Below, in pieces: positions 1 through 64,000 of a stretch of 64,000 bases of DNA (within the stretch, counting starts at the first letter, position 1; each line of letters begins with the position of its first letter). Origin of the DNA: an uncultured Eubacteriales bacterium (GTDB lineage: Bacteria; Bacillota; Clostridia; Oscillospirales; CAG-272); contig CAKSVM010000002.1 in assembly GCA_934503195.1 (NCBI GenBank), positions 850-64,849 of the forward strand. Direction: 5' to 3'. Below the pieces are notes generated by a model. That model worked only from the letters and a program-made list of their open reading frames with translations. It was not told the DNA's origin and did no database searches. The translations under genes were made by a program, and so were the position numbers.

Positions 1-1764
1 GCCGCGCAGGATCAGCGAAATCTTTCCGCGTCCCTTTGTCGAGCCGATAAGCTCGCGGTAATATCCGCGCATCTCCGAGACCGGAGCCTTTCCGGTGACA
101 AGAGTCGTCTCGCCGAGCGTTTCGGTCGGGTCGAGCTTTCCGCTCCTTTGCAGAATGTCGGTCATGACCTTGCCGACGAACTCGCCCGGAACCTCGATTC
201 TGAAGTCATACCACGGTTCGAGAAGCAGATTTTCCGCGCCCATCAGCCCCTGACGCACGGCGCGGTAGGTCGCCTGACGGAAATCCCCGCCCTCGGTGTG
301 CTTCTGATGCGCTCTGCCCGCGACGAGGGTTATCTTCATGTCGGTGATCGGCGACCCGGTCAGGACTCCGATATGCTGTTTTTCGGCAAGATGCGTCAGA
401 ACGAGCCGCTGCCAGTTTATGTCAAGTTGATTCTCGGGGAGATCGGCCGAAAATTCCAGTCCGCGTCCGCGCGGGAGCGGCTCCATTAAAAGCTGAACCT
501 CGGCGTAGTGCCGCAGTGGCTCGTAGTGACCGATTCCGAGAGCCGACTCCTTTATCGTCTCGCGGTAGGCGATCCCGCCGTCGGCGAAATCGACGTCGAA
601 TCCGCAGCGTTCGGGGATCAGGCGTTTTAATACCTCAAGCTGAACCTCGCCCATTATCCGCACGTGAATGTCGCCCGACTCGGAGCAGTCGATGTGAAGC
701 TCGGGTTCCTCCTCGCAGAGAGTTTTCAGCTTTGAAAGCGCGGTGTGGACGTCGATCTCCCTTGGAAGCACGACACGGTAGGAAAGCACGGGTTCGAGAT
801 GCGCCGCGCCGGAATCAGTTTCGGTTCCGAGTCCCTCGCCCGGATAGGTGAGCGTCAGCCCGGTGACGGCGCAGATTGTACCCGGAGAAATTTCGTTCAC
901 GGTTTTATATTTCGCCCCGGTGTAGATCCGGATCTGATTCACCTTTTCGTTCCACTCGTTTCCGGACGGGGTTCTTCCGGTGAGCTGATCCCTGACGGCG
1001 AGCCGGCCTCCGGTGAGCTTTATGTGCGTGAGTCTTTCGCCCGAGTCGTCGGTCGTGATCTTGTAGACCTTCGCGCCGAATTCCCTCGGATACGCCGGAG
1101 CCTTCACGAAGCGCGAGACTGTGTCGAGGAGTTTTTCGGTTCCGTCCGACCTCAGCGCCGATCCGAAGCAGACCGGGAAGAGTCTTCTCGCGGCGACCGC
1201 CTCCGAAATCGCCTTGTCCTCAAACGGACGCCCCGCGAGGAAATCCTCCATCAGTTCCTCGCCGCACATCGCGACCGACTCGGCCTGATCCTTTCTCGAA
1301 AGGTCAAGACATGAATCCGAAAGACCGTGGTGAAGCTCAGAAAGCAGCTCGTCGCGCGAATAGGGCGAGATATCCATTTTGTTGACGAAGATGAAAGCCG
1401 GGATTTTATAGCTTTTAAGCAGCCGCCAGAGCGTTTCGGTGTGGCTCTGGATGCCGTCGCTTCCGCTTATCACGAGGACGGCGTAGTCGAGAACCTTGAG
1501 CGTCCGCTCCATCTCGGGCGAGAAATCTATGTGTCCGGGCGTGTCGAGCAGTGTGAATTCTACGTCGTTATACGTGAAGACGGCCTGACTTGAGAAAATC
1601 GTGATTCCGCGGTCGCGCTCGATTTCGTTGGCGTCGAGAAGCGCGGTCTTGTGGTCGACCCGTCCGGGTGAGCGGACGACTCCGGTTTTATATAGTATCG
1701 ACTCAGAGAGCGTGGTCTTGCCCGAGTCGACGTGTGCCAGTATTCCGATTACGATCTTTTTCAT
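1..1764 (-). CDS. Translation-factor GTPase of the EF-G/TetM (ribosomal-protection-like) family; C-terminus cut by window edge
   Basis: Own translation of the minus strand from ATG (complement of 1762-1764) gives MKKIVIGILAHVDSGKTTLSES...LDTPGHIDF...FVNKMD. It stays open to base 1 (588 codons). GTPase G1/G3/G4 motifs and length fit EF-G/TetM paralogs. It is absent from the ORF track because no stop lies in the window. The + ORFs 148-1786 are its mirror frames. Confidence 0.85.
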   Translation of the reverse strand, partial: MKKIVIGILAHVDSGKTTLSESILYKTGVVRSPGRVDHKTALLDANEIERDRGITIFSSQAVFTYNDVEFTLLDTPGHIDFSPEMERTLKVLDYAVLVISGSDGIQSHTETLWRLLKSYKIPAFIFVNKMDISPYSRDELLSELHHGLSDSCLDLSRKDQAESVAMCGEELMEDFLAGRPFEDKAISEAVAARRLFPVCFGSALRSDGTEKLLDTVSRFVKAPAYPREFGAKVYKITTDDSGERLTHIKLTGGRLAVRDQLTGRTPSGNEWNEKVNQIRIYTGAKYKTVNEISPGTICAVTGLTLTYPGEGLGTETDSGAAHLEPVLSYRVVLPREIDVHTALSKLKTLCEEEPELHIDCSESGDIHVRIMGEVQLEVLKRLIPERCGFDVDFADGGIAYRETIKESALGIGHYEPLRHYAEVQLLMEPLPRGRGLEFSADLPENQLDINWQRLVLTHLAEKQHIGVLTGSPITDMKITLVAGRAHQKHTEGGDFRQATYRAVRQGLMGAENLLLEPWYDFRIEVPGEFVGKVMTDILQRSGKLDPTETLGETTLVTGKAPVSEMRGYYRELIGSTKGRGKISLILRG

Positions 1765-1864
1765 ACGCAAAACTCTCTTCAGGTGATTTATACCTCATAT
1801 TATAACGCACAGATATTTCACTGGTATTATCCCAAAATGAACAAATATTTTACACGTTCCCCAC

Positions 1865-1893
1865 TTGAAATTTTCCTCAATCTGTGGTAAAAT
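1865..1893 (+). promoter_or_regulatory. Sigma-70-type promoter for the MFS/GDPD operon
   Basis: TTGAAA (1865-1870), 17-nt spacer ending TGG, TAAAAT (1888-1893); about 33 nt upstream of the ATG at 1926. Confidence 0.6.
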
Positions 1894-1925
1894 AGAGATA
1901 ACGAAACTTTTGAAAGGAACTCATA

Positions 1926-3257
1926 ATGAAACTCAACTACAAGCGTACCCTCGCGGTCGGCTTCGCTTTCTTCCTGATCTGCGCTTTCTGGCAGGCGTAT
2001 GACAGCATCATTCCGAAGATCCTGACCGACAAATTCGGCATGGCGCAGGTCTGGTCGGGCGCGGTCATGGCTCTTGACAACGTCTTCGCGGTCTTTCTTC
2101 TGCCGCTCTTCGGCGCGGTTTCAGACAAGTACAGCGGACGGCTGGGACGCAGAACCCCGTTCATTCTCTTCGGAACAATCGCCGCGTCGATCGGACTCGT
2201 GATCCTTTCGCTGGCCGACGATCTCCAGCTCTCAAAGCTCGACGGACGCGACCCGTGGGAAGTGACGCGCGAAAATCCGATGATCCTCGTCCTTTTCATG
2301 CTGATTCTGTTATTCGTCCTCGTCGCGATGTCGACCTTCAGATCCCCGGCCGTCGCGCTGATGCCCGACGTGACGCCGAAGCCCCTCCGTTCAAAGGGCA
2401 ACGCGATCATAAATCTGATGGGAAGCGCGGGCGGAATCCTCGTCCTGATCCTCGGAATGGTCTTCGGCACCGGAAAGCCCGGGAACTCACAGATGAGCTA
2501 CACCGGATTCTTCGCGGTCATCGCGGGGCTGATGATCGCCGCGCTCGTGATTTTCATGCTGACCGTCCGCGAGAAGAAATGGGCGGCCGAGGCCGATAAG
2601 ATAAACTCAAAGCTCGACAAGGCCGAGATCACCGGAAAGGGCGGAAAGCTCAGCGGCGACGAGAAAAAATCGCTCATCCTGATCCTGGCGTCGGTTGTGC
2701 TCTGGTACATGGGCTACAACGCCGTGACGAGCAAATATTCGGTCTACGCCGGAGCCGTTCTCGGACTCGATTTCAACTTGACGCTGATAATAGCGCAGGC
2801 CGCCGCGATAGTTTCCTACATCCCGGTCGGAATCATCTCGTCAAAGCTCGGGCGGAAAAAGACAATTCTCGCCGGAGTCGTGATGCTCGGCGCGGCCTTC
2901 TTCTTCGCGTCGTTCATGAGAGAGGGAAGCAGTGTTGTCGTGATGAACTGTCTCTTCGCGCTCGCCGGAATCGGCTGGGCGACGATAAACGTCAACAGCT
3001 ACCCGATGGTCGTGGAGCTCGCGAAGTCGGGCGACGTCGGAAAATACACCGGATATTACTACACGGCGAGTATGTCGGCGCAGATAATCACCCCGATCTT
3101 TAGCGGCGCGTTCTTAACCTATGGCGGCATGACGACGCTTTTCCCCTACGCGGCGGTCTTCGTCGCGGGCGCGTTTGTGACGATGCTCTTTGTAAGGCAC
3201 GGCGACTCGCTCGGCGAAAAGAAGGATCTCCTCGAACATCTTGACGTGGGCGACTGA
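1926..3257 (+). CDS. MFS transporter (SLC45/GPH-like, 12-TM type)
   Basis: 443-aa highly hydrophobic ORF. It has the MFS loop motif GAVSDKYSGRLGRRTPF after TM2. The RBS-like GAAAGGAAC lies upstream. Confidence 0.85.
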   Translation: MKLNYKRTLAVGFAFFLICAFWQAYDSIIPKILTDKFGMAQVWSGAVMALDNVFAVFLLPLFGAVSDKYSGRLGRRTPFILFGTIAASIGLVILSLADDLQLSKLDGRDPWEVTRENPMILVLFMLILLFVLVAMSTFRSPAVALMPDVTPKPLRSKGNAIINLMGSAGGILVLILGMVFGTGKPGNSQMSYTGFFAVIAGLMIAALVIFMLTVREKKWAAEADKINSKLDKAEITGKGGKLSGDEKKSLILILASVVLWYMGYNAVTSKYSVYAGAVLGLDFNLTLIIAQAAAIVSYIPVGIISSKLGRKKTILAGVVMLGAAFFFASFMREGSSVVVMNCLFALAGIGWATINVNSYPMVVELAKSGDVGKYTGYYYTASMSAQIITPIFSGAFLTYGGMTTLFPYAAVFVAGAFVTMLFVRHGDSLGEKKDLLEHLDVGD

Positions 3258-3258
3258 C

Positions 3259-4062
3259 ATGGCGGTTATTATAATTCTTCTGATTATCCTCGCGCTGTGG
3301 GTTTTCCTGATCTTCCCCGGAAAGCGGACGATTCCCGGGGTTTTCCGCCGCGACTACGCTCACCGCGGGCTTCACAACAACGGCGATTCCGGAGAGATTC
3401 CGCATATCCCCGAAAATTCGCTTCCGGCGTTTGATCTCGCCGCGTCGAAGGGATTCGCGATCGAGCTTGACGTTCAGCTATCAAATGACGGCGAGGTCTA
3501 TGTCTTCCACGACTATTCACTGAAACGCATGACCGGGCGCGACGCGAAGCTCTCTGAGCTTGACTCGGAGGAACTTGACGAACTCCGGCTCCTTGACACC
3601 GATGAGAGAATTCCGCGCTTTACAGAAGTCCTTGAAAAGATTGCCGGGCGCGTTCCGATACTTGTCGAACTAAAAGGCGAGAGTATGGACACCTCGCTCT
3701 GTCCGAAAACCGACACGATTCTCTCGGCCTACAGCGGAGATTACATCGTCGAGTCGTTCAATCCGCTTTTACTCTGCTGGTACAGAAAGCATCGTCCCGA
3801 CGTGATCCGCGGACAGCTTTACACGAATGTCGTGAAGTCGAACGGATTTTCCGCGCTGAATCTCTTTCTCACCGGGATGTTGTTTAATTTTCTCGTCCGC
3901 CCGGATTTCGTGGCGTATGACAAGGCAAGGCCGGATTCGGTTCCGGTCGCGCTGACAAGGTTTTTCGGCACGGGGCAGTTTGTCTGGACGATAAAGTCGC
4001 GTGAGGAGTACGCGAAAAAGAAAAAAGCCTTAGCGATTTTCGAGGGCTTTATACCGGATTAA
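3259..4062 (+). CDS. Membrane-anchored glycerophosphodiester phosphodiesterase family protein
   Basis: GDPD motifs: YAHRGLH...ENSLPAF...IELDVQLSNDGEVYVFHD. N-terminal TM helix MAVIIILLIILALWVFLIF. ATG at 3259 is preferred over the TTG at 3241 and lies 1 nt after the MFS stop. Confidence 0.85.
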   Translation: MAVIIILLIILALWVFLIFPGKRTIPGVFRRDYAHRGLHNNGDSGEIPHIPENSLPAFDLAASKGFAIELDVQLSNDGEVYVFHDYSLKRMTGRDAKLSELDSEELDELRLLDTDERIPRFTEVLEKIAGRVPILVELKGESMDTSLCPKTDTILSAYSGDYIVESFNPLLLCWYRKHRPDVIRGQLYTNVVKSNGFSALNLFLTGMLFNFLVRPDFVAYDKARPDSVPVALTRFFGTGQFVWTIKSREEYAKKKKALAIFEGFIPD

Positions 4063-4069
4063 AACACAA

Positions 4070-4095
4070 GGCGGCCGCGAAGCGGCCGCCTTTTT
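4070..4095. terminator. Bidirectional rho-independent terminator between convergent genes
   Basis: Perfect hairpin GGCGGCCGC-gaa-GCGGCCGCC followed by TTTTT on +. An A/T-rich tract lies on the other side for the minus-strand pmbA. Confidence 0.8.
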
Positions 4096-4118
4096 GCGCG
4101 TGTTTTGTTATCCTGTTT

Positions 4119-5480
4119 TTATTCTCCCGCGACCGAAAGTCCTTTTATCAGCGTGTCGGGAGCCGCGATGTTGGTGTAGCCTGGGCCGCCGAAGTCGATG
4201 AAGGAGCTGAGCGTGTCGACCGATTTCAGGAGATCGAAGAAGTTTCCGGCGATCGTGAAGGACTTGACCGGCGCGGATTTCTTTCCGCTTTCGATGAGGA
4301 AGCCCTCGGACTCGATCGAGAAATCGCCCGTGATCGCGTTGGCTCCGGCGTGGAAGCCCTTCATTCCGGTGACGAGAATTCCGTCGCCCGCCTTTTCGAT
4401 AAGCTCGTCGGTCGAAAGCTTTCCAGGCTCGATATAGAACCAGAAGGGAGTCGTGTCGATCGAGGATCCGTTGCGGTCGGCGTTTCCGGTCGTCTCCACG
4501 CCGTCCTTTTCGGCCGAGTTCAGGTTGTAGAGGAGCGTTTTCAGCACGCCGTTCTCGATGACCTTCTTCTCACGCGTCGGAACGCCCTCGCCGTCGAAGT
4601 TTATCTGCATCGTGTTGCCGGGATAGAAAGGCGTGTCGGTGATCGAAACGCAGTCGGCCGCGATCTTTTCGCCGGTCTTGCCTTTGAGGAGCGAAAGCCC
4701 CTTCTGCGCGTTCTCGGCGAAGAACACCGACACGAAGGTCGAGAGAATGTTCGACATCTGCTTCGAATTAAAGATTATATTGTACTTTCCGGTTTTGGGA
4801 CGTCCCGCGCCGAACTTGGCGCGCGCGCCGTCGATGATCTTCTTCGCCAGTGCCTCGCGGTCAAGGCGTTCGCCGTCGGTTTTGCCGAAGCAGTTGTACT
4901 TCGACTCGTAGTCGTAGACTTTTTCGTTTCCGTCGTCGAGAACCGCGTACATATAGGCCGCCGTGTTGCCGACGTGGCTCTGGAGGTCGAGTCCCTTCGA
5001 GTTGTAGAGGAAGATTGTGCTTTCTCCGCCGCCGGCGTAGCACTCGGTTCCGTCGGCGACCTGAGGATCGGCCGCGTAGACCGTGTTCCGGCAGTCCATG
5101 ACTACCTTCTTGACCTCGGCGGCGTCGGGCATCTCAAACTCGTGCTTTTCGACCGGGTGGTAATCCCCGGGCTTCGCGCCGCCGAAGATGATCGCCTTTT
5201 CGTCCTTTTCGATGAGCTTCGCGTTATCGGCCGCGCGGCTGACAAGCGATCTCACCTCGTCCTCGGTCAAAAGCGCGGTCGACGCGTATCCGAGCTTTCC
5301 GTCGACTATGCAGCGGAAGGAGAGCGAGCTTCCGACGCTGCTCGAAAACGAGCTGATTTCGTCCCGGTAGGTTTCGGCTCCGATCGAGGCGTCCTCGATA
5401 TAGTAAAGCTCATACTCGGTGATTCCGAGCGACTCGGCCGCTTCCTTCGCGGCCTTCTTAAGTGAATCAAAGTTGTTCAT
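4119..5480 (-). CDS. pmbA: PmbA/TldE family metalloprotease partner
   Basis: 453-aa ORF immediately downstream of tldD (1-nt gap). Typical PmbA_TldD family sequence without the HExxxH motif. Confidence 0.85.
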   Translation of the reverse strand: MNNFDSLKKAAKEAAESLGITEYELYYIEDASIGAETYRDEISSFSSSVGSSLSFRCIVDGKLGYASTALLTEDEVRSLVSRAADNAKLIEKDEKAIIFGGAKPGDYHPVEKHEFEMPDAAEVKKVVMDCRNTVYAADPQVADGTECYAGGGESTIFLYNSKGLDLQSHVGNTAAYMYAVLDDGNEKVYDYESKYNCFGKTDGERLDREALAKKIIDGARAKFGAGRPKTGKYNIIFNSKQMSNILSTFVSVFFAENAQKGLSLLKGKTGEKIAADCVSITDTPFYPGNTMQINFDGEGVPTREKKVIENGVLKTLLYNLNSAEKDGVETTGNADRNGSSIDTTPFWFYIEPGKLSTDELIEKAGDGILVTGMKGFHAGANAITGDFSIESEGFLIESGKKSAPVKSFTIAGNFFDLLKSVDTLSSFIDFGGPGYTNIAAPDTLIKGLSVAGE

Positions 5481-5481
5481 C

Positions 5482-6861
5482 TTATCTGCCTCCTACCGTG
5501 ATCTCTCTGACCCTGATGAGCGGCTGGCCGACGTCGGTCGGGATAGATCCGCTTGACGATCCGCACATTCCCTGCGCGCGGGCGAGATTCTGTCCGACCA
5601 TGTCGATGTCCATCAGTATCTCGGAGCCTTTGCCGATCAGCGACGCGCCGCGGACTGCCTCGCAGATCTTTCCGTTACGGACGATATAGCCCTCGCTGAC
5701 CGCGAAGTTGAAGGAGCCGTCGATCGGATTGACCGAGCCGCCGCCCATCTTCTTAGCGTAAAGTCCGTATTCGATCGAGGCGATGATGTCCTCGTTCTTA
5801 TCGGTTCCGTTTTCGATGAAGGTGTTGGTCATGCGCGAGGTGGGGTCGTACTCAAAGCTCTGTCTGCGGCTCGAACCGTTAGCTTCCATGCCCATTCTGC
5901 GGCCGTTGAGCTTGTCGATCATATAGCACTTCAGAACGCCCTTTTCAATGAGAACCTTGCGGTTTGACGGAGTTCCCTCGTCGTCGATGTTCATTGAGCC
6001 CCACGCGTTCGGAATCGTGCCGTCGTCGATCGCGGTGACCTTTTCGGAGGCGATCTTCTGACCGAGCTTTCCGGCCATCTGGGAGGTGTTCTTGGCGACC
6101 GACGTGGCTTCGAGCGAGTGTCCGCAGGCCTCGTGGAAGATTACTCCTCCGAAGCCGTTTTCAATCGCTACGGTCATTTTTCCGGCCGGGCAGTAGGACG
6201 CGCCGAGGTTCACCATCGCCTGTCTCGCGGCCTCGCGGCCGACGTCGGCGGGGTTGATTTTTTCGAACATTTCAAGTCCCATGCGGCTTCCGGGCGACTC
6301 TCCGCCCGACTGATTCTCGCCGTCCCTGCTCGCTACCGCGCCGATCGCGAGTCTGGTTCTTATCTGGCGGTCGCCGGTGAGAAGTCCGTCGCTGTTGGCG
6401 ATAAGGATCGAGTGATCGACGTCGAGGAGCGTTCCGCGCACCTGAGAGATCTCGGGCGCGTATTCCTTCGCGGCGAAGTAGCCGGATTTGAGGATATCGA
6501 TCTTGGTTGCCTTCTTCGCGGTGTCGGGGACGATCTTTACGGGGTGGATGTTCGGGAAGATACGCTCGGTCAGGTGGATCTGGATCTCAGCCTTGCCGTC
6601 GGCAAGGACGTCGGCGACCTGTCCGGCGCAGCGGAGCAGACCCTCGCGGGTGAGATCCGTGGTCGACGCGCTGACCATGCGGAGTCCCGAAAACGCGCGG
6701 ATGCCGACTCCGGCGACCGTGGTGTCCGAGATTTCCTCGACTCTGCTGTCGATCATGCTTATCGCGTTGTATCGCGAATTCTCGGCGAAGACCTCGGCAA
6801 AGTCCGCGCCGGTTGACATGGCGCGCCCGAGGACCTCTTCGAGAAGCTGTTTTGCTATCAT
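5482..6861 (-). CDS. tldD: TldD metalloprotease
   Basis: 459 aa. Contains the HEACGHSLE (HExxxH) motif and the GSCG-type C-terminal region (GMCGSSSGSIP) characteristic of TldD. Confidence 0.9.
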   Translation of the reverse strand: MIAKQLLEEVLGRAMSTGADFAEVFAENSRYNAISMIDSRVEEISDTTVAGVGIRAFSGLRMVSASTTDLTREGLLRCAGQVADVLADGKAEIQIHLTERIFPNIHPVKIVPDTAKKATKIDILKSGYFAAKEYAPEISQVRGTLLDVDHSILIANSDGLLTGDRQIRTRLAIGAVASRDGENQSGGESPGSRMGLEMFEKINPADVGREAARQAMVNLGASYCPAGKMTVAIENGFGGVIFHEACGHSLEATSVAKNTSQMAGKLGQKIASEKVTAIDDGTIPNAWGSMNIDDEGTPSNRKVLIEKGVLKCYMIDKLNGRRMGMEANGSSRRQSFEYDPTSRMTNTFIENGTDKNEDIIASIEYGLYAKKMGGGSVNPIDGSFNFAVSEGYIVRNGKICEAVRGASLIGKGSEILMDIDMVGQNLARAQGMCGSSSGSIPTDVGQPLIRVREITVGGR

Positions 6862-6923
6862 TTTCCTTGTTCTCCTTTCAGGATGATAACTCTATTGTAC
6901 CATATTTCACAGGAAAAAGGAAG

Positions 6924-6951
6924 ACCCGGACGCGAAAATTTACGTCCGGGT
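6924..6951 (-). terminator. Terminator downstream of melA
   Basis: 9-bp stem ACCCGGACG/CGTCCGGGT. On the minus strand it is followed by CTTCCTTTTTCC. Confidence 0.6.
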
Positions 6952-6979
6952 GGGAAAAATTCACAAATTATGCGATGTT

Positions 6980-8308
6980 TCAGTCGCCATACTCGGGAAG
7001 CCAATCGCCGTGAGCCGCGATAAGCTCGTCGCAGAGCTTCACTATGTCGTCTATCGAAAGCTCGGCCGCGGTGTGGGGTTCGAGCATCGCCGCCTGATAG
7101 ATCTTCGAACGCGATTTTGTGACCGCCGCCTCGATTGTCAGAAGCTGCGGGTTTATGTCCGCCGAGTTCATCGCGGCGAGGACTGTCGGAAGCTTTCCGA
7201 TCTTCGTCGGGTGGATGCCCATTCCGTCGACAAGGCAGGGAACCTCGACGCAGGCGTCAGGTGAGAGATTCGTTATAAGACCGTCGTTTATGACGTTTCC
7301 GCCGATTTCATAGGGCTTTCCGGTGACTACCGCCTCCATGATGTAGGACGCGTATTCGAGGCTGCGGTTGTGGGTCAGCTTCGACGGGTCGTCAAGAAGC
7401 TCGGAACGCTGCTTTTTCCAGTTCTCGATCTGATTTACGCAGCGTCTGGGATATTCGTCGAGCGGGATGTTGTATTTTTCGATCAGCTCGGGATACTTCG
7501 ACTTGATGTAGAAGGGATTGTACTCGGCGTTATGCTCGCTCGACTCGGTGCAGTAATAGCCGAAGCGGTTTATGTAATCGAACCTGACCATGTCGCAGTG
7601 CTTTTCGGTGCGGTTCTTTTCGATGGCGCGGCGTTTCGCCTCGGGATAGATATCGTTGCCCTCAAGGTCATGAAGTTCGAGAAGCCAGCCCATGTGGTTG
7701 ATTCCGGCGATCAGCGCGGAATTCTTTCCGACGTACTCGTCCATTCCGACCCGTCTCAAAAGCGTGTCGGCGCAGGTCTGGACGCTGTGGCAGAGTCCGA
7801 TTGTCTTCACTTTGGTGAATCTCTGCATATATCCGGTGAGCATCGCCATAGGGTTGGTGTAGTTGAGGAAGAGGGCGTCCGGACAGACCTCCTCGATGTC
7901 GCGCGCGATTTTCTCAAGCACGGGAATGGTTCTGAGCGCGCGGAAGATTCCGCCGATTCCGAGTGTGTCGCCGATAGTCTGCCGCAGACCGAACTTTTTC
8001 GGAATTTCGAAATCGGTCACGGTGCAGGGCTCGTAGCCGCCGACCTGAATCGCGTTGATGACGAACCGCGCGCCCTCAAGCGCCGCCCTGCGCTCGCTTA
8101 TTCCGAGGTACTTCTTTATTGTCGCCGCGCCGTTATTGATATTTTTATTGAGGGCGGTGAGCATCAGATACGAGTCCTCAAGCCGCTCGGAGTCGATATC
8201 ATAGAGCGCGATCTCGGCCTCGTGAAGCGACGGGGTGAGCATGGTGTCGCCGATGACGTTTTTTACAAACACGGTGCTTCCCGCGCCGATGAAGGTGATT
8301 TTAAGCAT
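6980..8308 (-). CDS. melA: GH4 NAD-dependent alpha-galactosidase (MelA-like)
   Basis: 442 aa. N-terminal Rossmann motif KITFIGAGSTVFVKN. GGYEPCTVTDFEIPKKFGLRQTIGDTLG, GLCHSVQ and C-terminal AAHGDWLP closely recall E. coli MelA from memory. Confidence 0.9.
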   Translation of the reverse strand: MLKITFIGAGSTVFVKNVIGDTMLTPSLHEAEIALYDIDSERLEDSYLMLTALNKNINNGAATIKKYLGISERRAALEGARFVINAIQVGGYEPCTVTDFEIPKKFGLRQTIGDTLGIGGIFRALRTIPVLEKIARDIEEVCPDALFLNYTNPMAMLTGYMQRFTKVKTIGLCHSVQTCADTLLRRVGMDEYVGKNSALIAGINHMGWLLELHDLEGNDIYPEAKRRAIEKNRTEKHCDMVRFDYINRFGYYCTESSEHNAEYNPFYIKSKYPELIEKYNIPLDEYPRRCVNQIENWKKQRSELLDDPSKLTHNRSLEYASYIMEAVVTGKPYEIGGNVINDGLITNLSPDACVEVPCLVDGMGIHPTKIGKLPTVLAAMNSADINPQLLTIEAAVTKSRSKIYQAAMLEPHTAAELSIDDIVKLCDELIAAHGDWLPEYGD

Positions 8309-8367
8309 TTTATGGCCTCCTTGAAATTTTCCGGATATATTATAGCATTATTTGTGTCAAATGTCAA

Positions 8368-8397
8368 TTGCAAAAAGGAAGGAATATATGGTATAAT
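8368..8397 (+). promoter_or_regulatory. Promoter of the AraC-type regulator gene
   Basis: TTGCAA (8368-8373), 18-nt spacer ending TGG, TATAAT (8392-8397). RBS AAGGAG lies before the ATG at 8427. Confidence 0.6.
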
Positions 8398-8426
8398 GTA
8401 AGATATAAGTTGAAGGAGATGATCAG

Positions 8427-9405
8427 ATGAGAATCGGAGTTTCACCCGGCGAGATTGATCTGGCGGACCGCGGCTTTACGGATCTGAATCCGGTGCTTTG
8501 CGGCGACGAGGCCTGTCCGCCGGGACATAATGTGGGGCCGGGCGCGAGAAGCTGCTATCTTCTGCACTATATCGTCAGCGGCCGGGGAACGCTCGAAAAT
8601 CCGCGCGGAAGCTTTGAGGTGGGCGCGGGAAAATGCTTCCTCATCCGTCCTGACGAGCTGACGGTCTACCGCGCGGACGACGCCGACCCGTGGTATTATG
8701 GCAATACCGCACAATTCGCGGCTGACGCCTTAAGCACGCATCTGCTTGCGTCTTTTCCGTCATACGTCACAAAAATTCTTGACGTGGGACCTACCACGCC
8801 TGCGAATTTTTGTTTAGTCTGACGAAATAATCTGACGACTTGCGGAGCAAGTCGTGCGCATCCTACGCGCTTAGAATTATGCGGTGTTGCCTTATATCTG
8901 GATCGGACTGACCGGAAAGCTCGCCCCGCGCCTTGTCGAATACGGCGACGTGATAGATATCGGGTATCCGACGCTCTTCACGACTCTTCCGGAATGCCGG
9001 AACTTTGAGAAGGGACGCGAGGAATTTCTGGCGGGGAAGGCCTTCATGCTGCTTTCGGCTCTGAGCTCGGCGGCTCCGGGCAGAGTCAGGCACGGCACAC
9101 GCGAGACTGTCGAATACGCCGCGAACTTCATAAACCAGAACTACGGAGAGCGGATAGTCGTCGGGGAGCTCGCCGACCGGCTTCATTTCGACCGGCATTA
9201 TTTTTCCGCGATGTTTCACCGCGTGTACGGAATGAGTCCGAAGGAATACATCACGATGGTGAAGCTCGACAACGCCGACCGCCTTTTGAAGTCCGGAATG
9301 AGCGTCTCCGAGGTCGCGCTGATGGTCGGGTACACCGACATTGCCGGATTCTCGAGGCTATACAAGAAGCGGTTCGGAAAGAGCCCGTCAGGGTGGGCGA
9401 GATAA
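8427..9405 (+). pseudogene. AraC family transcriptional regulator interrupted by a MITE insertion
   Basis: The cupin-type N-terminal half (8427-8699, ...RADDADPWYY) and the remainder (8896-9405, IWIGLTGK... plus the AraC HTH GMSPKEYITMVKLDNA...GYTDIAGFSRLYKKRFGKSP) lie in different frames. They are separated by 196 bp. Removing 8700-8895 joins them in frame as DPWYYIWIGLTG. Confidence 0.9.
8700..8891. mobile_element. 192-bp non-autonomous MITE-like insertion
   Basis: 18-bp terminal inverted repeats: GGCAATACCGCACAATTC (8700-8717) versus the complement of GAATTATGCGGTGTTGCC (8874-8891), 16/18 matching. Flanking 4-bp direct duplication TTAT (8696-8699 and 8892-8895). Internal 9-bp hairpin at 8835-8855. 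No ORF of transposase size. Confidence 0.85.
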
Positions 9406-9425
9406 GAGCGGGCGGACAGAAAGAC

Positions 9426-9460
9426 CCGGGCGCGTTTTTTTCGCGTCCGGGCGGTTTTTT
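9426..9460. terminator. Terminator between the convergent AraC and DeoR genes
   Basis: Stem CCGGGCGCG/CGCGTCCGG (one G-T pair) with a T7 loop, followed by GCGGTTTTTT. Confidence 0.65.
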
Positions 9461-9473
9461 GTGATTTTGTGTG

Positions 9474-10166
9474 TCAGTCCTCGGTTATTACACCGTCAAG
9501 CTCCTCGCGGCCGCAGAGGACATAGGTCGCCCTGATTCCGAATTTGCTTTTGTCGCAGAGAAAGTACTTCTTGTCCGAGCGTTCGATAAGCACCTGACGG
9601 AGGATCGTCTGCGGCTCGGAATCGTCGGTTATGACCTTTCCGTCATATCCGTTTGACGAGAAGAAGAGCATATCGAAATTCACCTTTGACGCCGCGACTA
9701 TCGCCGCCTCTCCCGCGATCGCGTTTGATCTCGGAAGCACTTTTCCGCCGAGAAGGCAGGTTCCGATCCCGTTGTCGCTGAGCGTCGCCGCGACCTGAAG
9801 TCCGTTTGTGAAGACGGTGAGCCCCGGCGACCATTTGAGAAAACGCGCCATCTCGATGCAGGTTGAGGAAGCGTCGATGAAGATCGTCTTTCCCGCTCTC
9901 GCGATTTCCGCGGCCTTTTTGCCGATAGCGACCTTGGCGGCGTGATTTTTCGCGATCCGTGAGTTTATCGGAACGCCGCCGGCGATTTCCGCGATTTCCG
10001 CGCCGCCGTGCCGTCTCACGATGAGTCCGGAGCGTTCAAGCTCGTCAAGGTCGCGGCGGATTGTCGACTGACTCTGATAGGTTTTCTGCGAGAGATATTC
10101 CACCGACGCGTAGCCGGTCGCGGAGATTATTTCGTACAGCTCATCCTGACGCTTTGACTTTATCAT
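9474..10166 (-). CDS. DeoR/GlpR family transcriptional regulator
   Basis: MIKSKRQDELYEIISATGYASVEYLSQKTYQSQSTIRRDLDELERSGLIVRRHGGA is a DeoR HTH, followed by a sugar-phosphate-binding C-terminal domain. The start at 10166 forms an ATGA overlap with the upstream GDPD stop. The track's longer N-terminus (R/G-rich) is rejected. Confidence 0.85.
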   Translation of the reverse strand: MIKSKRQDELYEIISATGYASVEYLSQKTYQSQSTIRRDLDELERSGLIVRRHGGAEIAEIAGGVPINSRIAKNHAAKVAIGKKAAEIARAGKTIFIDASSTCIEMARFLKWSPGLTVFTNGLQVAATLSDNGIGTCLLGGKVLPRSNAIAGEAAIVAASKVNFDMLFFSSNGYDGKVITDDSEPQTILRQVLIERSDKKYFLCDKSKFGIRATYVLCGREELDGVITED

Positions 10167-10954
10167 CTGTATCCGTGCTTTTTGAGGATTTCCATCATCT
10201 CTGCCGGATGATTCGATGTGAAGAGCTCGCCGCCGAGCTTCGCGCCGCGGAGGATGTCCTCCTCCTTTACCGCGCCCGCGCCGATCCACGGATGGATTCC
10301 GTCGGCTCTCACCTTATCGTACCAGTCGGGCGGACAGATCGGGTCGCTGTGCCAGTTTGCCATTCCGTCCTCGTAGGTCACGTTGAAGAGGCAGGCGCAG
10401 TAAAGAACCTTCGACGCCGCCTCGTTCCCCATGATCTTATAGGGATAGTAGCCGTGGAGGCGGTATTTGTGACCGTATTCCGAGTCGATCCAGATGAGAA
10501 GATCGCCGTCGAAGCTGTTGATGTAAAGCCTTTCGGAGAGATTGTATTCCTCAAAGAGCGCGATGATCTTCCGCGCGCTTTCCTTGGCGAAGTCCTCGCC
10601 CTTGTCGCGGAAGTAGTCCTTGAACTCGAAATTGAACCACATCTTTTGGTCTCTTTTTGTGAGTTCTAGGAATTCGCGGAAGGTCGGGATCCGCGTCCCG
10701 GCGAACCTTGGATCCTTTTTGATTCCGAAGTCGAGCTTTTTCAGCTCGGCGAGAGTCATTTCTGAAACGGTTCCGCGGCCGTCCGACGTGCGGTCGACCG
10801 TCGCGTCGTGGATCACGACGATTTCGCCGTCCTTTGTCATGCGGAGGTCGAGTTCGATCATGTCGGCTCCGATTTCGTACGCGCTCTCAAACGCGGGCAT
10901 TGTGTTTTCGGGGAAACCGTCGACGTTTCCGCGGTGCGCGGCTGTTTCGATCAT
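10163..10954 (-). CDS. Cytoplasmic glycerophosphodiester phosphodiesterase family protein
   Basis: AAHRGNVDGFPENTMPAFESAYEIGADMIELDLRMTKDGEIVVIHD matches the GDPD catalytic motifs. 263 aa. Confidence 0.85.
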   Translation of the reverse strand: MIETAAHRGNVDGFPENTMPAFESAYEIGADMIELDLRMTKDGEIVVIHDATVDRTSDGRGTVSEMTLAELKKLDFGIKKDPRFAGTRIPTFREFLELTKRDQKMWFNFEFKDYFRDKGEDFAKESARKIIALFEEYNLSERLYINSFDGDLLIWIDSEYGHKYRLHGYYPYKIMGNEAASKVLYCACLFNVTYEDGMANWHSDPICPPDWYDKVRADGIHPWIGAGAVKEEDILRGAKLGGELFTSNHPAEMMEILKKHGYR

Positions 10955-11115
10955 TGATTTTTACCTCTTGGCTGAATTTTTTTCGAGTGAATCCTGTTAG
11001 GTGGAAACTCTCATTACGATTATATCACGTATCACGGCCTTTGTCAATACGTGGCGGCAAACTTGCGCAAATGAGCAGAAATGCGCAAAAATTTCCCGCG
11101 GAGTTTAATTGCCTC

Positions 11116-11144
11116 TTGACATTCTCACAGAAATATGTTATAAT
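11116..11144 (+). promoter_or_regulatory. Consensus sigma-70 promoter for the GH36 gene
   Basis: TTGACA (11116-11121), 17-nt spacer ending TGT, TATAAT (11139-11144). Confidence 0.7.
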
Positions 11145-11173
11145 TGACACACCCAAACATCGGAGGTAAAATT

Positions 11174-13087
11174 ATGAAGGAAATCATGAAGCCCCAGCCG
11201 TTTTCGGTCAGGGTATATACAACCGACATCGGATTCCGCCGCGACGGAGATATCTATGTCAACGATCAGTACAGGCTCACGGTCAGCGTGAAGCTCGATG
11301 AGTTCGATGGCACCGGGGCGGTCAGACAGACAAACACGATCACGAACAACGGCGACAGCGAGGTGATTCTCTCGGGATTCTCGTCGGCCGCGATAAAGAC
11401 CTCGCGCGGACTCATCGGAGTCGACCGCAACCGCTGGCAGGCCGAGGGACAGTGGAATTTCTTCACGGCCGCGCAGTGCGGACTCGTCCCGGCGTCGATT
11501 CATCCGTGGGAACGCGAGACCTATCGGATTGAGTCGGTCGGAAGCTGGTCGACCGGGGTTTTCTATCCGCTTACCGTTGTCATCGGTGAGGACGGATATT
11601 CTTACTACATGGAGATCGAGGGCGCGCACAACTGGATGCTGACTCACTCGGTCACGGGCGGAATCAAATCCCCGGCCTTCGAGCTTGAGGGAACCGCTTC
11701 GCACGAGGAAAACGGCGGATGGATTTATCATCTGAAGCCGGGCGAGAGCTACACGACCCAGCCGGCCGTCTTCGGCCGCGTGAAGGGCGGATTTGAGGAA
11801 GTCTGCGGCGAGCTTGTCGCTTACCGCCGCGCCACGACTCTGACTCATTTTGAAAGCGACGTGATCCCGGTCGTCTTCAACGACTACATGAACTGTCTGT
11901 GGGGAGTTCCATCTGACGAAAAGCTTCTGCCGCTCATAAAGGCGGCGTCTAAGGTCGGATGCGAATATTTCTGCATCGACGCGGGATGGCACAAGAACGC
12001 GGCTCCGAATTCCTTCGGCGCGGCCGGGGACTGGATCGTCGCGAACGAGCGTTTCGGCGAGGGCGGACTCGCGAAGATTTTCGCGAACATGAAGGAGAAC
12101 GGACTTGTCCCGGGCGTGTGGTTCGAGTTTGACACGGTAAATCCGTCCGCGGCGGCGCACGGGCTTGACGACGACTGCCTTCTTCGCCGCTACGGGAAGG
12201 AATTCCCGCGCGCGTTCTTCAATTTCCGTAACGAAAAGGTGAGGGCGCACCTGAAATCGCGCGTAGCCGAGCTTTACGGAATGGGCGTCCGCTACATAAA
12301 GAACGACTACAATCAGACGACCGGAATCGGCTGCGACAACGAGGGCGACGCTCCGGCCGAGGGGCTGATCCGGAACTACGAGGCGTTTGTAAGCTTCATC
12401 GACGAGGTCCGCGCGGAATTTCCCGATCTTGTGATCGAAAACTGCGGAAGCGGAGCCTGCCGCGCCGAAAACGGAACGCTGAAGCATTTCCATCTCCAGT
12501 CGACGAGCGATCAGGAGATATACTACAATTATCCGTCGATAATCATCGGCTCGGCGGCGCAGTACGCGCCCGAGAAGGCCGGAATCTGGTCGTATCCGAT
12601 GCCGGTTTTCTACGATGAGCGTAACGACGCGAAGTTTGACGACGAATGGCGTTCGCGCTTCACCGACGGCGAGGAGACGATCTTCAACATGGTGAACGGA
12701 ATGTGCGGCGCGCTCTATCAGTCGGGTCACCTTGAGTATTCGGACGAGAAGAATCTCTCACTCGTGGCAGAGGGAATTTCGGCATACAAGAAGATGCGCG
12801 GCGACGTTGTGAAGGCGCGTCCGATTCTCCCGACCGGAACGATTCTGATCGGCGAGGAGGGCTTCGCGTCGTACGGACTTGAGACTCCCGACAAAACCCG
12901 CGCGTATCTCGCGGTCTGGCGTATCGGCGGGGATTCTGACGAGGCTGTTATCGACCTTTCGAAGTACGGATACAAAAAAGCGTCGGCGTTCTATCCGGCG
13001 TCAGGCGAGTGTGAGTTTGAGGATGGCGTACTTAAGGTAAAGCTTCCGGCAAAGCATTCGGCGAGAATGATTCTGGTGGAGAAATAA
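11174..13087 (+). CDS. Alpha-galactosidase-like glycoside hydrolase (GH36-type)
   Basis: Start is the ATG at 11174, after a GGAGG RBS. Motifs FCIDAGWH, RYIKNDYN and ENCGSGACR resemble the GH36 catalytic TIM-barrel signatures. The 530-aa antisense ORF is R-rich and rejected. Confidence 0.75.
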   Translation: MKEIMKPQPFSVRVYTTDIGFRRDGDIYVNDQYRLTVSVKLDEFDGTGAVRQTNTITNNGDSEVILSGFSSAAIKTSRGLIGVDRNRWQAEGQWNFFTAAQCGLVPASIHPWERETYRIESVGSWSTGVFYPLTVVIGEDGYSYYMEIEGAHNWMLTHSVTGGIKSPAFELEGTASHEENGGWIYHLKPGESYTTQPAVFGRVKGGFEEVCGELVAYRRATTLTHFESDVIPVVFNDYMNCLWGVPSDEKLLPLIKAASKVGCEYFCIDAGWHKNAAPNSFGAAGDWIVANERFGEGGLAKIFANMKENGLVPGVWFEFDTVNPSAAAHGLDDDCLLRRYGKEFPRAFFNFRNEKVRAHLKSRVAELYGMGVRYIKNDYNQTTGIGCDNEGDAPAEGLIRNYEAFVSFIDEVRAEFPDLVIENCGSGACRAENGTLKHFHLQSTSDQEIYYNYPSIIIGSAAQYAPEKAGIWSYPMPVFYDERNDAKFDDEWRSRFTDGEETIFNMVNGMCGALYQSGHLEYSDEKNLSLVAEGISAYKKMRGDVVKARPILPTGTILIGEEGFASYGLETPDKTRAYLAVWRIGGDSDEAVIDLSKYGYKKASAFYPASGECEFEDGVLKVKLPAKHSARMILVEK

Positions 13088-13127
13088 ATCGGGGGCGGGC
13101 TGAGACTTCCGTTCAGAGTTATGGCAA

Positions 13128-13164
13128 CAGGGCTGCCGCGAAAAGCGGCAACCCTGTTTTTTTT
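13128..13164 (+). terminator. Rho-independent terminator of the GH36 gene
   Basis: CAGGGCTGCCGC-gaaaa-GCGGCAACCCTG followed by T8. Confidence 0.85.
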
Positions 13165-13194
13165 GCTATAAAAATCTTTGATTCCGGGAAAAAT

Positions 13195-13527
13195 TCATTT
13201 CTCCCCGCTGTCATTCTCCGCGGTGAAGAGACGGTATGTGCTGTAGGCTCCGAGAAGCACCGACGCGGCGACTATCGCGGCGATTCCGAGATTCGACGCG
13301 CGCTGACGGTGGCGGATTGTACGCGCCAGAGCGGCGTATTTTTCCTCCGGGCTCTGCGGCGCGGGGCGTCTTCTCGTTTCGTGTCTGCGTCTGTAGGCCT
13401 CATATGCGCGGGAGCAGACCGGGCAGACCGCCAGATGCTCGCGGACGGCTTTCTTTGTGTCGGGGCTGGCGACTCCGTCACAGTAGAGGGCGATAAGATC
13501 CATCGCCATGTCACAGGATATGTTCAT
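13195..13527 (-). CDS. Anti-sigma factor (zf-HC2 type, single TM)
   Basis: N-terminal H/C zinc motif: REHLAVCPVCSRAYEAY. C-terminal TM helix NLGIAAIVAASVLLGAY. Overlaps the upstream sigma gene by 17 nt. Confidence 0.8.
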   Translation of the reverse strand: MNISCDMAMDLIALYCDGVASPDTKKAVREHLAVCPVCSRAYEAYRRRHETRRRPAPQSPEEKYAALARTIRHRQRASNLGIAAIVAASVLLGAYSTYRLFTAENDSGEK

Positions 13528-14017
13528 TCTTTAATTCCTCCGACAAAAGTTTTTTCGCGCGGTGAAAGATCACCTTCGCTGAATTTTCCGAGATATTGAG
13601 CGACTCCGCGATCTGCGCGAAGGGGAGCTCGGCGTAAAGTCTCAAAACCACGACGTCGCGGTATTTTTCCGGGATGCGCGCGATGACCCGCCGTATCGCG
13701 TCGACCGTTTCGTGCTGCTGGAGCGTTTCCTCGGGGTCGTTATCGGTGTCAAGCAGATTGTCGGCTAAAAGCTCGATGTCGACGCTGTCGCTCATGTGCT
13801 TGTTCTTCTTGACGTAGCCGAAAAAGGTGTATTTCGCGATCGACGCCAGCCACGTGAAAAGCTCGCTTTCGCCGCGGTACTTCGGAAAGGATCTGAACGC
13901 CTGAAAAAACGTTTCCTGAGTCAGCTCCTCGGCAAGGCTCTCGTCGCGGCACATACGGTATAGAAAAGCGTACACACGGGTAAAATACTGCTCGTATATC
14001 GCCTCAAATGGTTCCAA
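13511..14017 (-). CDS. ECF-type RNA polymerase sigma-70 family factor
   Basis: Region 2 (LAEELTQETFFQAFRSFPKYRGESELFTWL) and region 4 HTH (LPFAQIAESLNISENSAKVIFHRAKKLL). Confidence 0.9.
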   Translation of the reverse strand: MEPFEAIYEQYFTRVYAFLYRMCRDESLAEELTQETFFQAFRSFPKYRGESELFTWLASIAKYTFFGYVKKNKHMSDSVDIELLADNLLDTDNDPEETLQQHETVDAIRRVIARIPEKYRDVVVLRLYAELPFAQIAESLNISENSAKVIFHRAKKLLSEELKNEHIL

Positions 14018-14180
14018 GCGTTGTCACCGCCTTTTCTTCTTTTTCTTTCTTCATTATATTTAGTGTCGGCTTTTTTCGCAAGGTTACACAAAAACGCGAA
14101 ATTTTCACCGGGATTATTTTTCGCGAAACGGTAACTTTGCTTCGGGGCGTTTTTACTTACTTACAGATAGGAGGGAGAAT

Positions 14181-15134
14181 ATGAACTTCAAGATTACAGG
14201 TACCGGCTCGTACCTTCCCGAGCGGATCGTTACCAACGACGAACTTTCCGGGATGGTTGAGACCTCCGATGAATGGATACGTCAGCGCGTCGGGATCCGT
14301 GAACGCAGGATCGCGACTCACGAAACCACGGTTGATATGGCGGTCGAAGCGGCAAAGGCCGCGCTTGAGGCCTCCGGCACAAAGCCAGAGGAACTCGATC
14401 TGATCCTCACCTCAACCGTCAGCGGCGAGATGATCTCGCCCTCGACCGCCTGCATGGTGCAGAGAAGACTCGGCGCGACCTGCATGGCTTATGAAATCAA
14501 CGCGGCCTGCTCGGCTTTTATTTTCTTACTTGAGACGGCGGCCGGGTATTTCGCCCGCGGAAAGGCGAAGAAGGCTCTTCTCGTCGGAACCGAGAAGTTA
14601 AGCCGGATAGTAAACTGGGCTGACCGCTCGACCTGCGTCATCTTCGGCGACGGAGCCGGCGCGGTGGTGCTCGAGGCCGGGGAGAATTATCTCGATTCGA
14701 CGTTTGACGTACAAGGCGGCGACGAGGTGATCAGAATCCCGCACTGGCACGGGGAATCGCCGTTTGACACGACCGAACCCGACGAGCCGTTCATCCACAT
14801 GGCGGGTCAGGAGACCTTCAAGTTCGCGGTCAGCTCGATCACGCGCGACGTGAAGCTGCTTCTCGAACGGAACTCGCTTTCGGCCGACGACATAAAGTAC
14901 ATCGTCCCGCATCAGGCCAACGCGCGGATTATCGACACGGCGGCCAGAAGGCTCGGGATCCCGCAGGAAAAGTTCTATCTTGACATCGACCGGCTCGGAA
15001 ACACTTCGAGCGCGAGCGTGCCGATAGCTCTTGACGAACTCGCGCGGTCGGGTAAGCTCGGACGCGGCGACAAAATTATCTTCTGCGCGTTCGGCGGCGG
15101 ACTTTCCGCGGCGGCCGCGCTGATGGAATGGTAA
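14181..15134 (+). CDS. fabH: 3-oxoacyl-ACP synthase III
   Basis: 317 aa. Active-site context NAACSAF and HQAN...GNTSSASVP; typical KAS III. Confidence 0.92.
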   Translation: MNFKITGTGSYLPERIVTNDELSGMVETSDEWIRQRVGIRERRIATHETTVDMAVEAAKAALEASGTKPEELDLILTSTVSGEMISPSTACMVQRRLGATCMAYEINAACSAFIFLLETAAGYFARGKAKKALLVGTEKLSRIVNWADRSTCVIFGDGAGAVVLEAGENYLDSTFDVQGGDEVIRIPHWHGESPFDTTEPDEPFIHMAGQETFKFAVSSITRDVKLLLERNSLSADDIKYIVPHQANARIIDTAARRLGIPQEKFYLDIDRLGNTSSASVPIALDELARSGKLGRGDKIIFCAFGGGLSAAAALMEW

Positions 15135-15201
15135 ATCACGCAAACCTCCGGTAAAACCGGAACCAAATATATTATAACATAATTTTAAGGAGATTACAAT
15201 A

Positions 15202-15420
15202 ATGGTACTCGAAAAACTCACTCAGATTCTCGCGGAAAAGCTCGACGTCGACGCTTCGACGATCACCCCCGAAACCACCGCCGCTGACCTTGGAATGGAT
15301 TCGCTCGACGTCGCCGAGCTTCTCATGGACATTGAGGACAACTTCGGCGTGACGGTTGAGCCTTCGCCCGACCTCAAGACCATCGCCGACTTCGTCAAGG
15401 CGATCGAGGCGCTTCAGTAA
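15202..15420 (+). CDS. acpP: Acyl carrier protein
   Basis: 72 aa with the phosphopantetheine-attachment motif LGMDSLDVAEL. Confidence 0.92.
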   Translation: MVLEKLTQILAEKLDVDASTITPETTAADLGMDSLDVAELLMDIEDNFGVTVEPSPDLKTIADFVKAIEALQ

Positions 15421-16343
15421 TGAAGACCCGCGTCACCGAACTTCTCGGCGTGAAGTATCCGCTTCTTCAGGGCGGAATGGCGTGGATTGCCGACGGAAGG
15501 CTCGCGGCGGCGGTTTCGAACGCCGGGGGAGTTGGAATCATCTCCGCGATGAATATCGATCAGCTCAGAGCCGAGATAAAGACCGCGCGCGAGCTTACCG
15601 ACAAGCCGTTCGGAGTGAACATCATGCTCCAGTCGAAGTTTGCCGACGAGGCGGCTGAGATCATCGCGGACGAAAGAGTCGCGCTGGTCACCACCGGGGC
15701 GGGGATGCCGACAAAGTACATGGAACGCTGGATTTCGGCCGGAACGAAGGTGATTCCGGTCATCGCGTCGGTTTCAATGGCGCGGATGATGGAAAAGCTC
15801 GGAGCCGACGCGGTCGTCGCGGAGGGTCAGGAATCGGGCGGACACATCGGCGAGCTTACGACGATGGCGCTTGTCCCGCAGGTCTGCGACGCGGTGAAGA
15901 TTCCGGTCATAGCGGCCGGAGGAATCGCGGACGGACGCGGAGTGGCGGCGGCGTTCATGCTCGGGGCCGAGGGAGTGCAGATCGGAACGAGATTCCTCTG
16001 CGCGTCCGAATGCTCGGTTCACGAGAACTACAAGAAGGCGGTGCTTGATGCGTCGGACATTTCGACTGTCACGACCGGACGCAGATTCGGCGGCAACACC
16101 TGCCGTTGCATAAAGAACAGATTCGCGCGCGAGTTCCTCAAGAAGGAATACGCGCCCGACGCGACCGCCGAGAGCGTCGCTGAGCTCGGAGTCGGCGCGC
16201 TTCGCCGCGCGGCGGTCGAGGGAGACGTCAAGGACGGATGCGTGCTTGCCGGACAGGTTTCGGGAATGGTAAAGAAAATCGAGCCCGCGGCTGATATCGT
16301 CTCGGAGATCATGACAAAGGCCGGGGAGCTTCTTAAGCTCTGA
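15420..16343 (+). CDS. fabK: Enoyl-ACP reductase II (FMN, nitronate monooxygenase fold)
   Basis: MKTRVTELLGVKYPLLQGGMAWIA... is typical of FabK. TAATG overlap with acpP. Confidence 0.88.
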   Translation: MKTRVTELLGVKYPLLQGGMAWIADGRLAAAVSNAGGVGIISAMNIDQLRAEIKTARELTDKPFGVNIMLQSKFADEAAEIIADERVALVTTGAGMPTKYMERWISAGTKVIPVIASVSMARMMEKLGADAVVAEGQESGGHIGELTTMALVPQVCDAVKIPVIAAGGIADGRGVAAAFMLGAEGVQIGTRFLCASECSVHENYKKAVLDASDISTVTTGRRFGGNTCRCIKNRFAREFLKKEYAPDATAESVAELGVGALRRAAVEGDVKDGCVLAGQVSGMVKKIEPAADIVSEIMTKAGELLKL

Positions 16344-16388
16344 CACTCCGGAGCCTGATTTTTCGCATGGTTTTGAAAGGAAAAGAAA

Positions 16389-17285
16389 ATGAGTAAGATA
16401 GCGTTCATATTCCCCGGACAGGGGGCGCAGTTCCCCGGAATGGGAAAGGGATTTGACAGCGGGGTTTTTGACGTCGCCGAAAGGCTCTGCCCCGGGATCA
16501 GGGCTCTCTGCTTTGAGGGCGACCCGGCCGAGCTGAAACTCACGAAGAACGCTCAGCCCTGTCTCTACATGGCTGAGACGGCCGCGGCCGAGGCTCTTGT
16601 GAAGGGCGGTCTTAAGCCCGATATGGTCGCCGGATTCTCGTTCGGCGAGATTGTCGCGCTCGCCTTTGCCGGGGCTTTTGATATGGAGACGGGCTTTGAG
16701 ATCGCGAAGAAGCGCGGAGAGCTGATGTCAGAATCCGCGCCCGACACCGGAATGGCCGCGATTCTCAAGCTTCCCGACGAGACGGTCGAGGAGATCTGCG
16801 CGCTCCACGGAATCTATCCGGTCAACTACAACTGCCCCGGTCAGGTCTCCGTCTCCGGAAAGAGCGAGGCTCTTAAGGAGGCGCGTCCCGATTTCATCGC
16901 GGCGGGCGGAAGATACGCTCCGCTGGCGGTCAGCGGAGCCTTCCATTCTCCCTTCATGTCGAAGGCCGCGCTCGGATTTGCCGACTTCCTTGACGGAACT
17001 CAGGTGAAAAAGCTGGAAATTCCGGTCTACTCGAATTTCGACGCCGAGGTTTACGGCGACAACATCAAAGAGCGGATGTCAAAGCAGATCGACCATCCGG
17101 TCTACTGGACAAAGCTCATGAAAAACATGAACGCCGCCGGAGCCGAGACCTTCATCGAGGTCGGACCCGGCGACACGCTGACAAAGCTCGGGGCGAGAAT
17201 TCTCCCCGAAGCGAAGTTCATCCACGTATCGACGCCTGAGGAGGTAGCTGAATGCTTAACGGAATTCTCAAAGGAAAGACAGTGA
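16389..17285 (+). CDS. fabD: Malonyl-CoA:ACP transacylase
   Basis: FIFPGQGAQFPGMG and the GFSFGE active-site serine motif. Confidence 0.92.
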   Translation: MSKIAFIFPGQGAQFPGMGKGFDSGVFDVAERLCPGIRALCFEGDPAELKLTKNAQPCLYMAETAAAEALVKGGLKPDMVAGFSFGEIVALAFAGAFDMETGFEIAKKRGELMSESAPDTGMAAILKLPDETVEEICALHGIYPVNYNCPGQVSVSGKSEALKEARPDFIAAGGRYAPLAVSGAFHSPFMSKAALGFADFLDGTQVKKLEIPVYSNFDAEVYGDNIKERMSKQIDHPVYWTKLMKNMNAAGAETFIEVGPGDTLTKLGARILPEAKFIHVSTPEEVAECLTEFSKERQ

Positions 17286-17980
17286 TCGTCACCGGAGGCT
17301 CGCGCGGAATCGGACGCGCGATCTGCGAGGCCTTCGCAAGGGACGGCGCGAATGTCGCGCTCATCTACTCCGGCAACACCGCGGCGGCCGAGGAGGTCGT
17401 GAAGTCACTCCGTGAGGAATACGGAGTTCACGCCGAGAGCTACTGCTGTCAGGTTCAGGAGTACAGCGAGGTCGACCCGACCGTTTCGAAGATTGTCGAG
17501 ACCTTCGGCGGAGTCGATATTCTGGTCAACAACGCCGGAATCAACCGCGACAGGCTGCTCATCTCGATGAAGGAATCCGAGTTCGACGAGGTAATCTCGG
17601 TCGACCTCAAAGGCGCGTACAATATGATGCGCCGGGTTTCGCCGATCTTCGTCCGCAAGCGTTCGGGCAAGATCATCAACATCACCTCGATCGCCGGACT
17701 TGACGGAAACGCCGGACAGACGAATTATTCCGCCGCGAAGGCCGGACTCGTCGGACTCACAAAGTCGGCGGCAAAGGAACTCGCCCCGCGCGGAATCACG
17801 GTAAACGCGATCGCGCCCGGATTCATCGCGACCGACATGACGGTCGGGCTTGAAGAGGCGGCAAAGGCCGTTCCGCTCGGCAGAATGGGACGCCCGGATG
17901 AAGTCGCTCAGCTCGCGGTTTTCCTCTCGGGAGCCGATTATATCACCGGAGAGGTCATCAGAATAGACGGAGGTCTTTAA
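17252..17980 (+). CDS. fabG: 3-oxoacyl-ACP reductase
   Basis: SDR motifs TGGSRGIG, NNAG and YSAAKAG. GAGGAGG RBS lies before the ATG at 17252. Confidence 0.92.
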   Translation: MLNGILKGKTVIVTGGSRGIGRAICEAFARDGANVALIYSGNTAAAEEVVKSLREEYGVHAESYCCQVQEYSEVDPTVSKIVETFGGVDILVNNAGINRDRLLISMKESEFDEVISVDLKGAYNMMRRVSPIFVRKRSGKIINITSIAGLDGNAGQTNYSAAKAGLVGLTKSAAKELAPRGITVNAIAPGFIATDMTVGLEEAAKAVPLGRMGRPDEVAQLAVFLSGADYITGEVIRIDGGL

Positions 17981-19197
17981 TGAAACGAGTTGTTATAACC
18001 GGCATGGGAGCGGCGACGCCGATCGGATGCTCGGTAAAGGAATACACTGACTCGCTTTTCGCGGGGAAGAACGGAATCGGAAAAATCACCCGCTTTGACG
18101 TCGGCGACTCAAAGTTCACGCTGGCGGCCGAGCTGAAGAATTTCGATCCGCTGACAAGACTTGAAAAGCCGCTTGTGAGAAAGAACGACCCGTACGCGGT
18201 CTACGCGCTCTACGCGGCTGATGAGGCGATGGAGGATTCCGGAATCGCCGGAAAGATCGACCCCGAGGAGCTCGGAGTCTACATCGGCTCTGGCATCGGC
18301 GGCTTCGATACCTTCTGCCACGAGCATTCGGTTCTGCTTGAAACCGGGGCGAAACGGGTCGCGCCGCAGTTCATCCCGAAGCTTATCTCGAACATCGCGG
18401 CGGCGAGCGTCGCTATAAGACATAACGCTCACGGGCCCTGCATGGCGCACGTCACGGCCTGCGCGACCTCCTCGACCGCGATCGGCGAGGGCTACCGCGC
18501 GATTCAGTTCGGCGCGGCGAAGGCGATTCTCTGCGGCGGAAGCGAGGCGACGATAAATCCGCTCGCGGTCGCGGGATTCGCGAACTGCATGGCTCTCTCG
18601 CCGTCAGACGATCCGAACGCGGCGTCGCTTCCGTTTGACATAAGACGCGGCGGATTCGTCATGGGCGAAGGCGCGGGCGTTCTGCTTCTCGAGGAATACG
18701 AACACGCCGTGAATCGCGGCGCGAAGATTTACGCCGAGGTTGTCGGCTACGGCACGACCTGCGACGCGCATCACGTCACGGCTCCCGACCCGACCGCGAA
18801 GGACGTCGCCAGAGCGATAAGACTCGCGCTCCCCGAAGAGCTTCCGGAGAACATCTACTACAACGCTCACGGAACCGGAACGAAACTCAACGATCTCACC
18901 GAGACCTCCGCGCTAAGGCAGGTCTTCGGCGAGGACGCGAAGAAGATTCACATAAGCTCGACGAAGTCGATGACCGGGCATATGCTCGGAGCGGCCGGAG
19001 CGGCCGAGGCGATCGCCTGCGTCGCGGCTCTTGGCCGCGGCATGATCCCGCCGACGATAAATCTCAAGGAACCCGATCCCGAATGCGATCTCGATTACAC
19101 CCCGAACGAGGCGAAGCCGCTTGACATCGGACTCGCGCTCTCGGCGTCGCTCGGATTCGGCGGACATAACGTCTGCCTCGCCTTCAAAAAGATCTGA
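17980..19197 (+). CDS. fabF: 3-oxoacyl-ACP synthase II
   Basis: 405 aa. KAS I/II motifs (ACATSS active-site Cys, two His: CDAHHVTAP, NAHGTGT). Confidence 0.92.
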   Translation: MKRVVITGMGAATPIGCSVKEYTDSLFAGKNGIGKITRFDVGDSKFTLAAELKNFDPLTRLEKPLVRKNDPYAVYALYAADEAMEDSGIAGKIDPEELGVYIGSGIGGFDTFCHEHSVLLETGAKRVAPQFIPKLISNIAAASVAIRHNAHGPCMAHVTACATSSTAIGEGYRAIQFGAAKAILCGGSEATINPLAVAGFANCMALSPSDDPNAASLPFDIRRGGFVMGEGAGVLLLEEYEHAVNRGAKIYAEVVGYGTTCDAHHVTAPDPTAKDVARAIRLALPEELPENIYYNAHGTGTKLNDLTETSALRQVFGEDAKKIHISSTKSMTGHMLGAAGAAEAIACVAALGRGMIPPTINLKEPDPECDLDYTPNEAKPLDIGLALSASLGFGGHNVCLAFKKI

Positions 19198-19212
19198 GGA
19201 AACGCTGATTTT

Positions 19213-19288
19213 AGGTTGTTTTCACGCAAAAAAGCCCATAAATCCAAGCCTTTTCCGCGTGAAAACTCCATTTATTCAGCTTATTCCT
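19213..19288 (+). repeat. Short intergenic repeat (about 76 nt), copy 1, in the fabF-fabZ spacer
   Basis: AGGTTGTtTTCACG..AAAAAGCCCATAAATCCAAGCCTTTT..CGCGTGAAAACTCCATTTATTCAGCTTATtCCT is near-identical to 38768-38843. Contains an imperfect hairpin (TTCACG.../...CGTGAA). Confidence 0.8.
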
Positions 19289-19314
19289 GACGATACCTTC
19301 AAGGAGAACTTAAA

Positions 19315-19734
19315 ATGACTCACGAAGAACTCAAAAATCACCTCCCGCACCGCGACGCGATGCTTCTCATCGGCGAGGTCGAGGTCGAGGATCGCGACGG
19401 CGTCAGAACCGCGGTCGGAAAAACTCCGGTTTCGGGCGACGAATGGTTTCTTAAGGGGCATTTCCCCGGACATCCCGTCGTCCCCGGCGTCATTCTCTGC
19501 GAGATCATGGCGCAGAGCTGCTGTCTTCTCTGCGACACGGCGAACGGGCTTCCGTTTTTCGCCGGGATAAAGAACGCGAAGTTCCGCCGTCAGGTACGCC
19601 CCGGAGACACGTTTGTCACCGAATGCGCGATCACCCGCTCGCTCGGCGGATTCTACACCGCGAAGGGAATCGGCAAGGTCGACGGCGAGGTCGCGGTCGA
19701 AGCCGAATTCTCGTTCGTCTGCAAGACCGAGTGA
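19315..19734 (+). CDS. fabZ: 3-hydroxyacyl-ACP dehydratase
   Basis: 139 aa with the hot-dog fold motif LPHRDAMLLI...GHFPGHPVVPGVILCE. Confidence 0.92.
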   Translation: MTHEELKNHLPHRDAMLLIGEVEVEDRDGVRTAVGKTPVSGDEWFLKGHFPGHPVVPGVILCEIMAQSCCLLCDTANGLPFFAGIKNAKFRRQVRPGDTFVTECAITRSLGGFYTAKGIGKVDGEVAVEAEFSFVCKTE

Positions 19735-19754
19735 ATTTGTTAAAGGAAAAGAAA

Positions 19755-20576
19755 ATGTTTGAAACGCTAAAGCAAAAGATCTTCGGCATCGTCACACCGC
19801 CGAAGATGATCGCCTGCCCGTCCTGCAAGAAGGAAACCTCCGAAAAGGAGCTGATGGATTCATACTTCGTCTGCCCTGAGTGCGGGAAATATATGCGCGT
19901 CGGCGCGCGCGACCGGATTTCGCTGACGGTCGACAAGGGAAGCTTCAAGGAGCTTTTCGACGATCTCACCAGCCGCGATTTCCTTGAATTCCCCGGCTAC
20001 GCCGAAAAGCTGAAATCGGCCGAGGAAAAGCTCGGCGAGCGCGAGGCCGTCGTCTGCGGAACCGCCTCGGTCGGCGGCGTGAAGACCGCGATCTTCGTCA
20101 TGGAGCCGAGATTCATCATGGCGAGCATGGGCTCGGTCGTCGGCGAGAAGATCACGCGGCTCTTTGAGTACGCGACAAAGAAAAAGCTCCCGGTCATCGG
20201 ATTCACCGCGTCGGGCGGCGCGAGAATGCAGGAGGGAATCATTTCGCTGATGCAGATGGCAAAGGTCAGCGGCGCGGTCGGTAAGCATTCCGACGCCGGA
20301 CTCCTCTACATCACGGTTCTCACCGACCCGACCACCGGAGGTGTTACCGCCAGCTTCGCGATGCAGGGCGATATCCTGATCGCCGAGCCGGGCGCGCTTA
20401 TAGGCTTTGCCGGGCGCAGAGTCGTCGAGCAGACGACCGGAACCGCGCTTCCCGACAACTTCCAGAAGGCCGAGTTCTTACTGAAGCACGGATTCATCGA
20501 CTCAATCGTCGGGCGCGACAGGCTCACGAAGACGCTCGCGAATCTGTTAATCTGCCACAAGGAGAGTGCGTCATGA
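19755..20576 (+). CDS. accD: Acetyl-CoA carboxylase carboxyltransferase beta subunit
   Basis: Starts MFETLKQK... after an AAAGGAAAAG RBS. N-terminal Zn ribbon CPSCKK...CPECGKY. The track's upstream extension (R-rich) is rejected. Confidence 0.9.
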   Translation: MFETLKQKIFGIVTPPKMIACPSCKKETSEKELMDSYFVCPECGKYMRVGARDRISLTVDKGSFKELFDDLTSRDFLEFPGYAEKLKSAEEKLGEREAVVCGTASVGGVKTAIFVMEPRFIMASMGSVVGEKITRLFEYATKKKLPVIGFTASGGARMQEGIISLMQMAKVSGAVGKHSDAGLLYITVLTDPTTGGVTASFAMQGDILIAEPGALIGFAGRRVVEQTTGTALPDNFQKAEFLLKHGFIDSIVGRDRLTKTLANLLICHKESAS

Positions 20577-21364
20577 CTACTATGACCGCGGGAGAAAAGC
20601 TCCGTACGGCGCGGATGAATCACCGTCCGGGCGGAGTGGATTATATAAACAAAATGATTGAATCTCCGATCGAGCTTCACGGCGACCGGAGATTCGGAGA
20701 CGATCTCGCGATTGTCGGCGGAGTCGGATTCCTTTCGGGAATTCCGGTGACCTACATCGCGACCGACAAGGGAAATGATCTCTCCGAGCGGATCGAGCGG
20801 AATTTCGGCTGTCCGAAGCCCGAGGGGTACCGAAAGGCTCTGCGTCTCATGAAGCAGGCCGAGAAATTCGGACGTCCTGTAATCTGCTTTGTCGACACTC
20901 AGGGCGCGTGGTGCGGTGCGGACGCCGAGGAACGCGGTCAGGGCGAGGCGATCGCCGAGTGCATTCAGACGATGATGGGGCTTAAGGTTCCGGTAATCTC
21001 GGTACTGACCGGAGAAGGCGGAAGCGGCGGCGCGCTCGCGCTGGCGGCGGCTGACAGAGTCTATATGCTCGAAAACGCGGTCTATTCGGTAATTTCGCCC
21101 GAGGGATGCGCGAGCATCCTCTGGAAGGACAGCTCAAAGGTCGAGGAAGCCGCGTCCGCGCTCCACATCACGGCGCAGGACATGAAGAATTTCGGAGTCG
21201 CCGACGAGGTGATTCACGAGGATTTCGAGCATTTCGACTCGATGTGCGAATCACTTGAAAAGCTGATCGCCGACGAGCTTTCGAAGCTTATGAGATCATC
21301 CGGCGCGGTTCTGGCCGAGGGACGCTACGAACGCTTCAGAAAGTTCGGCATGTTCGGAAACTGA
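20573..21364 (+). CDS. accA: Acetyl-CoA carboxylase carboxyltransferase alpha subunit
   Basis: 263 aa. Motifs FGRPVICFVDTQGAWCG...EERGQGEAIA. 4-nt overlap with accD. Confidence 0.9.
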   Translation: MTTMTAGEKLRTARMNHRPGGVDYINKMIESPIELHGDRRFGDDLAIVGGVGFLSGIPVTYIATDKGNDLSERIERNFGCPKPEGYRKALRLMKQAEKFGRPVICFVDTQGAWCGADAEERGQGEAIAECIQTMMGLKVPVISVLTGEGGSGGALALAAADRVYMLENAVYSVISPEGCASILWKDSSKVEEAASALHITAQDMKNFGVADEVIHEDFEHFDSMCESLEKLIADELSKLMRSSGAVLAEGRYERFRKFGMFGN

Positions 21365-21381
21365 TAAGGAAAAGAAAGCGA

Positions 21382-21416
21382 AACGCGGAGATGCTGACAG
21401 TCTCCGCGTTCTTTTT
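21382..21416. terminator. Bidirectional terminator after accA and the convergent hydrolase gene
   Basis: AACGCGGAGA-tgctgaca-TCTCCGCGTT followed by CTTTTTATT. Confidence 0.8.
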
Positions 21417-22485
21417 ATTCGAATAAAGTCATATGAATCCTCTCGACAAGATCGGTGATCGTTGAGAAGACCTCGTCGGAATTCTTATCGTACGGGAAGA
21501 CGCGGGTCATGATCGTGAGAATATAGGGCGTCGGCGCGTAGACGATCGCCGTGTCGTGATAACCGTCGTATCCGCCGTGGAATCCGTACTTGTGCGCGGT
21601 CACATAGGCCGAGCCGCCGTCGATGAGTCCGGCGGGCGCGCTGGTTTTCAAAAGCTCAATGAACCAGTCGTAGTCGTTTTCGAGACTGTAGTCGTAGATG
21701 TCGAGCATCCCATAAGTCAGATCGTGCGCCGTGACGGTCGAGAATTCGTATCCGGGCGGAAGCTTTGGCGTTGAGAGTCCGAGCGTGTCCTTCACGTAGC
21801 TGTTGAAGCCGTAGCGGCCGTAGGTCTTGAAGAGCAGGCGGTAGGCCATGTTGTCCGACATTGTGATCGAAAGCCCGATGAGCTTTTTCACGGTGAAATC
21901 GCTTCCGACGGTATCCTCGGTCAGCTCTCCGGTGCTGCTTGTGCGGGTCGCCTCGTCAAAGTGGAGTTTCCGGTCGAGGTCGGCTCCGTGTGAGATGAGA
22001 AAATGGCAGTACATCGCCTTGAGCGTACTCGCGCCCTCGTGTTCGTGCGACTCGTTGATTCCGAGGAAGTATTTACGTCCGGTGTCGGTGTAGTATACCG
22101 AAATGTCGCGGTATTTGTCGGTGAAGGCTTTGAGTTCGCCGATGAGACCGGAGACCGATTCCTTGTCGATGTTCGAGTTCACGCCGTCGGGGAGGGGAAT
22201 CGGCTCGCCGGGAGTGTCGGGGATTTGGGCGGTCGTTTCGTCGGGAGCGGTTGACCCGTCTGTCACGGATGTTTCATCCGTTCCGGTCGTTTCGGGAGCT
22301 TCGGTCGATTCGTCCGGCTCTGTAGCTTCGGCCGGTTCAGTGACGATTCCGGACCCGGGCGGTTCGGTTTCGGGACGTTCGGCCGGAGAGAGAGTTCCGG
22401 TCGGGGAATCCGCTTCGTGTCCGCATCCCGATAAAAATACCGCCGCCGCGAGGATGAGTGCGGCGGCTCTGACTTTTTTTGTCAT
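21415..22485 (-). CDS. Class A beta-lactamase-related serine hydrolase lipoprotein
   Basis: Lipobox signal MTKKVRAAALILAAAVFLSGC. T/E/P-rich linker. SxxK (ASTLK), SDN (MSDNMAY) and KYG (KTG-like) motifs. Start moved to the ATG at 22485. Confidence 0.75.
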   Translation of the reverse strand: MTKKVRAAALILAAAVFLSGCGHEADSPTGTLSPAERPETEPPGSGIVTEPAEATEPDESTEAPETTGTDETSVTDGSTAPDETTAQIPDTPGEPIPLPDGVNSNIDKESVSGLIGELKAFTDKYRDISVYYTDTGRKYFLGINESHEHEGASTLKAMYCHFLISHGADLDRKLHFDEATRTSSTGELTEDTVGSDFTVKKLIGLSITMSDNMAYRLLFKTYGRYGFNSYVKDTLGLSTPKLPPGYEFSTVTAHDLTYGMLDIYDYSLENDYDWFIELLKTSAPAGLIDGGSAYVTAHKYGFHGGYDGYHDTAIVYAPTPYILTIMTRVFPYDKNSDEVFSTITDLVERIHMTLFE

Positions 22486-22486
22486 C

Positions 22487-22903
22487 TCAGAAGAGCGTGA
22501 GACTGCCCGTGATCGGGTCGAGAACCTCGGCCTCGGCGGGTTCGCTCGCAAGGCAGGTGAAGGTCGGTTCGCCGTGGAACTCGGTGCATCCGGCGTCCTC
22601 GATGAGCGCGGAGATAAGTCCGGCGGCTTTCAGCTTCGCGTTGACCGTGAGCAGCTCGTCAAGCGAGTTCACACAGACGCAGATCTTCGCCTCCCCGTCC
22701 GAAAACCAGCGGGTGAGCGGCGTGCTGTCGGAGGTGTCGAGCTTTATCTGACCGTTTTCGTATCGGATTTCGGACGCCCGGCCTTCCCTCAGAATCGCGC
22801 GGAGAGTAGCCTCGACCGCGGCGTGTCCGGCCTGAGCGGCGATTTTGCCCTTGCGCATCTTAAGGTCGCGGCGGACGACGATCATCATTTTTGACGTGTA
22901 CAT
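22487..22903 (-). CDS. PTH2-family peptidyl-tRNA hydrolase
   Basis: MIVVRRDLKMRKGKIAAQAGHAA...ALIEDAGCTEF..GEPT matches the archaeal/eukaryotic-type Pth2 fold. GGAGG RBS lies before the ATG at 22903. Confidence 0.75.
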   Translation of the reverse strand: MYTSKMMIVVRRDLKMRKGKIAAQAGHAAVEATLRAILREGRASEIRYENGQIKLDTSDSTPLTRWFSDGEAKICVCVNSLDELLTVNAKLKAAGLISALIEDAGCTEFHGEPTFTCLASEPAEAEVLDPITGSLTLF

Positions 22904-22914
22904 TTTACCTCCGT

Positions 22915-24009
22915 TCATTCGGTGAAGCGGACGTTTATATCGCCGCCCGAGGTCTTCGCGGTGAGCTTATACTGCGCGCGGGGATTTTCGGACGACTTCG
23001 GATAAGCGGTGCGGTCGGTTTCGGTTTCGATCTGGAAAAGCGATTCGGTGCCGAGAATCGAGCCGTCGATATCGCCGTTTGAGGTTTCGAAGTTGAATTT
23101 TTCGCCGAAGAGCCGCGAGAAGTCGAGCGACGCGTTCGAGGTGGCCGCCGAGAGACGCTTTACTGTGAGGTCTTCGAAGTTCAGGCGGCCGTTGCTGGTC
23201 TTGGCGTTTATCTCGGTCGCGGAGAGGCGCGAGAGGCTGATCCGGCCGTTTGAGGTCGAAGCGTCGATTTCATAGGCCTCGATGTCGGAGAGTGTGATAT
23301 GCGAGCCGGAGGTAGTGACGCTGAGCTTTTCGTCGAGCTTCAGGTTGCCGAGTTTGAGTTCGCCGTCAGAGGTCGAGACGCTGATATCGCCCGAAAAGTC
23401 CTTCGGGAGGTAGACGACCATCGCGAGTCCGGTGTATTTTGTGACGTGCTTTGTGGTGCCGAGCGAGAGCTTGTAGCCGAAGATATTGACTTCCTTTTTT
23501 TCGCCCTGACTCTGTTCGTCGCGGACGAGGAGGGTGTTGCTCGACGTTGAGAAATCGTAGCGGAAGTCGTCGCTTTCAAGTACGTCGACGATAATCGAGT
23601 CGTAATCGCCGGACGCGACGACGACGCTGCAACCCGAGACCGAGATATCGAGCGCGCGGTTGATCGCGGGGTCGAAGGTATAGCGTTTTTCTGAGAATCC
23701 GGACTCGGTGACGTCGATGGCGTCGAAGCTTCCGGGGAGCGCGGAATCGCCCTCTCCGGTATTTCCGGACGGTTCGGAGGTCTGACCGACGTTCTGTCCG
23801 CCTATTGAGATTCCGGACGAGTCGATTTTTATGTAGTCGGCGATATTGACGCCGTCATCGGTGATGTTTATCATATCGACAACCTGCGAGACACTGCCAG
23901 TGATCGCGCCCGCGATCCTCATGAAGATCGAACGCATTCCGAACGAGATCGCGATGACGACGATAAAGATCGTGATGACCGCGCGGCGTGTGAATTTTTT
24001 GAGGTTCAT
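22915..24009 (-). CDS. DUF4097-type beta-strand-repeat (putative adhesin) protein with N-terminal TM
   Basis: N-terminal TM helix AVITIFIVVIAISFG. C-terminal repeated motif: SNGxIxxxxL / TSGGDINV. Confidence 0.7.
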   Translation of the reverse strand: MNLKKFTRRAVITIFIVVIAISFGMRSIFMRIAGAITGSVSQVVDMINITDDGVNIADYIKIDSSGISIGGQNVGQTSEPSGNTGEGDSALPGSFDAIDVTESGFSEKRYTFDPAINRALDISVSGCSVVVASGDYDSIIVDVLESDDFRYDFSTSSNTLLVRDEQSQGEKKEVNIFGYKLSLGTTKHVTKYTGLAMVVYLPKDFSGDISVSTSDGELKLGNLKLDEKLSVTTSGSHITLSDIEAYEIDASTSNGRISLSRLSATEINAKTSNGRLNFEDLTVKRLSAATSNASLDFSRLFGEKFNFETSNGDIDGSILGTESLFQIETETDRTAYPKSSENPRAQYKLTAKTSGGDINVRFTE

Positions 24010-24110
24010 TTGATATCCTTTCGAATTAAATCGATAACGATTGCTATATATAATATTATAGAGCGAATAGCAAAACCAGTAAAGAATATTTCATGAACTT
24101 TCTGTAAAAC

Positions 24111-24386
24111 CAGGGGACGCCCCTGGACGCATACGTCAGGGTTAGTTTGTGCGAATGGGTTAATCTCGGGTCTATCAGTGGGGATTCGGAGTTGCCACCG
24201 CGTGGCAACTCCTTCACCCCGTTCGGGCTTACCGCCCTCACCTGCCGTGCGGGGAGCCCCCGCGGGCGGACGTCAGGGTTTGTGTCTGCGGATGTGTTAA
24301 TCCCGGGTCTATCAGTGGGGATTCGGAGTTGCCACCGCGTGGCAACTCCTTCACCCCGTTCGGGCTTACGCCCTCACCTCGCGTAG
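24111..24386 (+). repeat. Tandem pair (units A 24111-24249, B 24250-24386) of a structured repeat of about 130 nt
   Basis: The units share ...ACGTCAGGGTT...GGTCTATCAGTGGGGATTCGGAGTTGCCACCGCGTGGCAACTCCTTCACCCCGTTCGGGCTTAC.GCCCTCACCT. Each has a 5' hairpin and an 11-bp central hairpin (24188-24212, 24325-24349). Homologous units lie at 41259-41530. Confidence 0.85.
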
Positions 24387-24583
24387 AAGAACGGCAAATG
24401 ACCATAGAGGACGGCCGATGGACGCCGTAGGTGAGGGTCTTGACCCTCCCGCTTCCCATATCGGTTGAGGTGCATCCACAGGAACGACCACAAAACAAAC
24501 GCCCGCCCGGAGCCCCGATCCGGAGCCGCGAGCGAACGCCTAAAAAAATCCAGTGTATAAAGCTTTGGTGGAGGGTGGGGGTC

Positions 24584-24628
24584 AAGGGGGCGGGAACCGC
24601 TTTTCTCGAAAAGTGGTTCCCGCCCCTT
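24584..24628 (-). terminator. Strong GC hairpin downstream of kdgK (putative terminator, no clear U tract)
   Basis: AAGGGG(G)CGGGAACCGC-ttttctcgaaaa-GTGGTTCCCGCCCCTT, about 16 bp with one bulge and one G-T pair. Confidence 0.5.
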
Positions 24629-24634
24629 GTGAAT

Positions 24635-25666
24635 TTATCTGGCTATTCTTCCTGTGCCGTCGCCGCCGATGAGTTTTTCGACTTCTTCGACCGTGACGAG
24701 GTTGAGGTCGCCGTTTATCGTGTGCTTAAGGCAGGACGCGCCGACCGCGAATTCGAGCGCGGCTTTCGCGTCGCCCTTGGTAGCGAGGCCGTAGATGAGT
24801 CCGCCCGCGAAGGAATCGCCGCCGCCTACGCGGTCAACGATATCGGTGATGTCATAGACGCGGCTGCGCGCGAAGATCTTACCGTCGTTGATGCAGGCCG
24901 ACCAGACGTTGCGGTTTGCCGACTTCGACTCGCGGAGGGTGATCGCGACGGTCTTGACGTTCGGATAGTCGGCCATGACCTTATCGCTGATCTCCTTGTA
25001 GCAGTTGAGGTCGATCTCTCCGAGTTCGGGCTTGTTCGAGGAGCTGATTCCGAGAGCCTTCTGGCAGTCCTCCTCGTTGGCGATTACGACGTCGACGTAC
25101 TTGACGAGCTCGGGCATGACTTCGTCGGCGCGCTTGCCGTACTTCCAGAGCTTAGCGCGGTAGTTGAGGTCGCAGGAGGTGGTGACGCCGAGTTCCTTCG
25201 CGGTCTTCAGAGCCTTGATCGCCTCAGCGGCGACGTCAGCCGAGACTGCCGGGGTGATTCCGGTGACGTGGAACCATTTCGCGTCCTTAAGTATCTCGTT
25301 CCAGTCGAAATCGCCTTCCTTGATGTTGGCGAAGGACGAGAACTCGCGGTCGTAGATAACCTTGGACGGACGCTGGCACGCGCCGGTCTCAAGGTAGTAG
25401 ATTCCCATTCTGCCCTTGGTGTGAGCGATCGCCGAGGTGTCGACGTCGTACTTCTTGAGCTCGCGCTCGCAGGCCTTTCCGATGTCGTTGTCGGGAAGCG
25501 CGGTGACGAACTTCGCGTCAAGGCCGTAGTTCGAGAGAGAGACCGCGACATTCGCCTCGCCGCCGCCGAAGGTGGCTTCGAGTGTCGGCTGCTGGAAGAG
25601 CCGATCGTATCCGGGGGACTTCAGGCGGAGCATGATCTCGCCGAAGGTGACAAACTTGTTTTTCAT
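24635..25666 (-). CDS. kdgK: 2-dehydro-3-deoxygluconokinase (PfkB family)
   Basis: MKNKFVTFGEIMLRLKSPGY...FGGGEANVAVSLSNYG and C-terminal DRVGGGDSFAGGL. Typical KdgK. Confidence 0.88.
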   Translation of the reverse strand: MKNKFVTFGEIMLRLKSPGYDRLFQQPTLEATFGGGEANVAVSLSNYGLDAKFVTALPDNDIGKACERELKKYDVDTSAIAHTKGRMGIYYLETGACQRPSKVIYDREFSSFANIKEGDFDWNEILKDAKWFHVTGITPAVSADVAAEAIKALKTAKELGVTTSCDLNYRAKLWKYGKRADEVMPELVKYVDVVIANEEDCQKALGISSSNKPELGEIDLNCYKEISDKVMADYPNVKTVAITLRESKSANRNVWSACINDGKIFARSRVYDITDIVDRVGGGDSFAGGLIYGLATKGDAKAALEFAVGASCLKHTINGDLNLVTVEEVEKLIGGDGTGRIAR

Positions 25667-25734
25667 GGTAATATCTCCTTTTTTGAAAGAAAAATTTTTC
25701 CCATATACATTATATCACAGTTTCGCGGAAAATG

Positions 25735-25778
25735 CAATAAAAATCCGACCGATTTTCAGGGAAAAGATTGAAAATCGG
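25735..25778 (-). terminator. Terminator of the LiaF-like gene
   Basis: Stem CCGATTTTC/GAAAATCGG. On the minus strand it is followed by GGATTTTTATT. Confidence 0.6.
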
Positions 25779-25787
25779 CCGAAAAAA

Positions 25788-26432
25788 TTATCTGACTGAT
25801 CCGCCGCCGAAAACGCAGAGGGCGTTTATCTTCACGGTCGGGTTTGAGTCGTTGTGGGTCCGGTTCTTCGACTCGGAGATTCCGCCGAAGAGGGGGATGC
25901 AGGTGACCTCGGCGTTGACGTTTTCGGGAAGGATTATGTCGACCCCGCCGAAGACGGCGAGAAGGTCAATCACCGCGCCGTCCTGAATCTTCGCTTCGCT
26001 GAGCTTAAGGTCGACTCCGCCGAAGAGGGCGGCGCAGAGCGCGCCGGAGAATTCCCTGCCGTTGTAGTTCGGCGTCCGGCCGGAGAAGATCGCGATATAC
26101 ATGGGCGACGACTTTCCGTCCTTCGCGCGGAAGATTATGAGGAATCCGATCGCGAGGATTATCGCGGGGATGAAGAGCTTTGCGAGCCACGACGGCAGGA
26201 TTCCCGACTGACGGACGAAAAGGAGGATTCCGAGGATCAGCCAACCGGCGTTCCGCGGCGAAAATCCGTTTCCGGCGATCGAGACGACGGCGGGGATTAT
26301 GATAAGGAAAGTCCACCAGCCTGGGAAGAAGAGCGTGAAATGCCAGACCTCAAAGACGTTCCCGATGAATCCGAGCGCGATGGCGACGAGGATGGTTCCG
26401 ATTATTATATTTGTGGAAAGCTTCAGTTTCAC
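25788..26432 (-). CDS. LiaF-like membrane protein (cell-envelope stress module)
   Basis: 4-5 N-terminal TM helices plus a C-terminal LiaF/DUF2154-like repeat (FGGVDLKL...VFGGVDIILP...PLFGGISE). Confidence 0.7.
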   Translation of the reverse strand: MKLKLSTNIIIGTILVAIALGFIGNVFEVWHFTLFFPGWWTFLIIIPAVVSIAGNGFSPRNAGWLILGILLFVRQSGILPSWLAKLFIPAIILAIGFLIIFRAKDGKSSPMYIAIFSGRTPNYNGREFSGALCAALFGGVDLKLSEAKIQDGAVIDLLAVFGGVDIILPENVNAEVTCIPLFGGISESKNRTHNDSNPTVKINALCVFGGGSVR

Positions 26433-26453
26433 GCCTTGTTTCTCCTTTTAATA

Positions 26454-27572
26454 TCAATAATAGAAGTTAGCGGTGCAGGTCGCGAGCGGATAGTCGTTTA
26501 TGACATCCTTGTTGATGACGACGCTGTCGCCGTAGCCCGAGATGAGAGTCTGGAGCTTGACCGCGTTGACGGTCGCCCTGATGTCGCCGATCAGCTCGGA
26601 CTTGTAGGGCTCGGTGTTGTAGGCGTCGTTTTTCAGCTCATAGCGGCGGACGATCGAGATTCCGTATGACGACTCAACCGTTTTGGTCTCGCCGACTTTC
26701 ATCTTCATTACGGCCTGAGTGATTTCGGTGGGGAGGAAGGTGCAGGCCGAGGTGATGTAATATCCGTCCTCGAAGTGCTGCATTCCGGTGTCCTCGCTGT
26801 ATTCCGTTACAAGCTTGTCATAGTCCTCTCCGGCGGCGATCCGCTTTTCGAGGTCGGCGGCGAGTTCAAGCTGAGCGGCCTTTTCGGCCTCGGTGAGCTC
26901 GACCGTCTTGTAGGCGGTGCCCTCGTCGTTGACGATCGGCTCGCCGTTCTCATCCTTTTCGTATCTTACGTCGGTGCGGATGAGGATATGCTTCATGCGG
27001 TAGTAGTTGCTCGTGAAGTACTGTTCGATCTCGGCGTCGGTGGCGGCCTCGATTCCGTTTTCGCCGTAGAGGTAATCGTTCACGGCCGAGATCTTCGCCT
27101 CGGCGATGTAGATATCCTTAAGCATATTGGTGTTGACCCCGTAGGCCGAGAGGGCGGAGTTGAGCGCGGATTTGCTGCCGGCCTGAGTGATTTTGGTGTC
27201 GATGGCCTGATCGATCTCGTTCATCTTCTCGTCGCTGACGGTGAGGTTATATTCCTCGAAGAGACCGAGCATGATGGCGTTCTGCATGATCTGCGACGCG
27301 GCCATCGCGCCGAGGTAATCGCCGACGGAGACGGTGTCGGTCATTTTACTCGACCAGTACTGAGGGTTATCGTTGGTGGTTCCGAACATACTGTAGAGGT
27401 ACATGGCCTTATACTTACTCATCCAGTAGCAGAACATATTGGAGGTGATCCTGACCTTACCGAAGGTCATGGCGGCGGGGTTCGCGCCGCATCCGGCGAG
27501 GGTCGCGAGGGTCATTATGACGACGAGCGCGGCGGCGACAATCCGGCGGAGGGTTTTAGACATGGGTTTCAA
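26454..27572 (-). CDS. PrsA/SurA-like parvulin peptidyl-prolyl isomerase lipoprotein
   Basis: Lipobox LATLAGC. SurA-N-like helical region. Parvulin-like segment starting MKHILIR and ending GISIVRR. Confidence 0.7.
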   Translation of the reverse strand: MKPMSKTLRRIVAAALVVIMTLATLAGCGANPAAMTFGKVRITSNMFCYWMSKYKAMYLYSMFGTTNDNPQYWSSKMTDTVSVGDYLGAMAASQIMQNAIMLGLFEEYNLTVSDEKMNEIDQAIDTKITQAGSKSALNSALSAYGVNTNMLKDIYIAEAKISAVNDYLYGENGIEAATDAEIEQYFTSNYYRMKHILIRTDVRYEKDENGEPIVNDEGTAYKTVELTEAEKAAQLELAADLEKRIAAGEDYDKLVTEYSEDTGMQHFEDGYYITSACTFLPTEITQAVMKMKVGETKTVESSYGISIVRRYELKNDAYNTEPYKSELIGDIRATVNAVKLQTLISGYGDSVVINKDVINDYPLATCTANFYY

Positions 27573-27652
27573 TTCGGTTGCTCCTTTGTGGATAATGGTA
27601 ATATATATTATACATCATTTTCCGCGGTTTGTCTATAGTTCCGGCGAAAAAT

Positions 27653-29677
27653 TTACACTTTTTTTCTGACGCGGTCGTAGACGTAGACCGGAACCGCCGA
27701 CCAGCCGTGGCAGAGACTTCCCGCCTTGCCGAACGCCGCGTCGCCCTCGATCGTCTCCCAGAAGCTCGTCGCGCCGTGAGTGAGCATATGACCGAACTTC
27801 TCCGCGATGTCGTTCATCACGAAGTCCTCGTTTCCGTCCTTTGAGAGGAGCGCGTCGTACTTGAATATGCTGTGGCTGAGCGTCACCGCGATAAGCTTTC
27901 CCGACTTCAGGGCTTCGAGAACGCGCCCGAGTCTTTCCTCCGGAACCGCGCCAGCACAGACGAGAAGCGAATTCGTGAGCTCGGCGAAGTGACTCCGCCT
28001 GCCGCCGCGGAGATAAGACGCGTAGACGCCCTTCTCGGGATCGTAGAAGGCCTCCGCGGCTTTGTTTATTTCGCTTCTGAGATTCAGATAACGCTCCGAA
28101 TCGGCGTCGCCGAGCCTCTCGCATAGCTTTGAAAGCGATCCGAAGGCCATCGAGACGAAGGCTGAGAGCGGCGCGTCGTATCCGATTCCGTTGTCGCGCG
28201 ACTCGCTAAGGTTTGTCTGCCATTCGTAGAAGTTCCAGTATTTCGGCTCGGCGAAGCAGGCGATGAGGCCGTTTTCAAGCCTTGAGGCGAAGGTTTCCGC
28301 GATTTTCTTCGCGGTCGGGAGAAGTTCTTTCGCCGTCTTTTCGTCGCCGCTGAACTCAAGGTATTCGAGAAGCTGCACGATGAAGATCGCCGAGAAGCAG
28401 GGAATCGTGATCGGAACCCGCGCGGGCGAGCAGAGTTCGAGCATCCCGTCCTCGCGGAGCGAATGCGCGATGAGTCTCAGCGACGCCGCCGCGAATCTCG
28501 TCTCGCCGAAGGCTATGTAGCCGCAGAGCATCTGATTGCGCGAATCCATCGTGTAGAGCGACTGCTCGCGCCAAGGGCAGTCCTCGTAATGCTCGTGCAT
28601 ACAGAGTTCAAGCGTTCTCACACAGACGTCGTAGATCATTTTATGGAGCCGGTCGCCGATCGGACAGGGATTCGCCGCCGGGAGCGGATAATCGGTCGGG
28701 CGGATTCCGACGTTATGGATTTTCGCGGTCTTCGCGAAGATGTGAATCTGCATGAATCTGAGTCCGAGGCGCAGAAGGGGATTCTCAAAGGTGTTCCGTC
28801 CGGCCTTCGCGAGATAACGCGCGGCGAAATTGCGGTTTCCGATCGAGGTTCTGACCTTTAAGTCGGCGAGGTGTTCGCCCCAGCCGACGAGGATTTCGCA
28901 GTCCTCGGGAACCTCGACGTCAAAGGTCATGAAGCCCGCGCTCTCGGCTCCGAGGTCGATTATCGCGGCGATTCCGTCGCCGTCCCAGACCTTAAGCTCA
29001 ATTCCCGCGTCGGATGGGAGCTTCGCGCCGCCGCCGTCGACCGCGCTGACCGAGAGCGACGAGTCCTGCATCCGCTCGGCCGCCGTGCCGTCCTTTTTCC
29101 GCTCGGTGAAGGAGCCGAAGTTGATCATACGCCCCCCGGACGGCTTTCCGATTCTGAGCTTTTCGACCGGGCGGGGGAGATATTCGTCGAATCCTTCGAC
29201 GACCTTCGCCGGAATCCATTCGGTTTCGTCAGCCGTGGAATCGTAGCCGAAGGTGAAGCCGAGCTGTGAAGAGACCTTTCCGACTCCCTCTCCCGAAGCG
29301 TAGTTCGGGTCGGCGCGGCAGAGCGTTTCCTCGCCCGAAGCGGCCGTTATTACTCCGTTTGCCGTGACCTCGAAGATGACAAACGGCGGCTTGTTCCGGC
29401 AGGTCGAAAAATCGACGCCGGGATGATGCGCGATGATCAGAAGCTCGTTCTCACCGTCCTTCACGAACGGCGAGATGTCGGGCTCGTCGAAGAACTGAAG
29501 ATCCTCGTAGCCGGGATACTGTCCGGCGTCGACGAAGCTTCCGTTTATGTAGAGCGCGTAATTTCCGTCGCAGGAGACGCGGACTCTGTCGCCCTTTCCG
29601 AATTTTGCCGAAAAGTCGGCGTAGGTGTTGACTCCGGACGAGGGAGTCCAGATCCGTTTCGCTTTCTCAAATTTCAT
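27653..29677 (-). CDS. GH78-like (alpha-L-rhamnosidase-related) six-hairpin glycoside hydrolase
   Basis: 674 aa. N-terminal AKRIWTPS...GNYALYINGSFV beta-sandwich and EDCPWREQSLYTMDSRNQ, resembling the GH78 DCPxRE motif. Family assignment is from memory of family motifs only. Confidence 0.6.
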   Translation of the reverse strand: MKFEKAKRIWTPSSGVNTYADFSAKFGKGDRVRVSCDGNYALYINGSFVDAGQYPGYEDLQFFDEPDISPFVKDGENELLIIAHHPGVDFSTCRNKPPFVIFEVTANGVITAASGEETLCRADPNYASGEGVGKVSSQLGFTFGYDSTADETEWIPAKVVEGFDEYLPRPVEKLRIGKPSGGRMINFGSFTERKKDGTAAERMQDSSLSVSAVDGGGAKLPSDAGIELKVWDGDGIAAIIDLGAESAGFMTFDVEVPEDCEILVGWGEHLADLKVRTSIGNRNFAARYLAKAGRNTFENPLLRLGLRFMQIHIFAKTAKIHNVGIRPTDYPLPAANPCPIGDRLHKMIYDVCVRTLELCMHEHYEDCPWREQSLYTMDSRNQMLCGYIAFGETRFAAASLRLIAHSLREDGMLELCSPARVPITIPCFSAIFIVQLLEYLEFSGDEKTAKELLPTAKKIAETFASRLENGLIACFAEPKYWNFYEWQTNLSESRDNGIGYDAPLSAFVSMAFGSLSKLCERLGDADSERYLNLRSEINKAAEAFYDPEKGVYASYLRGGRRSHFAELTNSLLVCAGAVPEERLGRVLEALKSGKLIAVTLSHSIFKYDALLSKDGNEDFVMNDIAEKFGHMLTHGATSFWETIEGDAAFGKAGSLCHGWSAVPVYVYDRVRKKV

Positions 29678-29692
29678 TATGTTACCTCACTT

Positions 29693-30505
29693 TTAGTTTT
29701 TTCTGTATTCCGACGGCGAGACGCCGAATTTCTTTCGGAAATGTCTGTAGAGATCCGACGGTGAGTTGAAGCCGGAGCGCGTGCAGACCTCGGTCACACT
29801 CAGATCCCCGGTCAGAAGCCCGGCCGCGACCTTGACTCTGAAATCGGCTAAGAATTCCATCGGCGTCAGGTCGTATTCGCGGCGGAATTCCTTGATGAAC
29901 CAGCTCGTGCAGAAGCCGCATTCCGAAGCGAGATCGGCGTTTGTCAGCGGCTCGGAGTAGTCGAGCATGATCCGCCGCAGTGCCGGGAAGAGCCGCCCCG
30001 AGTCGGTTTTCACCTCGGGGAGATTGTCGGGGAGCTTCGCTAAGAAAAGCGCGAACCAGAGCGCGGCCTCGTAGCTGTCGCGCGTCTCGATCATCGAAAT
30101 GAGTATCTCCGCGAGCTTTTTGTCGCGGATCACGGGCGGCATCGACGCGGGGAGCTTTCTCCTTGGCTCGATTTTCGCGTATCCGAGCAGGAGGTCGGCG
30201 TCAAAATATATGAACTCGCACCGGCAGGACTTTGACACGCTTCGCGAATAATGGTGGACGCCGGGCGGGATTATCATGACGTCTCCGGGGTGAATCGCCT
30301 CGACTATGTCGCCGACAAGCCAGAGTCCGTTCCCGCAGCGGCAGTATCCGACCTCGCAGACATTGTGAAAGTGCAGTGAGTCGATTTCGCCCGCGGGGAG
30401 TCCCATCGCGTTCCGGTCGCGCGAGATCAGTCCCGGTGTCTGCGGGAAAAAAACGGGTGAAGAGCTTTTTTGCACGATATTCGCCACTTTTTCCATTGAT
30501 TTCAT
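29693..30505 (-). CDS. AraC family transcriptional regulator
   Basis: Cupin N-terminal domain (HFHNVCEVGYC...HPGDVMIIPPGVHH) and C-terminal AraC HTH (SGFNSPSDLYRHFRKKFGVSPSEYR). Confidence 0.9.
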   Translation of the reverse strand: MKSMEKVANIVQKSSSPVFFPQTPGLISRDRNAMGLPAGEIDSLHFHNVCEVGYCRCGNGLWLVGDIVEAIHPGDVMIIPPGVHHYSRSVSKSCRCEFIYFDADLLLGYAKIEPRRKLPASMPPVIRDKKLAEILISMIETRDSYEAALWFALFLAKLPDNLPEVKTDSGRLFPALRRIMLDYSEPLTNADLASECGFCTSWFIKEFRREYDLTPMEFLADFRVKVAAGLLTGDLSVTEVCTRSGFNSPSDLYRHFRKKFGVSPSEYRKN

Positions 30506-30566
30506 CCTCCCTGAGTGTTATCATTATTATAGCACATATCTTCATAAAAATCAAGGAGGTTCTGAA

Positions 30567-32639
30567 ATGTTTATTGAATCGAAAGGGATAAAAATCGGGT
30601 TCTCGGAGGATTTCCGGAAAATCACGTCGCTTGTCCTCGGAAACGAGGAGAGAATCGGCGAGACTCTGCCGCTCTTCTTTCTGCGGCTCCGCGACGCGAA
30701 GGGAAATCCGGTCATTCTGAACGGAGGCGACGCGAAAATATCCGCGTCCGACGTGGTATCCACGGAAAAACGTCTTACGCTGACATATCACTTTGAGCCG
30801 CTCGACGTGGTTGTAAGTGTTTCCGGCGGAGAGCGGATCGAATGGGGGCTTAAGGTAGAAAATCATTCTCCGCTCGCCGTCGAGTACGTCGACTTCCCGA
30901 ACATAAGCGTCGGGGGGAAGCTGAGGCGAAACGGCGGCGACGGCGCGATTGTCTCGTCCTACAACGAGGGGCTTTATGTCGACGACGCGTCGATGAAGCG
31001 CGACATGGCCGCGCCCGAGTATCCGTCGCAGGGCTGGTACATGATGTTCCCGTATATGCTTTCGTCGCAGTTCATGCTCTATCTCGCCGGGGATCACGGA
31101 CTATATATCGGCGTCCACGACACAAAGCGCGCGCCGAAGGGACTCGACTTTGCCTGCGGCGATAACTCGACGCTCTTCCGGATCCGGGATTTCGTCGGCG
31201 GGGAATACGGCTCGGACATCGCGCTTCCGCCGATCGCCTGGGAATACTTTGACGGCGGCTGGCAGGACGGCGCGGAGATCTACCGCGGATGGATGAACCC
31301 GACTCTCGGGATAAAGCCGCTCGCCGAACTCGACGTCCCCGACTGGTACAAGAGCGATATGCCGCTTGTGATCACATATCCCGTGCGCGGAATTCACGAC
31401 ATGGACGAGATGAAGCCGAACAAGCTCTTCCCCTACGAAAACGTCCTCCCGATCGTCAGAGAGCTTGAGGAGAGGACGAAATCGCGGATCATGGTGCTTC
31501 TCATGCACTGGGAGGGAACCGCTCCGTGGGCTCCGCCGTACGTCTGGCCGCCTTACGGCGGGGCGGAGAGCTTCCTTGAATTCATGAGAAAGCTTCATGA
31601 GCGCGGGGATCTTCTCGGCGTCTATTGCAGCGGACTCGGATTCACCGAGCAGTCGAATCTGATCGACTCTTATAATATGGTAGAAAGCGTTCTCAGAAAT
31701 CAGTTTGACCTCGGATTCTGCCGCGCGCCCGATCAGTCGCTCCCGCACAGCCGGATCTGTACCGGACAGCGCGTCGGATATGATGTCTGCCCGGCTTCGA
31801 GGGTCGGAAAGAAGCTGCTCGACGACGCGCTCGAACCGCTTCTGAAATCGGGCGTTGACTACGTTCAGGCTCTCGATCAGAATCACGGCGGCGGAATGTA
31901 CTTCTGCTACGCGAAGGATCACGGTCATCCCCCGGTCCCGGGCGGATGGATGACGAAGGCTTCGGCTGAGCTTCTGCGCGGCTGGAAGTCGATCTGCCCC
32001 GAAACGCTTCTCGGATGCGAATCGGCGGCGGCCGAGCCTTACATCGACTCGCTGAGGCTTTCCGACAACCGCTATGAGCTCTGCTACCGCCACGGAAAGG
32101 CGATTCCGCTCTATTCGTTCCTCTATCATCCGTATCTGAAGAACTTCATGGGAAATCAGGTGTCCTGTCCGCTCGATTACACGACCGGGCTGCTCGAATA
32201 CCGGCTCGCCTACTCGTTCGCGGCGGGAGATCTTTTGACGCTTGTCCTTAACGACGACGGCGAGGTTATGTTCCACTGGGGAATGCGCGACTTCTCGAAG
32301 ACGCCCGACCGGGACGAGATCATCGGCTTTGTGGCGAAGCTTCAGGAGTTCCACAAGCGTTATCCGGCGGTCTTCCGCGGAGCCGGAATGGTGAAGCCGA
32401 AGGCGTTTGAGTGCGACGAGATTGTGCTCGAAAAGCTCGGCGGCGGCGTTCCGTCCTACGACTCGGCGGTGCTTTCGACGGCCTGGAGAGTCGGTGAGAA
32501 GACGATCCAGATCTTCGTCAACTGGACGAAGGAGGAGAGAATCTGCCGCTTTGAAAACGGCACGGAACTGAGACTTTCGCCGCTTTCGGCCGGGGCGATG
32601 GAATTTGACTGCGAAGTCTGTTTGACGCCGATTGAGTGA
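30567..32639 (+). CDS. Large cytoplasmic protein of unknown family, probable glycoside hydrolase (DUF-type)
   Basis: 690-aa ORF with an AAGGAGG RBS and protein-like composition. It sits between an AraC regulator and an SBP. No catalytic motif that I can name. Confidence 0.5.
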   Translation: MFIESKGIKIGFSEDFRKITSLVLGNEERIGETLPLFFLRLRDAKGNPVILNGGDAKISASDVVSTEKRLTLTYHFEPLDVVVSVSGGERIEWGLKVENHSPLAVEYVDFPNISVGGKLRRNGGDGAIVSSYNEGLYVDDASMKRDMAAPEYPSQGWYMMFPYMLSSQFMLYLAGDHGLYIGVHDTKRAPKGLDFACGDNSTLFRIRDFVGGEYGSDIALPPIAWEYFDGGWQDGAEIYRGWMNPTLGIKPLAELDVPDWYKSDMPLVITYPVRGIHDMDEMKPNKLFPYENVLPIVRELEERTKSRIMVLLMHWEGTAPWAPPYVWPPYGGAESFLEFMRKLHERGDLLGVYCSGLGFTEQSNLIDSYNMVESVLRNQFDLGFCRAPDQSLPHSRICTGQRVGYDVCPASRVGKKLLDDALEPLLKSGVDYVQALDQNHGGGMYFCYAKDHGHPPVPGGWMTKASAELLRGWKSICPETLLGCESAAAEPYIDSLRLSDNRYELCYRHGKAIPLYSFLYHPYLKNFMGNQVSCPLDYTTGLLEYRLAYSFAAGDLLTLVLNDDGEVMFHWGMRDFSKTPDRDEIIGFVAKLQEFHKRYPAVFRGAGMVKPKAFECDEIVLEKLGGGVPSYDSAVLSTAWRVGEKTIQIFVNWTKEERICRFENGTELRLSPLSAGAMEFDCEVCLTPIE

Positions 32640-32655
32640 AAGGAAGCAATATATA

Positions 32656-34110
32656 ATGAAGAAATTTACGATTCTGCCCCTCGCGCTCGCGCTTATCCTG
32701 ACCTCCTGCGGGGCGGAGAAGCTTCCGGATGAGACGACGGCGGGGGATACGACGACCGCCGCCGGTGAGTCAGGCGAGACGACCGGACTTTCGGCCGAGC
32801 TTCCAGACGCCGACTACGGCGGGTATGAGTTCAGGGTTCTGATCCGCCCGAAGACGACGGTTGACTGGGCGGGGGATATGTTCCGCGAGTCGAGCGGCGA
32901 CGTGCTTGACGACGCGGTTTACAACCGGAATCAGGCGGTCGAGGAAAAACTCGGCGTGAAGCTTGTCAAGGTCGAGTCGTCCGACGCTAACTACGCGGGC
33001 GACGGAAAGAACTCTATCTTAGCCGGGGACGACGCGTATGATCTCATAATGCCGCACACGAGAACGGCGTTCGGCTACGCGGAGGAAGGACTCTGCCTCG
33101 ACTTCAACGATCTGCGCTACGTCGACCTCGACAAGCCGTGGTGGAACGCCGACGCGCGCGAGAGCTTCACGATCAACGATAAGCTCTATGTGATGACCGG
33201 GGACATCAGCTTCCAGCTTCTCGGGCAGTCGATGTGCCTCTTCTTCAACAAGACTCTGCTTGACAGGTACAACGAGGAATACCCATATCAGACTGTCGCC
33301 GACATGAAGTGGACGCTTGAGGAGTTCGGACGGCTCGTCGCGCTCTGCTCGGACGATCTCAACGGCGACGGCAGGATGACCGACACCGACGATCTCTTCG
33401 GTTACTCGACGCATCAGTGGCGCGGGCCGATGCAGGCTCTCGTGATCTGCGGCGGGCGGGTCGCTTCGAAGGACAAGAATGGCGATATCGTCCTCTCGCT
33501 GAACACCGAGCGGGTTCAGAAGTGCTTTGAGGACTTCTTCAAGATCGCCGACTCGGCGAACGTCAACCTCCAGATGAACAAGGAGAACGCCGCGAAGGGC
33601 GATTACTTCATCGACGTCTTCCGCGACGGACGGGCTTTGTTCCTCTCGGCGAATCTCAACAATGCGTCGTATATGCGGAGCATGAAGGACGATTTCGGAA
33701 TAATTCCGTCGCCGATGTACGACGAGTCGGACGGGAGATATTACACGAACGTCGACGGCGGTCTGCATCTGCTGATCGTGCCGAAGACGGCTTCGGATCC
33801 GGATCGGACGTCGGCGGTGCTTGAGGCTCTTTCGGCCGAGGGGTACAGCCGCGTCATGCCGGCCTACTACGAGGTCGCGCTGACGACGAAATATGTCCGC
33901 GACGAGCTTTCGGTCGCGATGATCGATCTTATACGCGACGCGCGGGTACTCGATCTCGGCTACAACAACAACGGACTCACCGGGCGGTTTGCGTCGTTCG
34001 GGTATTTCCTCGCGGACGATCCGAACCACGCCTTCGCCTCGTTCTACGCGAAATACGAGTCAGAGGTGAAGACCGGAATGGAGAAGGATCTCGAAAGCTA
34101 CGGAAAATAA
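32656..34110 (+). CDS. ABC-transporter extracellular solute-binding lipoprotein (large, sugar-type)
   Basis: MKKFTILPLALALILTSCG lipobox, T/G/E-rich linker, about 484 aa. Paralogous to 39786-41258 and to the pseudogene 34155-35124. Confidence 0.85.
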   Translation: MKKFTILPLALALILTSCGAEKLPDETTAGDTTTAAGESGETTGLSAELPDADYGGYEFRVLIRPKTTVDWAGDMFRESSGDVLDDAVYNRNQAVEEKLGVKLVKVESSDANYAGDGKNSILAGDDAYDLIMPHTRTAFGYAEEGLCLDFNDLRYVDLDKPWWNADARESFTINDKLYVMTGDISFQLLGQSMCLFFNKTLLDRYNEEYPYQTVADMKWTLEEFGRLVALCSDDLNGDGRMTDTDDLFGYSTHQWRGPMQALVICGGRVASKDKNGDIVLSLNTERVQKCFEDFFKIADSANVNLQMNKENAAKGDYFIDVFRDGRALFLSANLNNASYMRSMKDDFGIIPSPMYDESDGRYYTNVDGGLHLLIVPKTASDPDRTSAVLEALSAEGYSRVMPAYYEVALTTKYVRDELSVAMIDLIRDARVLDLGYNNNGLTGRFASFGYFLADDPNHAFASFYAKYESEVKTGMEKDLESYGK

Positions 34111-34116
34111 AACACA

Positions 34117-34142
34117 CCGCCCGCCGGATTTCCGGCGGGCGG
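34117..34142. terminator. Hairpin terminator between the convergent SBP gene and SBP pseudogene
   Basis: Perfect 12-bp stem CCGCCCGCCGGA/TCCGGCGGGCGG, flanked by AACACA...TGTTT. Confidence 0.7.
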
Positions 34143-34154
34143 ATTTCGCGTGTT

Positions 34155-35124
34155 TCAGCGGTCGCGGTAGGCGCTGTTTATCTCGTCGAGCTTGGCGTTC
34201 GCGGTGTTTTCGTACTTCGCGTAGAAGGTCGGAAGGACGTTATAGTGTCCGTCGGCGCAGAGGGCTTCGATGATGATCGACGTGCGCTCGGGATCGGAGG
34301 CCGTCTTGGGGACGCCGATCATGTTGCATCCGGCGTCGACGTTCGAGTAATATCTGTCGTACGACTCGTCGAACTTCGGCCACGGGATGATTCCGAAGTC
34401 GGCCTTCATGTCGCGCAGATTTTCAGAAGCTTGATGTTCTGGTCGATGAAGAGCGCGCGGTTTTCGACGAAGGCCTTGGTGTTGACGTCGTTGTTTCCGT
34501 CGATGGCGATATTGACGCTTCCGCTGTCGGCGAGGGCGAAGAACTTATCGAAGATCTCGACCGTCCGCTCGGTGTTAAGTGAGAGGACAAGCTCGTCGTT
34601 TTCGTCCTTGGTGCAGATCCGCTGACCGCCCGAGTAGAGCACCTGAATCGGTCCGACCCACTGCGAGGTGACGTGGCCGAGGCGATCCGACTCAACGCTC
34701 AGGCTTCCGTTGCCGTCAAGATCCTCCGAGCCGTCGCGGACGTACTTCGAGAAGAGGTCGAACGTCCACTTTCCGTCGCGCACCGTGTCGTAGATCCCCT
34801 CGATTTTGAGATCCTCGAAGAGCTTCTTGTTGAAGAGCATCGCGTCGGCCGCGCCGAGATTCTGATAGCTGATGTCCCCGGCGCAGGTGTAGAGCTTATC
34901 CGCGACCGAGAGATTCTCGCGCGCGTCCTGGTTCCACCACGGCTTGTCGAGGTCGATATAGGGCGGCTGTTGCGCTCGTAGATCGCGTCGGTCATGATGT
35001 CTCCGTCGGCGTCCCCGACGTACATATCGGCGATGAAGGTATCGTCGTCGCGGATGTACATGACGAAATCGTAGCCGTTGTAGTTCTTTTCGGGAAGATC
35101 GTCGGAGATTTTTCCGTCGGTCGT
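34155..35124 (-). pseudogene. Decayed paralog of the solute-binding lipoprotein (5' truncated, frameshifted, internal deletions)
   Basis: Fragments in three frames align to the 32656 gene. DDLPEKNYNGYDFVMYIRDD aligns to ELPDADYGGYEFRVLIRPK. YIDLDKPWWNQDARE aligns to YVDLDKPWWNADARE. LSLNTERTVEIFDKFF aligns to LSLNTERVQKCFEDFF. FGIIPWPKFDESYDRYYSNVDAG...PKTASDPERTS aligns to FGIIPSPMYDESDGRYYTNVDGG...PKTASDPDRTS. There is no signal peptide; it starts directly after the AraC stop. Confidence 0.85.
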
Positions 35125-35985
35125 TTATATCGTTTTCTGACGTGCCTCGGCCGGGGTGACGCCGACGCGCGACTCGAACGCGCGGTAGAAATCCGTCCGG
35201 TTCGTGTAGCCGACTCGCTCGATGATCTCGTCGATCGGAAGCTTTGTCGTCGTGAGGAGTCTTTCGGCCTCGTCGATCCGCTTCTGCTTGATGTAATCCT
35301 TGACCGTGACGCCCAGGCTCTCGCGGAAGATCCGCGCGAAGTGCGTCGGGTTGTAGAAGCAGCGTTCGGCGAGTCCGGCGACGGTCAGTCTCTCGGCGAA
35401 GTGATCGTCGATGTATTCGAGTATCTCGCGCGGGACGCGGCGTTCGGGCTCGCTGTCGCCGACGAGCGGGCGGATCATCAGCGTGAAGATCATCGAGAGC
35501 ATCCCGCGGATCGCCGACTGCCAGCCGAGCTTCTTTTCCTTGAACTCAAGCGCGATCCGGTCGAGAAGCGACTCGGCGAAGAGCATTTCGCCGCCGGAAA
35601 GCTTTGTGCAGGGGATATTCGCCCCGGTGAACTCCCGCAGCTCGGAGAACTGCGAGAGCGCGAGAATGTCGAGAAAATTGTCGGTTCCGGCGAGCTCGTT
35701 CGAGATAAAGCGCGGCGAGAGGAGAATGTCGATCTGAATCACCGTCTCGTCGACCTCGATTGCGTGCTCGGAATTGTAGTTTATGAAGATAAGCGTCCCG
35801 CGTCCGACCGGGTAGCTGACTCCGTCGATTATATGCCGCGCCTTTCCCGAATAGGTGTAGGCGAGCTCGGCGAAATCATGGTGGTGCGGCGGCGCGCCGA
35901 AGACCGGCGACTTCTGGTGCTTGTTTACGAAAAGATCGACGCCGTTTTCAAAATAGTTCTTCGCGTAGTAGTTCTTGTGGATCAT
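35125..35985 (-). CDS. AraC family transcriptional regulator
   Basis: Cupin N-terminus (PPHHHDFAELAYTYSG) plus the AraC HTH (GYTNRTDFYRAFESRVGVTPAEAR). Confidence 0.9.
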   Translation of the reverse strand: MIHKNYYAKNYFENGVDLFVNKHQKSPVFGAPPHHHDFAELAYTYSGKARHIIDGVSYPVGRGTLIFINYNSEHAIEVDETVIQIDILLSPRFISNELAGTDNFLDILALSQFSELREFTGANIPCTKLSGGEMLFAESLLDRIALEFKEKKLGWQSAIRGMLSMIFTLMIRPLVGDSEPERRVPREILEYIDDHFAERLTVAGLAERCFYNPTHFARIFRESLGVTVKDYIKQKRIDEAERLLTTTKLPIDEIIERVGYTNRTDFYRAFESRVGVTPAEARQKTI

Positions 35986-36055
35986 GTGACGTCCTCCCTA
36001 TGCGATAATTATATCATAAAATCCCGTCCGGCGCAAGGTGTTTCGGGAAAAAGAC

Positions 36056-36084
36056 TTGAATTTCCGGAGAATCTGTGGTATAAT
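36056..36084 (+). promoter_or_regulatory. Consensus-like promoter for the esterase/serpin genes
   Basis: TTGAAT (36056-36061), 17-nt spacer ending TGG, TATAAT (36079-36084). Confidence 0.7.
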
Positions 36085-36108
36085 GGAGAAAAAACGGAGG
36101 TTTTGTAT

Positions 36109-36906
36109 ATGAGTATAATTTCTGGAATTCTGGCGTTTGTGATGTTCGGGACGATGCTTGTCTCGTGTTCCGGCGGGGCTTCGGCTCCGGGCGGGACTGA
36201 GACCGAAACCGGAGCGGAGGCTGAGGCTGAGACTGAGACTGAGAAGGCGGTGTATTCGATGAGCGCGGAGTCGATGACAATCGAAGGCACGGAGTGGTTG
36301 TATCTCTTCTACGCGCCCGAAACCGAGCCTTCCGAAAAGCTTCCGATGATCGTCTATCTTCACGGCGGGAGCGGGAAGGGAAAGGATCTTTCGCTTCTGA
36401 CGTCGGCCGACGGCTTCCCGGCGTATCTGAACGACGGAAAAATCGCGCCGGAGTGCTATGTCGTGATTCCTCAGCTTGACGGCTGCAAGGGCTGGAACGA
36501 GGCCGGGGACAAGGTTATGAAGCTCATCTCGACGCTGGAGGGCGAATATATGATCGACCCCGACCGTGTTTCGCTGACCGGACACAGCATGGGCGGAACC
36601 GGAGTCTGGTCGCTCGCGCTGACATATCCGGGGAGCTTTTCGGCGATCGCGCCGCTTTCGGGAAGCGTTTTGACAAACGAGCTGAACTTAAAGAAGCTTT
36701 CGGGGCTTCCGGTTTACGCTGTCGTCGGCGGCTCAGACACGATCGTTCTGCCGGAGAGTTCGGAGAAGTTCATCTCCGCGCTCGGGAAGACGAACCCCGA
36801 CGCGAGAATCGAGGTCATCGAAGGAGCCGATCACTTCGACGTTCCGGCGGCCTATCTTGACGAAGAGCTGGGGATTGTCGACTGGCTTTTGTCGGAATCA
36901 GAATAA
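36109..36906 (+). CDS. Secreted alpha/beta-hydrolase (esterase/peptidase S9-like) lipoprotein
   Basis: Start MSIISGILAFVMFGTMLVSCSG (lipobox). TE/AE-rich linker. Nucleophile elbow GHSMGG and HGGSG oxyanion-type motif. The 256-codon upstream extension in the track is antisense to the AraC gene and rejected. Confidence 0.8.
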   Translation: MSIISGILAFVMFGTMLVSCSGGASAPGGTETETGAEAEAETETEKAVYSMSAESMTIEGTEWLYLFYAPETEPSEKLPMIVYLHGGSGKGKDLSLLTSADGFPAYLNDGKIAPECYVVIPQLDGCKGWNEAGDKVMKLISTLEGEYMIDPDRVSLTGHSMGGTGVWSLALTYPGSFSAIAPLSGSVLTNELNLKKLSGLPVYAVVGGSDTIVLPESSEKFISALGKTNPDARIEVIEGADHFDVPAAYLDEELGIVDWLLSESE

Positions 36907-36971
36907 ATTTCCGAAAGCCGCAAATATCCGCGCGGGTTTTGCGTCTTATATGACAAAAGGAGGATCGCACA

Positions 36972-38189
36972 ATGAAAAAAACCACAAAACTTCTCACGGC
37001 GGCTCTGCTTGCCGCCACGCTCACTTCCTGCGGCGCGAAGGCCGAGCTTCTCACTCCCGGCGCGGCTTCCCCGGTCTATTCAAAGGTCGACGAAAACGCG
37101 CTCTCCGACTTCTCGCTGAAACTCTTCCAGACGGCGTATGAGGAGGGGAAAAATACGATGATCTCGCCGCTTTCGGTCGCGTACGCGCTCGGAATGACCT
37201 CGCTCGGCGCGTCGGGTGAGACTCTCTCGCAGATGGAGGAGCTTTTCGGACTCGACCGGAAGACGCTCGCCGAAAGCCTTTCCTCGGTCGCCGCGACGCT
37301 TTCGGCCGCAAACGACAACAAGAATAAAACCATCCTCGCCGACTCGGTCTGGATCCGGAATTATGACTTCACGCCGGATGAGGATTTCCTCGACGCCGTC
37401 AAAAATTCCTACGCGGCCGATATCTTCACGGCTCCGTTCGACTCGTCGACCCGCGACGAGATAAACTCGTGGATCAGAAAGAACACCGAAGGTACGATTA
37501 AAAAGGTTCTCGACGAGATACCCGAGGACGCCGTGATGTACCTTGTGAACACGCTCTTCTTCGAGGCGGAGTGGGAGAATGTCTATAAGTCGACCGACGT
37601 GTACGACGGGAAATTCACCTCGTTTGACGGCGAGATTTCGGACGTGAAGATGATGTCGTCCGAGGAGAATACCTACCTTAAGGGCGAGGGCTTCACGGGC
37701 TTTGTGAAGTATTATAAGGGGCGGAAATTCGGCTTCGCGGCGATTCTGCCCGACGAGGGGAAGACTCCGGGCGAGGTTATTTCGTCGCTTGACGGCGCGG
37801 CTCTGACAAAGCTTCTCTCCGAGTGCGACCGGGGCGGACTTGTGTCTGCCGCGACGCCGAAATTCGAGTCGGAGTATGAAGCCGAGATGTCGGATATCCT
37901 CATAAAGCTCGGGATGACCGACGCGTTTGACTCCGATCTTGCCGACTTCTCCGGGATCGGAAAATCGCCGCGCGGGAATATATTTATAAACCGCGTGCTT
38001 CACAAGACCTTCATCGAGGTCGCCGAGAAGGGTACGAAGGCCGGAGCCGCGACGGTTGTCGAAATGTTTGACGAATGCGCGCTGGAAGAAGTGCGCGAGG
38101 TGATCCTCGACCGTCCGTTCGCGTATGTGATCTTCGAGACGACCGATTATGTGCCGTTATTTATCGGAACATACGAAAATTTGAAATAA
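36972..38189 (+). CDS. Serpin family serine-protease inhibitor lipoprotein
   Basis: Lipobox LTSCG. Serpin body motifs NTLFFEAEW. Reactive-centre-loop hinge EKGTKAGAATVV followed by DRPFAYVI. Confidence 0.88.
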   Translation: MKKTTKLLTAALLAATLTSCGAKAELLTPGAASPVYSKVDENALSDFSLKLFQTAYEEGKNTMISPLSVAYALGMTSLGASGETLSQMEELFGLDRKTLAESLSSVAATLSAANDNKNKTILADSVWIRNYDFTPDEDFLDAVKNSYAADIFTAPFDSSTRDEINSWIRKNTEGTIKKVLDEIPEDAVMYLVNTLFFEAEWENVYKSTDVYDGKFTSFDGEISDVKMMSSEENTYLKGEGFTGFVKYYKGRKFGFAAILPDEGKTPGEVISSLDGAALTKLLSECDRGGLVSAATPKFESEYEAEMSDILIKLGMTDAFDSDLADFSGIGKSPRGNIFINRVLHKTFIEVAEKGTKAGAATVVEMFDECALEEVREVILDRPFAYVIFETTDYVPLFIGTYENLK

Positions 38190-38193
38190 GCTA

Positions 38194-38222
38194 TTGACAA
38201 ATTCTTCCGGATGAGGTATAAT
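38194..38222 (+). promoter_or_regulatory. Consensus promoter upstream of the GNAT gene
   Basis: TTGACA (38194-38199), 17-nt spacer, TATAAT (38217-38222). Confidence 0.7.
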
Positions 38223-38297
38223 AAGTGTACTTTTATTTATTTTATTATACTTCTGGAGGAGTTATATGAAAACCGTAAAGCTCACGGAGGCGGCGTC

Positions 38298-38759
38298 ATG
38301 ACTATAAGAAGATATGAACGCGAGGATCTTCCCGCGATGCGGAAGGTCTTCCTTGACGCGCTCTATAAGAAATGTTCGCGCGATTATACGAAGGAGCAGC
38401 TTGACGCGTGGGCGTCGGGATTCCCGGACGACGATTCGCTTGACGAACGCTTCACCTCGTCGCTGACGCTTATCGCCGAAAAGGGCGACAGGCTTGTCGG
38501 CTTCGCGAATCTCGAATACGATTATGTCGATATGCTCTACGTCGTTCCGGACTATAACGGAAACGGCGTCGGAAGCGAGCTTCTGCGCGGTCTTGAGGCC
38601 GCCGCCAGACGAAAGGGAATCATCAAGCTCTCAACCTGCGCCTCGGCCACGGCAAAGACCTTCTTCACCGAGCGCGGCTGGTCGGTCGCGCGGCCGAATA
38701 TCGCGCTGAGGCAAGGGATAGTCCTGCAAAACTATGTTCTTGAAAAGCTGATGATCTGA
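38298..38759 (+). CDS. GNAT family N-acetyltransferase
   Basis: Start MTIRRYERED after a GGAGG RBS. Acetyl-CoA motif LYVVPDYNGNGVGSELL. Confidence 0.85.
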   Translation: MTIRRYEREDLPAMRKVFLDALYKKCSRDYTKEQLDAWASGFPDDDSLDERFTSSLTLIAEKGDRLVGFANLEYDYVDMLYVVPDYNGNGVGSELLRGLEAAARRKGIIKLSTCASATAKTFFTERGWSVARPNIALRQGIVLQNYVLEKLMI

Positions 38760-38767
38760 CATTATTA

Positions 38768-38843
38768 AGGTTGTATTCACGACGAAAAAGCCCATAAATC
38801 CAAGCCTTTTTCGCGTGAAAACTCCATTTATTCAGCTTATCCT
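38768..38843 (+). repeat. Short intergenic repeat (about 76 nt), copy 2, upstream of the SIMPL gene
   Basis: Near-identical to 19213-19288, in the same orientation relative to the downstream gene. Confidence 0.8.
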
Positions 38844-38859
38844 AAAGAAAGGAAACGAA

Positions 38860-39501
38860 ATGAAAACCATCACTGTCAGAGGCACCGGGACTGCCTCAAA
38901 ACACCCCGATAAGATTACGCTGACCCTTTCGGTCGAGGGGAAGAGCGGCGATTATGAGACCGCGCTCTCCGAATCGTCAGGGCGTGTCGAAAAGCTGACC
39001 GCCGCCCTCGCCGCTTCGGGCGCGGGAAAGCCGAGGACGACCGACTATGACGTCCGCACCGAATATAAGAGCGTCCGTGACGAGGAAGGGAATTATACGC
39101 GGGTGTTTGACGGCTACGTGTCGGCTTATTCGCTGACGGTTTCGTTCGGACTCGATATGGAGCTGCTGGCCGCGGCGATAAGCGCGGTGTCGGCTTCGGG
39201 AACCGAACCGGGTATCGGAGTCAGCTTCGGGCTTTATGACCCTTCGTCGCTTGACGCCGAGCTTCTCAGGGCGGCCGCCGTGAACGCCAAGGAAAAAGCC
39301 GGGGTTCTCTGCGGGGCGATGGGAAAAAAGCTCGGAGAGCTGATCTCGATCGACTATGATTTCAGGAATCAGAATCCGGTTTCCCGGACGAATATCGAGT
39401 GCGCGGCTCTTGGCGCGGCTCCGAAGCGCGCGATGGCGTGCGTTGAACCCGACGATATAGAGGCGTCCGACTCGGCGTCGTTCGTCTGGGAAATAGTGTA
39501 A
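38860..39501 (+). CDS. SIMPL (DUF541) domain protein
   Basis: MKTITVRGTGTASKHPDKITLTLSVEG is the typical SIMPL N-terminus. 213 aa from the ATG at 38860. Confidence 0.7.
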   Translation: MKTITVRGTGTASKHPDKITLTLSVEGKSGDYETALSESSGRVEKLTAALAASGAGKPRTTDYDVRTEYKSVRDEEGNYTRVFDGYVSAYSLTVSFGLDMELLAAAISAVSASGTEPGIGVSFGLYDPSSLDAELLRAAAVNAKEKAGVLCGAMGKKLGELISIDYDFRNQNPVSRTNIECAALGAAPKRAMACVEPDDIEASDSASFVWEIV

Positions 39502-39541
39502 ATTCCTGTTACACTATAGTAAACGGCATTTACTTTGTGAA

Positions 39542-39576
39542 AAATCCCCGAATTAACATCGGGGATTTCTTGCGTT
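39542..39576 (+). terminator. Terminator after the SIMPL gene
   Basis: AAATCCCCG-aattaacat-CGGGGATTT followed by CTTGCGTT. Confidence 0.6.
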
Positions 39577-39684
39577 ATGACGGGATAATATATGAAGCGA
39601 ATTTTCCAGGTCTCGTCAAACCGCACAAGAATAATGAAAAGTGTATTATCGGTGTAAAATGATTGTTAAATCAAAATTACGCCC

Positions 39685-39713
39685 TTGACTTGAAGAGGAA
39701 AAAGTGGTATAAT
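39685..39713 (+). promoter_or_regulatory. Promoter of the second SBP gene
   Basis: TTGACT (39685-39690), 17-nt spacer ending TGG, TATAAT (39708-39713). Confidence 0.7.
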
Positions 39714-39785
39714 ATTACCGTAAATCAAGGGACGGCACGGGCTGACAAACCGGGGTCTCCCGAAAAGAAAAGGAAAGAAAAGTAA

Positions 39786-41258
39786 ATGAAAAAGGCATTA
39801 TCTCTCACCCTCGCGCTCGCTCTTCTCATGACGACGGCCGCGTCCTGCGGACAGTCGGGGAACGGCGGAAATGAAACGACCACCTCGGGCGGATCGACGA
39901 CCACAAACGGCACGACCGAACCCGAGACCACAAAGTCGCTTGTCGATCAGCTCGGCGACATCGACGAGAAGTACAAGGGACGCACCTTCACCTTCCTCGA
40001 CGCGAACGGTTCGCCGTCGATTCACGTCAATATCCCCGGCGACTCGGAGACCGGCGAGGTCATAAACGACGCGCTTTACGAGCGTGACACTTATATGGAG
40101 GATCGCTACGGAATCAAGATCGACTACGTTTCGGTTCCCAAGGCATCCGACGGATGCAATCAGCTCAAGAACTCGGTGCTGGCGGGCGACAACGACTATG
40201 ACTTCGTCATGTCCTGCCTGATGGGCGGCGCGCTCGGAACGATCGCGACCGAGGGAGTTCTCGCGAACCTCATCGATGTTCCGCACCTCTCGCTGACCGA
40301 TACGTGGTGGAGCCACTATATGTACGAAAATCTCCAGATTGACGGCAAGATGTACTATACGACCGGAGATATCACGCCGTCGCTCTATCAGATGCCGGCC
40401 TGCGTCTACGTCAACCGCGACCTCGTTGAAAAGTACGGAATCGACGTCGACTTCTACAAGGAAGTTACCGACGGCACATGGACGATGGACGTCCTCGGCG
40501 AGGCTACGAAGGGTCTTGATCAGGATCTCAACAACGACGGCGTTATGAGCGACGATGACGATTTCTTCGGCTTCGCGCCGCAGATGAACACGCTTATGAC
40601 CGAGTCTCTGCTTGTCGGCGCGGGCGTTCCGTTCTGCACGGTCGACAACACCAAAGACACGGTGACGATCGGATTTGACGATGAGTACACCGCGAACGTA
40701 ATGGAAAAGATCGCCTCGATCCTCCCGAAGGATATCACCTTCACGCCCTACGCGGTCAACACCGGAAAGGTCTTCAGCGAGGACCGCGCGGTTGTCACGA
40801 TGCACTTCGTCGAGAAGGCGATCAACACCTTCAGAAGCATGAAGAGCGATTATTATATTCTTCCGGTGCCGAAGTACTCGGCCGATCAGGACGGCTACCG
40901 TTCGTTCGTGAACGCGTGGATCCACGCCTTTGTGGCAATCCCGTCGAACGCGGATCTTGATTTCGCGGGCTTTGTGACCGAGGCTATGGCGAGATATTCC
41001 TACGAAAACATCCGTCCGAAGGCGTATGACATCACCTATAAGGCAAAGGCGGCGCGCGACGAGGAGTCGGCCGAGATGCTCGACATCATCTTCGACAACG
41101 TTTACCTTGACTTTGAGGCGGTATACGATTTCGGCAACATGATGAACTCGCTCCACTCGGTAGCTGTCGGAGACGCCGGACTGGCGTCGACCGTAGCGTC
41201 GAAGAAGGACTCTGCAAACACCGCGGCGGCAACGTTCGTCAAGTCGTGGCTAGGCTAA
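39786..41258 (+). CDS. ABC-transporter extracellular solute-binding lipoprotein (paralog)
   Basis: MKKALSLTLALALLMTTAASCG lipobox, T/G-rich linker, 490 aa. Shares blocks with the 32656 SBP (e.g. DYDFVM, WW.., LNNDG). Confidence 0.85.
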   Translation: MKKALSLTLALALLMTTAASCGQSGNGGNETTTSGGSTTTNGTTEPETTKSLVDQLGDIDEKYKGRTFTFLDANGSPSIHVNIPGDSETGEVINDALYERDTYMEDRYGIKIDYVSVPKASDGCNQLKNSVLAGDNDYDFVMSCLMGGALGTIATEGVLANLIDVPHLSLTDTWWSHYMYENLQIDGKMYYTTGDITPSLYQMPACVYVNRDLVEKYGIDVDFYKEVTDGTWTMDVLGEATKGLDQDLNNDGVMSDDDDFFGFAPQMNTLMTESLLVGAGVPFCTVDNTKDTVTIGFDDEYTANVMEKIASILPKDITFTPYAVNTGKVFSEDRAVVTMHFVEKAINTFRSMKSDYYILPVPKYSADQDGYRSFVNAWIHAFVAIPSNADLDFAGFVTEAMARYSYENIRPKAYDITYKAKAARDEESAEMLDIIFDNVYLDFEAVYDFGNMMNSLHSVAVGDAGLASTVASKKDSANTAAATFVKSWLG

Positions 41259-41530
41259 GCGGGGAGCCCCCGCTGGCGGACGTCAGGGTTAGTCTGTGCG
41301 GAATCGGTTATCGCGGTTCTGTCAGGAGGGATTCAGGAGTCACCGCTACGCGGTTACTCCTTCACCCGTTCGGGCTTATCGCCCTCACCTAAAGGCGGGG
41401 AGCCCCCGCTGGCAGACGTCAGGGTTAGTCTGTACGGAATCGGTTATCGCGGTTCTGTCAGGAGGGGGTCGGAGTTACCGCTGCGCGGTCACTCCTTCAC
41501 CCCGCTCAGGCTACGCCTTCGCCTGCCGTG
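41259..41530 (+). repeat. Tandem pair (units C 41259-41394, D 41395-41530) of the structured repeat of about 130 nt
   Basis: Starts 1 nt after the SBP stop codon. Same architecture as 24111-24386: 5' hairpin GCGGGG-agc-CCCCGC and central hairpins at 41336-41360 and 41471-41495. Confidence 0.85.
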
Positions 41531-41592
41531 ATACTGCCGGGCGTTAGTTTTCGGCATGACGTCGCGAAAGAAACAGAGACAAATATTTTTGG

Positions 41593-41634
41593 AAAATCCC
41601 GGGGGCGGCTCCGGGATTTTTCACGCACTTTTTT
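41593..41634 (+). terminator. Rho-independent terminator downstream of the SBP gene and the repeat pair
   Basis: AAAATCCCGG-gggcggct-CCGGGATTTT followed by TCACGCACTTTTTT. Confidence 0.75.
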
Positions 41635-41668
41635 GTCTTGATAAGTCAAAATTCGTCGTAATTCCGGA

Positions 41669-41697
41669 TTGACAAGGGGCGCGTTTGGTAGTATAAT
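41669..41697 (+). promoter_or_regulatory. Consensus promoter of the MATE gene
   Basis: TTGACA (41669-41674), 17-nt spacer, TATAAT (41692-41697). Confidence 0.7.
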
Positions 41698-41795
41698 ATT
41701 CTCCGTAATTTTCATTCCGTGGGGGCGATATTATCTTTACCGCGAAAAAAAGAAAATCCTCAGTCGACCTTGTCTCGGGCGGCGAGGGAAAGGTT

Positions 41796-43199
41796 TTGTT
41801 AAAATTCTCCGCGCCGATTATATTCTCGTATCTCCTTCAGCAGATCTATACGATCAGCGACGCCGCGATCTGCGGGCAGACCCTCAGCGCGGATGAGGTC
41901 GCCGGGGTCAATGACGTATTTCCGCTGATGTTCATCTTCCTTCAGTTCGCGTTCGGCTGTACGGCCGGGTTCTCGGTAATAACGTCGCTGAAGCTCGGCG
42001 AGGGCGACCGGGAAGGCGTCCGCAAATCCTTCGCCGCTCAGCTTGTCTTAGGCGGCGTTGTGACGCTGATTCTGACCGCTCTCGCGATCCTGACTCTCGA
42101 TCCTCTGCTCCGCTTCATCGGGCTTTCCGAGGCGAATTTCGGCGTCTGGAGGGCGGCGTACGACTACTCGCTCGTGATCTTCATCGGAATCTTCGCTCAG
42201 CTTTACTATAATCTCATCTGCTCGGTGCTGCGGAGTCTGGGCGACTCGGTGACGCCGCTTGTCTTCCTCTTCATCTCGACCGCGCTGAATATCGGACTCG
42301 ATCTTCTCTTCATTATGACCTTCGGGTGGGGAGTGATCGGCGCGGCGTCGGCGACCGTGCTGGCGCAGGCTCTGAGCGCGGCGGCCTGCCTTGTATATAC
42401 CTTCGCGAAATATCCCGAGCTGAGGCTTTCGCGCGGGGATTTCGGCTTCGATCTTCCGCTTCATCTGCGGCATTTGCGGCAGGGGATACCGCTCGGCTTG
42501 CAGTTTTCGGTGCTGGCGGTCGGAATCATCGTGATGCAGTCCGCGCTTGTGAGCTTCGACCTCGGGGCGGACGGAATCATGGCGGCGGGGAATCCGGCTC
42601 AGAACGGCTTCGGCGCGGCGAACAAGCTGAACAACTTTCTGATGTGTCCGATGAGCGCGCTCGGGGCGGCGATTGTCAGCTTCAACGCGCAGAATCTCGG
42701 CGCGGGGCGTCAGGATCGGATCCGGCGCGGGACGATAAAGAGTCTTCTCATCGGACTCTGTATGTACGTTGTCCTCGGCGGAATCGGGCTTCTGCTGACC
42801 ACTGGCGGCGCGTATCAGTATATCTTCATGAGCGCGGACAAGATCAGCGTCGAGTCGATAAGGTTCGGGAACATTTATCTTTACGTGGATCTTGCGATGT
42901 ACTTCATGCTGGCGGCACTTTTCGTGCTGAGGTCAGGCGTGCAGGGAGTCGGGCATTCGGAGTTCACGCTTCTCGCGGGATGCGCGGAGCTTACGGCGCG
43001 GATTCTGATATGCAGTCTGCTTCCGGCGGCGGTGAACGGCGGCGCGATCGATTCCTCGGCGTCGACTCTGGCGTATGCCGCGCTCTGCTTCGGCGATCCC
43101 GGCGCGTGGACTCTGGCGGTTCTGTCGCTTCTCTGGCCGACCGGGAAGTATCTGCTTTGCGGGAAAAGGGCGGAGAAGGCCGGAACGGGGGAAAAGTGA
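41796..43199 (+). CDS. MATE family efflux transporter
   Basis: 12-TM profile. N-terminal LLKFSAPIIFSYLLQQIYTISDAAICGQ is the MATE signature. The start is uncertain: a TTG at 41796 with GAGGG 7 nt upstream, while homology-like sequence (VDLVSGGEGKV) continues upstream without a canonical start. Confidence 0.85.
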   Translation: MLKFSAPIIFSYLLQQIYTISDAAICGQTLSADEVAGVNDVFPLMFIFLQFAFGCTAGFSVITSLKLGEGDREGVRKSFAAQLVLGGVVTLILTALAILTLDPLLRFIGLSEANFGVWRAAYDYSLVIFIGIFAQLYYNLICSVLRSLGDSVTPLVFLFISTALNIGLDLLFIMTFGWGVIGAASATVLAQALSAAACLVYTFAKYPELRLSRGDFGFDLPLHLRHLRQGIPLGLQFSVLAVGIIVMQSALVSFDLGADGIMAAGNPAQNGFGAANKLNNFLMCPMSALGAAIVSFNAQNLGAGRQDRIRRGTIKSLLIGLCMYVVLGGIGLLLTTGGAYQYIFMSADKISVESIRFGNIYLYVDLAMYFMLAALFVLRSGVQGVGHSEFTLLAGCAELTARILICSLLPAAVNGGAIDSSASTLAYAALCFGDPGAWTLAVLSLLWPTGKYLLCGKRAEKAGTGEK

Positions 43200-43211
43200 A
43201 CAAACGGAAAG

Positions 43212-43234
43212 GCTCGGCTCTGCCGGGCTTTTTT
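43212..43234 (+). terminator. Terminator of the MATE gene
   Basis: GCTCGGC-tct-GCCGGGC (one G-T pair) followed by TTTTTTG. Confidence 0.7.
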
Positions 43235-43245
43235 GTATGGGACAC

Positions 43246-43280
43246 GAAAAAACAGGACCTTTCGGTTTGAAAAGTCCTGT
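43246..43280 (-). terminator. Terminator downstream of the prophage integrase
   Basis: ACAGGAC/GTCCTGT stem. On the minus strand it is followed by TTTTTTCGTG. Confidence 0.6.
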
Positions 43281-43361
43281 AAAATGGTCGGAGTGAGGTG
43301 ATTCGATGAAATGCCGATAATTCCTGACAAATTCGGGATTTCTACACGATTTTTACACGAT

Positions 43362-44498
43362 TTATTCGGAAAAAGCCGGAATCCGATCTAAAACCCTGAC
43401 CGCGCGTTCCTCTTCGCGAGGGTAAAGATGCGCGTAGGTCTGCCATGTCGTTTCGACGTTTGAGTGACCGAGACGGCGCGCGACTTCCTGAATGTTTATC
43501 CCCTCGTTCGCGAGAAGCGAGGCGTGCGTGTGGCGAAAATCGTGTATTCGGATATGCGGCAGTCCGGCGGCTTTGGAGTAAGTGGTATTCCGGAGTTCGA
43601 TTGAGGCGTCGCGAAGCGCACGAACCCCACCGCATACCCGGAAGTCCTCGGTGAAACGCGAATCTGCCGCCTGAAGCTTTCTCTGCTCGGAGAGGACAGT
43701 CATCAGCGGCGCGGGAATCTGAAGATCGCGGTAGGACGAGCGGTTCTTCGGAGAAGTTTCGACATCCTCGCCTCGGAGCTTCTGAGTCAGACTCCGGCGG
43801 ATGTGCAGGACATTGCCGTCGATGTCCGACCATTTCAGCGCGTTTATCTCGCCCTTGCGTGCGCCCGTGTAGACCGCAAGCGCGAAGAAGGTGTAATAAC
43901 CGTAGTCGGCGATGTCGCCGGACTGTGCGGCGTCATGCGCGGCTGTGAGGTACTTTCCGACCTGCTCGGCGGTGTAGAAGTGCAGACGCTCCCGCGGGAG
44001 ATCAAATTCGGAGTTCCGGAAGTTGCCGAGAGTCTTAAGCGGGTTTTTCACGATGTAGCCCATCCGTTCGGCGAAGCTCAGCATGGCGGAGAACTGCGTG
44101 AAGTAGTTCTGACAGGTCTTGCAGGAATATCCGCGGGCGGCGATCGAGTTCTTCCATTTCTGCGCCTGCGGGAGATCGAAGTCAGCGAGCTTCACGCCGC
44201 CGACCTCGGGCAGAATGACGTTCTCGAACATCTGGCGTTTCTTGTCGAGAGTCGTCCCGCGGAACTCGGAGCGGACAGAGTCAATATACTCATCGTAGAG
44301 CGACGAGAGGGTCAGCTTCTTTTCGACCGGAGACTTTTTCAGCTCCTCGGAGAGCCTGCGTTCGAGGTCCTTCGCCTCGGTCGCGCCGTAAGCGACGCGC
44401 GTCAGCTGGCGCGGCTTGCCGGACTGGTCGACGTAGTTGATCCGGACGCGGTACTGCTGTTTGCCGTCCTTTTTCTGGTCGGTTTTGTAGATCGGCAT
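43362..44498 (-). CDS. Tyrosine-type site-specific integrase
   Basis: MPIYKTDQKK... SAM-like N-terminal domain. The C-terminal catalytic region has ARKGE, HDFRHTHASLL, LGHSNVETTWQTYAHLY (R..HxxR..Y). The ATG at 44498 with an AAGGAG RBS is preferred to the TTG at 44519. Confidence 0.92.
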   Translation of the reverse strand: MPIYKTDQKKDGKQQYRVRINYVDQSGKPRQLTRVAYGATEAKDLERRLSEELKKSPVEKKLTLSSLYDEYIDSVRSEFRGTTLDKKRQMFENVILPEVGGVKLADFDLPQAQKWKNSIAARGYSCKTCQNYFTQFSAMLSFAERMGYIVKNPLKTLGNFRNSEFDLPRERLHFYTAEQVGKYLTAAHDAAQSGDIADYGYYTFFALAVYTGARKGEINALKWSDIDGNVLHIRRSLTQKLRGEDVETSPKNRSSYRDLQIPAPLMTVLSEQRKLQAADSRFTEDFRVCGGVRALRDASIELRNTTYSKAAGLPHIRIHDFRHTHASLLANEGINIQEVARRLGHSNVETTWQTYAHLYPREEERAVRVLDRIPAFSE

Positions 44499-44613
44499 TT
44501 TGTGGAACTCCTTTCGCAAAGTAAAAGTCCGTGAATTCTGCTTATCCCGGATAATGGGCGCGTACTCTCACGGACTGGCTGATATTTTTCGCGGACGTCT
44601 CCGCTATGGGTAT

Positions 44614-44642
44614 ATTATACACCTTTTGCGTGAGGTTGTCAA
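44614..44642 (-). promoter_or_regulatory. Consensus promoter reading into int
   Basis: The minus strand reads TTGACA (complement of 44637-44642), a 17-nt spacer, then TATAAT (complement of 44614-44619). Confidence 0.65.
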
Positions 44643-44686
44643 GATGGGGGGGAGCATTTTCGTGAGGTCACGAAGATGGTCACTCG

Positions 44687-46252
44687 TCACCTTCGGTATT
44701 TTTTATCCCATTCCTGTTGCTTCGAACGAATATACAGCCAATACAGAATATTGCCTATTCCACAGGTTAGAAAGAAGAGTATGATATGTACCGCGTATTC
44801 GTTTTTCGGACGGGAAGGAATAGTCTCGCTCGGATAATAAACATAGTCATTCTCATCATCCCCCTCATCGGCGTCAGGCGGGACTTCCAGAATGTTTGCT
44901 CTGCTGTACACCTCACCGATCAGACTGCTGTTGTCTGATAAAGAAGCGGTTATCAGCAAGCCCGCATCATGTAATGATAAAACACGACCCTGAGCGGGCA
45001 TTGTTGCCATTACATTATCAAAAAGCTCCAGATATTTTTCAATGCTCATGTTTTCCGCGAGCAGATAAACTTTCAATTTGTCGATGGGAGCTTGATTTAT
45101 CAAGAGCCGATCATCAATGTCGAATTGCGTAGACACTACGTTGATCGAGTAATACAAGACCTCGCTTATTGCCCATATTGCGCAATCATACCGATTGTTT
45201 GCCCCGAAGAAGTCAGCCATACGTTGTTTGATATCCATGTGGATGAAATCATCGTGGTTCTCGTCACAAAGCGATAGACGACGGTTGAGTTCATTGAATA
45301 TTACTTCATCGGAAGACGCACCCGGATTCTGTGACATTAACTTCGACATGGTACACATAGAAATTCCGTATTGCGGCTTTGGATGGAATTTTCTTACCCA
45401 TGCGTTTGAGCTGATCTCGCTATCGCCCATTTCAGTCAGTTCGCCATTTTTTATGAATCCTCTGTTTTCGAGCGATTTGAGCAGAGCGGGAACGTCAGAC
45501 ACGCCATATGTACTTTGCCAGAATTTCGCGATTGGTTTTCCGGAATAATATTTTTTTGCGTATGTCAGCAAAAGTATCTCATGTGGATATAGTCCTGACG
45601 TACTCTTGCCGCATAGCTCCGTTTTGTAATAAAAATCCGTTGACGGACAGTATTGGCTGTACGTAGAAGGCGCGGTACGAGTGTTTGATGAGACGCCGGA
45701 GTTGCTTGAAGCGATGTCATTGCCATCGTCGGATTCAGCGATCTGCCGTAACTGATTTATGTAATCGAGATTGGTTTTATAAAGAGATTCGTAGTAATCT
45801 TCGACTGAATCGCAGAAATCCAATACTTTTTGCTTTCTTGTGGATTCCTGCTTATAGCTCTCAACAATATGTTTAATACCACGTGTTATAAAATTGTTGA
45901 TCGAGGTCTCTTGCTTTTCGTAGATCAATTTTACGGCTTTTGCTGGTGGAGTGCCACGGAATGAGACGTAGTGAGAGATGCTTTCGAGTTTGAGAAAATT
46001 CAAAAGCATAAGATTATATCGTTTGAAATAAACGTCAGGCGTACAGGTTGAATTGACTAGGTTCTTGCTTTCGTCACCGATTTTCAACCACTGCGGTGCC
46101 ATGAATTCGGCATACTCGCGGCGACCTTTGACTGAACGCTTTGATTCCATCATAGCGGTTTCTTTAATGTTTGCGCGATGTACATTAAATAAAGTCGAAT
46201 CGCAAGGGATATTGGTAGGTGCAGGCTCTTGAACTGATAGATAGTCTTTCAT
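44687..46252 (-). CDS. Orphan 521-aa protein with a single C-terminal TM helix, low-GC (prophage moron, function unknown)
   Basis: GAGGTGA RBS. GC of sampled 60-nt lines is about 35-43%, versus about 57% in flanking phage genes. C-terminal TM YAVHIILFFLTCGIGNILYWLYI followed by a basic tail. No motif I recognise. Confidence 0.8.
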   Translation of the reverse strand: MKDYLSVQEPAPTNIPCDSTLFNVHRANIKETAMMESKRSVKGRREYAEFMAPQWLKIGDESKNLVNSTCTPDVYFKRYNLMLLNFLKLESISHYVSFRGTPPAKAVKLIYEKQETSINNFITRGIKHIVESYKQESTRKQKVLDFCDSVEDYYESLYKTNLDYINQLRQIAESDDGNDIASSNSGVSSNTRTAPSTYSQYCPSTDFYYKTELCGKSTSGLYPHEILLLTYAKKYYSGKPIAKFWQSTYGVSDVPALLKSLENRGFIKNGELTEMGDSEISSNAWVRKFHPKPQYGISMCTMSKLMSQNPGASSDEVIFNELNRRLSLCDENHDDFIHMDIKQRMADFFGANNRYDCAIWAISEVLYYSINVVSTQFDIDDRLLINQAPIDKLKVYLLAENMSIEKYLELFDNVMATMPAQGRVLSLHDAGLLITASLSDNSSLIGEVYSRANILEVPPDADEGDDENDYVYYPSETIPSRPKNEYAVHIILFFLTCGIGNILYWLYIRSKQQEWDKKYRR

Positions 46253-46317
46253 AAAATAATATCACCTCAATTTTTCTTACTTTCAACCCACACTGTCATC
46301 ATAGACAGTGACATAAT

Positions 46318-46752
46318 TTATAGTCCTTCAACCCTGAGCCGCGCGATCTTCTCGTCAACCCCGAACATCTTGCCGAGCTGTTCATACGTGAAGTGTCTGT
46401 ACTCGTCAAGGTCATCATCGCTGATAAGCAGACAGGACGCGAAGTAAGTCGCTTCCTTTTCATATCGGCTGATCGGATACAAGGTATGATTCCGGAGAAA
46501 ATGCGTGTTGTTGTCCGGATGCAGAATGGCGTGTCCGAGTTCGTGGGCGCACACAAATCTCTGCTCCCCGCGCGTAAGCTGTGAGTTGATATGTATGAAT
46601 TTCTGCCTGTATGCTGTATTATAGAATCCGTTTATCTGATATAGCGGCTCAAAGGTGACGATGATTCCGAGTGAGCGCGCTATACAGCACGGGTCACGGC
46701 TGTATTCGTCAGCGAGCTTCGCGGCGATGCCGGAGATTGCATCAGCCTTCAT
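46318..46752 (-). CDS. ImmA/IrrE family metallopeptidase
   Basis: HELGHAILH (HExxH) within a 144-aa protein. It overlaps the upstream XRE repressor gene by 11 nt, the classic ImmR/ImmA arrangement. Confidence 0.88.
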   Translation of the reverse strand: MKADAISGIAAKLADEYSRDPCCIARSLGIIVTFEPLYQINGFYNTAYRQKFIHINSQLTRGEQRFVCAHELGHAILHPDNNTHFLRNHTLYPISRYEKEATYFASCLLISDDDLDEYRHFTYEQLGKMFGVDEKIARLRVEGL

Positions 46753-47215
46753 TATTTGAATCCTTCCGGTATTTTTTCGGTGTGTATTTTTGCTTCGCGA
46801 TCAGCTTGCCCATTCTTATTGAGTTTTCGATAGACTTGATCAGCGCGTCGCGCGTCTCGTCGTCAAGTTCAAGCGGCTCGCCGTCGAACATTAACGCTTC
46901 TCCGGTCGAACCGAGGTCTTCGAGGACGGCGTTCAGTCGCTTTGAAATGTCGATCTCGTCCCGCTCTGTGATCGTCGGGGCAAAATCTCCTTCGCTCTGC
47001 GAGGGGGATTTTTTTGCTTTCGGCGTGTCTGTGCGTTCGAGAAGATAGTCGACCGTTACATTGAAATACTTGGCGATCGCCGAAAGTGTTTCGGTATCCG
47101 GGTCACGTCTCCCGCATTCATACGCGCTGAGTGTATTCTGCGCTATGTTCAGAATCTTGCCGAGTTCTGTCTGAGACAGCCCATGTTGCTTTCTTAATTC
47201 TTTAATCCTTTCCAT
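46742..47215 (-). CDS. XRE-family phage repressor (CI/ImmR-like)
   Basis: N-terminal HTH: LRKQHGLSQTELGKILNIAQNTLSAYECGRRDP. 157 aa. Divergent from the cro-like gene. Confidence 0.88.
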   Translation of the reverse strand: MERIKELRKQHGLSQTELGKILNIAQNTLSAYECGRRDPDTETLSAIAKYFNVTVDYLLERTDTPKAKKSPSQSEGDFAPTITERDEIDISKRLNAVLEDLGSTGEALMFDGEPLELDDETRDALIKSIENSIRMGKLIAKQKYTPKKYRKDSNNEG

Positions 47216-47228
47216 GACACAACTCCCT

Positions 47229-47257
47229 TTCTGTAATCATAATATCACAAATTGGGC
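47229..47257 (-). promoter_or_regulatory. Repressor (lysogenic) promoter
   Basis: The minus strand reads TTGACT, a 17-nt spacer ending TGA, then TATTAT. Confidence 0.65.
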
Positions 47258-47307
47258 TAAAAGTCAAGGGGACGAAAAAAATATTTTGAAAATATCTCAA
47301 AAAGGGC

Positions 47308-47336
47308 TTGACAAATAGCACGTAATGTGCTATAAT
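47308..47336 (+). promoter_or_regulatory. Early lytic promoter with an embedded palindromic operator
   Basis: TTGACA (47308-47313), 17-nt spacer, TATAAT (47331-47336). The spacer contains the palindrome TAGCAC-gtaat-GTGCTA. Confidence 0.7.
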
Positions 47337-47391
47337 CTTAATCAAGCAAGAGAAAATCTTGAAAATATCCGAAAAGGAGATAAAAAGCAAA

Positions 47392-47604
47392 ATGCGTAAC
47401 TGGCTTACAGCACTTCGCAAAGCTCGCGGAATGACGCAGGCGAAACTTGCCAAAGCCGCCGGGATTTCGCAGAACTACCTCAGCGCGATTGAAGTCGGGC
47501 AACGGAATGTTCCGGTTTCAACAGCGAAGCGGATCGCGTCCGCGCTCGGCTTCGAGTGGCAGAGATTTTATGAAGACGAAAACGAAAAGGAGACAGCAAA
47601 ATGA
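47392..47604 (+). CDS. XRE-family Cro-like regulator
   Basis: MRNWLTALRKARGMTQAKLAKAAGISQNYLSAIEVGQRN HTH. AAAGGAG RBS. The ATG at 47392 is preferred over the TTG at 47359. Confidence 0.85.
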   Translation: MRNWLTALRKARGMTQAKLAKAAGISQNYLSAIEVGQRNVPVSTAKRIASALGFEWQRFYEDENEKETAK

Positions 47605-47933
47605 CCGAAACAATCATCCGGGTTTACACCGGAATCATCAAGACAATCAGAAAGCCCGACTGGAAAACCAGACAGACCGGCTACTACGAACTCGCCTACA
47701 AGGAGTTCGACGCGGAGACCGGCGAGCTGATCGGCGAAGGGACAGAGGACTTCACCGGCGAAAGAATGTGCGAGGAACTCAGGCAGTATGAAATCCTGCT
47801 CCGCGACGACGTGAGGAACGGCATAGACGAGCCTCACAGGTGGATATACGTTAGTAAGAATCAGGTCTACCCCGCAATCGCGGCTCGGTTCGTGTACGGC
47901 GAAGAAGTTTTAAGAGTCAAAAGAATACATTAA
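47601..47933 (+). CDS. Phage hypothetical protein
   Basis: 110-aa ORF with a 4-nt overlap to the cro-like gene and protein-like composition. Confidence 0.6.
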   Translation: MTETIIRVYTGIIKTIRKPDWKTRQTGYYELAYKEFDAETGELIGEGTEDFTGERMCEELRQYEILLRDDVRNGIDEPHRWIYVSKNQVYPAIAARFVYGEEVLRVKRIH

Positions 47934-47948
47934 GAGGAGATAAAGAAA

Positions 47949-48557
47949 ATGACCATCAAAGAATTCACCGAGCGCACGGGTTTCTACCCGACCTACGAGC
48001 ACTACAAGTTCATCGAGAAGTCCTATATGGACTTCGACGGCGACAAGGACGCCTTCTGCAAGGCGTTCCGCGAGAACACCGACGGCATCGCCGAGAAGAT
48101 CACCCGCGAAGTTGAACGCTTCGTTGAAGAGCAGACCGAACTCGGAATGCACGAACACGACGCGATGGAAGAGCGCATCGCGCGGCAGGCTGGCATCATA
48201 AACGATCTTCAGGCGCAGCTCGACGCCGAACTCGAATGGACGCCCTGCAAGGACGCCGGGACGCGGATGACTCAGCGCGACTACGTGAAGCTCAAAGAGG
48301 ACAGGTTCACGAAGACGATGACCGATGAGGAAGCCGCGAACTTCATCGCCGAGGAACTCGGGTTCAACGCCGAGAGGGTGCGGATCATCCGCAAGGCTGA
48401 GACCTACGAGGTCAACAAGCACCGCCGGATGAGAGTCGCCGAGACCTACGAGCGCGAGCCGCTGTACGAGTCGACCGATTGGAACTACGTCAGATTCGAT
48501 GTGTACGGCATGACGTACGAGTACGTCAACGGACAGCTCATGATGTACCAAAGATAA
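47949..48557 (+). CDS. Phage hypothetical protein
   Basis: 202-aa ORF with a GAGGAG RBS; E/D/K-rich helical protein. Confidence 0.65.
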   Translation: MTIKEFTERTGFYPTYEHYKFIEKSYMDFDGDKDAFCKAFRENTDGIAEKITREVERFVEEQTELGMHEHDAMEERIARQAGIINDLQAQLDAELEWTPCKDAGTRMTQRDYVKLKEDRFTKTMTDEEAANFIAEELGFNAERVRIIRKAETYEVNKHRRMRVAETYEREPLYESTDWNYVRFDVYGMTYEYVNGQLMMYQR

Positions 48558-48569
48558 GGAGGCAAAGAA

Positions 48570-48764
48570 ATGAAGAAGTACAAGGTCTATGACCTTTATG
48601 AAAGTAAGGAAACCTTGGGCTACGCCGACACGATGGATGAGGTAAAGCTCATGGCGAGAGATCAGGCGGAGGCTACTGACGGCGAGTGCCTCGTGGTCTG
48701 CGCGGAACTCAACCCCGACACGGGCAGGTATCGGTTCAGCGAATACAAAGAGGTCAAAATCTGA
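48570..48764 (+). CDS. Phage hypothetical protein
   Basis: 64-aa ORF with an AAGGAGG RBS. Confidence 0.6.
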   Translation: MKKYKVYDLYESKETLGYADTMDEVKLMARDQAEATDGECLVVCAELNPDTGRYRFSEYKEVKI

Positions 48765-48858
48765 TCGCAGAGTGAGGGAGCACCGAGTGCTCCTGTAATG
48801 CGGGAACGTCGGTCACAACCCCGACGAATCGCAGAATTTTCAAAAAGGAGAAACCACA

Positions 48859-49470
48859 ATGGAAAACGAAAACAAGATTCAGGTCTTCGAGAAAGAAGAA
48901 TTCGGCAAAGTCCGCACGCTCATGCGTGACGGCGAGCCGTGGGCAGTCGGCAAGGATGTAGCCGAAGCCCTCGGTTACAAGAACCCGCAGGAAGCGGTCA
49001 GAATGCACGTAGACCCCGAAGACAAAGGGGTGAGCAAAACTCTCACCCCTCGCGGAGAGCAGGACGTAACCCTCATCAACGAATCCGGCTTATACTCCCT
49101 CATCCTCTCATCAAAGCTCCCGAAGGCGAAGGAGTTCAAACGCTGGATAACCTCCGAGGTCCTGCCCGCGCTCCGCAAGACCGGACACTACGGCACGGCG
49201 AAAGCTCCCGACGCCGCCGGAACGGTCGCGCTGATCGAATCGCTCCGGAAGATCATGGAGTCACAGCGCAGTCACCCGGTCGAAATCGCCGAGATGGCGA
49301 AGTCGCTCTGCGAACAGGCAGGAATCGCGCTTCCCGAGAGCTTCATCTGCAACCGCTACTTCCCGACCGCCCCGCTCGGTCAGAGCAAACAGGACAAGCT
49401 CGACTACATCTTCGATTTCACGCACATGGATCGCTTCCAGTTCGAGGCGAAGTACAAGACAAAGGAGTGA
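48859..49470 (+). CDS. Bro-N domain antirepressor-like protein
   Basis: IQVFEKEEFGKVRTLMRDGEPWAVGKDVAEALGY...LINESGLYSLILSSKLPKAKEFKRWITSEVLP matches Bro-N. Confidence 0.8.
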   Translation: MENENKIQVFEKEEFGKVRTLMRDGEPWAVGKDVAEALGYKNPQEAVRMHVDPEDKGVSKTLTPRGEQDVTLINESGLYSLILSSKLPKAKEFKRWITSEVLPALRKTGHYGTAKAPDAAGTVALIESLRKIMESQRSHPVEIAEMAKSLCEQAGIALPESFICNRYFPTAPLGQSKQDKLDYIFDFTHMDRFQFEAKYKTKE

Positions 49471-49474
49471 TAAG

Positions 49475-49792
49475 ATGATCAACGTCCCGACTATAACGAG
49501 CGTCGAAGCCGCGCTCGACACCTTCTACAAGTTCCCTCAGCTCGGGAATAAGGAAATAAAGCTGATCTTCGGGCAGATCGGCTCGGCGAAGATATGTGAG
49601 CTGAAAGTCCTCGCCCGCGAGAAGATGAAGGAGCAGAATCAGCCGCTCTGGAACAACAAGACAGTAAACACCGACAGCGCGTATCAGGCGTGGGGACTCG
49701 ACGTCGCCGACCTCGAACGCCGATACGCGAGACTCAAACGAATGGAGAAGGCAAATGGAGAAGAACATTCCCGGACTGAAAAAGGCGTATAA
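49475..49792 (+). CDS. Phage hypothetical protein
   Basis: 105-aa ORF in the early operon. Confidence 0.55.
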   Translation: MINVPTITSVEAALDTFYKFPQLGNKEIKLIFGQIGSAKICELKVLAREKMKEQNQPLWNNKTVNTDSAYQAWGLDVADLERRYARLKRMEKANGEEHSRTEKGV

Positions 49793-50012
49793 CGCCCATC
49801 TTTCGCGGCTCCGGGCGAACAGACCGTCGAAGGACGAAGCGACCCGCGACCTCATGTACTGGTCGGCGAAGTACCTCGAAGCGGTTCTGGACGGCGTGAG
49901 CTTCGACCCCGCTTCCGGACTGTACGGAGGGATCCTCGAAGCCTACGCCCGCCGTGAAGCGTTAAAACAGTATCTGGAGGAGGTGAAAGCAGATGCAGAC
50001 CGTACCATATGA
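49755..50012 (+). CDS. Phage hypothetical protein
   Basis: 85-aa ORF overlapping its neighbours, as is typical of phage early genes. Confidence 0.5.
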   Translation: MEKNIPGLKKAYNAHLSRLRANRPSKDEATRDLMYWSAKYLEAVLDGVSFDPASGLYGGILEAYARREALKQYLEEVKADADRTI

Positions 50013-50253
50013 GAAGACGCACGCGATCCAGAGCGACATCATCAAAAAGCAGGAGCGCGAGATCAACGCTCTGCGCGAGTCGAACAGGATCCTCGAAGCG
50101 ACCGCGCAGACGCTCGCGGAAGCCCTTTCGCAGGCTCTGAGCCGCGAAGGACGCGACCGGGTGTTCGTACCCGTCAAGGAGATAAAGCCGTCCGGCGCGT
50201 CGTTCAGAGTCGAGCAGACCATCGACGGCGATGTTCTTCTCATCCGCGCATGA
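49993..50253 (+). CDS. Phage hypothetical protein
   Basis: 86-aa ORF with a predicted coiled-coil-like N-terminus. Confidence 0.5.
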   Translation: MQTVPYEKTHAIQSDIIKKQEREINALRESNRILEATAQTLAEALSQALSREGRDRVFVPVKEIKPSGASFRVEQTIDGDVLLIRA

Positions 50254-50332
50254 GAAAAGCCCGCGCGGAATGGCAGTTCCGACGGCGGGCAGATAAAAGT
50301 ATCCACCAATATTATATCACAAAGAAAGGTAA

Positions 50333-51607
50333 ATGTCAATGAAAATCAGCAAACTTGAAATCGAAAACGTGAAGCGCGTCAAGGCGGTCAGCATCGAGCC
50401 GACGCAAAACGGCTTAACCGTCATCGGCGGCAGGAACAATCAGGGCAAGACGTCCGTCCTCGATTCCATCGCGTGGGCTTTGGGCGGGGACAAGTTCAAG
50501 CCGACTTCGGCAAGACGCGACGGTTCGGTCGTACCGCCCTTCCTGCACGTCGAGATGGATAACGGACTCGTTGTCGAACGCAAGGGCGAAAACAGCGCGC
50601 TTAAGGTCATCGACCCGGCGGGACGGAAGGGCGGACAGCAGCTCTTAAACGAGTTCGTCGAGACCTTCGCGCTCGACCTGCCCCGCTTCATGGAGCAGAC
50701 CTCGAAGGAAAAAGCGAACGTCCTTCTGCGGATCATCGGAGTTGAAGAGCAGTTAAAGAAGCTCGACTACGACGAGTCGACGACCTTCAACCGGAGGCGC
50801 GAGGTCGGCAGAATCGCGCTTCAGAAGCAAAAGTACGCCGAGGAGCTGCCGCTCTACCCCGACGTTCCGAAGGAGCCGATCTCGGCGTCCGAACTCATCC
50901 TTCGCCAGCAGGACATACTCGCGAAGAACGGCGAGAATCAGCGTCTCAGAAGCGAATACGCGAGCATGGTCAAGCGTCACGACGAACTGCTCGAAAAGCT
51001 CAGAGCGACGCAGGCTGAGTTCGACGAGCTGACCGCGAAGATTGCGATCTCGACGAAGACGGTGGAGGAGCTTGTCGACGAGAGCACCGACGAGATCCGC
51101 GAAAGTCTTCTGAACATCGAGAAGATCAACACGAAAGTTCGCGCGAACGGCGAGCGTGAACGCGCCGAGATCGAAGCCGAACAGTACAAGAAGGACTACG
51201 ACGCGCTGACGGCTGAAATCGAAGACCTGCGCGCCGCCCGGACGAAGCTGCTCGACAACGCCGATCTCCCGCTCCCCGGCTTGTCGGTCGTCGACGGCGA
51301 GCTGACTTACAACGGTGTTAAGTGGGACTGCATGTCCGGCTCAGATCAGCTTAAGACAGCTACGGCGATTGTAAGACGCCTGAATCCGAAGTGCGGATTC
51401 GTCCTGCTCGACAAGCTCGAACAGATGGACATTGACACGCTCCGTGAGTTCGGACAGTGGCTCGAATCCGAGGGCTTGCAGGCGATCGCGACCAGAGTTT
51501 CGACCGGGGATGAATGCTCGATCATCATCGAAGACGGCACGGCAGTTGCCGAAAAATCCTCGGCAACTCCGAAGAATGAAATCAAATGGAAGGCAGGGGA
51601 ATTTTAA
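50333..51607 (+). CDS. SMC/SbcC-like AAA ATPase (phage recombination/replication module)
   Basis: N-terminal Walker A (GGRNNQGKTSVLDSIAWALGG), a long central coiled coil, and a C-terminal Walker B-like FVLLDKLEQMD. Confidence 0.75.
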   Translation: MSMKISKLEIENVKRVKAVSIEPTQNGLTVIGGRNNQGKTSVLDSIAWALGGDKFKPTSARRDGSVVPPFLHVEMDNGLVVERKGENSALKVIDPAGRKGGQQLLNEFVETFALDLPRFMEQTSKEKANVLLRIIGVEEQLKKLDYDESTTFNRRREVGRIALQKQKYAEELPLYPDVPKEPISASELILRQQDILAKNGENQRLRSEYASMVKRHDELLEKLRATQAEFDELTAKIAISTKTVEELVDESTDEIRESLLNIEKINTKVRANGERERAEIEAEQYKKDYDALTAEIEDLRAARTKLLDNADLPLPGLSVVDGELTYNGVKWDCMSGSDQLKTATAIVRRLNPKCGFVLLDKLEQMDIDTLREFGQWLESEGLQAIATRVSTGDECSIIIEDGTAVAEKSSATPKNEIKWKAGEF

Positions 51608-52677
51608 TGAACATCACAAAAGGCAAAATCAAGTCGCCGCTCAAGGTCGTTCTGTACGGCACGGAGGGAATCGGAAAAAGCACGTTCGCGTCGCGCTTCC
51701 CGGATCCGCTCTTCATCGACACTGAGGACAGCACGAAGAATCTCGACGTCGCCCGCTTTGACAAGCCGACATCATGGTCGATGCTGATGCAGCAGATCAA
51801 GTACACAAAGGATAACCCGGACATATGCAAAACGCTTGTCATCGACACCGCCGACTGGGCTGAACAGCTTGAAATCGAGGACCTCTGCGCCCGCAGGAAG
51901 TGGTCGGGAATCGAGGACGCCGGATACGGTCGCGGCTACCAGTACAGCGCGGAGGAGTTCGGCAAGATGCTGAACGCGCTGAATGAGGTCATCGCGGTCG
52001 GAATCAACGTCGTCGTCACGGCTCACGCCTGCCTGCGCAAGGTCGAGCTTCCCGAGGAGATGGGCTCGTTCGACCATTGGGAGATGAAGACCTCGAAGAA
52101 GGTCGCGCCGATGCTCCGCGAATGGGCGGACATGGTGCTCTTCGCGAACTACGAGACAATCGTCGTCACGACCGACAGCAAGAAGAACAAGGCTCAGGGT
52201 TCGCGCCGAGTCATGTACACCGAGCATCACGCCTGCTGGGACGCGAAGAACCGCGCCGGACTCGCGCCGAAACTCCCGTTCGACTACAATGAGATCGCGG
52301 CGGTCATCGAGGGCAACGCCGCTCAGATTCCGGTTCAGAGTCAGATTCAGACGCAGAGTCAGGTTCCGGTTCAGACCGCGGCGGCCGCTCAGATTCAGAC
52401 TCCGCCCCCCGCTCAGGCTCCGGCCGATCCGCTCGATGAGCTGACCGAAGCCGTTGCCGAGGAGAATTCCGCCGTCTCGCCTGAACACAAGAAGCTCGCC
52501 GATCTGATGGCCGCGAACAACATTTCGGCCGATGAGATCCGCGCGATCGTCGCGAAGAAGGGCTACTATCCCTTCGAAACCCCGCTCGAAAATTACGATC
52601 CGGCCTTCGTCGGCGGAGTCCTCGTAGGGGCTTGGAATCAGGTCTATGAAGCGATAATGACAAATATCAGCAGATAA
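51607..52677 (+). CDS. AAA_24/Sak4-like RecA-fold ATPase
   Basis: KVVLYGTEGIGKSTFASRFPDPLFIDTEDS is typical of the Sak4 family. TAATG overlap with the upstream gene. Q/P-rich linker. Confidence 0.8.
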   Translation: MNITKGKIKSPLKVVLYGTEGIGKSTFASRFPDPLFIDTEDSTKNLDVARFDKPTSWSMLMQQIKYTKDNPDICKTLVIDTADWAEQLEIEDLCARRKWSGIEDAGYGRGYQYSAEEFGKMLNALNEVIAVGINVVVTAHACLRKVELPEEMGSFDHWEMKTSKKVAPMLREWADMVLFANYETIVVTTDSKKNKAQGSRRVMYTEHHACWDAKNRAGLAPKLPFDYNEIAAVIEGNAAQIPVQSQIQTQSQVPVQTAAAAQIQTPPPAQAPADPLDELTEAVAEENSAVSPEHKKLADLMAANNISADEIRAIVAKKGYYPFETPLENYDPAFVGGVLVGAWNQVYEAIMTNISR

Positions 52678-52808
52678 TTCTTCCGAAATTTGTTAAAAAA
52701 GCTGACGTGTTCTGACGCGTTGTGGCGTGCGGTGACGCGTTCAGTTATGGTAGAATAATTACACTGGTTCAGAAAACCAGAACAATAATTTACAGGAGGT
52801 ACATTCAG

Positions 52809-53474
52809 ATGTACGAAAATACGACACAGGGATATGAACTCGCGTGGGACGGCGTGATCGAAAAGGACGCGCCCGACTTCATCCTCCTCCGCGACGGCGA
52901 TTACGACTTCGAGATCACGAACTTCGAGCGTCAGCGTCATCCCGGCTCGAACGGCGGTAAGCTTCCGCCCTGCCCGAAGGCGGTCATCACCCTGCGCGTC
53001 GAGGGCGTCGACAAGGACGGCAACCCCGGCGTCGCGACGATAACTCACAACCTCTTCCTGCACTCCTCGTGCGAAGGACTGCTCTCGGCGTTCTTCACCG
53101 GAATCGGCAGGAAACGCAAGGGTGAGCGTCTCAATATGGACTGGTCGAACCTCATCGGAGTCCGCGGCTACGCGCATATCGGCGTGCGCGAATGGACTGG
53201 ACGCGACGGCGAGCCGAAGTTCTCGAACGAGGTGAAACGCTTCTACGCTCCCGAGGAAGCCGCGCTCAGAAGAGCGAAGAACGGCGTCGCTGCGACTATG
53301 AGTCGGAGTCAGAATCCGGTTCAGCCGAAGCAGTCGTTCCACGTCTCGGGACAGGCTCAGCCGACCTTCACGACGCTTGAAAACGCCGACGATCTGCCCT
53401 TCGGAACGCTCGCCGAACAGCAGGCAAAGCCGACTCAGGGCAGACAGATGAGCTTCACGCCGGGTAACTTCTGA
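52809..53474 (+). CDS. DUF669-like phage protein (usual Sak4 partner, possible SSB-like)
   Basis: Start MYENTTQGYELAWDG after an AGGAGG RBS. Its position directly after the AAA_24 gene matches the common module order. Confidence 0.6.
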   Translation: MYENTTQGYELAWDGVIEKDAPDFILLRDGDYDFEITNFERQRHPGSNGGKLPPCPKAVITLRVEGVDKDGNPGVATITHNLFLHSSCEGLLSAFFTGIGRKRKGERLNMDWSNLIGVRGYAHIGVREWTGRDGEPKFSNEVKRFYAPEEAALRRAKNGVAATMSRSQNPVQPKQSFHVSGQAQPTFTTLENADDLPFGTLAEQQAKPTQGRQMSFTPGNF

Positions 53475-55063
53475 TGAAGCTTCGTCCATATCAGGAGGAG
53501 GCGAAGAACGCGATCTTCGCTGAGTGGGCGGCAGGGCATCGGAGGACATTAGCTGTGATGCCGACCGGCACGGGAAAGACGATCCTCTTCGGCGGCGTGA
53601 CCGAGGATTGCGTAAAGATGGGTGAGCGGGTATTGATACTCGCTCACCGCGCCGAGCTCCTGACTCAGGCCGCCGACAAGATCGGTAAATTAACCGGACT
53701 CGGATGCGCTGTCGAAAAAGCCGAAGAATCCTGCCTTGGCTCATGGTTTCGCGTGGTAGTCGGCAGTGTCCAGACGCTCGGACGCGAAAAGCGGCTCGCG
53801 AATTTCCCGCCGGACTACTTCGACACGATAATAATCGACGAGGCGCATCACGCGATCTCGGATACCTACCGCGCCGTCATCGACCACTTCAAATCGGCGA
53901 AGCTCCTCGGCGTCACGGCGACTCCCGACCGCGGCGACATGAAGAATCTCGGCGAAATCTTCGACTCTCTGGCCTACGAATACACGCTTCCGAAGGCGAT
54001 CCGCGAAGGCTATCTTTCGCCGATCAAGGCGCAGACGATCCCGCTTTCGCTCGACATTTCGGGTGTCGGGATTCAGTCGGGCGACTACAAGCCGGGCGAA
54101 CTCGCGAACGCGCTCGAACCCTACCTCGGAAAGATCGCCGACGAGATGAAAAACTACTGCGAAAAACGCAAAACCGTCGTCTTTCTGCCGCTCGTCAAGA
54201 TCAGTCAGAGCTTCCGCGACGTGCTGATTTCGAAGGGCTTCAGAGCCGCCGAGGTCAACGGAAACTCCCCCGACCGCGAAGAGATACTCCGCGATTTCGA
54301 CGAGGGGAAATATGACATTTTGTGCAATTCGATGCTCCTCACCGAGGGGTGGGACTGTCCGAGCGTCGACTGCGTGGTCGTTTTAAGACCGACGAAAGTC
54401 CGCGGGCTCTACTGTCAGATGGTCGGACGCGGAACCCGTCTCTCGCCCGGCAAAAAAGAGCTTCTGATCCTCGATTTCCTCTGGCACACCGAGCGGCACG
54501 AACTCTGCCGACCCGCGAACCTGATCTGCGAGAATCCCGAAGTCGCGAAGAAAATGACTGAGAATCTGGAAAGGTCGGGTGTGATGGTCGACCTCGAAGA
54601 AGCCGAAAGAAAGGCGTCCGAAGACGTCGTGGCACAGCGCGAAGAGGCACTCGCAAAGCAGCTCGCCGAGATGCGGACGAGGAAGCGGAAGCTCGTCGAT
54701 CCGCTTCAGTTCGAACTCTCGATTCAGGCCGAGGATCTTTCGGGCTACGTGCCGTCGTTCGGCTGGGAAGCCGCTCCGGCGAGCGAAAAGCAGCTCGCGC
54801 TCCTCGAAAAGTACGGAATCTTCCCCGACTCGGTTCAGAACGCCGGGAAGGCTTCGAAGCTCCTCGACAGGCTCGCGAAACGCCGCGCCGAGGGTCTGAC
54901 GACGCCAAAGCAAATCAGATTTCTTGAATCCCGTGGATTTCTCCACGTCGGGACATGGGCGTTTGAGGACGCGAAACGAATGATCGACCGGATCGCCGCC
55001 AACGACTGGCGCGTGCCGTACGGAATCAACCCGGGGGAATATGTCCCTCAGAGAGGTGCTTAA
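53474..55063 (+). CDS. DEAD/DEAH-box (SF2) helicase
   Basis: Motif I MPTGTGKT, motif II IIIDEAHHAIS, motif III TATP, motif VI QMVGRGTR. Confidence 0.9.
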   Translation: MKLRPYQEEAKNAIFAEWAAGHRRTLAVMPTGTGKTILFGGVTEDCVKMGERVLILAHRAELLTQAADKIGKLTGLGCAVEKAEESCLGSWFRVVVGSVQTLGREKRLANFPPDYFDTIIIDEAHHAISDTYRAVIDHFKSAKLLGVTATPDRGDMKNLGEIFDSLAYEYTLPKAIREGYLSPIKAQTIPLSLDISGVGIQSGDYKPGELANALEPYLGKIADEMKNYCEKRKTVVFLPLVKISQSFRDVLISKGFRAAEVNGNSPDREEILRDFDEGKYDILCNSMLLTEGWDCPSVDCVVVLRPTKVRGLYCQMVGRGTRLSPGKKELLILDFLWHTERHELCRPANLICENPEVAKKMTENLERSGVMVDLEEAERKASEDVVAQREEALAKQLAEMRTRKRKLVDPLQFELSIQAEDLSGYVPSFGWEAAPASEKQLALLEKYGIFPDSVQNAGKASKLLDRLAKRRAEGLTTPKQIRFLESRGFLHVGTWAFEDAKRMIDRIAANDWRVPYGINPGEYVPQRGA

Positions 55064-55594
55064 ATGGATGATCTTACAGGAAAAAAATTCGGTAAGCTTT
55101 TAGTCTTAAAAAAATCAGAGCACAAAGCAGCTTCCGGGGCAATGTATGACTGCAAATGCGATTGTGGTAGCTTTTTGACTGTAGCCCGTTGTAGTCTCAC
55201 AAGCGGTCATACAAAAAGTTGCGGATGCACTACGAAAAAGTTCCTATCTTCGGAAAAGCCGTCTAAAACGCATGGTTTTTCGAAAGGAAAAGACGGGAAA
55301 TGCGAACGCCTATATCGAGTTTGGTTAGGGATGAGACAACGCTGTAATAATAGGCATTCAAACAGTTATAGTCGTTATGGTGGTCGTGGTATTCGTATTT
55401 GCGACGAATGGAATGACTATTCGACTTTTAGAGAATGGGCACTTCTGAACGGCTATGACGAAAAGGCACCACGAGGGAAATGCACTATAGATCGGATAGA
55501 CAACGATGGAATGTACTCTCCCCAAAATTGCCGTTTCGCAAATATGTCTCTTCAAAGGATGAACCAAGAAAGGAGTAAACATGGAAAAGAATGA
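55064..55594 (+). CDS. Low-GC free-standing HNH/homing-endonuclease-like DNA-binding protein
   Basis: Cys-rich N-terminus (CKCDCG...SCGC), then YRVWLGMRQRCNN...YGGRGIRICDEW...IDRIDNDGMYSPQNCRFA, recurrent in phage-borne nuclease-like genes. A sampled line has about 38% GC, versus about 60% in neighbours. Confidence 0.6.
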   Translation: MDDLTGKKFGKLLVLKKSEHKAASGAMYDCKCDCGSFLTVARCSLTSGHTKSCGCTTKKFLSSEKPSKTHGFSKGKDGKCERLYRVWLGMRQRCNNRHSNSYSRYGGRGIRICDEWNDYSTFREWALLNGYDEKAPRGKCTIDRIDNDGMYSPQNCRFANMSLQRMNQERSKHGKE

Positions 55595-57788
55595 CCTGCT
55601 ATCTATGCTTGATTATGTTGATCCGTCATTGGTCGACTATGCAGGATGGATCAATATAGGCATGGCACTTAAGCAAGAGGGCTGTTCCGTCGGGACGTGG
55701 GACGAGTGGTCGAAGCGCGACCCGAAGCGTTATCACGCCGGAGAGTGCGAGAAGAAGTGGCGAACCTTCAACGGCTCGGCAAACCCCGTAACTGGCGGCA
55801 CAATTTACGAATACGCCGTACAGCAGGGATGGTCTCCGGCAGTCAGCGGGCATGCTCTCGACTGGAACGACGCGATTGAAGCCGACTATGACGGTAATCT
55901 TAAAATCATCGACCAGAACTGGATTCAGGGCGAAGAGATCACCGAGCCGGTCAACTGGAACCCCGCAAGCGAACTTATCCGATACCTCGAAACGCTCTTC
56001 GAATCTACGGAGAACGTCGGATACGTCACAAGCTCATGGCAGAACGAAGACGGAAAATTCCTGCCGTCGAAAGGCTCATGCGACCGCACGGCGGGCGAGC
56101 TGATCGAAGCTCTGTCGAAGTGTCACGGCGATATCGGCGCGGTCTTGGGCGACTATAACCCCGAATGCGGCGCGTGGATACGCTTTAATCCCCTCGACGG
56201 CAACGGCGTGAAGGACGAGAACGTCACCGACTACCGCTACGCGCTCGTTGAGTCGGACAGCGTGCCGATTGAGAAACAGAACGCCATACTCCGGAAGCTA
56301 GAACTGCCGATCGCGATGCTCGTCTACTCCGGCGGAAAGTCGCTTCACGCCATCGTCAGAGTCGACGCCATAGACTACAGCGAGTACCGCAAGCGTGTCG
56401 ATTACCTTTTCGACGTCTGCGAAAAGAATGGTCTCCATCCGGACGGAGCGAACCGAAACCCATCACGACTATCCAGAATGCCTGGCGTCACGCGCGGCGG
56501 GAGAAAGCAGTTTATCGTCGCGTCGGGTATAGGCAAAAGAGACTTTGCGGAGTGGAAAGAATGGATTGAAGGCGTAAACGACGATCTTCCGGACGTCATG
56601 AACCTCTCCGAGGTGTGGGACAATCTGCCCGACCTCTCGCCCTGCCTGATCGACGGCGTGCTGAGGCAGGGACACAAAATGCTCCTCGCGGGTCCTTCCA
56701 AAGCGGGTAAGTCATTCGCTCTGATTGAGCTCTGCATTGCCATTGCCGAGGGGCGGCAGTGGTTCGGCTTCAACTGCGCGCGCGGGAAGGTCATGTATAT
56801 CAACCTCGAGCTCGACCGCGCGTCCTGCCTGCACCGCTTCAGGGACGTCTACAGCGCCCTTGGCTGGACGCCGGAGCACGTCGGGGACATTGATATATGG
56901 AATCTCCGCGGACGCTCTGTGCCGCTTGATTTGCTCGCTCCGCGGCTCATACGGCGCGCGAAGGAGGGCGGGTATATAGCGATAATCCTCGACCCGATCT
57001 ACAAGGTCATCACCGGCGACGAGAACGCCGCCGACCAGATGGCGAAGTTCTGCAATCAGTTTGATAAAATCGCGTCAGAACTCGGATGTGCCGTTATCTA
57101 CTGCCACCATCATTCGAAAGGTCAGCAAGGGCAGAAGCGGTCTATGGACAGAGCTTCCGGTTCAGGCGTCTTTGCCCGCGACCCCGACGCGCTGATAGAT
57201 ATGCTCGAACTCGATGTGCCGTATGACGTCCGGCGCGATCAGCTGACAAGAGCCTACAGGCACATCATGAACGAGCATCTGAAACGGCTCGGCATCCTTG
57301 CCGAGGTCAATCAGTGCGAGATCGGGGACATTGAACAGGTGCTGGCGTACGTAAGCAAACTGCCGCCGGAGGAGCAGAACGCGATCCGGGCGGAATTCGA
57401 AGCCGCCGACAAGCGCGAGTGGGCGAAAACAGCATGGAGAATTGAAGGGACTCTGAGAGAATTCGCGAGCTTCAAGCCGTTCAACGTGTGGTTTGACTAT
57501 CCGGTTCACAAGGCGGATTCCGAGGGGCTTCTCAAAGACGTCAAGCCCGAAAGCATGATGCCGGGAACGATCGAGTACGCGACACGCGCTCATGTCGGAA
57601 ACGGTGAGAAGCGCAAAAAAGAGCGCGACGATTCAATCGAAACCGCCTACGAAGCGTGTGCTATTAACGAAACGGTCACAATTAAAGACCTCGCCGAATA
57701 CCTCAGTGTGACCGAAAAAACCGTCCGCCGGAGGCTCGCCGAGCATGGCGATTTCTGGGTAGATAAGAACGAAGTAGGACGAAAGTAG
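55581..57788 (+). CDS. Phage primase/replicative helicase fusion (primase-like N-terminus, AAA_25/RepA-like P-loop, C-terminal HTH)
   Basis: 735 aa. Walker A LLAGPSKAGKSFALIEL and Walker B IAIILDPIYK. The N-terminal part resembles bifunctional primase-polymerase/PriCT regions. C-terminal VTIKDLAEYLSVTEKTVRRRL. Confidence 0.8.
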   Translation: MEKNDLLSMLDYVDPSLVDYAGWINIGMALKQEGCSVGTWDEWSKRDPKRYHAGECEKKWRTFNGSANPVTGGTIYEYAVQQGWSPAVSGHALDWNDAIEADYDGNLKIIDQNWIQGEEITEPVNWNPASELIRYLETLFESTENVGYVTSSWQNEDGKFLPSKGSCDRTAGELIEALSKCHGDIGAVLGDYNPECGAWIRFNPLDGNGVKDENVTDYRYALVESDSVPIEKQNAILRKLELPIAMLVYSGGKSLHAIVRVDAIDYSEYRKRVDYLFDVCEKNGLHPDGANRNPSRLSRMPGVTRGGRKQFIVASGIGKRDFAEWKEWIEGVNDDLPDVMNLSEVWDNLPDLSPCLIDGVLRQGHKMLLAGPSKAGKSFALIELCIAIAEGRQWFGFNCARGKVMYINLELDRASCLHRFRDVYSALGWTPEHVGDIDIWNLRGRSVPLDLLAPRLIRRAKEGGYIAIILDPIYKVITGDENAADQMAKFCNQFDKIASELGCAVIYCHHHSKGQQGQKRSMDRASGSGVFARDPDALIDMLELDVPYDVRRDQLTRAYRHIMNEHLKRLGILAEVNQCEIGDIEQVLAYVSKLPPEEQNAIRAEFEAADKREWAKTAWRIEGTLREFASFKPFNVWFDYPVHKADSEGLLKDVKPESMMPGTIEYATRAHVGNGEKRKKERDDSIETAYEACAINETVTIKDLAEYLSVTEKTVRRRLAEHGDFWVDKNEVGRK

Positions 57789-58010
57789 AGGGACAAAAAG
57801 GCGTTATTGTCCTTCATGTCTCACAGGGACAAAAAGGCGTTATTGTCCCGCGCGGACAGGGACAAAAAGGGTATATATATGTGTGTGTCCCTGTCCCTGA
57901 TGTCCCTGACTTTCCGTCGCCGGGTCTTGGGGGAACAAAGTGGTTAAAAACCACCACTTTGTCCCCTGCCCAAGACCTGCGAAATTTTGATTGATTTTGA
58001 TTTTACTTTA
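57789..58010. repeat. Iteron/inverted-repeat cluster, putative phage origin of replication
   Basis: AGGGACAAAAAGGCGTTATTGTCC occurs twice (57789-57812, 57825-57848), plus a partial copy at 57858-57872. An alternating TATATATATGTGTGTG tract follows. There are three inverted GTCCCT copies (57887-57907), a long imperfect hairpin at 57922-57978, and an AT-rich TTTTGA repeat. Confidence 0.65.
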
Positions 58011-58014
58011 AGAG

Positions 58015-58428
58015 GTGAACTTGTTGAAATATGAATTCTTTATGAATATGACGCCGCCGACTGTGACGCACCAAGAGAAGCGCGTGACAGTGAAGAATGG
58101 CAAGCCGATCTTCTTCGAGGACACGGCTTTGAAGAACGCGAGAGCTTCGTTCATGGCGAATCTCGCGAGGTTTCACCCGGCTGAACCGATGAGGGGCGCG
58201 GTCAGGCTTCTCACGAAATGGTGCTTCGCCGGGAAGACGAAAGAGCCGAGGTACAAGACGACGAAGCCCGACACGGACAATATGATCAAGCTTTTGAAAG
58301 ACTGCATGACGCGGTCGGGATTCTGGGCGGACGACGCGCAGGTGGCTTGCGAGGTGACGGAGAAATTCGTCGTGCCGAATCGGCCGGGAATTTATGTGTA
58401 TGTGGAGGAATTAACAAATGACGACTGA
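58015..58428 (+). CDS. RusA family Holliday-junction resolvase
   Basis: KPDTDNMIKLLKDCMTRSGFWADDAQV matches the RusA catalytic Asp cluster. The start is uncertain (GTG 58015, TTG 58021/58024, ATG 58042). Confidence 0.8.
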   Translation: MNLLKYEFFMNMTPPTVTHQEKRVTVKNGKPIFFEDTALKNARASFMANLARFHPAEPMRGAVRLLTKWCFAGKTKEPRYKTTKPDTDNMIKLLKDCMTRSGFWADDAQVACEVTEKFVVPNRPGIYVYVEELTNDD

Positions 58429-58684
58429 CAGAAAAGAACAGCTCTGCGGCCTTGCCGAGAAGGCGGCAGTTGCACCAACCGTTGCACCAACTGATACACC
58501 AACCGCGGTCGTGAAGACACGGCAGGAAAGGTTCCTCGAATTGTTCCCGCGCGCCGCTATGCGCAGGGGTGTGCTTGATATATGCCCGGAGAAAGTAGAT
58601 ACGCAGCGTAACTACTGCGCAGATTTCGATGGCTGCCTTGACTGCCAGAGGGAATACTGGCTCGCGGCTGAGAAGGAGGACTGA
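58418..58684 (+). CDS. Phage hypothetical protein
   Basis: 88-aa ORF overlapping the rusA end by 11 nt. Confidence 0.5.
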   Translation: MTTDRKEQLCGLAEKAAVAPTVAPTDTPTAVVKTRQERFLELFPRAAMRRGVLDICPEKVDTQRNYCADFDGCLDCQREYWLAAEKED

Positions 58685-58687
58685 TGA

Positions 58688-59143
58688 ATGAGCGGTTACA
58701 CCAAATGGACGAGTGGAATGGTTCAGCGGATCATCAGGCTTCGCGAAAAGGGGCTTTCGTCGCGCGAGATCGCCGACATCATGGGGCTTTCTCCGGCGGC
58801 GGTCAGGGCGCGCGTTCAGTGTCTGATCGACACTGGCGAGATAGCTGAGCAGAAGCGTATCGGCTCGGTGGTAAAGTACGTCGACAAAGGCGCGACAGGA
58901 AGCAAGATCGGACGGCTGATCGGCCACATACATGACTGGCTGTGGACGCATCCGGATTCGGAATTCGCGCTGAGAACTACACCCGAGGGCAGGTACTTCA
59001 GCATGACGTTTTACGATGGCGGCGTCCATTACGCGCAGGTCGGCGACGACAAATACTGGTCGCAGTTTCAGCCCTGCACTGAGGAGAATCTTCGGATTCT
59101 GCTCGCGGCACTGCGGGCGATTGAGAAGGAGGCGGCAGAATGA
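58688..59143 (+). CDS. Phage HTH DNA-binding protein
   Basis: N-terminal IIRLREKGLSSREIADIMGLSPAAVRARV resembles a sigma-70 region 4 / LuxR-type HTH. Confidence 0.6.
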   Translation: MSGYTKWTSGMVQRIIRLREKGLSSREIADIMGLSPAAVRARVQCLIDTGEIAEQKRIGSVVKYVDKGATGSKIGRLIGHIHDWLWTHPDSEFALRTTPEGRYFSMTFYDGGVHYAQVGDDKYWSQFQPCTEENLRILLAALRAIEKEAAE

Positions 59144-59481
59144 TTGACGAGTCAACCCGGAAGAAAATCGAAGCCTATATCCCGTCGCCGCGGGACACGT
59201 CGCTGAAATTCAGCGAGTACTACGTCAACGACGCGGGCGGCAGGGTTCAGAAGGGACGCGTGACCGACATCATCGGTTTAGCGGGCGACGAGAAGACGCG
59301 ATACATTCTTCGCAACAATCGCGGACGAATCAAAGGTCCGTGGAAGTACGATTCGTTTCTGAAAGCCGAGATGTACGACAACGCGGAGGACTGCAAGGCA
59401 CGCAATCATGGCGCGTGCGACTACTGGGAGACGCTTCGCGAAATACAGGAGAAAGGGGAATCAGACAATGCTGAAAGCTGA
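59140..59481 (+). CDS. Phage hypothetical protein
   Basis: 113-aa ORF with a 4-nt overlap to the upstream gene. Confidence 0.55.
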   Translation: MIDESTRKKIEAYIPSPRDTSLKFSEYYVNDAGGRVQKGRVTDIIGLAGDEKTRYILRNNRGRIKGPWKYDSFLKAEMYDNAEDCKARNHGACDYWETLREIQEKGESDNAES

Positions 59482-59674
59482 AATCGACGCGAAGACAGAG
59501 ACAGCGAAGATTCAGGCGACCGGAAGCCTCGGCGACGTTTATGTCGAGTGCGTTTACCTGATCAGGGCTATCGCCGACGAGATCGCCGACACCGATACGA
59601 AATACCTGTTCTACAAGGACATATTGCAGTCGGTCGTGACGGAAATGAAGAAGATCGAGAACAAGGAGGGATAA
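59468..59674 (+). CDS. Phage hypothetical protein
   Basis: Start MLKAEIDAK at the ATG at 59468. 68 aa. Confidence 0.5.
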   Translation: MLKAEIDAKTETAKIQATGSLGDVYVECVYLIRAIADEIADTDTKYLFYKDILQSVVTEMKKIENKEG

Positions 59675-59676
59675 AA

Positions 59677-59928
59677 ATGCCGGTAAGTCAGGAAGAATGC
59701 CGTCTGCTCGCGGCTTTCGGAAAGCTTGATAATGAGAAGCGGAAGATCGTCCTCGCGTTTGCGAGACTTCTCGCGAACGGACTTGAACCGAACGTCACCT
59801 GTGGGGCTTGCGAGGAACACGAGGAGATTCCGGGAAAGCTGAACGAGATTTACTGTCGGATGTTTGACACCATAAGAAAGCGTAGCGACTTTTGCAACGT
59901 CAGTATCAGAGGTGATCACAATGCCTGA
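59677..59928 (+). CDS. Phage hypothetical protein
   Basis: Start MPVSQEECRLL after a GGAGGG RBS. 83 aa. Confidence 0.55.
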   Translation: MPVSQEECRLLAAFGKLDNEKRKIVLAFARLLANGLEPNVTCGACEEHEEIPGKLNEIYCRMFDTIRKRSDFCNVSIRGDHNA

Positions 59929-60265
59929 ATACCTCAGCGCGGACGTTCTCCGCGCGTACCTTACGAAAAGCATGGGAAAGTTCGACAAGGCGGTGGCGGC
60001 GCGCCGGATAAAGCCGAATACCGCGACGCTGGCACACAGTATGCTTAAAGGCATCAATGACGCGATCGGCGGCAGATTCCTGCCGCTTGCCGCGGATGCC
60101 GTTCATGTCGTGCGGTGTAATGACTGCAAATTCGCGTCACGCCGCGCGGCGAGCGTCTATCCGGTCGTCGAGTGTATGAGACCGGACGTCGGATATGGCG
60201 CGGTGCGCGAGCTTGACGATTATTGCAGTTATGGCGAGAGGAGGGAGGACGAAAATGCCAATTAA
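59921..60265 (+). CDS. Phage hypothetical protein
   Basis: MPEYLSADVLRAYL... 114 aa. Cys-rich C-terminus. Confidence 0.55.
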   Translation: MPEYLSADVLRAYLTKSMGKFDKAVAARRIKPNTATLAHSMLKGINDAIGGRFLPLAADAVHVVRCNDCKFASRRAASVYPVVECMRPDVGYGAVRELDDYCSYGERREDENAN

Positions 60266-60458
60266 AATTATCAAGCCCGGCAGAGAACTGAAGGACAAAC
60301 GCGGCCCGATTCGTTTCGAATGCCCACGGTGTGGCTGTATATTCGAAGTGGATACGAATGAAGTGGGGGCTTACCGCCGTATATGGGATTTCCCGGAATA
60401 TTTCGCGGCTTGCCCGAACTGTAACATCCTGTGCTATTCGGCGGGTGACAAGAAATGA
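60255..60458 (+). CDS. Small zinc-ribbon protein
   Basis: MPIKIIKPG... with CPRCG...CPNCN. GGAGGA RBS. Confidence 0.55.
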   Translation: MPIKIIKPGRELKDKRGPIRFECPRCGCIFEVDTNEVGAYRRIWDFPEYFAACPNCNILCYSAGDKK

Positions 60459-60847
60459 CCCGGCGCGAGCTCTCGCAGGTCTACCATCTGCGAAAAGAGA
60501 TCGAGGAAGACCGCGCCCGGCTTCACAGGCTCGAAGCGGCGGCAACGTCGGCTTCGCCTTCAAACGGCGGTTCAGGCGGCTCGGGAATCCCGACCGACCG
60601 CACGGCAATTGCCGCGAGTATCGCTGACCTCCGCGCTCAGATCGCCGACAAGGTTGAGCGGGAACACCGCGAGCTGATCCGGCTGATGGACTACATCGAC
60701 ACGATCAGCGACGCGCTGACGAGGCGTATATTCAAGCTCAGATTCGCCGACGGGCTTTCATGGGCGGCAATCGCGAATCGAATCGGCGGCGGGAATACGC
60801 CCGACATGGCGCGCCAGAGGTGCTACAGATATTTGCGCGATAATTAA
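60455..60847 (+). CDS. Sigma-70 region-4-like late transcription regulator (DUF1492/ArpU-like)
   Basis: The C-terminal RIFKLRFADGLSWAAIANRIGGGNTPDMARQRCYRYL resembles a sigma region 4 HTH. It is the last gene before the packaging genes. Confidence 0.65.
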   Translation: MTRRELSQVYHLRKEIEEDRARLHRLEAAATSASPSNGGSGGSGIPTDRTAIAASIADLRAQIADKVEREHRELIRLMDYIDTISDALTRRIFKLRFADGLSWAAIANRIGGGNTPDMARQRCYRYLRDN

Positions 60848-60850
60848 ACC

Positions 60851-60884
60851 TGTCACACCTTGTCACGGTTTTATGTGCTATAAT
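60851..60884 (+). promoter_or_regulatory. Putative late promoter: extended -10 without a -35, preceded by direct TGTCAC repeats
   Basis: TGTCAC at 60851-60856 and 60861-60866. TGCTATAAT at 60876-60884. No TTGACA-like hexamer at 17 nt. Confidence 0.45.
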
Positions 60885-61045
60885 GGTATCATCGGGAGAC
60901 TGCAAATAAGCGGTCTTCCGATTTACTATGCGCGTACACTCCTTCGCGGCATAGGAAAGGGTACAGGGAAAAAAACGCGCTGTATATCGCAGTGGTGGGG
61001 GCGGGCGCGAACTAATTTTTCAGAAAGGAAGGCGGGTGAAACCGG

Positions 61046-61468
61046 ATGACGAACAAACAGAAACGCTTCTGCGAGGAATACCTCGTGGACCTCAACGCGA
61101 CGCAAGCCGCGCTGAGGACAGGATACTCTGAAAAAACCGCCGCGAGCATAGCGAGCGAGAACCTACAGAAACCTGAGATACTGGGATATATTGCCAAATT
61201 ACGCGTTGAGCAATCGAAGCGTACCGGTATAACCGCCGATAAGGTCCTTGAAGAGCTGTCGAAGGTGGCGTTCTTCCCCGCGGAGGAATGCGAGCTCAAA
61301 GCGTCGGACAAGCTCCGCGCGCTGGAACTGATCGGCAAGCATATCGGAATGTTCAAGTCCGACGATTCGGCCGATACGCCCGCGCTTGAAAAGCTCGACA
61401 AGATTCTAGCCGAGGTGAAATCAGATGCTGACCGCGAAGCAAAAGCAGTACATCGCCGAGGCAAGTAA
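61046..61468 (+). CDS. Terminase small subunit
   Basis: MTNKQKRFCEEYLVDLNATQAALRTGYSEKTAASIASENLQKPEI matches Terminase_2-type TerS. Confidence 0.88.
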   Translation: MTNKQKRFCEEYLVDLNATQAALRTGYSEKTAASIASENLQKPEILGYIAKLRVEQSKRTGITADKVLEELSKVAFFPAEECELKASDKLRALELIGKHIGMFKSDDSADTPALEKLDKILAEVKSDADREAKAVHRRGK

Positions 61469-62655
61469 GCGGTGGAACTTCAAGTCCGGCGCGGTCAGAT
61501 CGGGCAAGTCCTATGTGGACGTCACGGCGGTTATTCCGATGCGGATTCGCGAACGGATAGGCAAGGACGGCTTATGTTTCATCGTCGGCGTCAGCAAGGA
61601 GACCATCGAACGAAACGTTCTACAGCCGATGCGCGAGCGATACACGTCGGCGGTTGTCGGGACGATCAACTCGCGAAATATCGCCCGTGTCTGCGGCGAG
61701 GACGTCTATTGTCTCGGAGCTGAAAAGGTCTCGCAGGTGGCGAAGATTCAGGGCGCGAGCGCGAAATACGTTTACGGCGACGAGGTGGCGAAGTGGCACG
61801 AAGACGTCTTCAATATGCTGAAATCGCGTCTTGACAAGCCGTACTCCTGCTTTGACGGCTCGCTGAACCCCGAGCATCCGACGCACTGGCTGAAGAAGTT
61901 CCTCGATTCAGACGCTGACATATACTGCCAGCAGTACACGATTTTCGACAACACGTTCCTCTCGCCGGAGTTCGTGAAGAACCTCTGCAAAGAGTACGAG
62001 GGGACGATTTACTATGACCGCCTGATACTCGGCGAATGGGTGCGGGCTGAGGGCGCGATTTACCGACGTTTCGCCGACGATCCGGCGAAATTCCTGCTGA
62101 CCGGAATTCCGACGCAGAAGGAGATTTCGGAAATCGTCATCGGAGTCGACTTCGGCGGCACAAAGTCAGGACACGCGTTTGTCGCGACCGCGAAGATTCA
62201 CGGCTACGAGAAGCTGATCGCGCTCGCGTCTGAGCGGCATTTCGGCGAGTACGAGCCGCGGGACATCGACGAGCTCGCGGTCAAGTTCGCGAACAGGGTT
62301 GCCGCGAAATACGGCGCGATTGATTACATTTACTGGGACAATGCCGAGAGCGTTCTCGGCAGAGGTCTCAAACACGCTTTCGATCGCGAAATGCCGTCGG
62401 TCATCGTTCGTCCGGCAATCAAGACGCGCGTCAACGACCGCATAGCCGCCACACAGCGTCTTATGGGCACGGGAAGGTTTTCTGTATACCCCTGACTGTG
62501 AGACGCTCAGAACGGCTCTCTGCGAGGCTGTATGGGACTCTGACGCGAAGGGCGACGAAAGACTCGATGACGGATCATCCGATATTGACTCGCTCGACGC
62601 CTTCGAATACACCTTCGAGCGCGACATAAAACGCTTCATAAATTACGAGGTTTAA
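61425..62655 (+). pseudogene. Terminase large subunit (PBSX-type) with a +1 frame break near 62489-62492
   Basis: Walker A GAVRSGKS. The ORF stops at 62495 (..GRFSVYP*). The next frame continues PDCETLRTALCEAVWDSDAKGDERLDDGSSDIDSLDAFEYTFERDIKRFINYEV* to 62655, which is the usual TerL nuclease C-terminus. That frame is open only from 62446. Confidence 0.8.
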
Positions 62656-62657
62656 CG

Positions 62658-63995
62658 ATGGGATTCATTTCATTCATGAAAGGACTGATAAGGCAATTGT
62701 TCTCGCCTGACGAATTAAAAACGGTACTCGGAGTCAAGCCGGTCATGACGCTTGAATCCACTGAAAAATTAAAGCTCTGGTCTGACATGTACACCGGAAA
62801 CGCGCCGTGGCTGTCCGACGCGGTGAAGAGCCTGCGGTCTGAGCAGGGCATTGTCCGCGAGTTCTCGAATATCTCGGTCGGCGAAATGACCGCTTCGGTT
62901 TCGGACGCGAATCTGGACGCGGCTCTGAAGGCGGCTCTCAGAAACTTCAACGTCAGCTTCCAGTCAGGACTCGCGACAGGGGCGTTGATCGTCAAGCCGA
63001 TGCCTGATCTCACAGTACAGTTCCTGCCGCAGACGGCTTTCGTGCCGCTTTCCTACGACATCCGCGGGCGGCTTATTGACGTCGTGTTTCCGGAAGTCGT
63101 GCAGGATGGCGAACGATGGCTGACGAGGCTTGAATGGCATCGGCTCGACGAGACGGGGCTGACGATAACAAACCGCGCTTTTGTAAGCTATTCCAAAAAC
63201 CGCTTAGGAACAGAGACCGATTTATCAGTTATAGACAAATGGGCGGCGTTATCGCCTGAGACGCGCTACCCCGGCATGACGCGCCCGATCTTCGGCTATT
63301 ACCGAAATCCTATTGACTCGCCGGACAACACCGGAATTTCGATCTTCGACCCGGCGGTCGATTTAATTAAAATCGCCGACACGCAGTTCGGACGGCTCGA
63401 ATGGGAATTCGAATCCGGCGAGCGCGTCATTCACGCCGATCCGGCGGCGTTCAAATCCGACGAGAACGGCAAGGGCAAATTCACACTGCCGAAGCTGAAC
63501 AAACGGCTCTACCGCGCGATCGACATCGAGGCGGGCGAAGGGAAGAGCTTCTTCAGCGAATTCTCGCCGGAGTTCCGGGAGACTTCGATTATCGCCGGAC
63601 TTGAAGAGTTCAAGCGTTCAATCGAGTTCGCGGTCGGCTTGTCCTACGGCGATATTTCGAACCCTCAGACTGTGGAGAAGACCGCGACCGAAATCCTCGC
63701 CGCGAAGAAGCGCAAGTACAACACGGTAAACGCGATTCAGCAGAATCTGCGTGACTGTCTCGACGATCTTGTTTTTGCGCTCGCCTTCTGGTCGGCGAAA
63801 ACCATGTCGGGCTACGAATTCGTCTGCGACTTCAAGGACAGCATTCTGACCGATGAGGAGACCGAGCGTCAGCAGGACCGTCAGGACGTTTCGATGGGTG
63901 TCATGCGGCTTGAAGAGTACCGCGCGAAGTGGTACGGCGAGAGCGTCGACGAAGCCGCGAAGAACCTTCCTGAGCCGACCGAGGTTGTACTGTAA
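62658..63995 (+). CDS. Phage portal protein (SPP1 gp6-like)
   Basis: 445 aa directly after terL, with typical size and position. A next gene starts at the TAATG overlap at 63995. Confidence 0.8.
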   Translation: MGFISFMKGLIRQLFSPDELKTVLGVKPVMTLESTEKLKLWSDMYTGNAPWLSDAVKSLRSEQGIVREFSNISVGEMTASVSDANLDAALKAALRNFNVSFQSGLATGALIVKPMPDLTVQFLPQTAFVPLSYDIRGRLIDVVFPEVVQDGERWLTRLEWHRLDETGLTITNRAFVSYSKNRLGTETDLSVIDKWAALSPETRYPGMTRPIFGYYRNPIDSPDNTGISIFDPAVDLIKIADTQFGRLEWEFESGERVIHADPAAFKSDENGKGKFTLPKLNKRLYRAIDIEAGEGKSFFSEFSPEFRETSIIAGLEEFKRSIEFAVGLSYGDISNPQTVEKTATEILAAKKRKYNTVNAIQQNLRDCLDDLVFALAFWSAKTMSGYEFVCDFKDSILTDEETERQQDRQDVSMGVMRLEEYRAKWYGESVDEAAKNLPEPTEVVL

Positions 63996-64000
63996 TGCTC

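Follow-up and report, generated by a model that had tools for sequence, protein, structure and literature searches.

The window, a stretch of 64,000 nucleotides (64 kb) of DNA from an uncultured Eubacteriales bacterium, encodes a melA-like GH4 α-galactosidase (6980–8308, minus strand; Pfam Glyco_hydro_4 and Glyco_hydro_4C) divergently from an AraC-family regulator gene that is split into two open reading frames (ORFs). The α-galactosidase scored 616 bits with the NCBIfam model NF011657 (cutoff 486). Divergent, back-to-back promoter-like sites were found between the two genes (8339–8397). The site directed towards melA, on the minus strand, matched the sigma-70 consensus perfectly (TTGACA-17-TATAAT; 12 of 12 positions), and the site directed towards the regulator, on the plus strand, read TTGCAA-18-TATAAT. 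A hairpin with a T run, resembling an intrinsic terminator, lies 3' of the regulator gene (9425–9451, plus strand). Since the gene after the regulator is on the opposite strand, no polar effect is expected beyond the regulator itself. A GH36 melibiase gene (11144–13087) is located near this locus.

The two regulator ORFs are in different frames, as the first-pass annotation had claimed: one of 131 amino acids at 8427–8822, whose product is already called in public assemblies, and one of 173 amino acids at 8884–9405 (P0002, as called by gene finders). Codons 1–91 of the regulator occupy 8427–8699 on the plus strand, and read-through adds 40 unrelated residues before a stop codon at 8820–8822. 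Codons 92–260 and the stop codon occupy 8896–9405 on the same strand and encode the last part of the ligand-binding domain, followed by the linker and a helix-turn-helix (HTH) domain. The 173-amino-acid ORF begins with a GTG inside the right terminal repeat of the intervening element. Removal of 8700–8895 (196 bp) in silico gave a 783-nt ORF that encodes 260 amino acids and reads ...DPWYYIWIGLTG..., so the predicted exact restoration of a protein of about 260 residues with a cupin and an HTH held. The restored protein matched Pfam AraC_binding (residues 21–105, E = 1.2e-16), HTH_18 (residues 183–259, E = 1e-21) and HTH_AraC, and its predicted architecture, an N-terminal ligand-binding domain and a C-terminal double HTH, is that of the AraC family. 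Alignment to intact orthologs, which had been proposed as a check, showed the protein to be colinear with 10 orthologs and free of gaps across the junction. Around the junction, P88, W89, Y91, W93 and G95 were invariant among the aligned orthologs. The break falls in the ligand-binding domain, between codons 91 and 92. The two AraC fragments should be annotated as a single gene into which a mobile element has inserted.

AraC-family regulators of α-galactoside use include MelR of Escherichia coli, which belongs to the melAB system, and MsmR of Streptococcus mutans. The window regulator resembles them in its N-terminal cupin-type sensor and C-terminal double HTH, and likewise in its position divergent from an α-galactosidase gene. 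This GH4–AraC pairing was kept in the window, in locus L120 of a sister lineage, in L348 (63% identity) and in L351 (43% identity), and the linkage to an α-galactosidase gene was lost at 39% identity (L350). In L348 and L349, a GH36 melibiase gene is directly downstream. The restored regulator differs from MelR in that its score with the NCBIfam MelR model was 41 bits (cutoff 253), and none of the equivalog models reached its cutoff. The promoter-like site of melA also sets the locus apart from the MelR system, as it is unlike a typical activator-dependent promoter.

The element between the two parts of the gene is 192 bp long (8700–8891), bounded by terminal inverted repeats (TIRs) and a target site duplication (TSD). 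The left TIR, GGCAATACCGCACAATTC, spans 8700–8717 on the plus strand; its first 15 nt are identical to the left end of autonomous insertion sequences (ISs) in L279 and L278. The right TIR (8874–8891, minus strand; reverse complement GGCAACACCGCATAATTC) matches the left one at 16 of 18 positions. Copies of TTAT flank the element at 8696–8699 and 8892–8895. Both the 18-bp TIRs and the TTAT duplication were thus present where the first-pass annotation had placed them. The two mismatches are at positions 6 and 13, which vary between C and T in the family, and therefore reflect family variation rather than decay. When up to 3 mismatches were allowed, the TIR 18-mer occurred in the 64-kb window only at the two element ends; in shuffled sequence a mean of 0.03 matches was expected, and 2 matches were reached in 1 of 100 shuffles.

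The 9-bp hairpin described earlier inside the element is a perfect inverted repeat with a 3-nt loop (8835–8855; stem 8835–8843/8847–8855) and is terminator-like on the minus strand; a second terminator-like hairpin, on the plus strand, is located at 8736–8751. The predicted fold of the whole element had a free energy of −47.8 kcal/mol (z = −7.2 relative to shuffled sequence). No Rfam family matched within 8300–9300 at E ≤ 1, so the strong fold is not explained by any known structured RNA. Two direct copies of TARTCTGACGA (8815–8838) are right-end copies of the subterminal motif TTYCGTCAG, which is common to many family members at approximately 45–55 nt from the ends; their left-end counterpart, TTTTCCGTCAT, is near 8753–8763. 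The GC content was 50.5% in the element versus 59% in the AraC gene. No promoter-like site was found within the element. At 192 bp it is too short for a transposase gene, in keeping with the claim that it has no coding capacity. With its TIRs, a TSD paired with an empty site in the sister lineage, its small size and family copies at multiple sites, the element is a non-autonomous MITE. This classification, proposed from the window alone, was strengthened by the many bounded copies with equal 4-bp flanks and by autonomous IS5-family elements with the same termini, both described below.

An empty site was present in the sister lineage, which is about 90% identical and has kept the gene order (TldD, GH4, AraC, DeoR, GDPD). 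Its syntenic loci L120, L121 and L122 read GTGGTA-TTAC-ATCTGG, with a single tetranucleotide and no element. The difference between TTAT and the TTAC of the empty site is synonymous (TAT/TAC). It had been considered that orthologous regulators might carry the same 196 bp as genuine sequence; neither the three sister loci nor any of the more distant aligned orthologs (10/10) contained it. At least three other assemblies had the filled allele with 100% identity. In one independent assembly (L123), 6.5 kb of sequence that takes in the complete element was 100% identical, and two contigs (L124 and L125) ended inside the element, as a repeat would cause. No uninterrupted allele of the filled-site lineage, in which the exact empty-site junction would read GTGGTATTATATCTGG, is on record, every assembly found having the insertion, and the exact uninterrupted 260-amino-acid protein was absent from a collection of approximately 15 billion sequences. 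The insertion, which had been called recent, is so only in a relative sense: it is fixed across the assemblies sampled from the lineage, and the 3' remnant has six lineage-specific amino acid changes.

The same terminus, GGCAAYACCGCAYAATTC, bounds many short elements (35–348 bp, among the matches listed) with matching 4-bp duplications. The terminus occurred in at least 119 stretches of genomes and at least 120 of viral contigs (at least 239 together). They belong to genomes of gut Oscillospiraceae and Ruminococcaceae and to contigs classed as viral; the labels of the metagenome-assembled genomes include Faecalibacterium, Gemmiger, Subdoligranulum and Ruminococcus. The sequence GGCAAYACCGCA would serve to look for further copies. 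Among the matches listed, the flanks at 147 ends included TTAA (53), TTAG (16), CTAA (11), TAAA (10), TATA (9) and TTAT (3), so that TTAA, TTAG or CTAA flanked 80 of them. The TTAT of the window copy is therefore an off-consensus target that is uncommon in the family (3/147 ends, among the matches listed). Four full copies were found within 10.6 kb in L191. A copy in L089 (2397–2568, flanked by TTAA on both sides) belongs to the same subfamily as the window copy and shares 96% identity with it across the first 137 bp; it lacks the hairpin segment 8835–8855, which indicates an indel within the subfamily. Most copies of the family are intergenic (30 of 44, among the matches listed), and the window copy, within a coding sequence, is a minority case. 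The 64-kb window contained no second MITE copy and no autonomous IS. A BLAST search of plasmids with the element matched only unannotated Subdoligranulum records. Nothing specific was found in the literature on a MITE or IS with these features, nor any paper with this terminal sequence; a survey of prokaryotic MITEs mentions Faecalibacterium and Ruminococcus in passing only (PMC11602168). The IS5-derived GGCAAYACCGCAYAATTC family is very abundant and apparently undescribed.

Several searches of the family loci for long elements yielded no transposase. Elements of 400–4000 bp bounded by TIRs with equal duplications were sought in 245 loci, with the exact left end and then with both ends allowed up to 5 mismatches, and none was found except a chance-level match in L104. 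A search for GG...CC inverted-repeat pairs 700–3000 bp apart with a 4-bp duplication returned noise, plus an unrelated perfect repeat in L104, and when the loci were compared with themselves by BLAST to find internal repeats of 700–3500 bp, the output was dominated by related contigs of different samples. Ends truncated at contig edges were considered as IS ends and rejected, as nearly all of them match MITE interiors. No transposase ORFs were seen beside unpaired ends in the 119 genome loci, where the neighbours, read by eye, looked like ordinary host genes. The ORFs adjoining these unpaired ends included, for example, transporter-like and membrane proteins.

Autonomous relatives were reached by another route, in which InsH of E. 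coli IS5 was used as a seed against the six-frame ORFs of the fetched loci. This led to an IS5-like element in L220, whose ORF matched InsH with E = 7.6e-81 and whose left end is similar to the terminus of the MITE, and from there to its relatives. The autonomous elements, from gut metagenomes, are approximately 1.1 kb long and have the 15–18-bp termini of the MITE family; equal 4-bp duplications flanked three of them, in L279 (1131 bp, CTAT/CTAT), L283 (1132 bp, TTAA/TTAA) and L284 (1106 bp, CTAA/CTAA). The ends of the elements in L279, L283, L284, L280, L285 and L278 (1106–1139 bp) matched the MITE consensus at 14–17 of 18 positions, and the right end of the one in L282 matched at 18 of 18. 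Their single ORF of 322–326 amino acids scored 296–304 bits with NCBIfam NF033581 (transpos_IS5_4; cutoff 140) and contained Pfam DDE_Tnp_1 and DUF772. The TIR, which the first-pass annotation could not assign to a known IS family, is thus found on autonomous IS5-family elements, the kind of relative for which a search had been advised. The window MITE and the autonomous elements have only the terminal 15–19 nt in common and nothing subterminal, so the MITE does not derive from these copies by simple deletion. At both ends the MITE looks like the right end (…AATTC) of the autonomous elements, instead of having one left-type and one right-type end.

Two other origins were considered and rejected. 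The preference for TTAA had suggested IS1380/piggyBac-like elements, whose ends begin with CC and which have an IS1380-type transposase; the ends of the present family begin with GG, and the associated transposase is of the IS5 family. IS701 has a strict 4-bp duplication, which would fit, but its published end consensus, ---YACT-Y--YR (PMC2266710), is out of register with GGCAAYACCGCAYAATTC. Moreover, the transposase with these ends belongs to the IS5 family, and no IS701 model was among its matches.

The autonomous relatives are similar to E. coli IS5 (insH), the type of the IS5 group, in their length of approximately 1.1–1.2 kb, in having a single ORF and in duplicating 4 bp of the target. 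Their YTAR-type targets (CTAA, TTAG, TTAA) also occurred in the more distant IS5 relatives fetched. The IS5 end, GGAAGGTGCGAATAAG, has the GG start and the skeleton GG-AA----G-A-AA in common with the ends of the MITE family, although the 18-bp MITE terminus agrees with it at only about half of the positions, and IS5, unlike the 192-bp window element, encodes a transposase. RUP of Streptococcus pneumoniae and the Correia elements of Neisseria are examples of bacterial MITEs. They are likewise short, structured, non-coding and multicopy, with TIRs and a TSD and a transposase acting in trans, but differ from the window MITE in family and termini. A more remote parallel is found in eukaryotes, where PIF/Harbinger transposases are relatives of IS5. 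The Tourist/PIF-Harbinger MITEs of plants, such as mPing, similarly have only their TIRs in common with an IS5-superfamily transposase source and insert at short AT-rich targets; they differ in being eukaryotic, in their 3-bp TWA duplication and in needing a second, Myb-like protein.

We consider it very probable (about 90%) that a MITE with IS5-family termini inserted into the α-galactosidase-linked AraC regulator and thereby probably nullified it. An IS5-family DDE transposase made elsewhere would have bound both termini and joined the element to a target cut with a 4-bp stagger at TTAT, within codons 90–92 of the AraC-family gene, and gap repair would then have duplicated TTAT. The insertion severs the N-terminal ligand-binding (cupin) domain from the linker and HTH that follow it. 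Ribosomes that begin at the native start codon would read 40 codons of the element and then meet a stop. Judging from the sequence, the regulator is most probably null, since its domains are severed, read-through meets a stop codon and neither a promoter nor a ribosome binding site is evident for the 3' part. The expected phenotype would be a loss of sugar-responsive control of α-galactoside use.

The dN/dS of the 3' remnant relative to the sister lineage was mildly raised, at 0.278 versus 0.085 in the 5' part and 0.03–0.12 in four neighbouring genes. All six amino acid changes in the 3' part that could be polarised fell on the window lineage and none on the sister lineage; they include E181G, at a conserved position. 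Because dS differs between the halves of the gene (0.14 vs 0.32), recombination rather than relaxed selection could be behind part of the dN/dS contrast.

An alternative is that the regulator was split into a product with a new function, residues 92–260 still being made, via the GTG at 8884 or by read-through and re-initiation, and acting independently of ligand. For some AraC/XylS proteins, the C-terminal domain on its own does work in this way. The element provides the in-frame GTG, the ORF is intact over 173 codons, and its product is called in several public assemblies. Since the 3' ORF has stayed open over 170 codons with a dN/dS far below 1 (0.28, well under the neutral value), some residual function of the DNA-binding half is conceivable. 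However, a pairwise estimate mixes the time before the insertion with the purifying selection in the sister lineage, so that even a pseudogene would be expected to give a value below 1. The six changes, all on the window lineage (6/6), suggest relaxed constraint. No Shine-Dalgarno-like sequence was found in 8866–8883, ahead of the GTG, a start that is probably an artefact of ORF calling, and the element has no promoter-like site but a terminator-like hairpin on the plus strand at 8736–8751. We therefore regard a functional split regulator as unlikely.

A reversible switch, in which precise excision at a useful frequency restores the regulator and the population toggles between two states, is less probable still. 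Removal of the element and one TTAT does restore the frame exactly, but such restoration follows for any insertion with a target duplication. The 96%-identical copy in another genome suggests recent activity of the subfamily. Against a switch stand the presence of the insertion in every assembly found for the lineage and the absence of the exact uninterrupted protein among some 15 billion sequences; the amino acid changes building up in the 3' remnant point to a disruption of long standing. An assembly chimera, or a native segment that the sister lineage lost by precise deletion, can practically be dismissed: repeats are a cause of misassembly and two public contigs end within the element, but an independent assembly spans it, ten outgroup orthologs lack the segment, the junction lies among invariant residues, and the segment has the TIRs, TSD and family membership of a transposable element.

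A null insertion of this MITE is an ordinary kind of mutation and leaves the understanding of how such elements work unchanged. Only if the element had created a free-standing AraC DNA-binding domain that controls the α-galactosidase genes without a sugar signal, or an on/off switch by precise excision, which is improbable, would a MITE have rewired the carbohydrate regulation of a gut bacterium rather than merely broken a gene. The family has practical consequences for assembly, as it breaks short-read assemblies at many sites. The family could be used for repeat masking, for explaining contig ends and possibly for linking viral contigs to hosts.

The control of α-galactoside use (melibiose, raffinose) probably differs between the window lineage and the sister lineage. 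The perfect consensus of the melA promoter-like site is unexpected for a promoter strictly dependent on an activator. A compensatory change of this promoter after loss of the regulator was considered and rejected, as both hexamers are the same in the lineage with the empty site.

The AraC-type regulator gene divergent from melA (6980–8308, minus strand) was called as two ORFs in different frames (8427–8822 and 8884–9405), split by a 192-bp element at 8700–8891. As read from the sequence, its left terminal inverted repeat (TIR; GGCAATACCGCACAATTC, 8700–8717) shares 16 of 18 positions with the inverted copy at the right end (8874–8891; reverse complement GGCAACACCGCATAATTC), and a TTAT duplication lies immediately outside both ends (8696–8699 and 8892–8895). 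With up to three mismatches allowed, the 18-mer TIR occurred only at these two places within the 64-kb window, against a mean of 0.03 matches in shuffled sequence. The TIRs, the duplication and a perfect 9-bp hairpin inside the element (8835–8855) were all found where the first-pass annotation had placed them. The 192 bases matched no Rfam family, folded far more strongly than shuffled versions (z = −7.2) and had a GC content of 50.5%, versus 59% in the surrounding gene. Exact restoration of an AraC protein of about 260 aa had also been claimed, and was reproduced: removal of the element and one TTAT gave a 783-nt ORF encoding 260 aa, reading ...DPWYYIWIGLTG..., with the Pfam domains AraC_binding (residues 21–105) and HTH_18 (183–259).

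The 192-bp segment is an insertion, for which an orthologous empty site exists. The nearest intact ortholog of the rejoined regulator (P0001; 260 aa, 90% identical) is encoded on contigs of a sister lineage that keep the gene order of the window (TldD, GH4, AraC, DeoR, GDPD). Their sequence across the insertion point is GTGGTA-TTAC-ATCTGG, with a single tetranucleotide and none of the 196 bp removed by excision; their TAC in place of the window's TAT is synonymous. The joined protein was colinear with intact AraC homologs, aligning gap-free across the junction with 10 orthologs (down to 39% identity), and the junction sits on the invariant columns P88, W89, Y91, W93 and G95 of this alignment. 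Neither of the two outcomes that the first-pass annotation had named as refuting was therefore observed. An assembly artefact was ruled out by an independent assembly (L123) that spans the whole element and is 100% identical over 6.5 kb. Two further public contigs end within the element, as contigs do at repeats.

The insertion had been described as recent, which held in part. The duplication is perfect, and the regulator remnants are free of stop codons and frameshifts; against this, the insertion was present in all assemblies found of the window lineage, and among approximately 15 billion sequences both split products were present and the exact uninterrupted 260-aa protein was absent. The insertion is thus old enough for fixation in the sampled assemblies. 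The sister lineage differs by 5–9% in DNA across the locus, and the insertion postdates the split from it.

The element belongs to a large family of short copies. When one genome per species was scanned with GGCAAYACCGCAYAATTC, at least 119 stretches matched. Among the matches listed, nearly all came from Oscillospiraceae, Ruminococcaceae or further Clostridia, some of them MAGs or isolates labelled Faecalibacterium, Gemmiger, Subdoligranulum, Ruminococcus, Acutalibacter and Ruthenibacterium. Viral contigs yielded at least 120 stretches with the terminus. Inward-facing end pairs among the matches listed were spaced 35–348 bp apart and had identical 4-bp flanks. The flanks of the 147 distinct family ends among these matches were TTAA (53), TTAG (16), CTAA (11), TAAA (10) and TATA (9), and only three were TTAT, making the window's target uncommon for the family. 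TIR positions 6 and 13 are C/T-variable throughout the family, and both mismatches between the window TIRs fall there; they are family variation rather than decay. A subterminal TTYCGTCAG motif is common to many copies and is present near both ends of the window copy. The closest complete relative among the matches listed, in another genome (L089, 2397–2568), has TTAA on both sides and is 96% identical to the window element across the first 137 bp. The segment missing from it is precisely the one that bears the 9-bp hairpin, which makes the hairpin a subfamily indel and no defining feature of the element. Excision of 44 distinct complete copies left 30 without a junction-spanning ORF of at least 100 aa, whereas ORFs of at least 200 aa covered 157 of 220 positions drawn at random from the same loci; most of the family is therefore intergenic, and the window copy belongs to the within-gene minority.

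Some viral-classified contigs (L127, L138, L146 and L191) carried the family at very high density, with eight ends making up four full 172-bp copies in the 10.6-kb IMG/VR contig L191. Several whole contigs start and stop inside copies, so the family often breaks contigs when gut metagenomes are assembled. In the last 81 bases of locus L190, a ribosome-binding site and the start of an ORF (MAKKQQEYGNDSIRQL, possibly the GyrB N-terminus) come directly after a TIR end; this seems to be a solo end or truncated copy just upstream of a housekeeping gene.

No copy longer than 348 bp was present in 245 loci, no transposase ORF was found beside an unpaired TIR end in the fetched loci, and contig-edge fragments nearly all matched MITE interiors. 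With E. coli IS5 InsH as the protein seed against six-frame ORFs of all fetched loci, one IS5-like gene was recovered, in L220. The left end of this element (GGCAATCCCACACAAAG), its boundary set by the start of alignment among independent copies, shares 13 of its first 15 positions with the MITE terminus. Metagenome relatives of its transposase (56–68% identity) form complete insertion sequences with the MITE's own termini: in L279 (2419–3549, 1131 bp; left GGCAATACCGCACAAACC, right as reverse complement GGCAGCACCGCACAATTG; CTAT on both sides), L283 (924–2055, 1132 bp; GGCAACACCGCACGAAGA and GGCAACACCGCATAATAG; TTAA) and L284 (720–1825, 1106 bp; GGCAACACCGCACAACTT and GGCAACACCGCACAAATG; CTAA). 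Similar ends occur in L278, L280 and L285, and the right end of L282 is exactly GGCAACACCGCACAATTC. Their single ORF (322–326 aa) scored 296–304 bits with NCBIfam transpos_IS5_4 (cutoff 140) and contains the Pfam domains DDE_Tnp_1 and DUF772. The transposase belongs to a very large clade of 7,875 proteins (E ≤ 1e-40), many of them encoded on 1.1–1.4-kb contigs. Relatives further removed are classic IS5-group elements, ending for example in GGAAGGTCTGAACAAG and flanked by CTAA, CTAG, TTAG or TTAA duplications; the end of E. coli IS5 itself reads GGAAGGTGCGAATAAG. The shared termini and the IS5-family transposase identify the window element, whose TIR the first-pass annotation had left unassigned, as an IS5-family MITE. 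IS701, considered for its strict 4-bp duplication, was rejected on end consensus and transposase type, and IS1380/piggyBac-like elements, considered because the MITE family prefers TTAA, on the family's GG ends and the transposase type.

The window copy and the autonomous elements have the terminal 15–19 nt in common and nothing subterminal. The two ends of the autonomous elements are unlike (left …CCGCACAAAG/ACC, right …CCGYAYAATTC; L279, L280, L282, L283, L285), and the MITEs carry the right-end type (…AATTC) at both ends. The MITE appears to exploit the recognition sequence of this transposase and not to have arisen by simple internal deletion from the IS copies found. A literature search found no published description of the terminal sequence of this family, which is abundant in gut Clostridia; the family may be registered in ISfinder, and a MITE knocking out a regulator gene is a well-known kind of event. 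In L104 (4622–6017, 1396 bp, 300-aa ORF), an inverted repeat that matches at 16/16 positions (GGATATAGTATTCCTT) and is flanked by ATAT at each end overlaps a 344-bp MITE copy; possible readings are an unrelated IS and a local duplication.

The insertion point is at codons 90–92, within the AraC_binding domain. Translation from the native start would yield 91 native and 40 unrelated residues before a stop at 8820–8822. The called 173-aa ORF begins at a GTG within the right TIR; no Shine–Dalgarno-like sequence precedes this GTG on reading the sequence, and a promoter scan of the element gave terminator-like hairpins on both strands but no promoter-like site. Together, the cut domain, early stop and unsupported 3′ ORF suggest that the regulator is null. 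A polar effect beyond it is not expected, since the gene ends in a terminator of its own and its downstream neighbour lies on the other strand.

Substitution patterns hint in the same direction. Between the window and empty-site alleles, dN/dS (NG86) was 0.085 for the 5′ and 0.278 for the 3′ araC remnant, compared with 0.03 for tldD, 0.09 for melA and 0.12 for both deoR and gdpd. All six outgroup-polarised amino-acid differences were derived on the window lineage and lie in the 3′ remnant (e.g. E181G). However, dS relative to the sister lineage was 0.14 upstream (8427–8699) and 0.32 downstream (8896–9405) of the insertion, so recombination is an alternative for part of the dN/dS contrast. Approximately 90 bp immediately upstream of the insertion are identical in both lineages, a pattern that with the dS step may indicate that recombination ended at the element or close to it.

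The divergent neighbour was identified as a GH4 alpha-galactosidase gene by NF011657 (616 bits, cutoff 486). The divergent GH4–AraC pair is kept in orthologs of 63% and 43% identity, and the linkage is gone at 39%. No NCBIfam equivalog reached its threshold for the regulator (MelR 41 bits, cutoff 253), which by context is a putative member of the MelR/MsmR type. In the 63% ortholog locus (L348), a GH36 melibiase gene directly follows the regulator; the window homolog lies at 11144–13087. In the window and the sister-lineage locus L120, opposite-strand genes for a DeoR-family regulator and a glycerophosphodiester phosphodiesterase (GDPD) stand between the two, which suggests gain or loss of a two-gene module (window 9474–10954 compared with L348 4786–4871). 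The melA promoter-like site (TTGACA-17-TATAAT, a perfect consensus, plus an extended TG) is the same in the empty-site lineage, so that loss of the regulator could remove either induction or repression. L120 has its own hairpin-rich 129-bp insertion (2763–2891, window ~8311–8314; MFE −44.9 kcal/mol) that separates the melA start codon from the AGGAGG ribosome-binding site; it lacks inverted ends and had no further copy among the fetched loci. Each lineage therefore has a different insertion in the melA–regulator module.

Elsewhere in the window, the Rfam Twister-P5 ribozyme (RF02684; 55.3 bits, gathering score 37.6, E = 9e-9) was matched over its full length at 48766–48824 on the plus strand, in a stretch without an ORF of at least 220 aa (46252–50333).

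Follow-up and report, generated by a model that had tools for sequence, protein, structure and literature searches.

A head-to-tail intergenic repeat with conserved hairpin stems in an uncultured gut Clostridia genome

Two intergenic regions of an uncultured Clostridia genome each carry a head-to-tail pair of a non-coding, hairpin-bearing unit, giving four homologous units of 136-140 nt within the 64,000-nt stretch of DNA that we analysed (hereafter the window). We give about an even chance to the reading that these units form a lineage-specific, non-coding intergenic repeat, both interspersed and tandem, of the general REP/BIME, BOX, ERIC, MIRU and bcr1 kind, with constrained hairpins that would act in transcripts.

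The first-pass annotation had pointed out a tandem pair of units and a second pair 17 kb away, and all four are recovered here with refined limits (Table 1). Tandem Repeats Finder reports 24133-24379 with a period of 137, 1.8 copies and 93% matches, a repeat search finds a four-copy family in the window with starts at 24114, 24251, 41261 and 41397, and in a cmsearch of the window with filters off, units A to D are the sole matches. Identity is 85% between A and B, 85% between C and D, and 72-78% between locus 1 (A and B) and locus 2 (C and D). This homology between loci is far above chance, because unit A as a blastn query against the window finds C (E=4e-24) and D (E=5e-23), and a profile built only from A, B and E, the last a copy from another strain, also recovers C (E=3e-26) and D (E=2.5e-23). 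Two blocks, ACGTCAG and TCAG-N-GGGG, are invariant in every copy, and a variable stretch of about 45 nt separates the 5' hairpin (P0) from the central hairpin (P4). Unit C ends in CACCTAAAG, which replaces CACCTGCCGTG. The junctions within the two tandem pairs differ, GCCGTG in one and AAAG in the other, and from these sequences no single dimer-forming mechanism common to both pairs is evident. The earlier remark that no frame is protein-like held up: the units differ by indels of 1-3 nt, and a concatenated six-frame translation of the units (all open segments, meant to pick up related repeats miscalled as ORFs) had no match among 5.8 billion predicted proteins. A coding repeat is rejected on unit lengths and indels that are not multiples of three and on the absence of protein relatives.

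Table 1. Positions of the repeat units, their hairpins and neighbouring features in the window
Feature	Position	Strand	Remarks
Unit A	24110-24249	+	140 nt; cmsearch 147.8 bits
Unit A P0 (5' hairpin)	24110-24126	+	CCAGGGG-ACG-CCCCTGG
Unit A P4 (central hairpin)	24188-24212	+	11 bp; clamp GGGG 24180-24183 / CCCC 24217-24220
Unit A P5 (3' hairpin)	24225-24237	+
Unit A possible closing strands	24133-24140 / 24241-24248	+
Unit B	24249-24385	+	137 nt; cmsearch 159 bits
Unit B P0	24249-24263	+	GCGGGG-AGC-CCCCGC
Unit B P4	24325-24349	+	clamp 24317-24320 / 24354-24357
Unit B P5	24362-24373	+
Unit B possible closing strands	24270-24277 / 24377-24384	+
Unit C	41259-41394	+	136 nt; cmsearch 135 bits
Unit C P0	41259-41273	+
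Unit C P4	41336-41360	+	pair 6 is a C/U mismatch
Unit C P5	41372-41384	+
Unit D	41395-41530	+	136 nt; cmsearch 147.2 bits
Unit D P0	41395-41409	+
Unit D P4	41471-41495	+
Unit D P5	41508-41518	+	AGGC/GCCT, compensatory G:C to A:U
Unit D possible closing strands	41416-41423 / 41522-41529	+
PfkB-family kinase gene	24635-25666	minus	locus 1
DUF4097 gene	22915-24009	minus	locus 1
SBP_bac_1 (solute-binding protein) gene	39786-41258	plus	locus 2
MatE gene	41796-43199	plus	locus 2
Promoter-like site for DUF4097	24083 to 24055	minus	TTTACT-17-TATAAT, 10/12; consensus match only
Promoter-like site reading into A and B	24031-24059	plus	TCGATA-17-TATTAT, 9/12; consensus match only
MatE promoter-like site	41669-41697	plus	TTGACA-17-TATAAT
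Terminator-like hairpin and T-run	41590-41623	plus	intrinsic-type; 60 nt 3' of unit D
AGGTGAGGG and overlapping local hairpin GAGGGTC-TT-GACCCTC (24433-24448)	24429-24448	no strand

At locus 1, the gene-free gap that had been put at about 620 bp measures 625 bp (24010-24634) and runs from the PfkB-family kinase gene to the DUF4097 gene; locus 2 lies between the solute-binding-protein gene and the MatE gene. The flanking genes are co-oriented at locus 1 and at locus 2, and at both loci the units lie 3' of the upstream stop codon and 5' of the promoter-like site of the next gene. All four units of the window share one orientation, so that those of locus 1 are antisense to the upstream gene and those of locus 2 are sense. 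The first base of unit C directly follows the TAA stop codon (41256-41258) of the solute-binding-protein gene, and because the terminator-like hairpin stands just past D, both C and D sit inside the gap between stop codon and terminator. No promoter or terminator is consistently common to the units at both loci, and there is no terminator 3' of unit B. A riboswitch or 5' leader was considered and rejected: the promoter-like sites of DUF4097 and MatE fall between the units and these genes, and the terminator parts D from MatE. Retrons, diversity-generating retroelements (DGR) and attC sites were likewise set aside, their partner gene being absent at both loci, as was a type III toxin-antitoxin RNA array, in which tandem repeats of some 36 nt directly precede the gene of an endoribonuclease toxin, considering the 136-nt unit and the neighbouring PfkB, DUF4097, SBP_bac_1 and MatE genes. 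From 43.3 kb on, the window is prophage. Extension past the window edges through the end proteins revealed no further copies, the right side again being prophage.

Close relatives were located through the flanking proteins, and carriers of the unit were found only at flanking-protein identities of at least 90-95%; together with the four units of the window, copies E, F, G and H bring the total to eight, from about four strains and two loci. In L116, whose DUF4097 protein is 95% identical and whose 4-fold degenerate sites are 89% identical, a single unit (E) occupies the A/B site with both flanks the same. L139, from a Hadza gut sample, has two units: G, the one nearer the gene, is missing 27 nt between a pair of TCACC repeats, and the other (H) is cut by the contig end. 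A further strain, L140, carries one D-like unit (F) and, 5' of it, a 34-nt remnant made up of the hairpin GCAGGGT-GCG-ACCCTGC and then ACTCGGACGTCAGG. A site thus holds two copies in the window and in L139, a single copy in L116, and in L140 one copy with a remnant. Slippage or unequal recombination is the most likely source of these changes, judging from the strain comparisons.

Further out, the sites are empty or rearranged. In L117, with a solute-binding protein 81% identical, the stop codon is followed by 16 nt and then the terminator; in L119-L122 (DUF4097 63-67% identical) the locus is rearranged and the unit absent, and it is also absent from the species in the 90%-identity PfkB cluster (L129-L138). 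Filled and empty sites, as expected of a mobile repeat, therefore both occur among the relatives, with L117 empty and L116, L139 and L140 differing in copy number, and it is only from such sites that we infer that the units may be mobile. Other assemblies of the same organism (L105 and L106) have contigs that end inside units, as expected of a repeat. Such strain-variable copy number and integrity, together with absence from the nearest other relatives, is typical of small intergenic repeats.

The family is very narrow, with copies in close relatives only, among the sets searched. A pattern with two gaps, run over 185,579 species-representative genomes (one each), gave 102 matches, all chance by nhmmer and by cmsearch with the covariance model, and a tighter pattern gave nine in JGI metagenomes, again all chance; these scans, and three patterns run on IMG/VR with zero matches, demanded exact blocks that vary (they are absent in copy E), so that diverged relatives could escape them. 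Plasmid and phage collections held no blastn match. A comparison with Rfam, proposed in the first-pass annotation, identified no family that explains the units: Rfam 15 against both unit regions returned nothing at gathering score, nor anything at E<10 beyond noise on palindromes. Self-cleaving ribozymes (twister, hammerhead, HDV-like, hatchet, pistol), riboswitches and omega-RNA/HEARO are rejected as identities for want of an Rfam 15 match. The sole gathering-level Rfam match in the window is a Twister-P5 ribozyme at 48766-48824, which is unrelated to the units.

What, then, is held constant in a unit? Three local hairpins are found: P0 at the 5' edge, P4 in the centre, and P5 at 12-16 nt from the 3' edge, P0 and P5 bearing no resemblance to each other. 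In the alignment of all eight copies, P0 (6-7 bp) has 100% of its cells paired and three covarying pairs, P4 (11 bp) has 95% and two, and P5 (4 bp) has 100% and one, making six covarying pairs together; the clamp of P4 (4 bp, G:C) is invariant, with 92% of cells paired. When the 3' partners were slid by 1-3 columns as a control, pairing fell to 44-51% and covariation was almost gone. The double substitutions that had been read from the window are all there, both in P0, where CCAGGGG-ACG-CCCCTGG in A stands against GCGGGG-AGC-CCCCGC in B, C and D, and in the central 11-bp hairpin, where pair 7 goes from G:C to A:U and pair 10 from A:U to G:C. Across the eight copies P0 occurs in four versions (GCGGGG/CCCCGC, CCAGGGG/CCCCTGG, GCGGCG/CGCCGC and GCAGGGT/ACCCTGC), and the mismatch at pair 6 of P4 persists in C, D and F.

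Beyond these three hairpins, structure is less uniform. A putative closing helix (P1, ACGUCAGG / CCUGCCGU, 8 bp) has 82% of its cells paired and no covarying pair, and no helix is consistent across copies between P0 and P4. For C and D, folding predicts a helix of 9 bp, three of them G-U, on the + strand only, which is not conserved in A, B and E; a conserved helix in the 40-66 region was rejected, its registers differing between an A/B/E type and a C/D/F type. Only the three local hairpins are supported, and the long-range closing helix is unsupported. Nor do predicted folding energies select a strand: against shuffled sequences, the z-scores span -1.4 to -3.5 for the + strand and -1.9 to -3.3 for the minus strand, and the lone wobble intermediate in P4, found in copy E, is G-U when the minus strand is read. 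P0 is rejected as a general intrinsic terminator: a T-run lies 3' of it only on the minus strand, and at locus 1 only.

An argument for a function comes from comparing copies at the same locus. Between B and E, 1 of 50 stem positions has changed, against 12 of 71 elsewhere in the unit (Fisher p 0.014); the figures are 0 of 41 against 11 of 63 for B and G (p 0.003), and 1 of 41 against 13 of 63 for E and G (p 0.008), these pairs being same-locus copies from different strains, with shared lineages and few strains. Divergence at 4-fold degenerate sites of the adjacent gene is 8-11%, and whole-unit divergence, at 12-17%, is not under it. With 0-1 stem changes set against a neutral 8-11%, conservation of the stems exceeds that of neutral sites, and the remainder of the unit varies at least as much as such sites do. 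Maintenance of the hairpin stems by selection is thus supported, and of the first-pass proposal that selection acts on a folded RNA or ssDNA, one part stands, namely that the hairpins are kept beyond drift (by covariation, and by Fisher p values of 0.003-0.014), whereas the existence of a separate folded RNA some 130 nt long is unsupported. Compensatory changes in a few paralogous copies are insufficient on their own to identify an RNA gene.

Set beside described systems, the units belong to the general kind of small structured intergenic repeats, reviewed with bcr1, MIRU, BOX, SPRITE and REP/BIME as examples (PMC3184786), and to no named family. They share with the kind as a whole a restriction to one lineage, a position 3' of ORFs between co-oriented genes, variable copies, filled and empty sites, decay, and GC-rich hairpins with compensating changes (PMC3184786, PMC3733652). 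Their standing as an interspersed family would rest on two sites and eight copies from about four strains. By description they resemble bcr1 of the Bacillus cereus group, an intergenic element of about 155 bp and so of similar size, also from Bacillota, whose distribution is not conserved in close strains and whose predicted structure is kept by compensatory changes, with some copies having lost stability (PMC3184786). However, bcr1 has 5-bp flanking direct repeats and behaves as a MITE, whereas the units here lack target duplications and terminal inverted repeats and are arranged head-to-tail. A MITE was rejected on the same grounds, the unit ends being GCGGGGAGCCCCCGC... and ...CACCTGCCGTG, and the flanks, CTGTAAAA / (A)GAAGAAC at locus 1 and GGCTAA / ATACTGCC at locus 2, containing no target-site duplication; the sole inverted repeat, ACGTCAGG / CCTGCCGT, is subterminal, imperfect and 8 nt long, with 82% pairing and no covariation.

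MIRU/VNTR elements offer direct tandem units at several intergenic sites, filled and empty sites, and internal GC-rich inverted repeats, and are co-transcribed with neighbouring genes (PMC3184786). Direct tandem intergenic units with strain-variable copy number are what we see here as well, but MIRUs are 40-100 bp long and have short ORFs overlapping the flanking genes and tetranucleotide direct repeats, whereas these units are 136-140 nt, non-coding and without flanking repeats, and so depart from MIRUs in size and coding. REP/BIME elements (GTAG- or CGTC-tagged REPs, SMAG) are GC-rich stem-loops 3' of ORFs, between co-oriented genes, single or clustered, for which a dedicated transposase is not known and which probably work at the RNA level (PMC3733652, PMC3184786), as the units may do by analogy; REPs are mostly downstream of ORFs with unidirectional or convergent neighbours and are probably transcribed (PMC3733652), and both of our loci have that location. 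On the other hand, a REP is one palindrome of 20-40 bp that carries a tag at its end, and most REPs form inverted dimers; the unit here is a 136-nt composite of three unlike hairpins in direct tandem. A CGTC- or GTAG-tagged REP is rejected in particular: CGTC falls inside ACGTCAGG and is followed by AGGGTTAGT... with no palindrome, there is no 8-9-bp stem with a 4-5-nt loop, and the length is 136 nt. The pneumococcal BOX and SPRITE repeats, also of Bacillota, are made of modules or tandem sub-units whose number varies, their predicted RNA structures are stable, and both are transcribed, SPRITE with a bias to gene 3' ends (PMC3184786); BOX differs in having separate boxA, boxB and boxC modules, of which boxB, about 45 nt long, occurs in tandem, a modularity that the units lack, as they lack any sequence relation to it. 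Because the tests for a MITE and for a tagged REP failed, and the fit to MIRU is limited to tandem, strain-variable behaviour, we assign the units to the general kind only.

Several other explanations have to be weighed against that reading. One takes the units to be non-autonomous derivatives of a single-stranded DNA transposon, IS200/IS605-like or otherwise of HUH type, with the hairpins as sites for a transposase encoded elsewhere and the tandems arising by insertion beside an existing copy. The lack of terminal inverted repeats and target duplications is as in the IS200/IS605-like family, hairpins lie near both unit ends, filled and empty sites occur, the first unit at each locus is preceded by TAA or AAAA, and the window copies are co-oriented in a region of steadily rising cumulative GC skew, which places them in one replichore. 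Compared with IS200/IS605-derived elements (PATE), which have subterminal hairpins at both ends, a conserved cleavage or target motif 5' of the left end and a Y1 transposase in the genome, the units give a mixed picture: the hairpins near their two ends are unlike each other and the 5' flanks are not uniform, with TAA, AAAA and CCGG before first units and CCGT and GCGT before second units; the window holds no transposase gene, with Y1 transposase, RAYT and TnpB likewise absent there; and the orientation argument draws on two loci only. Dead copies would moreover be expected to lose their stems at the neutral rate, yet same-locus copies retain them, and we think this explanation unlikely. Could the hairpins instead be a mutational by-product, the units being neutral junk in which template switching within inverted repeats makes and repairs palindromes, so that each 'compensatory' change would be a single event? 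Template switching during replication is documented to yield clustered compensatory changes without selection (PMC8794818), and copy E bears what may be its mark, a change of four adjacent bases (TTCA to GAAT) by which an internal loop becomes a perfect palindrome of 19 bp; the four versions of P0 also differ by symmetric changes, and divergence across the whole unit is no lower than at 4-fold sites. Such events account for paired changes, but not for the 5-10 times fewer changes in stems than in the rest of the unit and at 4-fold sites, found across three strains, and the pair 6 mismatches of P4 in C, D and F stay 'unrepaired'. We regard this as very unlikely.

A third possibility is that each unit is a functional structured RNA of the + strand, either a small RNA or a piece processed out of a 3' UTR, that its invariant single-stranded blocks perhaps form a core for catalysis or protein binding, and that the tandems are gene duplicates. 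In its favour are stems that covary and evolve far more slowly than neutral sites, ACGTCAG and TCAG-N-GGGG unchanged in all copies, folding that exceeds that of shuffled sequences, the G-U-containing helix that C and D form on the + strand alone, a + strand promoter-like site upstream of A, and at locus 2 the succession of stop codon, C and D, and + strand terminator. Other observations speak against it. Minus-strand folds are about equal, the one wobble intermediate of P4 would pair as G-U on the minus strand, the C/D helix is missing in A, B and E, the closing helix does not covary, the promoter match is weak, with TCAATA for a first hexamer in the closest relative, no terminator follows B, and Rfam gives no match at E<10. 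The narrow distribution, the truncation and copy-number shifts in near-identical strains and the absence of units from the nearest relatives weigh against it too, and we hold it to be quite unlikely. Much the same low weight, in our judgement quite improbable, goes to a broader version, in which the units would be a new, species-restricted functional element: either a structured RNA of about 136 nt (three hairpins, ACGUCAG and UCAG-N-GGGG) liberated from tandem precursors that are part of 3'-UTR or antisense transcripts, or the ends of a new HUH-type ssDNA mobile element that builds head-to-tail arrays.

Returning to the units as small intergenic repeats, we can sketch how they behave. Each has three independent GC-rich stem-loops, P0 of 6-7 bp, P4 of 11 bp with its 4-bp G:C clamp, and P5 of 4 bp, and at both loci the units lie in the gap from the 3' end of one gene to the promoter of the next, co-oriented gene. 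The array grows and shrinks between one and two head-to-tail copies and suffers internal deletions between short direct repeats, both as seen in the strain comparison, with presence and absence differing among close relatives, and selection would keep the hairpin stems intact throughout. By analogy with REP, SMAG and SPRITE, the near-palindromic hairpins would most likely protect or terminate 3' ends in transcripts that read through from the upstream gene, whichever way the units face. If this reading is right, the units are a new family of small structured intergenic repeats in an uncultured lineage of gut Clostridia, where such elements have hardly been described, and a clean small case of stems that are constrained while the rest of the unit and the copy number vary by strain. 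They would then also be usable as a strain marker, and would explain the breaks of metagenome assemblies at unit sites. Their importance would be greater if discrete unit-length RNAs or a cognate transposase turned up.

The spacer of locus 1 holds two further features beyond unit B. The complementarity noted earlier between the unit end CCCTCACCT (24371-24379) and AGGTGAGGG (24429-24437) is present but weak, 44 of 2000 shuffles giving one as long or longer, and it is not conserved, the closest relative having AGGGGAGGG in place of the downstream partner; this segment, with the local hairpin that overlaps it, may derive from a unit 3' end as a short inverted remnant, or may have arisen by chance. 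Further along, directly past the PfkB stop codon (24635), lies a long GC-rich hairpin (24582-24630), which has no T-run on the minus (PfkB) strand and in which compensatory changes are also seen in L116.

Within the spacer that holds units A and B of the ~136-nt hairpin repeat, a short tandem repeat (CCGGAGCCCCGAT, 1.9 copies) is also found, and the sequence around it (24470-24580) is ~93% conserved in L116, a close relative with a single unit at this site, which is above the conservation of units A and B themselves. In one related species (L129:3533-4414, L132, L135 and L137), the gap 3' of the PfkB gene has two length variants, 116 nt and 883 nt. The 883-nt variant includes ~770 nt of inserted AT-rich sequence that contains a small ORF, an insertion polymorphism of its own with no relation to the ~136-nt units.

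A second small repeat is present in two copies that share 98% identity and extend to ~75-85 nt when their flanks are counted. Each contains an inverted repeat, TTTTCACG...CGTGAAAA, enclosing AAGCCCATAAATCCAAGCC, and + strand genes lie downstream at both sites. Related sequence is found between the PfkB and CTP synthase genes of a neighbouring species (L129 and L130).

Further features of the window, with their coordinates
Feature	Window position	Strand	Remark
13-nt tandem repeat	24507-24531		shares the spacer of units A and B
Second small repeat (56 nt), copy 1	19229-19284	+
Second small repeat (56 nt), copy 2	38785-38840	+
Prophage	43342-64000
Twister-P5 self-cleaving ribozyme	48766-48824	+	Rfam RF02684 match

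To the left of the window, two independent assemblies (L126 and L127) end at the identical base, position 1, ~849 nt from the window start and upstream of a large GTPase gene. Such a shared end suggests that another repeat, or an rRNA/tRNA locus, lies there; the site gave no match to the covariance model of the units. Inside the window, ~1 kb of coding-like sequence on the minus strand (34150-35110), 3' of the second SBP gene (32632-34110), contains no ORF of at least 150 aa in the window ORF list and may be a frameshifted pseudogene.

The prophage, which occupies the identical site in five other assemblies (L103, L104, L123, L124 and the further strain L140), begins with a tyrosine integrase gene (43362-44519, minus strand) adjoining the MatE gene, followed by HTH repressor-like, Bro-N, AAA_24, DEAD helicase, PriCT_2 primase, RusA, terminase and portal genes; its GC content falls to 47% at 44-48 kb. 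It also houses the Twister-P5 ribozyme, 35 nt 5' of a Bro-N family gene (48859-49470); the Rfam match is full-length, and its 55.3 bits exceed the family's gathering score, 37.6.

Follow-up and report, generated by a model that had tools for sequence, protein, structure and literature searches.

The 64,000-nt stretch of DNA analysed here (the window) contains four homologous units of ~137 nt (135–139 nt by alignment), all on the + strand and arranged as two head-to-tail pairs, one behind a solute-binding-protein (SBP) gene and the other between a pfkB gene and a DUF4097 gene. On balance, these units are probably members of a lineage-restricted family of non-coding, hairpin-rich repeats of the REP/BIME, BOX, MIRU and bcr kind, and the family looks to be previously undescribed and uncatalogued. 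Comparison with relatives points to a lineage-restricted insertion of variable copy number and not to a conserved part of the SBP gene, since the orthologous site in one relative is empty and close strains differ in the number of units that they carry. "Interspersed family" is here a description of two loci. The organism is known solely from metagenome assemblies, and its homologs come from metagenome-assembled genomes (MAGs) of Clostridiales or Clostridia.

Two tandem pairs in two intergenic settings

Units A (24111–24249, +, 139 nt) and B (24250–24386, +, 137 nt) make up the pair at the DUF4097/pfkB locus (locus 1), and units C (41259–41395, +, 137 nt) and D (41396–41530, +, 135 nt) the pair at the SBP locus (locus 2). 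An earlier note on this DNA had placed four + strand units here, with C beginning 1 nt after the SBP stop codon, and alignment, nhmmer (E ~1e-40 for each unit) and a covariance model agree with that placement. With filters off, the covariance model scores A at 136, B at 152.8, C at 131 and D at 147.5 bits (131–153 bits on the + strand, against ≤34 bits on the − strand); neither strand of the 64-kb window yields a fifth unit, even a degenerate one. The core patterns of the units would be expected by chance 0–0.12 times. Pairwise identity is 84% for both A–B and C–D and 72–77% between loci, and A and B have an identical 65-nt tract in common.

Each unit follows the same plan: a short G+C hairpin (P0; GCGGGGAGCCCCCGC in C, the variant CAGGGGACGCCCCTG in A), 5–7 nt, and then a multi-stem domain of ~115 nt closed by helix P1 (ACGUCAGG paired with CCUGCCGU). 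The P1 domain encloses a variable hairpin (P2), a long hairpin that comprises P3 (GGGG/CCCC) and P4 (GGAGU...ACUCC) with an internal loop, and P5 (GGGC/GCCC). In unit D, P0 occupies 41396–41408, the closing-stem arms ACGTCAGG and CCTGCCGT lie at 41416–41423 and 41522–41529, and the central hairpin GGAGT...ACTCC lies at 41471–41495; the predicted fold of this unit has an energy of −67.5 kcal/mol (z = −3.4). Unit C has the weakest closing stem among the copies.

The junction that had been reported as shared by the A and D ends is present in approximate form (CACCTGCCGTG in A and CGCCTGCCGTG in D, with CACCTCGCGTAG in B and CACCTAAAGG in C). On their left sides the arrays abut TGTAAAA| at locus 1 and GGCTAA| at the SBP locus, which have AA alone in common. 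We rejected two candidates for additional partial units, namely a shortened third unit in the tail after D and a relic unit to the right of B, as the local alignments score inside the shuffle range.

The SBP gene (39786–41258, +; 490 aa; Pfam SBP_bac_1) is preceded by a promoter-like site at 39685–39713 (+; 11/12 in the promoter scan, with TG) and ends in a TAA at 41256–41258, an end codon that its orthologs share. Unit C starts at the base directly after this TAA. About 60 nt beyond the end of D lies an intrinsic terminator (41590–41623 plus a T-run to 41633, +; 15-bp stem, −23.8 kcal/mol, z = −5.0), which, in keeping with the earlier note's description of it as the only convincing one, is the sole terminator-like site on the + strand within 39500–42000. 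The intervening tail (41531–41589, +) shows no significant similarity to a unit on either strand, and in alignment to the empty site of a relative ~35 nt of it are without counterpart. The promoter scan finds no promoter-like site between the SBP stop codon and the units, neither a promoter nor a terminator separates neighbouring units, and the perfect TTGACA-17-TATAAT promoter of a MatE gene (41669–41697, +) lies downstream of the SBP terminator. Because nothing resembling a promoter or another terminator interrupts the stretch from the SBP stop codon through C and D to the terminator, the natural inference is that the two units would be co-transcribed with the SBP gene as a 3′ UTR of ~375 nt, and the sequence is in line with their earlier assignment to a co-transcribed SBP 3′ UTR. 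Elsewhere in the window, the SBP gene at 32632–34110 has an inverted, 81–82% complementary partial copy just downstream (33114–33761 versus 34330–34964), which is probably a pseudogene fragment; metagenome gene callers have placed two open reading frames without a Pfam match in this region.

At locus 1, units A and B lie between a terminator-like, T-tailed hairpin of the pfkB gene (~24495–24545, −, recognised by reading the sequence) and a promoter-like site of the DUF4097 gene (24055–24083, −; 10/12) that is 27 nt from unit A. Both Pfam-annotated neighbours, DUF4097 (22915–24009) and pfkB (24635–25666), are on the − strand; the units are antisense to them, confirming that the orientation of the element is independent of its host genes. 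A weak promoter-like site on the + strand (9/12) lies upstream of unit A at 24031–24059, and the pair has no + strand terminator. The left edge of unit A adjoins TGTAAAA, at which promoter homology with relatives ends. A long G+C-rich hairpin (24580–24626, −) immediately follows the pfkB stop codon, ahead of the T-tailed hairpin, and one close strain (L029) has a different and still longer palindrome directly after its pfkB stop. Promoters and terminators are undisrupted by the units at both loci, and the two insertion points, a gap between stop codon and terminator and a gap between terminator and promoter, are places that tolerate extra DNA.

Empty sites and single-unit alleles in relatives

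A contig (L018) that encodes an SBP ortholog with 81% amino acid identity carries no unit at the corresponding position. Its terminator (GCTCCGGGAT...TTTT) begins ~17 nt after the stop codon and is orthologous to that of the window, and the promoter behind it (TTGACAAG...TAGTATAAT) is the same one as in the window. Measured against this empty site, the window has an insertion of ~310 nt that consists of the two units and ~35 nt. A more distant homolog (L019, 67%) likewise runs without units from its stop codon straight to a terminator. In another strain (L034), with an SBP from the 90%-identity cluster of the window protein, unit C is reduced to a stub of 34 nt, made up of a different P0 hairpin (GCAGGGTGCGACCCTGC) and then ACGTCAGG, and one complete D-like unit, F, comes next. 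Unit F is ~96% identical to D and has a compensatory G:C to C:G swap in P0, and the tail and terminator behind it match those of the window. The terminator is conserved in both L018 and L034; it predates the insertion and is orthologous to the terminator of the empty site.

At locus 1, the strain L029 (DUF4097 protein 95% identical) has a single unit, E (L029:281–419, −; 87% identical to B), the junctions of which (TGTAAAA|GCGGGG and CCGTAG|AAGAAG) are identical to those of the window array. The earlier note had allowed that its reading might fail for want of homologs in relatives; units do occur at both of these loci in close strains. Of the same-strain assemblies, one (L021) contains a single locus-1 unit that is a chimera of A (5′ end) and B (3′ end), and another (L020) breaks within the 65-nt tract common to A and B. 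This pattern reflects either a real deletion allele or assembler confusion, and the L021 unit may be an assembly collapse. Three independent metagenome contigs end in a unit or at its edge (L020 at position 1, L022 and L010 at their ends), showing that the units break short-read assemblies; MAG-based catalogues probably under-represent elements such as these repeats.

More distant relatives (L030 and L033, 63–67% amino acid identity) have no unit at locus 1 and a different gene order around DUF4097. In these genomes an AraC gene precedes DUF4097, and in L030 a convergent pfkB gene lies 58 nt after it. In the lineage of the window, by contrast, the block with pfkB directly adjoins the promoter of DUF4097, and the unit marks where the two meet (compare window 24009–24640 with L030 9900–11130 and L033 1090–1240). 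The promoter homology with L030 and L033 ends at TTTTACA, the edge of unit A, and this, together with the change in gene order, marks locus 1 as a synteny breakpoint.

These comparisons also bear on how the pairs formed. Similarity is highest within pairs (84% versus 72–77%), A and B have their 65-nt tract in common, and single-unit alleles occupy identical junctions. Local duplication, unequal recombination or slippage is thus the most likely source of the tandem pairs, and not, as had been proposed, repeated site-specific head-to-tail insertion. A "type 2" P0 hairpin, present both in the window (locus 1) and in L034 (locus 2), hints at repeated exchange among copies, possibly including unseen ones. 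Since homologous units occupy two unrelated intergenic contexts, some transfer mechanism is needed. The wider proposal of an inserted or mobile repeat is strengthened by the empty site in L018 and the copy-number differences in L029 and L034.

Fold, coding potential and searches for further copies

We assessed the fold on six distinct units, A–D of the window plus E and F. Across its 41 pairs, 90.5% of cells are standard pairs, compared with 42–51% when the 3′ partners are slid by 1–3 columns. Changes on both sides occur in five pairs distributed over four helices (P0, P2, P4, with two, and P5), and none of 500 column shuffles reached the observed covariation score. As the six sequences are closely related, the covariation evidence is moderate and not strong. 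The + strand folds better in four of five units (by 1–9 kcal/mol over the − strand in A–D), and the G–U pairs of the fold are valid on the + strand only. The stability of the + strand and the strand difference in the covariance model indicate that folding is a real, strand-specific property of the units.

Conservation is uneven along the unit. The block ACGTCAGG is invariant in all six full units and CTCCTTCACC in five, the exception being E, where this block is rewritten. Pairing in P0 is kept across four sequence variants. P2, a helix rich in G–U pairs, forms well in C, D and F alone and poorly in A, B and E. Unit E differs through a run of four substitutions that convert the internal loop separating P3 from P4 (AUUC/UUCA) into four perfect pairs (ACTCCGAATCCCC), giving a near-perfect hairpin stem of ~19 bp with one mismatch. 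This change looks like a templated quasi-palindrome correction, a mutational event at the DNA level.

The compensatory changes, the invariant unpaired blocks and the confinement of G–U pairs to one strand could mean that the units are under selection for an RNA function and are not neutral. The units might constitute a strand-specific structured RNA, with the two loci as paralogous RNA genes. Such an RNA could work in cis, as a part of the 3′ UTR by which the SBP mRNA is stabilised or processed, or in trans, as a small RNA (3′-UTR-derived or independently transcribed). Compensatory pairs in four helices, G–U pairs confined to the + strand, the greater + strand stability of most units, the invariant unpaired blocks and the persistence of P0 pairing through its variants all argue in this direction, and the weak promoter-like site before unit A would suit an independent transcript. 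A precedent also exists, as classic REP sequences follow the SBP genes malE and hisJ and protect the upstream mRNA, a stabilising effect for which PMC3184786 cites Stern et al. (1988). We nevertheless consider an RNA function unlikely. The orthologous SBP 3′ end of the 81% relative does without units, close strains differ in unit number, P2 is poorly formed in half of the units, and the conserved CTCCTTCACC block is rewritten in unit E. The locus-1 units, moreover, lie antisense to the gene on either side and lack a + strand terminator, and neighbouring units have no promoter or terminator between them. By analogy with REP sequences, a stabilising effect of C and D on the SBP mRNA is possible; the native terminator hairpin is still present behind them.

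Membership in a known RNA family was rejected. No Rfam 15 family matches the units, either in a scan of the whole window at gathering thresholds or at permissive thresholds at both loci, where the scans returned noise (E ≥ 0.03, far under the gathering scores), and ARAGORN finds no tRNA-like gene. The sole Rfam match of the whole window is a type-P5 twister ribozyme (Twister-P5; 48766–48824, +; 55.3 bits versus a gathering score of 37.6) situated between early genes of a prophage. The prophage extends from an integrase gene (43362–44519, −) to past the window end and has terminase, capsid, scaffold and other structural genes. A link between the units and this neighbouring prophage or its integrase was considered and rejected: the two are separated by an intact MatE gene that has a promoter to itself, and the pattern scans of IMG/VR did not find the units.

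The units also carry no coding signal. One reading frame is open throughout all of them, but its profile gave one marginal match (E = 3.4e-4) among 1.84 billion proteins, and a synthetic six-frame query of the units against proteins gave nothing at E ≤ 0.001, which together argue that the units are neither coding nor commonly mis-called as genes. The SBP frame past its TAA stays open for 90 codons across both units, to a TGA at 41529–41531 (window 41256–41531, +); an open frame of this length has an estimated chance of ~8% at the local G+C content and is probably meaningless.

To date, copies are known at two loci only, and none has been found beyond this species cluster. We scanned DNA collections with a 21-base pattern, ACGTCAGGGTTN{55,80}CTCCTTCACC, and obtained seven matches in GTDB genomes and seven in JGI metagenomes, approximately the number expected by chance; the matches that were read or scored are coding, for example in ABC ATPase genes, and were rejected as copies. 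With this overly strict pattern we thus find no copies in 185,579 GTDB species representatives or the JGI metagenomes, an absence that is weak evidence of rarity because the pattern would miss even unit E of the 95% relative. Three patterns gave 0 matches in IMG/VR, and blastn gave 0 matches in plasmids (PLSDB) and phage records. Contig extension past the window ends revealed no further copy, nor did the covariance model when run on 161 kb of related contigs, so that no third locus is known. The window does contain another repeated sequence, an intergenic segment of ~75 nt present twice at ~98% identity (19210–19284 and 38766–38840, +), just upstream of a fabZ-like gene in one case and of a SIMPL gene in the other. 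This segment holds a 10-bp inverted repeat (GTTTTCACGC...GCGTGAAAAC); it may act as an operator common to the two genes, specify a small RNA or belong to a second family of small repeats.

Relationship to known repeats and implications

The bcr repeats of the Bacillus cereus group provide a close parallel within the Firmicutes. They too are intergenic repeats of 100–160 nt (bcr1 ~155 bp) that are transcribed and keep a multi-hairpin fold through compensatory changes, and their distribution is non-syntenic even between close strains (PMC3184786), often falling in 5′ or 3′ UTRs (PMC3184786, PMC3446304). The units resemble bcr1 in the non-syntenic presence and absence exemplified by L018 and in the five compensatory pairs. 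They differ in that bcr1 has 5-bp flanking direct repeats and tens to hundreds of dispersed copies, whereas the units show no such duplication and were examined at two loci; the two elements are dissimilar in sequence, and the units typically come in tandem pairs. About half of bcr copies lie in UTRs, but a correlation with mRNA decay rate was found for bcr3 only, one of 18 repeat families in B. cereus (PMC3446304).

REP/BIME sequences of Enterobacteria are likewise G+C-rich stem-loops located just 3′ of coding regions and form modular or mosaic arrays. They are, however, single palindromes of 20–40 nt that usually occur as inverted pairs, whereas the units are ~137 nt long, have five or six helices and are arranged head-to-tail, so that the REP/REPIN format does not describe them. 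A loose similarity is to GTAG/CGTC-tagged REPs, which have a conserved CGTC-containing block next to the hairpin (PMC3733652): the units have CGTC in the conserved ACGTCAGG block, 5–7 nt from P0, and units B and E end in GTAG. The CGTC-tagged families have 8–9-bp stems that start with A–T and a CCA tail (PMC3733652). The P0 stems are all G–C, with neither the A–T start nor the CCA tail; this departure from the stem, loop and tail that characterise the CGTC-REP families speaks against membership in them.

Pneumococcal BOX elements and mycobacterial MIRU-VNTRs are, like the units, short non-coding intergenic modules in tandem with a copy number that varies between strains, and BOX elements additionally have a predicted stable secondary structure and lie between genes of transcription units (PMC3184786). 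Head-to-tail intergenic units of strain-variable number are what we observe at both loci. The modules themselves differ from the units in size and sequence, with BOX having a boxA–boxB(n)–boxC organisation and MIRUs often carrying small overlapping ORFs. MITEs (Correia/NEMIS, RUP and ERIC) are similarly small, intergenic, co-transcribed with neighbours and matched by empty sites in relatives, but are defined by terminal inverted repeats and target-site duplication. Neither is present here: the first 40 nt of each of four arrays compared with the reverse complement of the last 40 gave scores equal to shuffle means, and the longest word common to the 10-nt flanks is 2–3 nt. The units are thus not a classical MITE.

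The lack of inverted repeats and target duplication is expected of PATEs, the IS200/IS605-derived elements with subterminal hairpins, although these features are not specific to that family. The units could be relics of a non-autonomous, PATE- or REP-like single-stranded DNA transposon mobilised by a Y1/HUH transposase (IS200/IS605 TnpA or RAYT) encoded elsewhere, through hairpins folded on the lagging-strand template. Each end does have a hairpin nearby (P0 on the 5′ edge, P5 ~12 nt short of the 3′ edge), folding is strand-specific, and the CGTC-containing block beside a G+C hairpin loosely recalls tagged REPs (PMC3733652). The DNA-level look of the quasi-palindrome change in unit E is in line with this reading as well. 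At both loci the folding strand is the + strand, whose richness in G would make it the template of the lagging strand, though with two loci this orientation argument has no statistical weight. We regard such an origin as rather improbable given that the units far exceed REPs in length and number of stems, that P0 misfits the CGTC families and that the left junctions share AA only. Furthermore, no transposase, reverse transcriptase, HUH, Y1/RAYT, TnpA or TnpB gene is found among the Pfam-annotated genes of the window and ~160 kb of related contigs. Still less probable is a new class of folded, strand-specific elements that have their own function, be it a mobile RNA that acts in trans or is competent for processing or a substrate of an HUH-type single-stranded DNA recombinase (P0 plus ACGTCAGG); if true, the latter option would imply an unrecognised hairpin-directed recombinase with a recognition module composed of the variable P0 and the invariant ACGTCAGG block. 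Finally, one event of ectopic duplication or gene conversion could have copied an intergenic segment to a second site, where tandem duplication then took place locally, with neither mobility nor function; this reading would suit the two known loci, the null scans of public collections and the position of the locus-1 unit at a rearrangement breakpoint, but is very improbable in view of the 23–28% divergence of inter-locus copies with helices kept by compensatory changes, the repeated exchange suggested by the "type 2" P0 hairpins and a precise placement at stop codon and promoter edge that is typical of repeat families.

We thus favour a small repeat family with the following history. As comparison with relatives shows, one element inserted between the SBP stop codon and a pre-existing terminator, and another sits between the pfkB terminator and the DUF4097 promoter, at a synteny breakpoint. 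Strain and unit comparisons show that each site gains and loses units, presumably through unequal recombination or replication slippage between neighbouring units. RNA polymerase that starts at the SBP promoter would read through both units to the terminator at 41590–41633, yielding an SBP 3′ UTR dense in stable stem-loops. If the mRNA were affected, for example by slower 3′-to-5′ decay, this would be a by-product and not the reason for the existence of the element.

On present evidence these repeats reveal no new mechanism. Their interest lies in the poor state of catalogues of small structured repeats for uncultured Clostridia of the gut. Such repeats create strain-level length polymorphisms, mark rearrangement breakpoints, and can lengthen and restructure the UTRs of neighbouring genes. 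The example described here offers a clean empty site, alleles of differing unit number and a calibrated covariance model.
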